From a virus: 29,295 nt of DNA. The stretch lies in the IMG/VR virus record IMGVR_UViG_3300030524_000001. One strand, written 5' to 3'. The notes under the pieces are model-generated. The model was not told the origin of the DNA. It saw only the letters and a program-made list of their open reading frames with translations, and did not search any database. The first letter of the stretch is position 1; the number at the start of each line of letters is the position of its first letter. The position numbers and the translations under genes are program-made. Positions 1-29,295 of the stretch are shown in pieces.

Positions 1-56
1 ATTGTGGTTGTGGTGGACAGTGCCGAGTTCCAGCACATGAACTGGGAGCCAGCCAA
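1..56 (-). CDS. N-terminus of a gene running off the left edge (MAGSQFMCWNSALSTTT...), probably virion-associated
   Basis: AGGAGG followed 5 nt later by TTG at 56, directly after the stop of 66..611; frame open to the edge. Confidence 0.55.
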   Translation of the reverse strand, partial: MAGSQFMCWNSALSTTTT

Positions 57-65
57 GGTCGCCTC

Positions 66-611
66 CTACCAGAGATGCGCGCGGGAGAGGGCCTGAGCTG
101 TGTTGTGGATCGGGTTGACGGCGCCGCCGGGAATGTCGGGCAGCACGCCGAAATAGAACTCGTCCATGTAGAAGACCTGGCCGGACGCGGAGGCGATGGC
201 GAGCGGCAGCGGCAGCGCGGATGCGGCAGTTGCGGGGGCGGCTGCCTGCGTGCTGATCAATGTCCAGGTGCCCGAGTTGGCGGCCTGCCCGGTCGCCGAG
301 TCCGACAGGTACGTGCCACCGGAGGTGTACCAGTTGATCTCTGCGGTAGCGGTCCGGCCGACCAGGGCCGTGTAGATCCAAAAGCTGAACGTGTAGACGA
401 CACCCACGGTCACCGGCAGGCGCGTCGTGTTCCAGGCAAGTCCGGCGAAGCTCGTGCCCGCCGAGGTGACTTGGATCGAGTGCGTGCCGTCCAGGGCGAA
501 CGCTGTGGACGACGCGATCGTCGGTGTCGTGGTACCTGATGCTGCCCAGTCGCCGACGCCCGACTCGACCGATTCGTCCGCGTACGAGAATTGGTTGCCC
601 ATGATTGGCAC
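66..611 (-). CDS. Phage protein with carbohydrate-binding/galactose-binding-like beta-sandwich (minor tail or virion accessory)
   Basis: Ser/Thr/Gly-rich; ESGVGDW, GTHSIQVT, YTFSFWIY, WTLIS, FYMDE motifs typical of CBM-like tail domains; RBS AAGGGG. Confidence 0.65.
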   Translation of the reverse strand: MPIMGNQFSYADESVESGVGDWAASGTTTPTIASSTAFALDGTHSIQVTSAGTSFAGLAWNTTRLPVTVGVVYTFSFWIYTALVGRTATAEINWYTSGGTYLSDSATGQAANSGTWTLISTQAAAPATAASALPLPLAIASASGQVFYMDEFYFGVLPDIPGGAVNPIHNTAQALSRAHLW

Positions 612-643
612 AGGTCAGCGCCCCTTTTGGTCGTGCGGGGAGG

Positions 644-1129
644 CTAGTTCTCCTGCCACTGCACAAGCACGTTGGACACAGCGTTCGCGGTAGGCATGGA
701 CAACGTGAACGTCGACGCGGTGACGGTCTGCGTTCCCCCGAGGTCCCAGTACGCGATCACCTGGTTGGTGGTGTCGGAGCCGCCGACGGTGTTGTCGAAG
801 AACAGGGCGTACACCGCGGAGAAGCTCGCGGACGTCCACGACGGGTTCGCGCCGACGACCAGCGACGTGTAGTTGTGCGGCGAGCTGAACGTGTCCGAGG
901 TGCTGACCGACGTCAGTGTCTGGCGGGAGTACCCGCCACCCGACACCTCGGTGAGCGTGCCGTTCGCCGTGAGGAAGTCGTGGACGTGGACAGCGGCGTT
1001 GGCCGTCGAGTTCCACGTGTACGTGCCCGACGCCACCAGCAGGCATTCGAGCGTGTCCGTGGTGACGTTGACAGTTTTCGAGTTCAACGCGTCGATGAAC
1101 GAAGGGAAGACGTAAGCGGTCACAGCCAT
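644..1129 (-). CDS. Phage virion (minor tail-type) protein
   Basis: Thr/Ser-rich beta protein with EVSGGGYSRQTL and IAYWDLG motifs recalled from actinophage tail-associated proteins; RBS AGGAGG. Confidence 0.65.
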   Translation of the reverse strand: MAVTAYVFPSFIDALNSKTVNVTTDTLECLLVASGTYTWNSTANAAVHVHDFLTANGTLTEVSGGGYSRQTLTSVSTSDTFSSPHNYTSLVVGANPSWTSASFSAVYALFFDNTVGGSDTTNQVIAYWDLGGTQTVTASTFTLSMPTANAVSNVLVQWQEN

Positions 1130-1162
1130 CGACGCGCCTCCTGTCGGTTGTGGTGGGTCTGA

Positions 1163-1498
1163 CTACTCGGCAGCCGGAGCCGCAGGCTCGGCCGGCGCTG
1201 CGGGGGTCTGTCCGAGGAAGGCTTCGATGGCGGTCTTGAGCGCCTCGAACTCGGTCTTGAGGTCGCCGACCGCCTCGGTCGCGAGCTGCGTGCCGTCGAC
1301 CTCGGCCTGGGCGAGGAGCTTGGTGATGTCGGCGGTGACGTCGGCGCGGACCTGCGCGAGGGCGGGGGCGAGTTCGCCGACGAGCCCAGACACGATCTTC
1401 TCGGCCTCGCCGAACAGACCGGATGCCTTCGCGGCGAGTTCGTGGCCTTCGGCTTCGAGCTTGGTGACGATCTCGTGGAACTCGGTGAGGAACGACAT
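1163..1498 (-). CDS. Acidic helical hypothetical protein (111 aa)
   Basis: AAGGAG before ATG 1498; amphipathic-helix pattern. Confidence 0.75.
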   Translation of the reverse strand: MSFLTEFHEIVTKLEAEGHELAAKASGLFGEAEKIVSGLVGELAPALAQVRADVTADITKLLAQAEVDGTQLATEAVGDLKTEFEALKTAIEAFLGQTPAAPAEPAAPAAE

Positions 1499-1526
1499 GG
1501 TGGGACTCCTTGAGGGTGAGGGTGGT

Positions 1527-2213
1527 TCAGCGGCGGAAGTAGATCGGGTTGAGCTGGGCGAGGCGCAGCATCTGCTTCTGGATCTCGTCGCGCAGGTCGC
1601 GTTGGCTGAGGACACTGCCGGAGACGTTGATCGTCATGGTCAGCGGGGCGGGCTTCTCGGGCTCGGGCGCGGCGTCCTGGTCGTCGCCGCAGGGCCAGTG
1701 CCAGGACCCGACCTCGGTACAGGTCTCGTCATGGGTCTGCGTCAGCCACTGCACGACGTCGTCGGTCCAGGGCAGCGGGCCGTCCAGGATGAGAACGGTG
1801 TCCACGCCCGGCGGGGTGGCCCGGTGTTCGGCTACGCGGAGCGGCGCGCAGCCGCCGAGCACGTCGTCCGGGCGCCAGATGTGCACCATCTCGCCGACCT
1901 CGGGCAGCCGCTCGGCCTTGACCGGGGCCTCGGCGCTGTCGTCAGCGAACTCGCCCCGCACTCGGCCGAGGAACTCCTCGCGGGTGACGACGCCCTCGCG
2001 CAGCCACTCGTCGACGTCGGGGCCGGGAGTCTCCTCCAGCGCGTAGCTGGCCCAGTGCCCGTGCTGGAACCGGGCCACGGTCTGCACGTCGCCGTGGCGT
2101 GTGGCCTGGATGTGGAGGTCGCCGCCCTGGTCGACGTGAACGCCGTCGCAGGGGATGTGCTCGTGCTGCTCGTTCGGGCAGGCGAGGCGGACGATCGCGG
2201 TGTGGCGGCTCAC
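1527..2213 (-). CDS. Hypothetical phage protein
   Basis: GGGAG RBS; GTGA overlap with the upstream stop at 2210-2213. Confidence 0.7.
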   Translation of the reverse strand: MSRHTAIVRLACPNEQHEHIPCDGVHVDQGGDLHIQATRHGDVQTVARFQHGHWASYALEETPGPDVDEWLREGVVTREEFLGRVRGEFADDSAEAPVKAERLPEVGEMVHIWRPDDVLGGCAPLRVAEHRATPPGVDTVLILDGPLPWTDDVVQWLTQTHDETCTEVGSWHWPCGDDQDAAPEPEKPAPLTMTINVSGSVLSQRDLRDEIQKQMLRLAQLNPIYFRR

Positions 2214-2389
2214 GACGTCACTCCCGTGCACCTCTTGCAGGGCAGTTGCCGGTGGTGCACGTGGCAGGACGGGTCCCGCGCGGGTTCGTAGCGCGGCGCG
2301 GGCCCGTTGTAGTGCGCGAACTTGCGGGCCTGGTCACGGGATACGGCACGACGCTGAGCGCGCGGCCACGGGAAAGCGAGGGTGGACAT
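2210..2389 (-). CDS. Small Cys/His-rich protein (59 aa)
   Basis: GGAG RBS, ATG 2389, CHVH...PCKRC; coupled to the downstream gene. Confidence 0.6.
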   Translation of the reverse strand: MSTLAFPWPRAQRRAVSRDQARKFAHYNGPAPRYEPARDPSCHVHHRQLPCKRCTGVTS

Positions 2390-2430
2390 GCAGGTGCTCC
2401 GAGGGTGTGAGCAGTGGGGGTGAGGGTTGA

Positions 2431-2619
2431 TCAGGTGGTGACGCGGATCTCCGGCCGCCCGGCGCGCTTCCACGCTTCGAGGCAGGCCGCGTCGTCGTCG
2501 CAGCCGTGGCGCGCGATGGTGAAGTCGGCGGTGTCGCCGTCGTAGGCGCGATAGTCGCGGCAACCGCCCTGGCAGACGGAGATCCCGCAGACGTCGCAGC
2601 CGTGGCAGCTGTCAGCCAT
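2431..2619 (-). CDS. Small Cys-rich protein (62 aa)
   Basis: CHGCDVC..C..GC; start overlaps the end of 2612..2866. Confidence 0.6.
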   Translation of the reverse strand: MADSCHGCDVCGISVCQGGCRDYRAYDGDTADFTIARHGCDDDAACLEAWKRAGRPEIRVTT

Positions 2620-2866
2620 CGAGTGCCGCCCTTACCAGGCAGTCCTTCGCCTCCAGGAGCTTCCGCAGCCCGGCGGTGAGCTCCGGGCCGTCCGGGAGTG
2701 CGATCACCATCTGCCCTGCGAGCTGGCAGACCGGCCGCGAGATGACCTGAAGGTGCGTCGGCAGGTGGCTGTAGGCGAAGTGCTTCATCAGTTGCTGCGT
2801 GGACGGATGCCGCTCGGAGAGCTGGAGTGCCATGGGCGGATTCGGGGCGTCGTCGTGCTCGGGCAT
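2612..2866 (-). CDS. Small phage helical-hairpin protein, possible Acb2/Tad1-like sponge
   Basis: FAYSHLP..LQ..S...LA...LPDGPELTAGLRKLLEAKD..VRA motif; RBS GAAGGA. Confidence 0.7.
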   Translation of the reverse strand: MPEHDDAPNPPMALQLSERHPSTQQLMKHFAYSHLPTHLQVISRPVCQLAGQMVIALPDGPELTAGLRKLLEAKDCLVRAALDG

Positions 2867-2894
2867 GCGAGGGTCCTTCGAGGGTGAGGGTTGA

Positions 2895-3077
2895 TCAGTC
2901 GGGCAGGAACTCGGCGGTCGGCCCGTTCGCCGGGCATGACTCGCCGACGTGCTGCCAGCGGGTCTCGCCGAGTAGCGCGGGCTGCTGGCAGCGACTGCAG
3001 CGGCCCGGGATGCAGGTCCACAGGTCGGGCGGCGTGAACGGCGCGTCGAGATGCCGGAGAGGATGATCGTCGGTCAA
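2895..3077 (-). CDS. Small Zn-finger-like protein (60 aa)
   Basis: CSRC..H..C; TTGA overlap with the upstream stop. Confidence 0.6.
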   Translation of the reverse strand: MTDDHPLRHLDAPFTPPDLWTCIPGRCSRCQQPALLGETRWQHVGESCPANGPTAEFLPD

Positions 3078-3253
3078 GCCGTGGACTCCGTCTGGTGCTC
3101 GGCGACGTGGGCGTCAATCGGCTCCCGGTCGATGCCGACGTGAACCTCAACGGTGCGCAGCCCGACCCAGTCGCCCGGCGTTGCACTCACCGGGATGACG
3201 ATGGGGATGTCGCACTCCGGGCAGATCACCGTGATCGGGTCGAGGCTGGCCAT
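3074..3253 (-). CDS. Small Zn-binding protein (59 aa)
   Basis: CPEC...HVAEH; TGATG overlap. Confidence 0.65.
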   Translation of the reverse strand: MASLDPITVICPECDIPIVIPVSATPGDWVGLRTVEVHVGIDREPIDAHVAEHQTESTA

Positions 3254-3399
3254 CACGCCTCGCCTTCGTCGTCGCCGTCGAACTGCTCGCACTCACACGG
3301 CCAGCCGTCCAGCGACCGATCCCGGCAGGTACCGCCGTTGAGGTGCTTGTCGTACACGTGGGCGCAGGAACACCAGCGCAGAGCGTCAGAGGCGGGCAT
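3253..3399 (-). CDS. Small Cys/His-rich protein (48 aa)
   Basis: CSCAH..H...C...CEC; GAGGCGG RBS. Confidence 0.6.
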   Translation of the reverse strand: MPASDALRWCSCAHVYDKHLNGGTCRDRSLDGWPCECEQFDGDDEGEA

Positions 3400-3401
3400 G
3401 G

Positions 3402-3520
3402 TCACCGCCTCAGCTCGTCCCGGGTCACCCCGAGCGCCAGGTCGTAGCGGTCGCACACCCAGCCGCCCGGCAGGCGAGGGAATGCCAGAAGGTGTCGAGG
3501 AAGGACCAGACGCGGAGCAC
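3402..3520 (-). pseudogene. Possible frameshifted small ORF
   Basis: MLRVWSFLDTFWHSL in one frame joins LPGGWVCDRYDLALGVTRDELRR* in another if 1 nt is restored; stop abuts the next gene. Confidence 0.3.
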
Positions 3521-3540
3521 AGCATCGCCCCCACATGTTG

Positions 3541-3614
3541 AGCCCCGGACAGGAATTGAACCTGTGACCTCCGAATTACGAAGACGGCGCTCTGCCAAAC
3601 TGAGCTACCGAGGC
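3541..3614 (-). tRNA. tRNA-Thr(CGT), weak anticodon stem
   Basis: GCCTCGG/CCGGGGC acceptor, GCTC/GAGC D-stem, TT-CGT-AA loop, ACAGG-TTCAATT-CCTGT T-arm; only 3 of 5 anticodon-stem pairs. Confidence 0.85.
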
Positions 3615-3746
3615 AAGCGACCGCCGGTGCGCGGTGCGAAGATCCGCGACTCACCGGCAGTGCCCGGGAGGTGCTCGCCAAGCTGAGCTTCGCCGCAGCC
3701 ATCCGGCCGCGACGGCGGGATTCGAACCCGCGCCATTCTCCCTACG
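3615..3746 (-). ncRNA. Circularly permuted tRNA-like RNA (YrlA-like topology) plus 3' hairpin
   Basis: GGGAG, T-arm, 10-bp acceptor hairpin closed by GGAT, D-arm, CTCCC (3742 to 3666), then a hairpin at 3661-3620. Confidence 0.7.
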
Positions 3747-3819
3747 CTGGCCCGGCAGGAATCGAACCTGCGACGCTCCCGTTAACAGCGGGACGCTCTG
3801 CCTACTGAGCTACGAGCCA
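3747..3819 (-). tRNA. tRNA-Asn(GTT)
   Basis: Full cloverleaf TGGCTCG/CGGGCCA, TCCCG-CT-GTT-AA-CGGGA, G73; CCA not encoded. Confidence 0.95.
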
Positions 3820-3822
3820 TCA

Positions 3823-3895
3823 GGTGACCGACGGGGTTCGAACCCGCAACCACCGCGACCACAACGCGGCGCTCGACCAGTTGAGCTGCGGTCAC
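3823..3895 (-). tRNA. tRNA-His(GTG)
   Basis: GTGACCG/CGGTCAC, CCGCG-TT-GTG-GT-CGCGG, C73; C at position 8, no encoded G-1. Confidence 0.92.
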
Positions 3896-3897
3896 AG

Positions 3898-3969
3898 TAG
3901 CGGGAGCGGGGATTGAACCCGCGACCTAAGGCTTATGGGGCCCTCGCGCTACCGCTGCGCCATCCCGCT
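3898..3969 (-). tRNA. tRNA-Met(CAT), atypical
   Basis: AGCGGGA/TCCCGCT, AGGGC-CC-CAT-AA-GCCTT, GCGGG-TTCAATC-CCCGC, A73. Confidence 0.9.
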
Positions 3970-3985
3970 GCGTCGATCCTACGAA

Positions 3986-4213
3986 CCGGCCGCCGTCCGG
4001 GCGACCGGGTTTTGGGCTCGCGGCCCCGACACCGTGCGGAGGTAGCGCAGGGCCGCGAGCAGACCCGCGTCAGCGATGACCCTCGGCATCTCGACGAGCC
4101 CCAACGGTGCGCGGAGCAGACGCACGCCGCTGGTCTGGTGAGCCGCCCGGCCCGGGGACTTGGGCCGGGCGGCAGCCCCGCCGGCCGGGGGATGGGCACG
4201 GAACGCGGCGGGG
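3986..4213 (-). ncRNA. Structured non-coding leader upstream of the tRNA array
   Basis: Five tiled hairpins; no convincing ORF. Confidence 0.4.
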
Positions 4214-4222
4214 AGTCGATGG

Positions 4223-4456
4223 TCAGGCGGCGGTGGTGATTCGCTCTCGCCGTATCCGCACGTCGTGCTCGGCCTTCAGTACGTCGAGCGCCCGGTAGAG
4301 CGGGGTGCGCACGCCGGGGTTGACCCGCTTGAGGTAGCCGCGGCTCGCCCACACGGCAATCCGGCCCGGGTCCACCCTGGCGGCCCGCGCGGCTTCCTGA
4401 GGATTCCAGAGCGTCGCTTCAAGGCTCCCGGTGATCGACACGGGCTCGTCGTCCAT
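4223..4456 (-). CDS. MerR/excisionase-like HTH protein
   Basis: EAARAARVDPGRIAVWASRGYL..PLYRALDVLKAE; alternative GTG start at 4465. Confidence 0.8.
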   Translation of the reverse strand: MDDEPVSITGSLEATLWNPQEAARAARVDPGRIAVWASRGYLKRVNPGVRTPLYRALDVLKAEHDVRIRRERITTAA

Positions 4457-4490
4457 CGTCTGCACGGAAGGCCACCGCCTTCCGTGCATG

Positions 4491-4530
4491 CGAAAAGCCC
4501 CGCCGACCGGTGAGGGCTGACGGGGCTTCG
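4491..4530 (-). terminator. Intrinsic terminator-like hairpin
   Basis: AAGCCCCGTCAGCC..GGTCGGCGGGGCTTTT on the minus strand. Confidence 0.6.
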
Positions 4531-4536
4531 GGGCGC

Positions 4537-5310
4537 TTATGCGGCGGTGGTCTCTTGGACACACTCCGCCGCGGCTGAGATTACGGCAAACCGATCTTCG
4601 GCGCTAGCCCGCTCGGCAATCCGGTGCTTCTCGGTGAGTTCCTTCGACCAGGCCATGTACTCGGCCTCGGTCATGAGGTTCCCGCAGGCGACGTTTCTGC
4701 ACTCGACGTAGTCTTCGCCGTCGCCGTAGAACAGGGCCCGCCAGTCGCACTTGGGACACGGCGCAGATCGCTGCTCCAGTCTGGCGTCCCGCCGGGTGAA
4801 CCGTGTCGCCGCCCGGTGCCAGTACGAGATCTGGGAGGCCGGGTTCGCGGAGTCCCGGTCGTGGGCTTCGGTCGCGGCGGGGTGGAAGGTCAGCGACCAG
4901 TCGAGGTGGGTCAGAAGGAACGTCACTGCGCCGGTCGCGGTCTGGCCTTCGCGCCCACGGTCCGGGCGGAAGTTGAGGTGCCGCAACTGGCGGATGTCGT
5001 CCTCCAGCTCGGTGAGGCCACCGACGATCAGGTCGGTCATGAGCCGGGCTGCCTGCCCTGGCCAGACGGCTTCGGGTGCGCGGCCGATCGTGCCGACCTT
5101 GTCGCCGGCGCGGGTGCCGTTGACGGCTTCGAGCCAGACTGCGGCGAGGAGTTCGGGGAGTTCGGCGAGCTGGTGGTAGGCGCGACCCATGCAGCTCAAG
5201 CAGTGCACGGGCGTTCCCCAGACTGGGCTGAGTTCGTGGGGCAGGTCGGCGAGTTCGGCTTTCCGCCAGGCGTTGTTGTGGGTTCCAGGGCACGGCGTGA
5301 GGGCAGGCAC
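4537..5310 (-). CDS. Zn-ribbon protein, putative late-gene regulator
   Basis: GGGAG RBS and GTG 5310; C-terminal CPKC...C...C, N-terminal C..CLSC; lies just before the HTH gene, tRNAs and late genes. Confidence 0.65.
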   Translation of the reverse strand: MPALTPCPGTHNNAWRKAELADLPHELSPVWGTPVHCLSCMGRAYHQLAELPELLAAVWLEAVNGTRAGDKVGTIGRAPEAVWPGQAARLMTDLIVGGLTELEDDIRQLRHLNFRPDRGREGQTATGAVTFLLTHLDWSLTFHPAATEAHDRDSANPASQISYWHRAATRFTRRDARLEQRSAPCPKCDWRALFYGDGEDYVECRNVACGNLMTEAEYMAWSKELTEKHRIAERASAEDRFAVISAAAECVQETTAA

Positions 5311-5550
5311 GAGACAGACTCCCGGTGGGTCAGGAGCGGCAGGAATGAGCCCAGTATGCGCCTGATGCGGCGGATCACGTGCGTGACCTGCGCGGAGCGT
5401 ACTTCGGCCCCGGTCGCCGGGGGGAGGGCGGCCGGGGCCGGAGTCTTGCCGACGCGGATCGGCGTACAACCAGCATGCGCCGGACCTGTTCGTCCGCGCA
5501 GGCGAATCAGGCTGTTTCGCGTGCGTAGCAGGTGACAGTGCGTCACTCTG

Positions 5551-5772
5551 ATGTTCATGGGGACGACGGTGCTGCTGAAAGTCGACACGGAGCCCGAGGC
5601 CCAGGCGTGGGTGACGGTGCTGCGGACCCTCGGCCTGGACGTCGGCCGCCCGTCCAACTCGCCTGCCGTGTCCGGTGACGGGCGGTGGCTGATCCGGGCC
5701 CGCGCACCAGAGGCTCAGCGCGCGCAGCGGCACGACGACCGGACGTGCACCATCCCGAACGAAGCCTCATAG
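5551..5772 (+). CDS. Small hypothetical protein, opposite strand
   Basis: GC3-rich N-terminal part; 3' end overlaps the convergent gene. Confidence 0.5.
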   Translation: MFMGTTVLLKVDTEPEAQAWVTVLRTLGLDVGRPSNSPAVSGDGRWLIRARAPEAQRAQRHDDRTCTIPNEAS

Positions 5773-6374
5773 CAGCGCCGCTCCACTACCTGCGGCCGAC
5801 GCGACACCCACTCCCGGCCGAGCGTCCATTGCAGCCGCCCTGGCGACCATCCCTGATCAGCGGCGTATCCGCTGATCACCGACGCGACCTGTTCGCGTAG
5901 TGCCGGTTCGGGGTTTTCGCCATAGGAGTTGACCACGGTGCGTTCACCCGGGCGGTCGATGTGCGTGCCGCTGGCGACTTCGTAGTCCCACCTGCTGTCC
6001 GCACCGCCGCCGGGGTGCCGTTCGACGGTCCCCTCCGGATAGACGGTCACCCACAGGCTCTGATACTGGATGCGCCGGGGGAGCACGCTGAGGACGTCGT
6101 ACTCTTCGATGCCGTAGCCGCTGTACTGCTGGGGTCCGCCGAGCTGGACGCGGTGCTGCTCGGCGAGCTCCGGGGTCGCGAGGATCGCACGGACACCGTT
6201 GTCCTCGTACTCGGTGGCGTGGACAGCCCACACCGTCTGCGGCCCTTCGGCGGCGACTTCGGCCCGGATCAGCTCTGCGGCTTCCCGCCAGCCCTCGAAC
6301 TTGCCGCCACCGAAACCCACGGCGTCGGCTTCCAACTGGTCGGCGAGCGCGGTCATGCGCGCGGCGAGAGTCAT
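5715..6374 (-). CDS. Hypothetical phage protein
   Basis: ATGA overlap at 6371-6374; GC3-rich. Confidence 0.7.
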   Translation of the reverse strand: MTLAARMTALADQLEADAVGFGGGKFEGWREAAELIRAEVAAEGPQTVWAVHATEYEDNGVRAILATPELAEQHRVQLGGPQQYSGYGIEEYDVLSVLPRRIQYQSLWVTVYPEGTVERHPGGGADSRWDYEVASGTHIDRPGERTVVNSYGENPEPALREQVASVISGYAADQGWSPGRLQWTLGREWVSRRPQVVERRCYEASFGMVHVRSSCRCAR

Positions 6375-6706
6375 GCCGACCATGATGCGCGCTCTTCCCG
6401 GATCCGCTGCCTGAGTTCTTCCACGGCCGCGAGCAGTGCAGCGTGCGTCGCGGCCGGGGTGAGCCCGACCGCGTTGACGCTCCATTGTCGGGGCGGCTGG
6501 GGGCTCTCTTCCGGGATGATCGGGTCGAGTTGCCGGATCTCGGTCCACGGGGTGGCGTAGCGCTGCTCGTCGCCGTCTCGCCGGGCGCGGCCGACGAATC
6601 CGATGTCGGGGTTGGGTAGCAGCGGCGTCCTGGGGTTCAGCGGCAGGCGGGTGTTCTCGTAGGCGGTGGCGGTGTAGTTCCAGAGGGTTCCGGTGGCGTC
6701 GGCCAT
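6371..6706 (-). CDS. Hypothetical protein
   Basis: GC3-rich ORF coupled to the downstream gene; possibly leaderless. Confidence 0.65.
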   Translation of the reverse strand: MADATGTLWNYTATAYENTRLPLNPRTPLLPNPDIGFVGRARRDGDEQRYATPWTEIRQLDPIIPEESPQPPRQWSVNAVGLTPAATHAALLAAVEELRQRIREERASWSA

Positions 6707-6741
6707 GCGATCAGGATGCCATTGGAGGCGGACATGCCACA

Positions 6742-6765
6742 GCCCCGCCGAGGGGACGGCGGGGC
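6742..6765 (-). terminator. Hairpin, possible terminator
   Basis: GCCCCGCCG-N6-CGGCGGGGC, intergenic. Confidence 0.45.
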
Positions 6766-6805
6766 CGGGTGGCTGGCGGTCTTCCTCCGCCGGGACCAGT
6801 GTGCG

Positions 6806-6982
6806 TCAGTCCGCGTCTGGTTGGTGTTCGTTGCAGCGGGCGGCGTGGGCTTCGGCGTCGACGCGGGTGTCCCAGCGGCCGAGTACTTCGCTGCGGGTCT
6901 GGTTGTCGCGGACGTGGTAGGTCGTCTCCGTGCGGCCGAGACCGGCGGGCGGCCAGCTGACGACCTCGAAGCGGGCGCTCAC
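6806..6982 (-). CDS. Small hypothetical protein (58 aa)
   Basis: GTGA overlap with the DUF4236 stop. Confidence 0.65.
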   Translation of the reverse strand: MSARFEVVSWPPAGLGRTETTYHVRDNQTRSEVLGRWDTRVDAEAHAARCNEHQPDAD

Positions 6983-7167
6983 CGGCGCTTGCTGCTTTTG
7001 CGCCAAGAGAGCCCGTCGCCGATCCGCACGGAGGTGGTCCGGCGGCCGGTGCTGCTCAGCGTCTCGTGGACGCGGCCGGAGCCGAGGGTGATCGACCGGG
7101 ACTTGCCGTTGAGGTTGAGCTTGACGCCAGGGAAGATCTTGAAAGACCTGCGGAAACGGAACGGCAT
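6979..7167 (-). CDS. DUF4236-family protein
   Basis: MPFRFRRSFKIFPGVKLNL..S.S.T.G signature; AAGGAG RBS. Confidence 0.85.
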   Translation of the reverse strand: MPFRFRRSFKIFPGVKLNLNGKSRSITLGSGRVHETLSSTGRRTTSVRIGDGLSWRKSSKRR

Positions 7168-7218
7168 TGCGGGCTCCTTCGAGGGTTACTGGGTGAGACG
7201 CCGGACGGTGCCCGGCGG

Positions 7219-7818
7219 TTACTGCTCGGCTGCGACACGGGCGGCGTTGTCCATGTCCGCATCCGTCTGCGGGGTGCCGCCGCCGTTGACGAGCAGGTAG
7301 AACGCGGCTTCGTCGGCCTCGGTGGCGCAGTCCTTCGTCTCGGCGACGAGGAGCGAGCAGTAGCGCTCCATGAACCGCTGGCCCTTGAGGGTGAGGCCGC
7401 TGTGGCGGACGAAGGGCCCGTCGCCGGTGCCCTCGGTGGTTGCGACGTGATCTGCGGGGAACCAGCTGGCGGGGACTGCGAACTCGCTGTCGAACCAGGC
7501 GACGGCGGTGGTGAGGCGCTGCTTGCCGTCGACGCACGCCCACAGCGACTCGCCGGTCTCGTAGGGGTCGCGGCCGGGGTTGGCCTTGGCCCAGGCGGTG
7601 TTGCAGCGGTCGGCGAGGATGACGACCCCGGCGGGCAGGCCGCGCATCCAGCTCTCGACGAGGGCGATGCGCTGGTCGCCAGTCCAGACCTTGCCGCGCT
7701 GGTAGGGCGGGTCGATGTTGATCTCGCCGTCCCGGACGCGGCGGGCCAGCCAGTTGGCGCCCTGGAACGACGGGTTGAGGCTCGTATGTTCGAGCGGGGT
7801 GATGGTCTGGCGGGTCAC
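7219..7818 (-). CDS. Stand-alone DUF262 (GmrS/ParB-Srx-like) protein
   Basis: PPYQRG.VW and VDGKQRLT motifs; AAGGAG RBS, GTG 7818. Confidence 0.85.
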   Translation of the reverse strand: MTRQTITPLEHTSLNPSFQGANWLARRVRDGEINIDPPYQRGKVWTGDQRIALVESWMRGLPAGVVILADRCNTAWAKANPGRDPYETGESLWACVDGKQRLTTAVAWFDSEFAVPASWFPADHVATTEGTGDGPFVRHSGLTLKGQRFMERYCSLLVAETKDCATEADEAAFYLLVNGGGTPQTDADMDNAARVAAEQ

Positions 7819-7852
7819 GGCGGGCTCCTTGATCGGGTCGGGTGGCGGGCTT

Positions 7853-8197
7853 CTACCAGGGGTCGATGTTGAGGTCGTCGCTCCAGTGCTGGCCGTCGTG
7901 GCCTGACAGCAGGCCACAGGTCGCGTTGTCGTCCGGCGGTACGGCACCACAGCGACTGGAGTTCTTCGCCCCCGGCCTGCGGTCGTTGTGCTCGTCGGCT
8001 TCCAAGGCGTTGCGCTCCAGGCGGTCCGCGAGGTGGCGAGCCATGGTCGGCGTGAGCTCAATCTCGATCTCGCGTCCGGCGCTGCTTCCGGGAGTGGTCA
8101 CAACCACGGTGACTGTGACGACGGTGCTGCCGCCGATCACCATGCGGGTGTCGATCTTGCGCCAGCTGGCGAGCCACGGCTTCATGCGACCGGCCAT
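7853..8197 (-). CDS. Hypothetical protein with C-terminal C..C..GH.G.H motif
   Basis: TGATG overlap at 8195-8199. Confidence 0.65.
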   Translation of the reverse strand: MAGRMKPWLASWRKIDTRMVIGGSTVVTVTVVVTTPGSSAGREIEIELTPTMARHLADRLERNALEADEHNDRRPGAKNSSRCGAVPPDDNATCGLLSGHDGQHWSDDLNIDPW

Positions 8198-8916
8198 CAG
8201 TTCTCGTCCTCGTCGGCCTCGGTGTTGCAGTCTGCGCAGGTCCCGGCTGGCTGGTCCTCGTGCTCGCGGCAGACCGCGACAATCCGGTAGTCCCCGTCCG
8301 CGTCTTCGGCGAGGAATTCGGCGGCGTCGTTGGCGGCCTTCAGGGCGCAGTCGCGGGAGTGGACGAAGCCGCCGTCGTTCTCGTTCCAGATGCCGTAGGT
8401 GACACCGGACTCGCACGCGGGGACGGGCAGCGCGTCGGCGTGCGCGCCGCGCTCGTCGGTCACGTGGTGGCCGATGCAGATGGGCTTGACCGTGAAGGTG
8501 ATGCCCTCGTTGGCGGGGTCGCTGGTGTAGTTCGCGGCGGTGGCCCCGGCGGCGATGCGGCCGTAGTCGCCCCGGAAGCCGTCCTCGGTGAGGTCGCCGT
8601 CGGCGAAGACGCCGTATGCCTGCTGCGGGGTAGTGGTCTCGGTCATGGCGGTTGCCTCCTTGGCGGCCTGGTCGGCCTGCTCCTGCTGGATGGTGCGGAC
8701 GTATTCGACGGCTTCGCGCTTGGTGGTGAACTCACTGTCGGCGTGGTATTCGCCGGGGCTGGTGAGCATCCAGCGGGGTCCGCGCGGCAGGCCCTTTAGG
8801 AAGTCGTCGCTGGTGTCGACGGGGCAGTTCTGGAGCTGGTAGGTACCAGCCGGGGTGTCGATGTCATAGGAGCCGGCGCAGCGCTTGCGGACTGTGACGG
8901 TCACCGCGTTCGACAT
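8197..8916 (-). CDS. Hypothetical, possibly fused, acidic protein
   Basis: AGGGAG RBS at ATG 8916; second AAGGAGG before the in-frame ATG 8646. Confidence 0.7.
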   Translation of the reverse strand: MSNAVTVTVRKRCAGSYDIDTPAGTYQLQNCPVDTSDDFLKGLPRGPRWMLTSPGEYHADSEFTTKREAVEYVRTIQQEQADQAAKEATAMTETTTPQQAYGVFADGDLTEDGFRGDYGRIAAGATAANYTSDPANEGITFTVKPICIGHHVTDERGAHADALPVPACESGVTYGIWNENDGGFVHSRDCALKAANDAAEFLAEDADGDYRIVAVCREHEDQPAGTCADCNTEADEDEN

Positions 8917-8955
8917 CTTGGTCTCCCTGGCTGCTCGGGCTTTCCTTCTGCTTCC

Positions 8956-9036
8956 AGCATGGCGGATAGCTAGGTACTCTGTCAACAGGTTTACAGCGCA
9001 GAACATGTTGACTAGGGAAATGGGAACCGCAATGAT
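8956..9036. promoter_or_regulatory. Divergent promoters with inverted-repeat operator
   Basis: GTCAACAGGTT (8981-8991) / AACATGTTGAC (9002-9012) overlap TTGACA (-) and TTGACT (+). Confidence 0.6.
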
Positions 9037-9042
9037 CGGACC

Positions 9043-9258
9043 ATGACCACGACCGAACTCGTCGGCCTCACCGAAATCGGGCAGATGTTCAACATCTCCC
9101 GACAGCGCGCCTACGCCCTCGCCAAGAAGCGCGGATTCCCCGAACCCGTCAGCACACTCAGCACCGGCCGCGTCTGGGAGAAGGGCGCAGTCGCGGCATG
9201 GGGCGAGACCTGGGACCGGAGCAACACGGGCGGACGGCCACCCAAGCCCGACGCCTGA
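9043..9258 (+). CDS. AlpA-like HTH regulator
   Basis: LVGLTEIGQMFNISRQRAY..GFPEP..L..GRVW. Confidence 0.85.
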   Translation: MTTTELVGLTEIGQMFNISRQRAYALAKKRGFPEPVSTLSTGRVWEKGAVAAWGETWDRSNTGGRPPKPDA

Positions 9259-9261
9259 CCC

Positions 9262-9933
9262 TCACCGCCACGGCGGCGCACCGCCCGCAGCCCACGCCCC
9301 GAGCTGGTCGCCGTTCACCAGCCGCAGCGGCACCGGCAGCTTGCCGTTGAGCCTGACCGCGTCGCGCGTGAAATCCGACGTCGTAACCACGGCCGCGAGC
9401 TGCGTGCGATGCACATCCCGGTACATGCCGTTGACGGCCTGGACCACACCCGACGCGACACGATTACCGAGCTGGTACCGCTTCGCCTGAATCAGGATCC
9501 GCCGGTTGCGAGGCAGCCACGCCTGCCACCACCGCCGATCCGGCAGCGTCGCGAGGACGTCCGCAGCATGGTCGTTGGCGCCACCGACACGCACGACGTT
9601 GGTGCAGCCGTCACGGCGGCACAGGTCGGCGAGGGCGTACTCGAACTGGACGTCGTCCATGCGCAGGAAGTCCGCGAGGGCATGGGTCCGCTGGACACGC
9701 TGCTGCTCGCGGCGACGCCGCACCTGCCGGCGCACACCGGCCGCGAGGCCTGCGGCGGCCAGCAGCAGGACGGCGACGGTGATGCTCACCTCCGCGTGCG
9801 CAACGACCAGCCGGTACAGCGCCACCGCGCACCACGCCAGCACCGCGACGACCACGACCACCGTCAGCGGATGGCGGCGGCGACGACGCATACGACGGGC
9901 CGGACGGCGACGGGCGCGGGCAGGTGCGGTCAT
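9262..9933 (-). CDS. Membrane-anchored Mrr-family (PD-(D/E)XK) endonuclease
   Basis: Two N-terminal TM segments; FE...GGAND.AADV..IQAKRY..VVTTSDFT..A; ATGA overlap with the FtsK-like gene. Confidence 0.88.
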   Translation of the reverse strand: MTAPARARRRPARRMRRRRRHPLTVVVVVAVLAWCAVALYRLVVAHAEVSITVAVLLLAAAGLAAGVRRQVRRRREQQRVQRTHALADFLRMDDVQFEYALADLCRRDGCTNVVRVGGANDHAADVLATLPDRRWWQAWLPRNRRILIQAKRYQLGNRVASGVVQAVNGMYRDVHRTQLAAVVTTSDFTRDAVRLNGKLPVPLRLVNGDQLGAWAAGGAPPWR

Positions 9934-12197
9934 GATTCGCCTCCGGTGACGGGCAGTCCGTACTCGCCACCGGCACCGGGGTTGCGGGTGACAGCCCCGT
10001 CCTTGGCGAGGCGGCTGAGGGTGTTCTCGACAGTCTTACGGGCCACGCCGGTCATCTCGGTGATCTGGTCCAGATGCAGATAGCCGACGTCCAAGTCGAG
10101 GGGGTCGCGGCGCTCGGCGAGGACACGGAGGATCTTCTCCTGCGCGGTCGGTTCCTTGGCGAGAACGGGGCCCGGCCGGGCGGGTGCCCACTTCGACGTG
10201 CCGTCCTCCTCGTCCTCGGCAGCCGGGCCGACGGAGACCAGGGCGATCTCGTCGCGGTCATCCCAGTCGGGGAAGTCCGCCGGGATCGTGATGCGCTCGG
10301 GGTCGAAGTGGCCGGCCGCGGATTCCAGGATCCAGGCGCGCATCATCTCGGCGCGCTCGTCGGGGCCGACGACGTAGCCGACGCCGAAGGTACGGCGCGG
10401 GTCGTCCTCGGGCATGTCCGGGTCGTAGATCAGGGACTCGTCGTCACTCGCCCAGAACGCCGGGATCTTGGACGGGTCGACGCCCTCGAAGCTGTCGGGC
10501 AGGTCGACGCGGTTCTTCTGCGCGCCGTCGGAGCGCAGCAGGATCAGAGCACCGCCGTAGAACACGTTGTCGCGGATCGCCGTGTCCCCGGCCATCTTGT
10601 CCAGGTTGATGATCTGCCCGAACAGGACCAGGCACATGCCGAGCGAGCGGCCCTGCTCGGCGATAGCGGCGACGATGAACCCGGCCTCGGCCCGGTTGAT
10701 CGCCTTGTCGCCGAGCAGCTGCGCGAACTCGTCCAGGATGACGGCCACGAACGGGCGCTCCGCAGTGGCCTGGAAGTTCTTCATCCTCAGCCGCTGGGAC
10801 TGTGCGACGCGGTGCAGAAGGATCGCATAGGCCAGGCGCAGCGCACCCATCGCGCCGTCGATGCCGCAGCCGGGGTAGGCGGCCATGTCCTCGACGTCGG
10901 GGTTGGAGGAGCCCTTCGGGTCGGCGTAGATGATCGCGACGCCGTTGACGTGGTAGCTCAGGCCGAGGAGTTGCAGGACGCCGCCCTTGCCGGAGCCGGT
11001 GACGCCTGCGCCCAGGACGTGGCGGGCGCCGCCCTTGTCGTCGTAGAGCTGGATGCGAGCGGGGCGGCCGGAGATCCCGGTGCCCAGTTCCACGTAGCCG
11101 TTCCTGTTGGCGACCAGGGCGGCCGGGCCGGGCAGGGGCATGCCCTCTTCGAGTGGCGAGCGGTCCATGAGCCGCAGTTTGGCCCGGCGGGGGTTGCGGG
11201 TCGCCTCGACCGATGCCAGCAGGGTGGTGGTGCGCAGTGCCCCGGCGATGCGCCAGGCGTCGGGCATGGTGATGGCATCGGTGTCCTCGTCGGCGACGAT
11301 CCACGCTGCGACACCCCCGGTCGCCGGGTCGGGCACGGTGCCTTCGAGGTGGGTGCCGGGCATGCAGCCGCCCCGGTGACCCACCCGGCGCAGCCACAGT
11401 GCGTCCAGGGCGCTGTACTGGGGTTCGTCAACGACGGGGGCAACCATGTGGACCAGGATGCGGCGGGCACTGGTGTGCGGGCCCTCGGTGATGAGGACCT
11501 GCTCGATGGGAATGCGGTAGACGCCGGACACGGTCTCGGCGGTCACGGACACCGGGCGGCCCGGCTCGGCCTCGATCGTGCCCTCCCACGCCTCGGGGCT
11601 GCGGCCGGTCAGGGTGAGGTGGTTGCCGGGGTGGGCGCCGTCCTCGCGGGAGATGTGAATGTGCCAGGGCATCAGGACGTCATCGCCAGGCGTCGGGGGC
11701 GCGGCTGGCCCGGGGCTGGCGGGTGCCTGGTAGGCGGCGGCGTGGTGGTGGCCGCGCAGGACGCGGCGCAGCGAGAACGCGACATGCCCGGTCGCGCCCC
11801 ACCACGCCAGCGAGACCAGCCCGGATACCGACGGCAGTGCCATCCATCCGGCGGCCAGGGCGTCGATGCCGGGCCAGCCGTTCAAGGTCGCTGTTGCTGC
11901 TGCCGTGGCGGTCGCGATCGCCGAGACGAGGAACGGTTGCCGGTGGGCGCGCAGCACGTCGCCGCCGGGCATGGCGTCCAGGGCGTCGTCGGGCAGCAGC
12001 CGCATGAAGTTCGCGCCGGCGGCGAGCGCGGGGACGGCGAGGAGGATGCTGACGGTGCTCGCGGCCGAGGTGTCCAGCAGCGGCATGGTGAGGGCCGTTG
12101 CCAGTGGTGCGGCGACCTGGGCGATGGCGAAGCGCTTCTCCGCGCGCGGGTTCGGCATGTGCACGGCGGCAGGCGCGGTCTCGTTGGTGGCCATCAT
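9930..12197 (-). CDS. FtsK/SpoIIIE-type DNA translocase (Streptomyces TraB-like)
   Basis: N-terminal TM helices, Walker A GVTGSGKG, ADPKG, Walker B VILDEF, GRSLG, C-terminal wHTH. Confidence 0.85.
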   Translation of the reverse strand: MMATNETAPAAVHMPNPRAEKRFAIAQVAAPLATALTMPLLDTSAASTVSILLAVPALAAGANFMRLLPDDALDAMPGGDVLRAHRQPFLVSAIATATAAATATLNGWPGIDALAAGWMALPSVSGLVSLAWWGATGHVAFSLRRVLRGHHHAAAYQAPASPGPAAPPTPGDDVLMPWHIHISREDGAHPGNHLTLTGRSPEAWEGTIEAEPGRPVSVTAETVSGVYRIPIEQVLITEGPHTSARRILVHMVAPVVDEPQYSALDALWLRRVGHRGGCMPGTHLEGTVPDPATGGVAAWIVADEDTDAITMPDAWRIAGALRTTTLLASVEATRNPRRAKLRLMDRSPLEEGMPLPGPAALVANRNGYVELGTGISGRPARIQLYDDKGGARHVLGAGVTGSGKGGVLQLLGLSYHVNGVAIIYADPKGSSNPDVEDMAAYPGCGIDGAMGALRLAYAILLHRVAQSQRLRMKNFQATAERPFVAVILDEFAQLLGDKAINRAEAGFIVAAIAEQGRSLGMCLVLFGQIINLDKMAGDTAIRDNVFYGGALILLRSDGAQKNRVDLPDSFEGVDPSKIPAFWASDDESLIYDPDMPEDDPRRTFGVGYVVGPDERAEMMRAWILESAAGHFDPERITIPADFPDWDDRDEIALVSVGPAAEDEEDGTSKWAPARPGPVLAKEPTAQEKILRVLAERRDPLDLDVGYLHLDQITEMTGVARKTVENTLSRLAKDGAVTRNPGAGGEYGLPVTGGES

Positions 12198-12565
12198 CAA
12201 TCCTGCGTGTACCAGCCGCGGGCGGCCATGGGGGCGGGGGACCGGTCGGCGGCTTCCTTGATGCCGCCGTGCGTGGCGACGGTCTCCCGCTCGGCGGCCG
12301 CCGCGACCCGGGATGCCTCGTCGGCGGCGTTGGCGTAGGCGATCGCGGCGGTGGACAGGCCCTGCATGATGCGGGCGACCTCGCGGGTCTCGGCAACCGT
12401 GGCGGTGTCGACGTGAAGGGTCGAGATCTGTTCGGCGACACGGCCGGTGTCCTTGGCGTGGTCGTTCATCGCGGTCGCGATCTTCTTGTGGGCGGCGGTG
12501 GCGCGGCGCACGTCCGAGGCCAGGGCCCGCGCCTCACGCAGCAGCTCACGGTAGGTGATTGCCAT
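12197..12565 (-). CDS. Small helical transfer-region protein
   Basis: Ala-rich helices; C-terminal HGGI..A...SP...A...WY; TGATG coupling to the translocase. Confidence 0.8.
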   Translation of the reverse strand: MAITYRELLREARALASDVRRATAAHKKIATAMNDHAKDTGRVAEQISTLHVDTATVAETREVARIMQGLSTAAIAYANAADEASRVAAAAERETVATHGGIKEAADRSPAPMAARGWYTQD

Positions 12566-12567
12566 GG

Positions 12568-14109
12568 TCAGCTCCCCGCCTTGTCCTGGTAGAACTCGCG
12601 TTCGGCGGGCGCGGTCAGCGGCGAGTCGACGACCGCGCGGTAGATGCCGCCGTGCCGGGTCTCGGCATTGGCTGCCAAGGTGTTCACGGCCTCGCTGCCG
12701 CGCTGCGCGTTCTTCTCGATGTCCTCGGCGCGGCCGCGCAGCACCTGGGCCCGCTCGGCGAGACGCCCCAACAGGGCGACGATCCTGTCGCCGCCCTTGA
12801 CTGTCTTCGCGTCCTCGGACAGGCGCTGCGCCCGCGACGCCAGGTCGACGGCCTGCACACGGGTGTCCTTGCTGCGCTCCGCGATCCGGCCCAGCGCCGC
12901 CTTCTTCTCCGCGAGGCGCCGCTCGAATGCCTTGAGGGTGCGGACTTCGCCGCGGCTCATGGTGTGCTGCTCGCCACCGGCGGCGGTGAACGCGACGGCC
13001 TTGTCGTTGACGGCAGTCACCTGCACGGGCACCGCGGCGGCGGGCTTCTTCGCGAGGTCGACGGTCGATCCGGCGGCCGGGGCCATCTTCGGTGCGGCTT
13101 TCTGCTGGGGCCGGGAGGCGTTGCGTGCCCGCGTGTCGGTCATGGTTCGGCCTTCGGCCTTGTCGGTGGCCGTACGGTCGTCCCAGCCGTCGAGGGCGCC
13201 ATCACGGTAGGCCCTCGCGTGGCCGGTGACGGCAGCAACCCGGGTGCCGTCGCGGTATCCGGCCTCGCGCGCGGGCTTGGTCCGCAGCGTGGGTCCGGCC
13301 GGCGCGGCTGGCGTGGCCGGGCCGGTGCCGCCCGCAGTCTGGGTGTCCTTCGCCGGTCCGCCGGGCGGCGTGCCGGCAGGTTTGGTGGCCGCGGTCTTGC
13401 CGTTCGGGTCGGCCGGGCTCTTCGGGTCGGGCTTCTTCGCCAGGTCCGGGCCGGAGGGGCGCGCGGCAGCGGCCGGTGTCGAGGGTCCCGGCGTCTTGGC
13501 TGCGGCGCTGTCCTTCGCGCCCCCGGGCCGGGTGGCCTTGGCGGCCGGGCCCTTGGGTGAGGTGTCGCCCTTCGACGCTTTGGTGCGCGTGGACTTCGCG
13601 TCGGTCGTGGCAGCCTTCTTGACGTCGCTGCCCGTCCGGCCGTGGCGCTGCTGCACCTTGTTGTTGAGGTCTGCGACCTTGGCGTCGCGGCTGGTGCGGC
13701 TCTGGCCGTCCTGCTTGGCGAGGCGTCCAGCGCTGTTCGTGCTGCTGGCGGTGTTGGTGCCGCCGGAGGCCCGGGTCTCGGCGATAGTGTGGGTGCGCTT
13801 GACGCTGGTGCCGCCGCGGCGGATCCGCTCGGCCAGGGCGTGGCCGAGCGCGGCCACGACACTGCCACGCCCGCCGGCCTTGACCGAGTCGGCATTGCCC
13901 GTAGCGTCCTTGCTGCTTGTAGCGTCGGCGGCCTGCTTCATGGCCGCCGTCGTTCCGAGCGGCCGGACCGGGCGGGCGGGCTCCACCGGGGTGAGGAGCT
14001 TCGCGAGCGGCCCCGGGCCAGCAGTCGGGGCAGCTGCCTCGGGCCCGCTCGCCGGGCCGTGCTCCTCGCCCGGAGCGGTTGCCTCGGTCGCTTCAGTCGC
14101 TGTCGCCAT
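12568..14109 (-). CDS. Large low-complexity transfer-region protein with C-terminal helical domain
   Basis: GAGGAG RBS, ATG 14109; C-terminal HGGIYRAVVDSP..A..FY. Confidence 0.8.
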   Translation of the reverse strand: MATATEATEATAPGEEHGPASGPEAAAPTAGPGPLAKLLTPVEPARPVRPLGTTAAMKQAADATSSKDATGNADSVKAGGRGSVVAALGHALAERIRRGGTSVKRTHTIAETRASGGTNTASSTNSAGRLAKQDGQSRTSRDAKVADLNNKVQQRHGRTGSDVKKAATTDAKSTRTKASKGDTSPKGPAAKATRPGGAKDSAAAKTPGPSTPAAAARPSGPDLAKKPDPKSPADPNGKTAATKPAGTPPGGPAKDTQTAGGTGPATPAAPAGPTLRTKPAREAGYRDGTRVAAVTGHARAYRDGALDGWDDRTATDKAEGRTMTDTRARNASRPQQKAAPKMAPAAGSTVDLAKKPAAAVPVQVTAVNDKAVAFTAAGGEQHTMSRGEVRTLKAFERRLAEKKAALGRIAERSKDTRVQAVDLASRAQRLSEDAKTVKGGDRIVALLGRLAERAQVLRGRAEDIEKNAQRGSEAVNTLAANAETRHGGIYRAVVDSPLTAPAEREFYQDKAGS

Positions 14110-14136
14110 CACCGCACTCCTCTCGCTCAGATGGGT

Positions 14137-14242
14137 CTCCCACCCACCCCCCCACCCGACCCCCAGAACACGGGACCAGGGCTCTGACCTGCACGGGAGG
14201 GCCCTTGCGGGTCTTTCCCGGCGGGCGGGGGGTGGGTGGGAG
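14137..14242. repeat. Intergenic C/G-run inverted repeat
   Basis: CTCCCACCCACCCCCC (14137-14152) ... GGGGGGTGGGTGGGAG (14227-14242). Confidence 0.75.
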
Positions 14243-14246
14243 GAGG

Positions 14247-14792
14247 TCACGAACTACGGACAGGGAAGCGCTTCTTCACCGCGCCGAACGTCAGCACACC
14301 GCCGACGGAGACCAGCACGACCAGCCCGATGCCCGAGCCCGACCCGGACCCGTTGCTCACGCTGGAAGTACTGGAGGTGTCCGTCAGCGCCGGGGAACTC
14401 ACCACCGGGTAGATCTGCCCGCACTCCGACACCGCGCCGTAGTTACTCCCGGCCTCCGCGATACAGGCCTCCACGGCGAGACGACGGGCCTTCTCAGCTG
14501 GGGTTTCCTGCGCTGCGGCCTGCGCCAGAGCCGCGGCCTGCTGCTGGCTGGCCAGGTTCACCTTCGCGGTGTCCAGGGCGAGCTGCTCCTGCTGGACGTG
14601 CGCGTTGGCCTGCGACGTCTCGTACTGCGACCACGTCCACATCCCCGCCGCCGCCACGACAGCGAAGCCAAGACCGAGACCGGCCTTGGCGCGCGGCGAC
14701 AACTTCGCTGGTGGGGGCGACTCCGGCTCCGGGTTCTTCCACGGCGGGACCGTCGTGATGTTGTAGGGGTTGGTGAAGGGGGACTCGTTCAT
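14247..14792 (-). CDS. Two-TM membrane protein with coiled coil (spread-type)
   Basis: Hydrophobic segments near both ends; position in the transfer operon. Confidence 0.75.
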   Translation of the reverse strand: MNESPFTNPYNITTVPPWKNPEPESPPPAKLSPRAKAGLGLGFAVVAAAGMWTWSQYETSQANAHVQQEQLALDTAKVNLASQQQAAALAQAAAQETPAEKARRLAVEACIAEAGSNYGAVSECGQIYPVVSSPALTDTSSTSSVSNGSGSGSGIGLVVLVSVGGVLTFGAVKKRFPVRSS

Positions 14793-14812
14793 CGGTCTCT
14801 CGGTCTCCGGAT

Positions 14813-16171
14813 TCAGGCGCTCTTGCGGTAGCGGTCACGGGCTTTGAGTAGCCGGTCGTAGGCGGCGGCGTGCTTCAACCCGAAGTCGGCCTTCACACGC
14901 TCCAGGCCGACGGCGTCATAGCCGTCGGTCTGGATGAGCGCGAGGACGGCTTCGACTTCGGTTTCCACCTGGGTGCGTTTGCCGCCGATGGCCGCGGGCT
15001 TCGATTTCGCTTCGGCTCCGGGCGTCGGCTTCGGCTTCGGGCTTCGGGCCGCTTCGGCTCCCCGTTTCGGTTTCGGCTTCGCCGCTTCGGCTTCGAGGCG
15101 ACTGCGCTCCTGGGCGACGCGAAGCATCTCCTGTTCGCGCTGCAACTTCGCTTCGGCTTCCTGGGCCTGCTGCGCCTGGAAGGCACGGTGCCGCTCGGCT
15201 TCGACTGCGGCGATGCGGGCTTCGGTTTCGGCGTCGGCGATTCTCTGCGCGCGGGCGATCCCGGCGAGCTTTGCTTCGGCTTCGGCTTCGGAGATCCGCC
15301 GCGCTTCGGCTTCGGCCCGCTGGCGCTCTTCGGCTTCGCGGGCGGCTTCGGTTTCGGCCTCTGCCTGCCGCAGGGCTTCGGCCCGCCGCTCAACTTCGGC
15401 CGCGCGATGCGCTTCGGCTTCCGCTTCGGGTGCCGCGAGGGCATCCGAAACCGAAGTCCCGAAGTGAGCCAGCTCGAAGACGAGCAACCTGTCCGCAGGC
15501 GCGTCCCGACGCCAACGGCGCCCGTAGTCGCTGCGGAGTCTGGCGCGGTAGATCTTCAGTTCCTTCTGCTGCTCGATAACTGCGGTGTAGGACGGCAGGT
15601 GCCACAGTCGCATTCGTCGCCAGATCCGGAACGTCGGCCACGGCGCGATGATCCAGCGGATCAGCGGCGGCGACTCCATGTGCTGGTCGGCGGTGATGTC
15701 CGCGATCCGACCGACTGCGTGTCGGGCGCCTTCGACGGCGGCGATGAAGAGCAGCGGGATGGTGGCGTGCATGCCGACGGCGAGCGGGTCGGGCCAGGCC
15801 GAGGACGCGTTGAAGCAGATCGTCGCGGCGGTCAGGCACCAGGCGATCTGACGCAGCAGCGGGTACGGGATCCGCAGCCACGTGAGGAGCAGGTCCAGGG
15901 CGAGGAACCCGCCGATGCCAGAGTCGACGCCGGCGGGGAACGCCCAGGCGAACCAGCCGAAGCCCTTGGCTGCGGCGAGCTTCGTGACTGCGGTGTACGA
16001 CCCGGCGAAGCCGATGCCAGCGATGATCGTGACGAATCCGGAGACCATGCCGACGAGCCACTTCTGGGCTCGCGTGAGAGGGGGTCGAGCCGGGGCCTTC
16101 TCGGGCGCGTCGACAGGCGCAGCGAGGATGCTGCGAAGGTCCTGCCACGGCTGGTCGAGAGGGTCGGTCAC
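14813..16171 (-). CDS. DUF2637-domain membrane protein (Spd-type) with coiled coil and C-terminal HTH-like region
   Basis: GFAGSY..V..LA..GFG.FAW.FP.GVD, LTAATI.FN, MHATIPLLFI..VE..RH, RWIIAPWPTF..WRRM.LW. Confidence 0.88.
   Translation of the reverse strand: MTDPLDQPWQDLRSILAAPVDAPEKAPARPPLTRAQKWLVGMVSGFVTIIAGIGFAGSYTAVTKLAAAKGFGWFAWAFPAGVDSGIGGFLALDLLLTWLRIPYPLLRQIAWCLTAATICFNASSAWPDPLAVGMHATIPLLFIAAVEGARHAVGRIADITADQHMESPPLIRWIIAPWPTFRIWRRMRLWHLPSYTAVIEQQKELKIYRARLRSDYGRRWRRDAPADRLLVFELAHFGTSVSDALAAPEAEAEAHRAAEVERRAEALRQAEAETEAAREAEERQRAEAEARRISEAEAEAKLAGIARAQRIADAETEARIAAVEAERHRAFQAQQAQEAEAKLQREQEMLRVAQERSRLEAEAAKPKPKRGAEAARSPKPKPTPGAEAKSKPAAIGGKRTQVETEVEAVLALIQTDGYDAVGLERVKADFGLKHAAAYDRLLKARDRYRKSA
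14950..15464. repeat. Intragenic YTTCGG/CCGAAR hexamer array
   Basis: About two dozen copies by hand count, plus three inverted copies at 15445-15464. Confidence 0.8.
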
Positions 16172-16182
16172 TGGTCTGCCTT

Positions 16183-16419
16183 TCAGGCGAAGCGGACGAG
16201 GCGGTGTCGAATGCTGGGGATGAGGAGCAATGCCGCGAACGCGACGATCAGCGCGTGCCGGTGCGTGTCGTGGTGGTGGACGCGGAAGAGCCGGTGCCCG
16301 GTGAAGGCTGCGGCCGTGTAGCCGACGGCGAACGCCCCGGCCCCGTCACCGGTGCGGACGGCGAGCCATGCCCCGAACGTGAGGGCGAGGAGCGCGGTGA
16401 TCAGCGATGTGGGGTGCAT
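16183..16419 (-). CDS. Small membrane protein
   Basis: Hydrophobic 78 aa; GGAAGAGAG RBS. Confidence 0.7.
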   Translation of the reverse strand: MHPTSLITALLALTFGAWLAVRTGDGAGAFAVGYTAAAFTGHRLFRVHHHDTHRHALIVAFAALLLIPSIRHRLVRFA

Positions 16420-16500
16420 GGTGCTCTCCTTCCGTGGGTGGTGATGCCGGGCGGCTGCTGTCGCCCGGCGTGGGTTCGGTGATCTGGCCGCGAGTGGGGG

Positions 16501-16614
16501 TTACCAGTCGGCGTGGCAGTTTCCGCAGGTTCCGGCGTCGTCGGGATTGTTGGTGCCGCACCTGGTGCACGTCCAGGTGAGGTTGGCTAGGTGGTGGATG
16601 AGAGTGCTGAGCAT
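16501..16614 (-). CDS. 37-aa RanBP2-type zinc-finger peptide (not in the ORF track)
   Basis: MLSTLIHHLANLTWTCTRCGTNNPDDAGTCGNCHADW*; GGAGG RBS. Confidence 0.75.
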   Translation of the reverse strand: MLSTLIHHLANLTWTCTRCGTNNPDDAGTCGNCHADW

Positions 16615-16690
16615 GGTGTCCTCCGGGTGGATGTTCGGGGTGCTGGCAGCCCGGCCCGTCGCGGGGGCACCGGACCGGGCTGCGTCTGGG

Positions 16691-16915
16691 TCAGCCCTGT
16701 CCGGGCTGGCTGTGCGCGTCGGCGAGCAGCACCCGGGTGAGCCGTTCGGTGCGGTAGTCGGTGAGCCCGACGCCGTAGGTGCCGGTCTCGGTGGTGGTGC
16801 TGATGTCGCCGGTGAGCGGTTCGCTGGTTTCGGTTGCGGCTTCCCAGGCCATCCAGGCGTGGACGAGGCCGATGTCGCGGGCGCAGACGTAGGGCTCGTC
16901 GTCGGGGGTGTTCAC
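16691..16915 (-). CDS. Hypothetical protein (74 aa)
   Basis: GTGA overlap. Confidence 0.6.
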   Translation of the reverse strand: MNTPDDEPYVCARDIGLVHAWMAWEAATETSEPLTGDISTTTETGTYGVGLTDYRTERLTRVLLADAHSQPGQG

Positions 16916-17055
16916 TGGTCGCCGTCCTCGTCGTCGTCGTCCTGGCAGTCCTGCCATGCGGCGTAGAGGTCGCCGGTGAGGACGGCGCGGATCTCGTCGT
17001 CGGTCGCCGGGCGGCTGGAGCCGTCGCGGTCGAAGAGCGTGGGTTCGCCGTTCAT
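16912..17055 (-). CDS. Small acidic protein (47 aa)
   Basis: ATGA overlap, GGAGG RBS. Confidence 0.6.
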   Translation of the reverse strand: MNGEPTLFDRDGSSRPATDDEIRAVLTGDLYAAWQDCQDDDDEDGDQ

Positions 17056-17366
17056 GCGGTCCCCTCCGGCTTGGGCACGGCCCGGCAGATGCTGGCGTGG
17101 TCGTTGGCCCTGGTGCGGATCCGGAAGAGGAAGTCCTTCGCGGGGCGCTCGGAGTCGAGCAGGCATCCGCGGCAGTGCCACGCGTTGTCCTCGGTGTGGT
17201 CGCCGCTGCCAGTGACGTCGACGTGGGATCCGCCGAGGGTGGTGAACCGCATGAGGACGCCGCCGGGCCACGGGGCGACGTGCTCGCTCGGGCTGGCCTG
17301 TGCGGCCCATGCTTCAGGTTTGGCGAGGACACCGTCGGGGCCGTAGATCCAGTCGGGGCGGGTCAT
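17052..17366 (-). CDS. Hypothetical protein with C..C / H...C Zn site
   Basis: WHCRGC...ANDHASICRA; ATGA overlap. Confidence 0.7.
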   Translation of the reverse strand: MTRPDWIYGPDGVLAKPEAWAAQASPSEHVAPWPGGVLMRFTTLGGSHVDVTGSGDHTEDNAWHCRGCLLDSERPAKDFLFRIRTRANDHASICRAVPKPEGTA

Positions 17367-17617
17367 CGCGCACCGCCGAGGGCGTTCGGTTCCAGGGCGA
17401 AGAACAGGACGGTGGGCGGGATGCCGCAGCTGGCGTCGCGCATCACGAACGCGCGGAGGATCTCGTAGATGTCGGCGCGGGTCTGGCCGGGCTCCGGGGT
17501 GATGGTGGAGCGCCAGGTGCCTCGACGTTCGGATCCGGGTGTCGTCTGCCAGCTGATCGTCATGACCCAGTGGTGGCTGCCCTGCGGGTTCGGGCCGGGG
17601 ACGCTGATCGTGGTCAC
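17363..17617 (-). CDS. Hypothetical protein (84 aa)
   Basis: GTGA overlap; VLFFALEPN ending. Confidence 0.7.
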   Translation of the reverse strand: MTTISVPGPNPQGSHHWVMTISWQTTPGSERRGTWRSTITPEPGQTRADIYEILRAFVMRDASCGIPPTVLFFALEPNALGGAR

Positions 17618-17841
17618 GATGCACCGCCGAGCAGTTCGTCGACGTCCTCGGCCTTCACGAGGACGTTGCGCGGCAGGCTGCCCTGGGAGGGTCCGACGAT
17701 GCCGTACTCCTCCAGCTCGTCGAGGAGGTCGACGGCGTCGCCCATGCTGACGTGCAGGCGGCGCTGGAGACGGTCGGGGGCGGCGAAGCGGCTGGTGGTG
17801 ACGAGGATCGCGGCGTCGTAGAGCAGCTGGTCGGCGGCCAT
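17614..17841 (-). CDS. Stand-alone FtsK gamma (wHTH) domain protein
   Basis: DQLLYDAAILV...LQRRL.V...A..LLDELEEYGIVGPSQGSLPRNVLV; TGATG overlap. Confidence 0.85.
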   Translation of the reverse strand: MAADQLLYDAAILVTTSRFAAPDRLQRRLHVSMGDAVDLLDELEEYGIVGPSQGSLPRNVLVKAEDVDELLGGAS

Positions 17842-18086
17842 CAGGCGTCGTCCCTGAATGCGCGCCATGCGGCGGGTTCGCCGATCCCGACCGGGCGCAG
17901 GCCCTCGGCGACCATCGCCGCGTTCAGGTCGGCGCGGGTGAACGAGCGCGGGCCGTACGGGGCGGTCGGCAGGTCGTGGCTCAGCGGGCGGGCGGTGAGG
18001 CGCTGCTTCGGCGGGGCTGGGCGCGGGCTCGGATCCGTCACCCGTGGGGCATCTGTGCAGGTGCGGGCCAGATCGGTAGTCTCCAC
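17841..18086 (-). CDS. Hypothetical protein, first gene of the leftward transfer operon
   Basis: GAGGAAGG RBS before GTG 18086. Confidence 0.6.
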   Translation of the reverse strand: METTDLARTCTDAPRVTDPSPRPAPPKQRLTARPLSHDLPTAPYGPRSFTRADLNAAMVAEGLRPVGIGEPAAWRAFRDDA

Positions 18087-18203
18087 TTGGACCTTCCTCT
18101 GTGGCTTAGCGGCTTGAGGGTGGTCTGACCCCGACCACATGACGTTGCGAGCGTCGGTCGGGGTCATTTGTTGATCAGTGGCGCGTGGCCACTCATAGCA
18201 ACT

Positions 18204-18242
18204 TAGACCCCCGGTCTAGCCGAGCGCAAGACCGGGGGTCTA
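18204..18242. promoter_or_regulatory. Tandem palindromic operators
   Basis: TAGACCCCCGGTCTA (18204-18218) and AAGACCGGGGGTCTA (18228-18242); perfect 14-bp inverted arms. Confidence 0.75.
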
Positions 18243-18286
18243 GCATCCGTATTGGCCACGCTCTCGCGAGGGAAAGGGAGCGCGGA

Positions 18287-18586
18287 GTGACACAGCAGCC
18301 CGAGGAGGTGGTGAGGTTCTTGGACGCCATCAAGGCCCTGGAAGAGATCGAAGACGATGCCGCCTGTGCCCAGGCCATCACCAAGGTCTTGAAGGACTGG
18401 CCGGAGAATCACGCCCGGCTCCGCGAGATCCGCCAGGAACGCGTCCGCCGGATGAAAGGCGAGGGTAAGACCTGGCAGGAGATCGGAGACTCCATGGGCA
18501 TCCACTTCACGCGCGCCCAGCAGATCGCCAAGGGCATCCGCGGCGGGAAGGGGCCAAAGAAGGCCGACGACCCTCCCGCCGAGTAG
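18287..18586 (+). CDS. Small HTH regulator divergent from the transfer operon
   Basis: GKTWQEIGDSMGIHFTRAQQI; GGGAG RBS. Confidence 0.85.
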   Translation: MTQQPEEVVRFLDAIKALEEIEDDAACAQAITKVLKDWPENHARLREIRQERVRRMKGEGKTWQEIGDSMGIHFTRAQQIAKGIRGGKGPKKADDPPAE

Positions 18587-18598
18587 CCTCCACATGCA

Positions 18599-18635
18599 GA
18601 AGGACCGCGCCTGTCACCTGCGGGCGCGGTCCTTC
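18599..18635. terminator. Bidirectional terminator
   Basis: GAAGGACCGCGCC..GGCGCGGTCCTTC between convergent genes. Confidence 0.75.
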
Positions 18636-18648
18636 GCTGCGGTCAACC

Positions 18649-19167
18649 TCAGGCCGCGAGGTACTCCTCGAGGTCGATGCCCAGCTGCTTGCTCGCCTGG
18701 ACCGGGTTCGCAGAGCCGGGTGCCATGGTCTCGAGAGCGAGCAGCTTGTCGTAGAGCGCCACGTTCGAGCCGTACGTCTTCTCGAGCGTCAGGTGCTCGG
18801 AGCGCTTCGCCCGCAGCTCCTCCCACGGCGCGACCGTGATCAGCTCCTGGGCGATCCACTTCTGCCCGTCGCCCCGGATGCGCTTGAAGCCGGCGACCGC
18901 GGGCTTGGTGAGCAGCCGTCCGTCGAAGGAGATCAGCGCGGGCGCGACGCGGGACTTCGCGTAGCTCGAGACCTCGCCCGCGGCTCCCCGGCGGCGAATG
19001 TCGGCCTCGAGGTCGAACGCCCACGGACGCTGCGCCTGGACGGCGTCGTGGAGCTTCGAGAGGAACGCCGCGATCCGCAGCGCGGAGTCGGGCGTGCTCA
19101 GCACGACCTCCTCCATCATCTCGCTGTACTCGGCGACCCACTCGGGAGCCCAGCCGACCTTGCGCAC
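18649..19167 (-). CDS. Hypothetical protein coupled to the ParB-like gene
   Basis: GGAGG overlapping the ParB stop; GC3-rich. Confidence 0.75.
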   Translation of the reverse strand: MRKVGWAPEWVAEYSEMMEEVVLSTPDSALRIAAFLSKLHDAVQAQRPWAFDLEADIRRRGAAGEVSSYAKSRVAPALISFDGRLLTKPAVAGFKRIRGDGQKWIAQELITVAPWEELRAKRSEHLTLEKTYGSNVALYDKLLALETMAPGSANPVQASKQLGIDLEEYLAA

Positions 19168-19168
19168 A

Positions 19169-20143
19169 TCAACCTCCAACGATCAGTGACAGCCCGGCGG
19201 GACGCTCCCGCAGGGAATCGATCTGCTCCACATAGGTCGTCAACCTGGCAGCCATGGTTCGGAGTTCGTTCATTCCGTCCTCGTCGGCACTCGAGGCCAC
19301 CTGCTCGGGGCGGAACATCCCCATCAGGCCGAAGCCCTTCGCCAGTTCCTTCTGGAAGGCCGCGCGCCACTTGAGGAGTCGGAGCTCGTCGGCACCGCCG
19401 GAGGCCTCGAGATACTCGGCCACGGGCGCGGTCAGAACCGCAGTCTCGGCCTGGACGACCTTCTTGAAGGCGGGGTCGATCTTGCCGGTGCGGTCCATGA
19501 CGCGTTGCGCCTCGAGCGCCGCTGCGCGGACGGGAGCCGGGGCCTCGGGATCCCTGGCGGCCTGGACGACATGCCGGGCCTTCTCGAGCGTGCGACCGGA
19601 GAGGCCGCTGCCCCTGGCCTCCTGATCCCGCACTCGAGTCTTCGGAGTGGCGATCGACTCCGAATCGGACGCCGCGGGGGCTTCCTCTGCGGTCTCGGGC
19701 TCGAGGAAAAGGGTGGGCAAGTTTCCCACCCTTTCCGTTGCCGCCGGGCGGTTGGGTGCCGCCTTCCGGCCGGCCGCAGCCATGCGCTCCTTCGCCTGCG
19801 ACTGCAGGACCGACCGCACGCGGTCCGCATGACGGACCGCCTCGGTGGGCGTGAAGTTCTTCCGGCAGGTGTTCTCATCGTCCTCGGCATGCAGGGCCTC
19901 GAGCTCGTCGGCGAGCGACTCGGCGATGTGCGCCGGGATCTGGTCGTGGCCGAGGAGGTGGTGCGCTTCGATGCGCCGGCCTCCGGCGACGAGCGTGTAG
20001 CCGTCGCCGTCCGGGCGCACGACGATCGGCTGCAGGAGTCCGCGGTCACGGATCGAGTCGACCAGCATGGTGAGGTCGCCGAGATCTTGGCGGGCTCGTT
20101 CGCCGATGCGGATCTGGCGGATGGGCAGGGTGGTGACTTTCAC
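19169..20143 (-). CDS. ParB N-terminal (ParB/Srx) domain protein
   Basis: L.DSI...GLLQPIVV..LVAGGRRI.A..EN..RKNFTP.E; HTH-like RDQEARGSGLSGRTLEK. Confidence 0.88.
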   Translation of the reverse strand: MKVTTLPIRQIRIGERARQDLGDLTMLVDSIRDRGLLQPIVVRPDGDGYTLVAGGRRIEAHHLLGHDQIPAHIAESLADELEALHAEDDENTCRKNFTPTEAVRHADRVRSVLQSQAKERMAAAGRKAAPNRPAATERVGNLPTLFLEPETAEEAPAASDSESIATPKTRVRDQEARGSGLSGRTLEKARHVVQAARDPEAPAPVRAAALEAQRVMDRTGKIDPAFKKVVQAETAVLTAPVAEYLEASGGADELRLLKWRAAFQKELAKGFGLMGMFRPEQVASSADEDGMNELRTMAARLTTYVEQIDSLRERPAGLSLIVGG

Positions 20144-20509
20144 GGGCGCCTCCGGGGCGGTCCGTTCGCCAATGGGGTTGCCGGAACTGCCCCTTGAGGC
20201 TGTCCGGCGGAGGCGGAATCCGCCCCCACCCCTTGAACGAATGACGTCCCCGAATCTCTCCGGAATCGGCCCAACTACTTCCAGTATGCGCAGGTCAGAC
20301 GCACCGTCACGTCATCACGTGAGCTTCACGAATGGTGATCGAATCCGACCGGATCGCGCCGCATTTCGACCGCTTCGCAGCCCTGTTGATCACGTCCCGC
20401 GCGCCCGCAGTAGAGCTGCCCTGTCCAATTCATCATCATCTGCACCGTCTTGACATACTTTCAGATCTTGTGTCACCTTCGGCAGCACCCCGACCGAAGG
20501 AGTCCCGTC

Positions 20510-21175
20510 ATGGCCGCTGGCCGTCTCGCCGAGTACGACTCACGCCAGGCGATCAACCGCCTGAAGATCACCGAAGCGCACTGGCGCTGGGCCGAGCACC
20601 GCCGGCTCATCCCGGCGCCCGACGCCACCGAGGGCCGGTGGCTGCGCGCGACCGTCGAAGCCATCGACACCGCCAAGATCAGGCGCGAACTGCCCGACGG
20701 ACCCATCGGCAACTACGAGGCCGCCAGCCGCATCGCAGCCGCGCTCGGCACCCCGAACCCGCCCGGCGGCCCCGACCACGTCAAAGCGTTCACCGTGCGG
20801 CGATTCATCGGCCGCGGCCTGCTCGTCGCCCTGTCCTGGGACCGGGCGTGCGTGCACCCCGGGCAGCTCGACCGGCTGTGCCGCCGCACCACCCTTCGGC
20901 GCCTGGTGGACGAGGAAACCCCGCTCGGCCCCGACCAGTCCGCAGCCCGGCTCGGCATCCGGCGCTCCGACTGGGACCACATCGTCCGGCTCGGCTGGGC
21001 CAAGCCCGTCGACTGGCAGAAAGTCCAGTTCGGCAGCAGCAAAGCCGGGGCCGTCGACGTGCCGGTCTACCGGAGCGGCGACGTGGACGCGATCCCGCGT
21101 CGGCGTAAGGCGGTCGACTGGGAGCAGCTGCGCGGGCTCGGGAAAGGACAGCGGTCACCGCTGGCCAAGCTGTAG
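20510..21175 (+). CDS. Protein with tandem MerR/excisionase-like wHTH repeats
   Basis: AAGGAG RBS; three repeats resembling A..LGI...W....G..P...Y. Confidence 0.7.
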   Translation: MAAGRLAEYDSRQAINRLKITEAHWRWAEHRRLIPAPDATEGRWLRATVEAIDTAKIRRELPDGPIGNYEAASRIAAALGTPNPPGGPDHVKAFTVRRFIGRGLLVALSWDRACVHPGQLDRLCRRTTLRRLVDEETPLGPDQSAARLGIRRSDWDHIVRLGWAKPVDWQKVQFGSSKAGAVDVPVYRSGDVDAIPRRRKAVDWEQLRGLGKGQRSPLAKL

Positions 21176-21184
21176 GCGGACATG

Positions 21185-21220
21185 CGACGGGCCCCGCCGG
21201 TCACCCGGTCGGGGCCTTCG
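21185..21220. terminator. Bidirectional terminator-like hairpin
   Basis: GGCCCCG-CCGG..CCGG-T-CGGGGCC between convergent genes. Confidence 0.6.
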
Positions 21221-21235
21221 CCATGCTGCTCCCGC

Positions 21236-21796
21236 CTAGCGTCGGCCTTGGCAGTATGAGCATCCGATGCAGCGCGGGTCGTGGACGATCGCGAGTGGAT
21301 CCCCTGGCTCCCCGACCACATGCGCGTCCCAGCTGCCTCCTTCGGCACCGTGCGCGGCTTCGGCGATGCGGTTGTACATGCGGTCGCGTTCTTCCTCGGT
21401 GGCGCAGGCCGGGATGAACACGCCGATGGTGTAGCCGTCGCGCTCGGGTGTCGGCTGCGCAGCGGCCCGATGCTCTGCGACCCGCTCCCGCTCCACGTCC
21501 CGCTGTTCGACGACTGCCCGCCGTGGCTCCCCGGCCGGAACGAGGCGCAGGTCCAGCTCGAATCTCAGGGCGTGCAGGTATTCGGCGAGGGCGCCGACGG
21601 TGATGTCCCGGTCGCCGTCGAAGGCCCGGCGTACGGTCTTGGCGCGGACGCTGAGCCTGGCGGCGATCTCGTCGGGCGCGAGCCCGGACGCGGTCTGTGC
21701 TCGGTGGAGGCGGCGCAGGGCCTCACGGCGCAGGCGGCCCTGCGCGAGGGCGCGGGAGCCGTCGTCGGTCGCAGCTAGTCGGTCGTACAGGGTCAT
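21236..21796 (-). CDS. XRE-like HTH protein with extra C-terminal domain
   Basis: SGLAPDEIAARLSV..TVRR.FDGD.DITVGALAEYLHAL.FELDL.LV; C-terminal CIGCSYC. Confidence 0.7.
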   Translation of the reverse strand: MTLYDRLAATDDGSRALAQGRLRREALRRLHRAQTASGLAPDEIAARLSVRAKTVRRAFDGDRDITVGALAEYLHALRFELDLRLVPAGEPRRAVVEQRDVERERVAEHRAAAQPTPERDGYTIGVFIPACATEEERDRMYNRIAEAAHGAEGGSWDAHVVGEPGDPLAIVHDPRCIGCSYCQGRR

Positions 21797-21935
21797 GGCA
21801 CCATGATGCGCCTGCGGCCGGGGTTGTTCCCTGTCGTGCAGCAATACCTCGACCAGGCGCTGCCGCAGTAGCCTCGACGCGACAGCAGCCCGGCCCGGTT
21901 TGTGCGGGCCGGGCTGCATCGTTCAGTGCCGGGTT

Positions 21936-22232
21936 CTACGGCAAGTTGAAGATCTCGTGGTTGCCGATCCGCCGCCAGATGACGTGCGGGTCACCCTTCG
22001 TTATCTCCTCGCCGAACTGCCACGTCGCGCGGCCGTTGGGTGCCCAGGTCATCTCCCAGATGCCGGTGGCACCCTGGATGCCCTTCATGCGCAGGCCGCC
22101 GGGATACGGGAAGCCTTCGTTGATCGCTGGGACGAACTCTTTCTTCACCTTGTCCCTGAACCTGACCTGCAGGTCAGGTTCGAGCGTCTTCCAGTCCTTC
22201 TGGAAGCGCGGGAGCTTCTCGAACGTTGGCAC
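21936..22232 (-). CDS. RelE/ParE-superfamily toxin
   Basis: PRFQKDWK.L, WEMTW...GRAT, WRRIGNH; 3 nt after the antitoxin stop. Confidence 0.8.
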   Translation of the reverse strand: MPTFEKLPRFQKDWKTLEPDLQVRFRDKVKKEFVPAINEGFPYPGGLRMKGIQGATGIWEMTWAPNGRATWQFGEEITKGDPHVIWRRIGNHEIFNLP

Positions 22233-22235
22233 GGG

Positions 22236-22547
22236 TCAGTCGCTCTCGTTCTCCAATGCGTCGAACATCGCGTCGGCGCTCTTGTAGACGGTGCCCTCGC
22301 CGTTGGCGATCTCGTCGTCGGCCTCCTGCTCGCCGGCCTGCCATTCGGGGGTCCAGAACCATGCCTGGTCTGCTGGCATGGCGCGGAGGCCTCGCAGTAT
22401 GACCTGGCCGTCGATGACCTCGAATGCGATGTCGTCCCCGGTGTCGATGTGTAGGGCTTCCCGGATGGGTGCGGGTAGTGTCACCTGGCCCTTTGCGCGG
22501 AGGCGCGCGCGGAGCCGGTGCGGCTTGGTGCGGTCGCGGGTCGGCAT
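22236..22547 (-). CDS. AbrB/MazE-type antitoxin
   Basis: KGQVTLPAPIREALHIDTGD.I.FEV; DQAWFWTPEWQAGE. Confidence 0.9.
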   Translation of the reverse strand: MPTRDRTKPHRLRARLRAKGQVTLPAPIREALHIDTGDDIAFEVIDGQVILRGLRAMPADQAWFWTPEWQAGEQEADDEIANGEGTVYKSADAMFDALENESD

Positions 22548-22603
22548 GAGTGCTTCCTGGGTCTGTGGTCGCTGTCTGCGTTCACTACCACAGTACCCGG
22601 ATT

Positions 22604-22632
22604 TCCAACTTTCTAAGAGTAGGAAAGTAGGA
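22604..22632. promoter_or_regulatory. Imperfect palindrome upstream of the TA operon (autoregulatory operator)
   Basis: TCCAACTTTCTA-AGAG-TAGGAAAGTAGGA, AT-rich. Confidence 0.55.
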
Positions 22633-22677
22633 CGATCCTGTCCAACCGTTCTGCGCACGCACCGGAGCACGGCATGC

Positions 22678-22708
22678 AAAAGGCCCCGGCCGGGATGGCC
22701 GGGGCCTT
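22678..22708 (-). terminator. Intrinsic terminator
   Basis: AAGGCCCCGGCC-N5-GGCCGGGGCCTTTT. Confidence 0.75.
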
Positions 22709-22716
22709 CGTCGCGT

Positions 22717-23100
22717 CTACCGCGCGGAGTTCAGGAACACCCGCGACCCGTCATGAAACAAGATCGTCGCCCCGTGCGCGATCGCCCCCGCCTGCGCCCT
22801 GCGCGAGTACGGATCCACGCTCTCGACGTGCTCGGGGCTGCCCGCCGTGGCCGGCCCGGTCTCGGGCGGTACGGGCTTGTCGCCGAGGACGGGCTCCCGC
22901 TCCGGCTGGCTGTACACGTCCCCGGGCGCGGAGGCCGCTGTGACCTGCCAGCGGGTGGTCTTCCCGCCGGTCTCGACCGCGAACAGGTACGGCCGCTTGG
23001 AACGCCCGTCCTCCTCGATGGGCACGGTGTCGGCGCGGGTGACGCCGGGGATGGTGCGGGCGGCGGTGATGGCGAGTTGCAGGAAACGGTCGGGGCGCAT
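22717..23100 (-). CDS. Hypothetical protein
   Basis: GC3-rich ORF followed by a terminator. Confidence 0.7.
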   Translation of the reverse strand: MRPDRFLQLAITAARTIPGVTRADTVPIEEDGRSKRPYLFAVETGGKTTRWQVTAASAPGDVYSQPEREPVLGDKPVPPETGPATAGSPEHVESVDPYSRRAQAGAIAHGATILFHDGSRVFLNSAR

Positions 23101-23145
23101 GGCGGACACGCTATCGGGCGCGTCGGACAGGTCCGGTCGGGCGCG

Positions 23146-23583
23146 CTACCCGGCCTTGAGTACTTCCTGCCGCAGCGCCTGCAGGACGACCTCGACTGCG
23201 GTGTCGCCTTCCGCGATGAAAGTGCCGATGGCGTTGACGACCGCCGACCCGATGATCTTCGCGGTGGCGAGGTCGCCGCCGGCTTGGTCGGCGACCTGAC
23301 GCAGCGTGCTGATCAGGATGAACACCAGTCGGAACTGCTGGGCAGAGTTCATCTCCGCGAGCAGCTCGTTCATCTCGTCCGGGCGGGTGGCGGCATTGAT
23401 GCCGAACGCCGCGAGCATGATCCGCTGCAGGTTGTGCTCGCCGTACACCGCGAGCAGCTCTGGGAGTGGGCGTTCACCCGGTGCGGCGAGGACAGCCAGC
23501 GCATTGTCGTCGTTGGCGGTGACGGCTTCCAGTGCGGCCAGGGCGCGGAGTTGCTCGTCGGCGGTCAGCTCATCCTCAGTCAT
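23146..23583 (-). CDS. Hypothetical helical protein
   Basis: GC3-rich from ATG 23583. Confidence 0.7.
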   Translation of the reverse strand: MTEDELTADEQLRALAALEAVTANDDNALAVLAAPGERPLPELLAVYGEHNLQRIMLAAFGINAATRPDEMNELLAEMNSAQQFRLVFILISTLRQVADQAGGDLATAKIIGSAVVNAIGTFIAEGDTAVEVVLQALRQEVLKAG

Positions 23584-23791
23584 GGGCTGATCGTCTCGCG
23601 CGGGCTGCGGCCAACGGGCGGAATCGGGAAAACAGTGGGCGCGCGCCGGTCTCTCCACTGTGCTGGCGCGCGCCTGGAGGATCGTACGCCCGCGTCCTCT
23701 GCTGTCAGGAACTGTCAGCCCGTGCCCGACGTGCACCCGCCCACCCGAGTCGCGGCGGGGGCTGCGCGGGGAGCGGGAGCAGCGCGGGCGG

Positions 23792-24340
23792 CTACTCGGC
23801 GTCGTGCTCGACCGGTTCGTCGGTCGGCGTGGCGTCCGGGTCACCGATGACGATCGCGCCAGGGATCGCCCGGAACTTGGCGGACGTGTTGAGCAGCGCC
23901 ACCAGGGACTTGATATGCGGCAGGGCCTCGTCCGCGTTCAGGCTGTTGGTGAGGGTGGCGACGCTCTCGACCAGGTCGACGAAGTTCTCGTGCTGCTCGG
24001 GCGGAACGCCGAGGCGTCCGGCGACGGCGTCCAGGGCCGCGCCGACCGATGGGACTGCTTCGGCCGGCCGGACAGGTTCGGCGATGCCGGACTCGGTGAA
24101 GAACTCCTCGAGCCCGATGCCGAGTGCGCGGGCGAGGCCGACGAGGCTGCGGGCGTCGGGGACTCGGTCGCCGGAGAGCATGCGGCTGAAGGTGGTGGTG
24201 GACATCCCGGCGTCCTTGGCGAGGCGCATGCGGTCGCCTCGAGGGCTGGCGATGTCGTAGTTGGCGCGGGGGGCGACGGTCTTGACATAGGCGGCGAGGC
24301 GTTCCGCTGCTGCTGCGCCGTCCATGCCCGTCCCGTCCAC
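23792..24340 (-). CDS. CI-like XRE repressor
   Basis: RLAKDAGMSTTTFSRMLSGDRVPD..SL..LARALGI; start 24340 or 24325. Confidence 0.85.
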   Translation of the reverse strand: MDGTGMDGAAAAERLAAYVKTVAPRANYDIASPRGDRMRLAKDAGMSTTTFSRMLSGDRVPDARSLVGLARALGIGLEEFFTESGIAEPVRPAEAVPSVGAALDAVAGRLGVPPEQHENFVDLVESVATLTNSLNADEALPHIKSLVALLNTSAKFRAIPGAIVIGDPDATPTDEPVEHDAE

Positions 24341-24346
24341 GTCTCG

Positions 24347-24784
24347 ATGCTAGTGAGCGGGCTGCTGCCCGTCTGCATGTTGCTAGAGAGCAACCATAGT
24401 GGTCAGGGCGATCTTGTCGAGTACATCACCCCACCTCCGGCCATCGGGGAGCCGTCCGACGGGCCACTATTTGCTTATGAGCATTCGACTTGGATAGTAT
24501 GTGCTCATTGGCAAATTGCCCCCTAGCATTCAGGGAGGGAGGTGACTCATGCCCTTCACCTTCAACGTTCAAAGACTCCGAGACCTCGCCGCCGAACACG
24601 GCGACGAAGATCAGAACGCCATCGCTGCACGTACCGGCATCGACGCGGGCTCCATCTCCCGCTACCTGGCCCGCAAGCGGCAGCCCGGCCTCACGCGAGC
24701 CGCACGCATCGCCAGGGCCTACGGAGTCCAGGTCGATGAACTGACCGGCGCAGCACCACGAAGTTGAACCTTGCCGACGAGCAA
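24347..24784. promoter_or_regulatory. Six 14-bp operator-like boxes (consensus TTGCT-N4-AGCAA) and a rightward promoter
   Basis: Boxes at 24347, 24380 (perfect), 24471, 24501, 24516, 24771; TTGCTT-N18-TAGTAT at 24471-24500. Confidence 0.75.
24549..24767 (+). CDS. Cro-like XRE regulator
   Basis: IAARTGIDAGSISRYL...RQP; GGAGG RBS; divergent from the CI-like gene. Confidence 0.88.
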   Translation: MPFTFNVQRLRDLAAEHGDEDQNAIAARTGIDAGSISRYLARKRQPGLTRAARIARAYGVQVDELTGAAPRS

Positions 24785-24871
24785 GAAGAAGCACCGCCCT
24801 GTACCTGTGCGCCAGTTGGAGATCCGCGTGACCCCGTACTGCTCTGACGCGTGCCGCCCGGCGGTGGGCTG

Positions 24872-25771
24872 ATGGGTCACGACGTCTACCGGAGCGTCAA
24901 GAAGCATGCCCTGGCGGGTCTGACCCATCGGGAAAAGCTGGTTGCGATGGTGCTCGCTGACGACGCGGACGAGAAGACCTGGATCACCTGGAACAGCCCC
25001 TACGACGCCGCAATCATGGAGATGTGCATGATCAAGACCGACCGTGAGATGCGCCGCGTCCTCGGCGTGCCCCTCAACGAGAAGGTGATCGAGAAGCACG
25101 AAGGCGGCCACAACGGCAAGGTCCTCAAGTTCCGGTTCCTTGATCTGAGCGATGAAGTAGACGGGCGTAAAACGCCCCCCTACGCAGACGGGGCCGGCGA
25201 TGAGCCAGCGGGCCCGTCGACCGAAAAAAGCCCCCCTACGGACGGCGTAGGGGGGCGTAATCCGCCAAGTAGGCGGGCGAAAAAAGCCCCCCCTACTCCC
25301 CAGACACCTCAACCACCCACCTCCCACGAATCGCGCGGGTCGCAGGAGGAGCAGGCAACTGGGCGGGCGGGCGGGGGAGACGCTTCGCTGCAACAGCAGA
25401 CAGCGCACGACATGCTCGCCCGGATCATCAGCCGCCACTCACGGCTCGCCCTCGGCGAGAAAGAGATCACCAAGCTCGTACCACTCGTCGTCCCGTGGCT
25501 CGAGCGAGCATCCGAATCGCAACTCGAGCAGGCGCTCACCGCCGGACTGCCGATGCAGATCGGCAACCCGGCCGGACTCGTCCGCACGCGCCTCACCGAC
25601 AAACTCCCGCCCATTCGAAGCGAAGAACCCGGCGAGCCCCGCTGCAACAACCCGGACTGCGACCCGGTGACGCACATGGTCACCCTGCCCAACGGCGACA
25701 TCGACTTCTGCTCCATCTGCCACAAGACCGGCCGCGCCCGAGCCCGACGCCAGAACGGAACCCGACCATGA
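24872..25771 (+). CDS. Phage replication initiator (lambda O-like organisation)
   Basis: N-terminal wHTH-like LT.REKLV..VLAD.AD, central iterons, directly upstream of dnaB. Confidence 0.75.
   Translation: MGHDVYRSVKKHALAGLTHREKLVAMVLADDADEKTWITWNSPYDAAIMEMCMIKTDREMRRVLGVPLNEKVIEKHEGGHNGKVLKFRFLDLSDEVDGRKTPPYADGAGDEPAGPSTEKSPPTDGVGGRNPPSRRAKKAPPTPQTPQPPTSHESRGSQEEQATGRAGGGDASLQQQTAHDMLARIISRHSRLALGEKEITKLVPLVVPWLERASESQLEQALTAGLPMQIGNPAGLVRTRLTDKLPPIRSEEPGEPRCNNPDCDPVTHMVTLPNGDIDFCSICHKTGRARARRQNGTRP
25157..25296. repeat. Iteron cluster, putative origin
   Basis: Three GCCCCCC(C)TAC units preceded by A-tracts plus inverted GTAGGGGGGCG. Confidence 0.7.
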
Positions 25772-27129
25772 CCGACCACACCGAAAGCCCGACCCTCGAG
25801 CGCACCCCGCCTCAAGACCTCCTCGCCGAGCGCGCGGTCCTCGGCGCGATGCTCTGCGCGAAGGAGGCCATCCCGGAGGTCCTCGGGTCCGGCCTGAAAG
25901 GCGGCGAGTACTACCGCCCGGCACACGAGACGATCCACGACACGATCATCGACCTGTATGCGGCAGGCGAGCCGGCCGACCCCATCACCGTCGCCGACGA
26001 CCTCGAGAAGGCCGGCCAGCTGGTGCGCTGCGGCGGCCCGGTCTACCTCCACGGCCTGATCGTCGGCTGCCCCACTCCCGGCAGCGCCGAGTGGTATGCG
26101 CAGATCATCCGGGAGAAGGCCCGCAAGCGCCGCCTCGTCGTCGCGCTCTACCAGGGCCTGCAGGAGATCGACAGCGGGCAGGGCGACACTGCCGGGACGA
26201 TCGAGGCGATCCAGGACCGCATCCTCGAGGCCGCAGGAATGCCCGACGCCGAGTCGGCCAGCGGCCTGCTGCCGATCGGCGCGCTGTTCCCCGCTGCGCT
26301 CGAGGACATCGAAGCCGTCCAGCTCGGCATCGGGCCCGCAGGCGTGCCGACCGGGTTCGCCGACCTGGACGCGCTCACAGGCGGCCTGCACCCGGGACAG
26401 ATGGTGATCGTGGCCGGGCGTCCGGGGCAGGGCAAGAGCACGTTCGGTCTCGACGTCGCCCGCTGCGCCGCGATCAATCACCAGATGGGTGTGGCGTTCT
26501 TCAGTCTCGAGATGTCCTGCACCGACATCCTCAAGCGGCTGATCTCCGCCGAGGGGCGGATCGCCCACCACCACCTGCAGACGAAGGGTGCGCTGACCCC
26601 GGAGGACCGGGAGCGCATGGGCCGGACAGTCGCGCGGATCACCAGTTCGCCGCTATACCTCGACGACTCGCCGGACCTGACGCTCACCTCGATCCGCACG
26701 AAGGCCCGTCAGATGGCCTCCGAGCAGGACCTGAAGCTCATCGTCATCGACTACATGCAGCTGCTGCGCTCCGGCGGCGGCCAGCGGTACGAGTCGCGGC
26801 AGCAGGAAGTCTCGGAGATCTCGAGGTCGGTGAAGCTCCTCGCGAAGGAGCTCAAGCTCCCGGTGATCGCGCTCTCGCAGCTGAACCGTGGCCCGGAGCA
26901 GCGTACGGACAGGCGGCCCGTCGCGTCGGACCTTCGCGAGTCGGGGGCGCTCGAGCAGGACTCGGACCTGATTCTGCTGCTCCACCGACCCGACTCCTAC
27001 GAGCCGGAGCACGAGCGCGCGGGCGAGGCCGACTTCATTGTCGCCAAGAACCGGTCGGGCCCGACCTCGACGATCACGACCGCATTCCAGGGCCACTACA
27101 GCCGGTTCGTCGACATGGCGCAGGGCTGA
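25768..27129 (+). CDS. dnaB: Replicative DNA helicase
   Basis: PPQDL.AE..VLGAML, GRPGQGKS, FFSLEMS, IVIDYMQL, LSQLNR, DLRESGALEQD, KNRSGP. Confidence 0.97.
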   Translation: MTDHTESPTLERTPPQDLLAERAVLGAMLCAKEAIPEVLGSGLKGGEYYRPAHETIHDTIIDLYAAGEPADPITVADDLEKAGQLVRCGGPVYLHGLIVGCPTPGSAEWYAQIIREKARKRRLVVALYQGLQEIDSGQGDTAGTIEAIQDRILEAAGMPDAESASGLLPIGALFPAALEDIEAVQLGIGPAGVPTGFADLDALTGGLHPGQMVIVAGRPGQGKSTFGLDVARCAAINHQMGVAFFSLEMSCTDILKRLISAEGRIAHHHLQTKGALTPEDRERMGRTVARITSSPLYLDDSPDLTLTSIRTKARQMASEQDLKLIVIDYMQLLRSGGGQRYESRQQEVSEISRSVKLLAKELKLPVIALSQLNRGPEQRTDRRPVASDLRESGALEQDSDLILLLHRPDSYEPEHERAGEADFIVAKNRSGPTSTITTAFQGHYSRFVDMAQG

Positions 27130-27132
27130 CCC

Positions 27133-27876
27133 GTGTTACCCAACTCCTCGAAGGCAGTGAAAGAAGTGAAAGAACCCGGTGGAGACGCCCCGCACGTCGG
27201 CTCCGTGGCTGACCGGTATGAGCCGTGGCTTGAGGATCTGCAGTCCGGACGGGTGACGCACCTCAAGACCCCGTGGCCTGACCTCGACGACCTCGTAGGG
27301 CTCGAGGAGCGCCGCCGTGTCGGCATCGTCGCGCAGCGCGGAACCCGCGAAGCCACCGTCGGCCGCCGCATCGCGATCCACGTCGCCGAGACTCAGGGCC
27401 ATGTTCTGCTGTGCACCAGTTTCCCGCCTGACCCGATGCCCGAACGGCTGCACGTCGAACCGGAGATGATGCTCACCCCGGAGCATGTCAACGCGGCGGT
27501 GAGGCGGCTCGTCCGCGCTGGGGTCCGGCCCGTGCTCATCGTGATCGAGCGATACGAGCGGCTCCGGCTCGAGGAGCGCCCCGTAGGCGACCGGCGGTTC
27601 GACGAGATCGAGCGCTGCGCCCACGAGATCGATGTCAGCCCCAACGGCGTGGACGTGCCCTGCCTGTACACGACCACCACCGAGCGCGAGCCCGACCTGA
27701 GTCGGCGCATCCTCGACTGGGCCGGCGTGAACTCGCCCGGCGGGATCATGACCGACTTCTGCCGCACTCTGCTGGTGCTGCGCCGCCTGGACCGCCAGCA
27801 AGTCGAGGTCCGCATCGAGTTGGACCGTGTCACCTACCGGCACCCGGAAGTCCTCGCCATCGACCTGCCGACCTGA
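27133..27876 (+). CDS. Degenerate DnaB C-terminal-like protein (start uncertain)
   Basis: TPWPDLDDLVGL, LIVIERYERL, RFDEI, LLVLRR colinear with DnaB motifs; no Walker A GK[ST]. Confidence 0.6.
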   Translation: MLPNSSKAVKEVKEPGGDAPHVGSVADRYEPWLEDLQSGRVTHLKTPWPDLDDLVGLEERRRVGIVAQRGTREATVGRRIAIHVAETQGHVLLCTSFPPDPMPERLHVEPEMMLTPEHVNAAVRRLVRAGVRPVLIVIERYERLRLEERPVGDRRFDEIERCAHEIDVSPNGVDVPCLYTTTTEREPDLSRRILDWAGVNSPGGIMTDFCRTLLVLRRLDRQQVEVRIELDRVTYRHPEVLAIDLPT

Positions 27877-27930
27877 CGCCTCCCGTCCCTGTCCCGCCAA
27901 TCCCGTCAACCAACCACCAGGGAGAACACC

Positions 27931-28371
27931 GTGACCGACAAGCTGAACTACGAGCCCGAGACGCTGCACGAGGACGACGACAACGGCACCATGCCGGAGA
28001 ACGTCGCCGTGCTCGCCAACGCGGTCGTCGGCCACCGGATCGTGAGCGTCGAGAAGGACGTCCAGGTCCCCGAGTCCGCCCGCAGCTGGCGCACCTCCAC
28101 CGGCACTGCCCTGACGCTGGACAGCGGCAAGCGGGTGTTCCTCGTCGACACGGACGACTGCTGCGCCTACACCGAACTTGAGGCGTTCCTGCTGCACCCG
28201 GAACTGATCGACCACGTGATCACGGGCGTGGGTACGACCGAGGGCTTCACTCAGTGGCATGTCTTCGCGGACATGGGCGACGTGCTGGAACTGACGGTGA
28301 GCTGATCGTGCGGCAACCCGTTCTACTACGGCTACGGGTTCAACATCACCGTGGCCGAAGCCGACGCCTGA
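27931..28371 (+). pseudogene. Phage hypothetical gene with in-frame TGA at 28303 (nonsense mutation or readthrough)
   Basis: AGGGAG RBS; frame continues *SCGNPFYYGYGFNITVAEADA* with coding-like codons. Confidence 0.6.
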
Positions 28372-28421
28372 ACCGTCCGGCCCGAGCCCTTCCCGTCCGT
28401 CAACTCCCCGAAGGAGCCCCA

Positions 28422-28748
28422 ATGCCCGTCCCCGAGAACGTAACCATGGTCGCCGTCGACGGCACCGATGCTCTCGCCTACGTCATCATCCGGCCCGGCG
28501 AGAAGGACGCGGGCGGTGTCGTGATCGAAGCGGCATCGTCCGGCATGTCCAAGGAAGCCGCCGCCTATGTCCTGCGGCATGTTGCCGAGGGCTGGAAGCC
28601 CGCCGCCGACCATGCGGCCGAAGCCGTCGCCGAGGCCCAGCAGTTGCGCGGTGCCGTTCGGGCGCTGCGTCTGGTCGTCAAGCACGGCGACATGTCCGAC
28701 GGCACCCGCAGCGATCTCTCCAACCTGCTGCTCGACCTCGGCAACTGA
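28422..28748 (+). CDS. Hypothetical protein
   Basis: AAGGAG RBS, ATG 28422. Confidence 0.75.
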   Translation: MPVPENVTMVAVDGTDALAYVIIRPGEKDAGGVVIEAASSGMSKEAAAYVLRHVAEGWKPAADHAAEAVAEAQQLRGAVRALRLVVKHGDMSDGTRSDLSNLLLDLGN

Positions 28749-28790
28749 CCGCGCCTCCGCCCCCTCATCAACCCTCGAAAGGCAACCCTC

Positions 28791-29171
28791 ATGTCCAGCC
28801 CCACCCGCGTAACCGGCACCGTCACGATCACACCGCCGCTGTCCTGGGCGCAGATCCGCTCGGGCCCCGGCCTGCACGACGTGCAACTCGTCCTCGAGGA
28901 GACTCACGAGGACAGCGACACGGGCCGCACGACGACCACGACCGCCGTCGCCGTGGAGCCGCGCATCACCTCGCCATACAACGGCAGCGAGATCGCAGCC
29001 GACCTGACGAACCTTCTCACGGCGTTCCCCGACCACGAGTTCGCCGGGATCATCACCGCGAAGCCCGAGGACCCGGACGGCCTGCCGTGGCGATACGTCG
29101 TGCGGAGCCGCTGGGTCGAGCGGCAGCAGGCTCAGCTGACGTGGCCCGGCGGGGAAGCCGTGCAGTCATGA
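28791..29171 (+). CDS. Actinophage hypothetical protein (DUF6205-like)
   Basis: T.VTG...I.PPL.W..I start motif recalled from the family; GAAAGG RBS. Confidence 0.65.
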   Translation: MSSPTRVTGTVTITPPLSWAQIRSGPGLHDVQLVLEETHEDSDTGRTTTTTAVAVEPRITSPYNGSEIAADLTNLLTAFPDHEFAGIITAKPEDPDGLPWRYVVRSRWVERQQAQLTWPGGEAVQS

Positions 29172-29295
29172 TCCGCGACGACCGGTTCCTGATCTCGCGC
29201 AAGCCGTACGCCGTCGACCTGGGCAGCCTGCGCGGCAAGTGCACGCCTAGCCCGCAGGGCCAGCACCCGTACTACTTCGACGGCCAGATCAACGC
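29168..29295 (+). CDS. Partial hypothetical protein (MIRDDRFLISRKPYAVDL...)
   Basis: ATGA overlap; frame open to the window edge. Confidence 0.65.
   Translation, partial: MIRDDRFLISRKPYAVDLGSLRGKCTPSPQGQHPYYFDGQIN

What the first reader, a model, noticed from the sequence alone, without database searches (positions are those of the whole stretch)
3615..3746. Circularly permuted, anticodon-less tRNA-like RNA inside a phage tRNA array
Seen (minus strand): GGGAG (3742-3738), linker AATGGC, canonical T-arm GCGGG-TTCGAAT-CCCGC (3731-3715), CGTCGCGGCC-GGAT-GGCTGCGGCG (10-bp acceptor-like stem closed by a tetraloop), AA, D-arm GCTC-AGCTTGGC-GAGC, AC, CTCCC (3670-3666, pairs with the opening GGGAG). 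All four tRNA stems form, but in the order T, acceptor, D, with the chain opened at the anticodon loop. A separate long hairpin (3661-3620) follows. It fills the spacer between tRNA-Asn and tRNA-Thr, so normal tRNA processing should release a ~130-nt RNA. Established: this topology is that of the tRNA-like domain of bacterial YrlA Y RNAs. Here I see no Ro60-binding stem (no GNCGAA-type 5' motif) and no Ro/TROVE gene in the window. Permuted tRNA genes are known from some algae and an archaeon. Inference: a Ro-independent tRNA mimic or decoy for tRNA-targeting defences, or a precursor cut into a two-piece tRNA ending G73-C-C.
Basis: partly seen in the sequence, partly recalled or inferred. Interest (0 to 1): 0.9.

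Follow-up and report, generated by a model that had tools for sequence, protein, structure and literature searches.

The report
Ro60-less phage tRNA-mimic RNA
A soil actinophage carries, among its tRNA genes, a conserved 132-base RNA built like a tRNA turned inside out with no anticodon, plus a conserved hairpin; it is a variant of the known YrlA "Y RNA" tRNA mimics that has lost the part that docks the Ro60 protein and occurs only in genomes without Ro60.

Summary
Minus strand 3742-3666 folds as closing stem, T arm, closed acceptor arm and D arm. A long hairpin follows (3665-3615).

It is not a decaying tRNA pair. I found three full-length homologues:
- a 76-kb viral contig;
- two Streptacidiphilus prophages, one syntenic with this phage.

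Across the four, 96.9% of pair cells pair, against 34-50% in shifted controls. Twelve pairs change on both sides, against 0-2.

The core is YrlA-type, but the element fails YrlA membership:
- only 4 nt (CGNA) separate it from the upstream tRNA, so no Ro60-binding terminal stem can form;
- the two phage records have no TROVE/Ro60 gene, and neither do the two whole lysogen genomes;
- the local Ro60 "handle" motif was not found in the lysogens, the viral contig or (by profile only) this record.

Seven sister phage records carry a TROVE gene; in the five where an RNA was found, a YrlA-like RNA lies 0.8-1.2 kb upstream of the TROVE match.

The 3' hairpin is distinctive. Its apical loop keeps an invariant CUUCGC.

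Function is inferred: a Ro60-independent tRNA mimic, released by tRNA processing, whose hairpin docks an unknown factor. This scan has met handle-bearing, Ro60-linked relatives many times. I rate this a new variant of a known kind.

The parts
3743..3746 (-). 4-nt leader CGUA between the discriminator of tRNA-Asn and the element. It is CGNA in all four family members.
3738..3742 (-). Closing (anticodon-stem-like) helix, 5' strand GGGAG. It pairs with 3670-3666.
   Evidence: Homologues have GGGGA/UCCUC or GGGGA/UCUCC: one pair changed on both sides in the model-fitted alignment, two in my manual register for window versus L044.
3732..3737 (-). Variable-loop equivalent AAUGGC. C48 can form the Levitt pair with G15.
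   Evidence: read from the sequence
3715..3731 (-). T arm GCGGG-UUCGAAU-CCCGC, the stem sequence typical of YrlA.
   Evidence: L088 has GCCGG/CCGGC, a compensatory change. A metagenome variant has G57>A.
3691..3714 (-). Closed acceptor arm: 7 bp (U1.G72 ... G7-C66), 3 extra pairs (G73-C74-C75 with G-G-C) and a GGAU loop.
   Evidence: Four of seven pairs change on both sides across the family. Variant changes fall in the loop, or turn C74 into U and keep a G.U pair.
3673..3690 (-). Positions 8-9 (AA) and the D arm GCUC-AGCUUGGC-GAGC, with G18 G19 present and A21 missing.
3666..3672 (-). AC linker and the closing helix 3' strand CUCCC.
3615..3665 (-). Conserved long hairpin: GGGC / 10-bp stem ACUGCCGGUG:CACCGGCGGU / AGU bulge / 5-bp stem CGCGG:CCGCG / 9-nt loop AUCUUCGCA / C / GCUU. 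The CUUCGC core of the loop is invariant in four members.
   Evidence: The inner stem becomes CGUGG:CCACG in L158, a compensatory change.
3747..3819 (-). Upstream tRNA-Asn(GUU). Processing of its 3' end should set the 5' end of the element.
3541..3614 (-). Downstream tRNA-Thr(CGU). RNase P cleavage at its 5' end should set the 3' end of the element.

Best explanation
The element is a real, conserved, structured non-coding RNA gene of a small group of temperate Streptacidiphilus phages. It has two modules.

1. A YrlA-type tRNA mimic: a cloverleaf in the order closing stem, variable loop, T arm, closed acceptor arm, D arm, closing stem. The elbow-forming residues are kept. There is no anticodon loop and no free CCA end.
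2. A roughly 19-24-bp hairpin attached to the 3' strand of the closing stem. It has a conserved bulge and an invariant CUUCGC core in its loop. If it stacks on the closing stem, the RNA has the overall shape of YrlA (tRNA-like head on a long rod). The chain break then lies at the junction instead of the rod's tip, and no Ro60 site is present.

Inferred steps:
- The RNA is transcribed with the tRNA operon.
- It is cut out by the enzymes that trim the flanking tRNAs: 3' processing of the upstream tRNA, and RNase P at the downstream tRNA where there is one.
- It works without Ro60 as a tRNA look-alike that cannot be decoded or cut in the anticodon.
- The head engages a factor that recognises the tRNA body, and the hairpin docks a second, still unknown and probably host-encoded, factor. 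This would be an adaptor or decoy in the manner of Y RNAs.

Shown: the structure, its conservation, its YrlA-like core, and the absence of a TROVE gene (all four genomes) and of any detectable handle.
Inferred: processing, sealing of the acceptor arm, partners and biological role.
For: Structure and conservation:
- All stems are read directly and recovered by RNAfold.
- Full-length homologues are L044 (viral contig, between tRNA-Met and tRNA-Trp), L088 (Streptacidiphilus sp. EB129 prophage) and L158 (a second Streptacidiphilus genome, last in the array Met-Leu-Leu-Ser-Ser-Gln-X).
- On the four-sequence alignment 96.9% of cells pair, against 34-50% when partners are slid. Twelve pairs change on both sides, against 0-2. 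No shuffle of 500 reaches the observed values.
- Flanking tRNAs differ in every member. The EB129 prophage is syntenic with this phage (terminase 90% identical) and keeps the element although it has no ARAGORN-detectable tRNA beside it.
- A ~97% variant in an independent metagenome differs at four places inside the element. All four are loop positions or keep a wobble pair.

YrlA-type core:
- The Rfam YrlA model aligns the T arm, acceptor arm and D arm.
- The same single-sequence model hits YrlA-like RNAs 0.8-1.2 kb upstream of the TROVE match in sister phages.

Ro60 independence:
- No TROVE match in the own record, in L044's 94%-complete record, or in either whole lysogen genome.
- 12 of 23 genomes of the genus do have TROVE.
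- The Ro60-locus handle GGUGCG..CGGAUACUUC is found twice in each of two TROVE-positive genomes, and not at all in both lysogens or L044's record. A handle profile finds nothing in the own record either.

Processing:
- The 4-nt CGNA leader after a tRNA 3' end is present in all four, and a retained acceptor/T minihelix stands there in L088.
Against: - No expression data. The only RNA-library contig touching the element bridges 3535-3656 and could be DNA carry-over or an unprocessed precursor.
- There are only four diverged sequences plus one near-identical variant, and the alignment was fitted to the model's structure, so pair counts lean towards it.
- No partner protein was identified. Only four genes are shared by all four genomes, and two of them (the 257-aa protein and the MerR-like gene just upstream) also occur in relatives that lack the element.
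- The own record is 76 kb of a contig that earlier notes imply is about 100 kb, so a Ro60 gene in the missing part is not strictly excluded. The syntenic lysogen argues against it.
- The hairpin shows a faint resemblance to the Ro60 handle (CCGGUG...CGGAU-CUUC), so use of Ro60 supplied in trans cannot be ruled out.
- This copy has A8 and lacks A21, so its tRNA-like tertiary fold may be weaker than in the other three.
Confidence: 0.55

Rival explanations
1. A Ro60-dependent Y RNA after all. On this reading the hairpin is a re-packaged Ro60 docking site. The RNA would use, or titrate, Ro60 supplied in trans by the host or by a co-resident Ro60-carrying prophage. One version is a decoy used in conflict between phages.
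For: - Ro60 with YrlA-like RNAs is common in this phage group and genus: 7 sister phage records carry TROVE, and 12 of 23 Streptacidiphilus genomes do.
- The hairpin's 5' strand plus loop (CCGGUG-AGUCG-CGGAU-CUUC) loosely resembles the local handle CCGGUGCGCAGGCAACGGAUACUUC.
Against: - The resemblance is not significant. A handle profile does not rank the hairpin among its hits in any carrier genome.
- Gapped alignment against shuffles gives p of about 0.03, 0.07, 0.05 and 0.28 for the four members, and one of these aligns to a different place.
- Neither lysogen that maintains the element has TROVE or any handle copy.
- The published Ro60 site needs a helix formed by the 5' and 3' ends with GNCGAAN0-1G in the 5' strand (PMC4201824; 10.1101/312249). 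That cannot form here.
Confidence: 0.15
2. A precursor that is cut into a two-piece tRNA-like molecule. RNase P would cleave 5' of position 1 in the acceptor arm, the loop would be trimmed and CCA added, as shown for Mycobacterium smegmatis YrlA. This would give a molecule with a free, perhaps chargeable, 3' end.
For: - All four members keep exactly seven acceptor pairs before the arm's extension. A 7-bp stem is what makes M. smegmatis YrlA an RNase P substrate that is then CCA-added in vivo (PMC4201824; 10.1101/312249).
- The 1-72 pair is always weak: U.G, U-A, U.G and C x A.
- Loop length varies from 10 to 21 nt, as a spacer would.
Against: - By my manual pairing (read from the sequences), the nucleotides just 5' of position 1 in all four are paired with the 3' side or with a capping mini-hairpin: 3 bp + GGAU; 3 bp + GAA; 5 bp + UGCA in two. 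This leaves no single-stranded leader.
- Position 1 is U or C rather than the usual G.
- G73-C-C is not conserved.
- No identity element that works without an anticodon is present: no G3.U70, no G-1:C73, no long variable arm (read from the sequences).
Confidence: 0.2
3. Non-functional debris: the 3' half of one tRNA gene and the 5' half of an identical tandem copy, left by deletions in a decaying array.
For: - Tandem identical tRNA-Gly genes in Streptomycetaceae chromosomes score 44-50 bits with the family model, because 3' half + spacer + 5' half of the same tRNA mimics the fold.
- The tRNA-His/tRNA-Asn junction in this window scores as well on Rfam YrlA as the element does: 25.2 against 24.0 bits.
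- Such a duplication is a plausible origin for the element.
Against: - The missing halves are absent in all four members.
- Stems are kept by compensatory changes.
- The element survives between phages whose neighbouring protein is only 40% identical, and where all flanking tRNAs differ or are gone.
- The attached hairpin is the best-conserved part.
Confidence: 0.03
4. A permuted or split gene for a working, decoding tRNA, of the Cyanidioschyzon or archaeal type or repaired by RtcB.
For: - The order '3' half then 5' half' is that of permuted tRNA genes.
- Both hosts encode RtcB elsewhere in the chromosome.
Against: - There are no anticodon-loop residues. Joining the ends would give GGG+CGNA, with no U33.
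- There is no bulge-helix-bulge motif.
- The phage records have no RtcB.
- The 50-nt hairpin sits where the loop should be.
Confidence: 0.01

Closest known systems
YrlA (Y RNA-like A; Rfam RF02553; Chen et al. 2014, PMC4201824; structure in Wang et al. 2018, 10.1101/312249, PDB 6cu1)
   Same: - tRNA-like domain in the permuted order: closing stem, T arm, closed acceptor arm, D arm.
- The same near-invariant T-stem (GCGGG/CCCGC) and D-stem (GCUC/GAGC) sequences.
- Elbow residues kept.
- A long helix extends from the anticodon-stem position.
- YrlA-like RNAs lie upstream of Ro60 genes in sister phages of the same group.
   Different: - No terminal stem formed by the 5' and 3' ends.
- No GNCGAAN0-1G motif or local handle.
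- No Ro60 gene in the phage records or the lysogens.
- The long helix is a hairpin on the 3' side only, with its own conserved CUUCGC loop.
- Rfam score is 24 bits against a gathering score of 69.
Mycobacterium smegmatis YrlA, cut by RNase P and CCA-added (Chen et al. 2014)
   Same: An actinobacterial context and a 7-bp acceptor stem, so the same processing is conceivable.
   Different: That RNA is Ro60-bound and encoded next to rsr. Here the acceptor arm is extended and capped in every member, and no processing data exist.
YrlA-like element in the tRNA array of Mycobacterium phage Phabba (NC_054714, 93879-93942)
   Same: It lies in a spacer of a phage tRNA array, has the same core (31 bits with my model, 40 bits with Rfam YrlA) and is unannotated.
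   Different: Phabba encodes Ro60 (131 kb). Its element has flanking sequence able to form a terminal stem and a stem-loop before the T arm.
Handle-bearing Y-like RNAs with permuted tRNA modules beside Ro60-like genes in phages
   Same: A permuted, acceptor-closed tRNA mimic inside phage tRNA operons, built as a tRNA-like interior plus a protein-docking part.
   Different: Those sit on a terminal stem 'handle' and next to a Ro60-like gene. This one has neither, and carries a different 3' hairpin module.
Two-piece (circularly permuted) tmRNA genes
   Same: The same gene order (T arm and acceptor 3' strand, intervening loop, acceptor 5' strand), and a tRNA-like domain without an anticodon arm.
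   Different: - A full D arm is present.
- No G3.U70 and no tag reading frame with a stop.
- ARAGORN calls no tmRNA.
Permuted and split tRNA genes (Cyanidioschyzon merolae, Nanoarchaeum)
   Same: The 3' half is encoded before the 5' half.
   Different: Those keep the anticodon loop and make decoding tRNAs through a splicing endonuclease and ligase. This element has no anticodon loop.

Membership tests
YrlA (RF02553) | tRNA-like domain with T arm, closed acceptor arm and D arm in permuted order, closed by an anticodon-stem-like helix | tested here: met
   Read directly and folded. Rfam aligns model positions 27-81. Re-ordered halves are called as tRNA. Covariation supports it.
YrlA (RF02553) | Long stem formed by pairing of the RNA's 5' and 3' ends that holds the Ro60 site, with GNCGAAN0-1G in the 5' strand (PMC4201824; 10.1101/312249) | tested here: not met
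   Only 4 nt lie between the upstream tRNA and the closing stem in all four members. The motif appears only by accident inside the acceptor strand of this copy.
YrlA (RF02553) | Encoded within about 4 kb of, and on the same strand as, a Ro60/TROVE gene | tested here: not met
   No TROVE in the own 76-kb record, in L044's record or in two whole lysogen genomes. Controls rang (Deinococcus, Bacteroides), and sister phages were positive.
YrlA (RF02553) | Rfam gathering score of 69 bits | tested here: not met
   24.0 bits, a partial match. The Ro60-adjacent RNAs of this clade also stay below the threshold at 31.8-48.8 bits, so this feature alone is weak evidence.
Local Ro60-locus 'handle' RNAs of Streptacidiphilus and their phages | 5' handle CCGGUGCG(C/A)AGGCnnCGGAUACUUC | tested here: not met
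   The handle profile does not find the element. Alignment against shuffles is not significant. The pattern is absent from the carrier genomes but present twice in each of two TROVE-positive genomes.
tRNA (RF00005) | Native order of arms with a 7-nt anticodon loop | tested here: not met
   No tRNA call by ARAGORN or Rfam at 3615-3746. There are no anticodon-loop residues.
Permuted tRNA genes (algal/archaeal type) | Both halves carry the anticodon-loop residues and a processing motif that allows re-joining | tested here: not met
   The sequence at both ends (CGNA......CUCCC-GGGC hairpin) gives no U33 or anticodon.
Two-piece tmRNA | G3.U70 alanine identity, a resume codon and a tag reading frame | tested here: not met
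   The 3-70 pair is C-G or G-C in all four. No tmRNA was called.
Y RNA in the functional sense | Bound by a Ro60-family protein in vivo | not testable with these tools
   Needs immunoprecipitation or a pull-down.

The most novel reading that the evidence does not exclude
A Ro60-independent class of phage Y-like RNA. On this reading the YrlA tRNA-mimic head has been re-mounted on a new docking hairpin (CUUCGC loop). It would serve as an uncleavable tRNA decoy or adaptor for a host factor. One candidate role is protecting the phage's translation from enzymes that recognise the tRNA body. Another is interfering with the Ro60/Y-RNA particles of rival prophages. If so, the tRNA-like module of Y RNAs would be an autonomous functional unit that phages couple to different partners.
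Probability: 0.25. Interest if true: 0.75.

Novelty: new variant of a known kind. Interest (0 to 1): 0.55.

Why it matters
[quoted passage not shown] All characterised examples come tied to Ro60. Here the same module has been kept by selection in genomes that have neither Ro60 nor the Ro60 handle, and it is joined to a different conserved hairpin. That gives a natural experiment in which the module's Ro60-independent function and partner could be identified. Two lysogens that appear to be cultured isolates (Streptacidiphilus sp. EB129 and a second Streptacidiphilus species) carry it, so it may be experimentally tractable. It also adds to the evidence that phage tRNA operons hide unannotated structured RNAs that tRNA finders skip.

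Tried and rejected
- Exact and degenerate DNA patterns for the element in viral contigs: only L044's contig was a true hit. The other ten loci were tRNA junctions, or, in L069, other YrlA-like cores.
- Hairpin pattern in genome and metagenome collections: 81 loci, of which only L088 is the RNA. The rest share a 21-mer that I read as a coding coincidence in GC-rich genes.
- blastn of the element against phages and plasmids: only the YrlA-like cores of Phabba and RTH11.
- First locus search with the over-long ORF of the neighbouring protein found nothing. An alignment of its 257-aa homologues worked.
- DUF2828 (Ro60-like) search: no hit, but its controls did not ring, so it is uninformative.
- Moderate model hits in 60 of 151 Streptomycetaceae genomes. 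Those I inspected were tandem tRNA-Gly genes or handle-bearing Y RNAs, not this family. The rest were not examined.
- Hairpin equals Ro60 handle: profile and shuffle tests were not significant.
- Partner protein by shared gene content of the four carriers: nothing specific.
- The RF2-tail mini-protein as an SmpB-like partner: present in the EB129 prophage, absent from L044's record and the second lysogen.
- RtcB: absent from the phage records, present in both host chromosomes, uninformative.
- Loop CUUCGC pairing with GCGAAG elsewhere in the RNA: a complementary 5-6-mer exists in each member but at different places, so I dropped it.
- attP remnant: rejected, because the element is internal to both prophages.
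- Simple promoter and terminator scans found nothing.
- Metatranscriptome run X24: only low-identity tRNA pieces and one contig over 3535-3656. This is not evidence of expression.
- No supplementary tables of Chen et al. 2014 are held, so I could not check whether phage YrlAs in tRNA arrays were listed there.

Full report
**What is there**

On the minus strand, 3746-3615 reads as follows:
- CGUA
- GGGAG
- AAUGGC
- T arm GCGGG-UUCGAAU-CCCGC
- acceptor arm CGUCGCGGCC-GGAU-GGCUGCGGCG
- AA
- D arm GCUC-AGCUUGGC-GAGC
- AC
- CUCCC
- a long hairpin: GGGC / ACUGCCGGUG / AGU / CGCGG / AUCUUCGCA / CCGCG / CACCGGCGGU / C / GCUU

RNAfold returns this fold as the minimum-energy structure, apart from two extra pairs it draws inside the D loop (-72.7 kcal/mol, z = -2.49).

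ARAGORN and Rfam find four ordinary tRNAs: Met, His, Asn and Thr. They find nothing in the 132-nt gap between Asn (3747-3819) and Thr (3541-3614).

The window lies in a 76-kb IMG/VR virus record with 69% G+C. It has DnaB, ParB, FtsK-like and DUF2637 genes, and the tRNA array runs in the same direction as its neighbours.

**Is it just tRNA debris?**

The Rfam YrlA model matches the T-acceptor-D core only partially (24 bits). The junction between tRNA-His and tRNA-Asn scores the same. Tandem identical tRNA-Gly genes in host chromosomes also imitate the fold. Homologues were therefore needed.

The element's own sequence has no near relatives in phage, plasmid or viral-contig collections. I aligned homologues of the 257-aa protein encoded just upstream and fetched 37 related viral loci.

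One of them, L044, comes from a 76-kb contig that is 94% complete, and its protein is only 40% identical. It holds a full-length copy between tRNA-Met and tRNA-Trp (74.6 bits with a model built from the window sequence alone).

A hairpin pattern scan of 185,579 species genomes gave one more true copy, in Streptacidiphilus sp. EB129 (87 bits). A model search of 151 Streptomycetaceae genomes gave a fourth, in another Streptacidiphilus (127 bits).

The EB129 copy lies in a prophage syntenic with this phage: terminase 90% and portal 83% identical, same flanking genes.

**Covariation**

On the four-sequence alignment:
- 96.9% of pair cells are standard pairs, against 34-50% when the 3' partners are slid by 1-3 columns.
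- 12 of 40 pairs change on both sides, against 0-2 in the slid controls.
- No shuffle of 500 reaches any observed measure.

Double changes occur in the closing stem, the T stem (GCGGG/CCCGC to GCCGG/CCGGC), four of seven acceptor pairs, the long stem and the inner stem of the hairpin (CGCGG/CCGCG to CGUGG/CCACG).

The alignment was fitted to the model, which favours the structure. The slid controls on the same alignment show the effect is specific.

A ~97% variant in an independent metagenome differs inside the element at four positions. All are loop positions, or change C-G to U.G.

Re-ordered around a placeholder anticodon loop, all four are called as tRNAs by ARAGORN.

The flanking tRNAs differ in every member. 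The EB129 prophage has none detectable by ARAGORN, yet keeps the element. Four nucleotides upstream of it, that prophage retains a degenerate acceptor/T-arm minihelix. This rules out the 'decaying halves' reading.

**Relation to YrlA and Ro60**

The core has the order and the near-invariant T and D stems of YrlA. The literature describes YrlA as a circularly permuted tRNA with a closed acceptor stem, mounted on a terminal stem that binds Ro60 mainly through its 5' strand (PMC4201824; 10.1101/312249).

In sister phages my model finds YrlA-like RNAs 0.8-1.2 kb upstream of the TROVE match, that is, just upstream of the gene (five records). Two further records have TROVE without a detected RNA.

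Twelve of 23 Streptacidiphilus genomes have TROVE. At these loci 2-3 sister RNAs share a handle, CCGGUGCG(C/A)AGGCnnCGGAUACUUC.

The family studied here differs in three ways:
- In all four members only CGNA separates the closing stem from the preceding tRNA, so no 5' strand exists.
- TROVE is absent from both phage records and from both whole lysogen genomes.
- The handle pattern occurs twice in each of two TROVE-positive genomes, but nowhere in the lysogens or in L044's record. A handle profile finds nothing in the own record either.

RtcB is absent from the phage records and present in the host chromosomes, which says nothing either way.

**The hairpin**

It is the best-conserved part. The bulge (G)AGU, the 5-bp inner stem and the 9-nt loop A(U/A)CUUCGC(A/C) are nearly invariant. 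The outer 10-bp stem covaries. No Rfam family matches it.

I noticed that CCGGUG...CGGAU-CUUC resembles the Ro60 handle. A handle profile does not pick it out, and gapped alignment against shuffles is marginal (p 0.03-0.28). I therefore do not rely on the resemblance.

Geometrically, the hairpin leaves the distal end of the closing stem. If it stacks there, the RNA is a tRNA-like head on a rod of about 24 bp, which is the YrlA outline, with the chain break at the junction and a loop at the tip.

**Acceptor arm: sealed or cut?**

All members keep seven pairs. The 1-72 pair is always weak (U.G, U-A, U.G, C x A).

By my manual pairing of the loop sequences, each extends the arm and caps it with a small loop:
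- 3 bp + GGAU here
- 3 bp + GAA in L158
- 5-bp mini-hairpins with UGCA loops in L044 and L088

There is no single-stranded leader before position 1, and G73-C-C is unique to this copy. I favour a sealed arm, at about 60:40 over RNase P cutting of the kind shown for M. smegmatis YrlA.

**Mechanism (inferred)**

The RNA is co-transcribed with the tRNAs and released by their processing enzymes. It presents a tRNA elbow and an acceptor/T stack, but no anticodon and no CCA. It could therefore occupy factors that recognise the tRNA body without being decoded or cleaved in the anticodon loop. The hairpin would recruit or hold a second factor.

No phage gene co-occurs specifically with the element. 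The RF2-tail mini-gene of this phage is in only one of the three other carriers. A host factor is therefore the more likely partner.

**Distribution and habitat**

I found four diverged members plus one variant. Two of 23 Streptacidiphilus species genomes carry it, and none of the other 128 Streptomycetaceae sampled. The window's DNA recurs in many peat metagenomes.

**Novelty**

YrlA and phage YrlAs have been published since 2014. This scan has repeatedly reported permuted tRNA modules on Ro60-type handles in phage tRNA arrays.

What is new is the Ro60-less, handle-less variant with its own conserved hairpin, supported by covariation. I rate it a new variant of a known kind, of moderate interest.

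**Limits**

- There are no expression data.
- Few sequences are available.
- Whole public collections could not be searched with the covariance model.
- The source contig extends beyond the 76-kb record.

Noticed in passing
L003:2962-3112 (Xanthomonas phage RTH11, OQ790161, about 75850-76000): A permuted tRNA-like core (Rfam YrlA 44 bits) appears nested where the anticodon loop of an outer tRNA-like molecule would be. The outer molecule has acceptor GCGAAUG...CCUUCGC-G-CCA and its own D and T arms. The region is unannotated, and the 312-kb jumbo phage has no TROVE gene.
   Followed up: partly
L002:2953-3095 (Mycobacterium phage Phabba, NC_054714, 93837-93979): The best YrlA match of the whole genome lies in the tRNA-array spacer between tRNA-Val and tRNA-Glu, 37 kb from the phage's Ro60 gene. 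It is not annotated in the record.
   Followed up: partly
L185-L196, L057, L058, L016, L188 (TROVE loci of Streptacidiphilus genomes and related phages): Each Ro60 locus carries 2-3 sister RNAs sharing the 5' handle CCGGUGCG(C/A)AGGCnnCGGAUACUUC (32 distinct copies). The YrlA-like ones examined also share a 3' CCGUCGCCGAC. Only some of the sister RNAs contain a tRNA-like core. All score below the Rfam YrlA gathering threshold.
   Followed up: partly
L088:5617-5675 (minus strand): A degenerate tRNA lies 4 nt upstream of the element in the EB129 prophage. It has a 7-bp acceptor stem GUGCUGC/GCAGCAC and a T arm, but no D or anticodon arm. It may be kept as a processing signal.
   Followed up: no
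L161:215-336 (minus strand; a Streptacidiphilus genome, 1.8-kb contig): A stand-alone permuted tRNA-like element closed by a 7-bp stem GAGCGGG/CCCGCUC. It has no handle, no flanking tRNAs and no CUUCGC hairpin, so it may be a third design.
   Followed up: no
window 3540-3969 and read-laying run X13: An urban-metagenome contig (6.4 kb, depth 64) holds a ~97% variant of the whole array. Differences cluster in the 35 nt between tRNA-Thr and the next gene, and in tRNA-Thr itself.
   Followed up: partly
L201 (G038:C3:227508-227630): The RF2-tail mini-gene reported earlier for this phage is also present in the syntenic EB129 prophage, about 34 kb from the RNA. It is absent from the other two carriers of the RNA.
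   Followed up: partly
window 4537-5733 (minus strand): The listed 398-aa ORF is over-extended. Homologues are about 257 aa and cysteine-rich, with invariant C7, C37, C40, C185, C188, C204 and C209. The protein is widespread in Streptomycetaceae prophages. The tRNA/X array and, in sister phages, the YrlA-Ro60 module both sit beside this gene.
   Followed up: partly
L072-L152: The 21-mer GAGTCGCGGATCTTCGCGCCG recurs in many unrelated GC-rich phyla. I read it as a coding coincidence on the reverse strand, not an RNA motif.
   Followed up: partly
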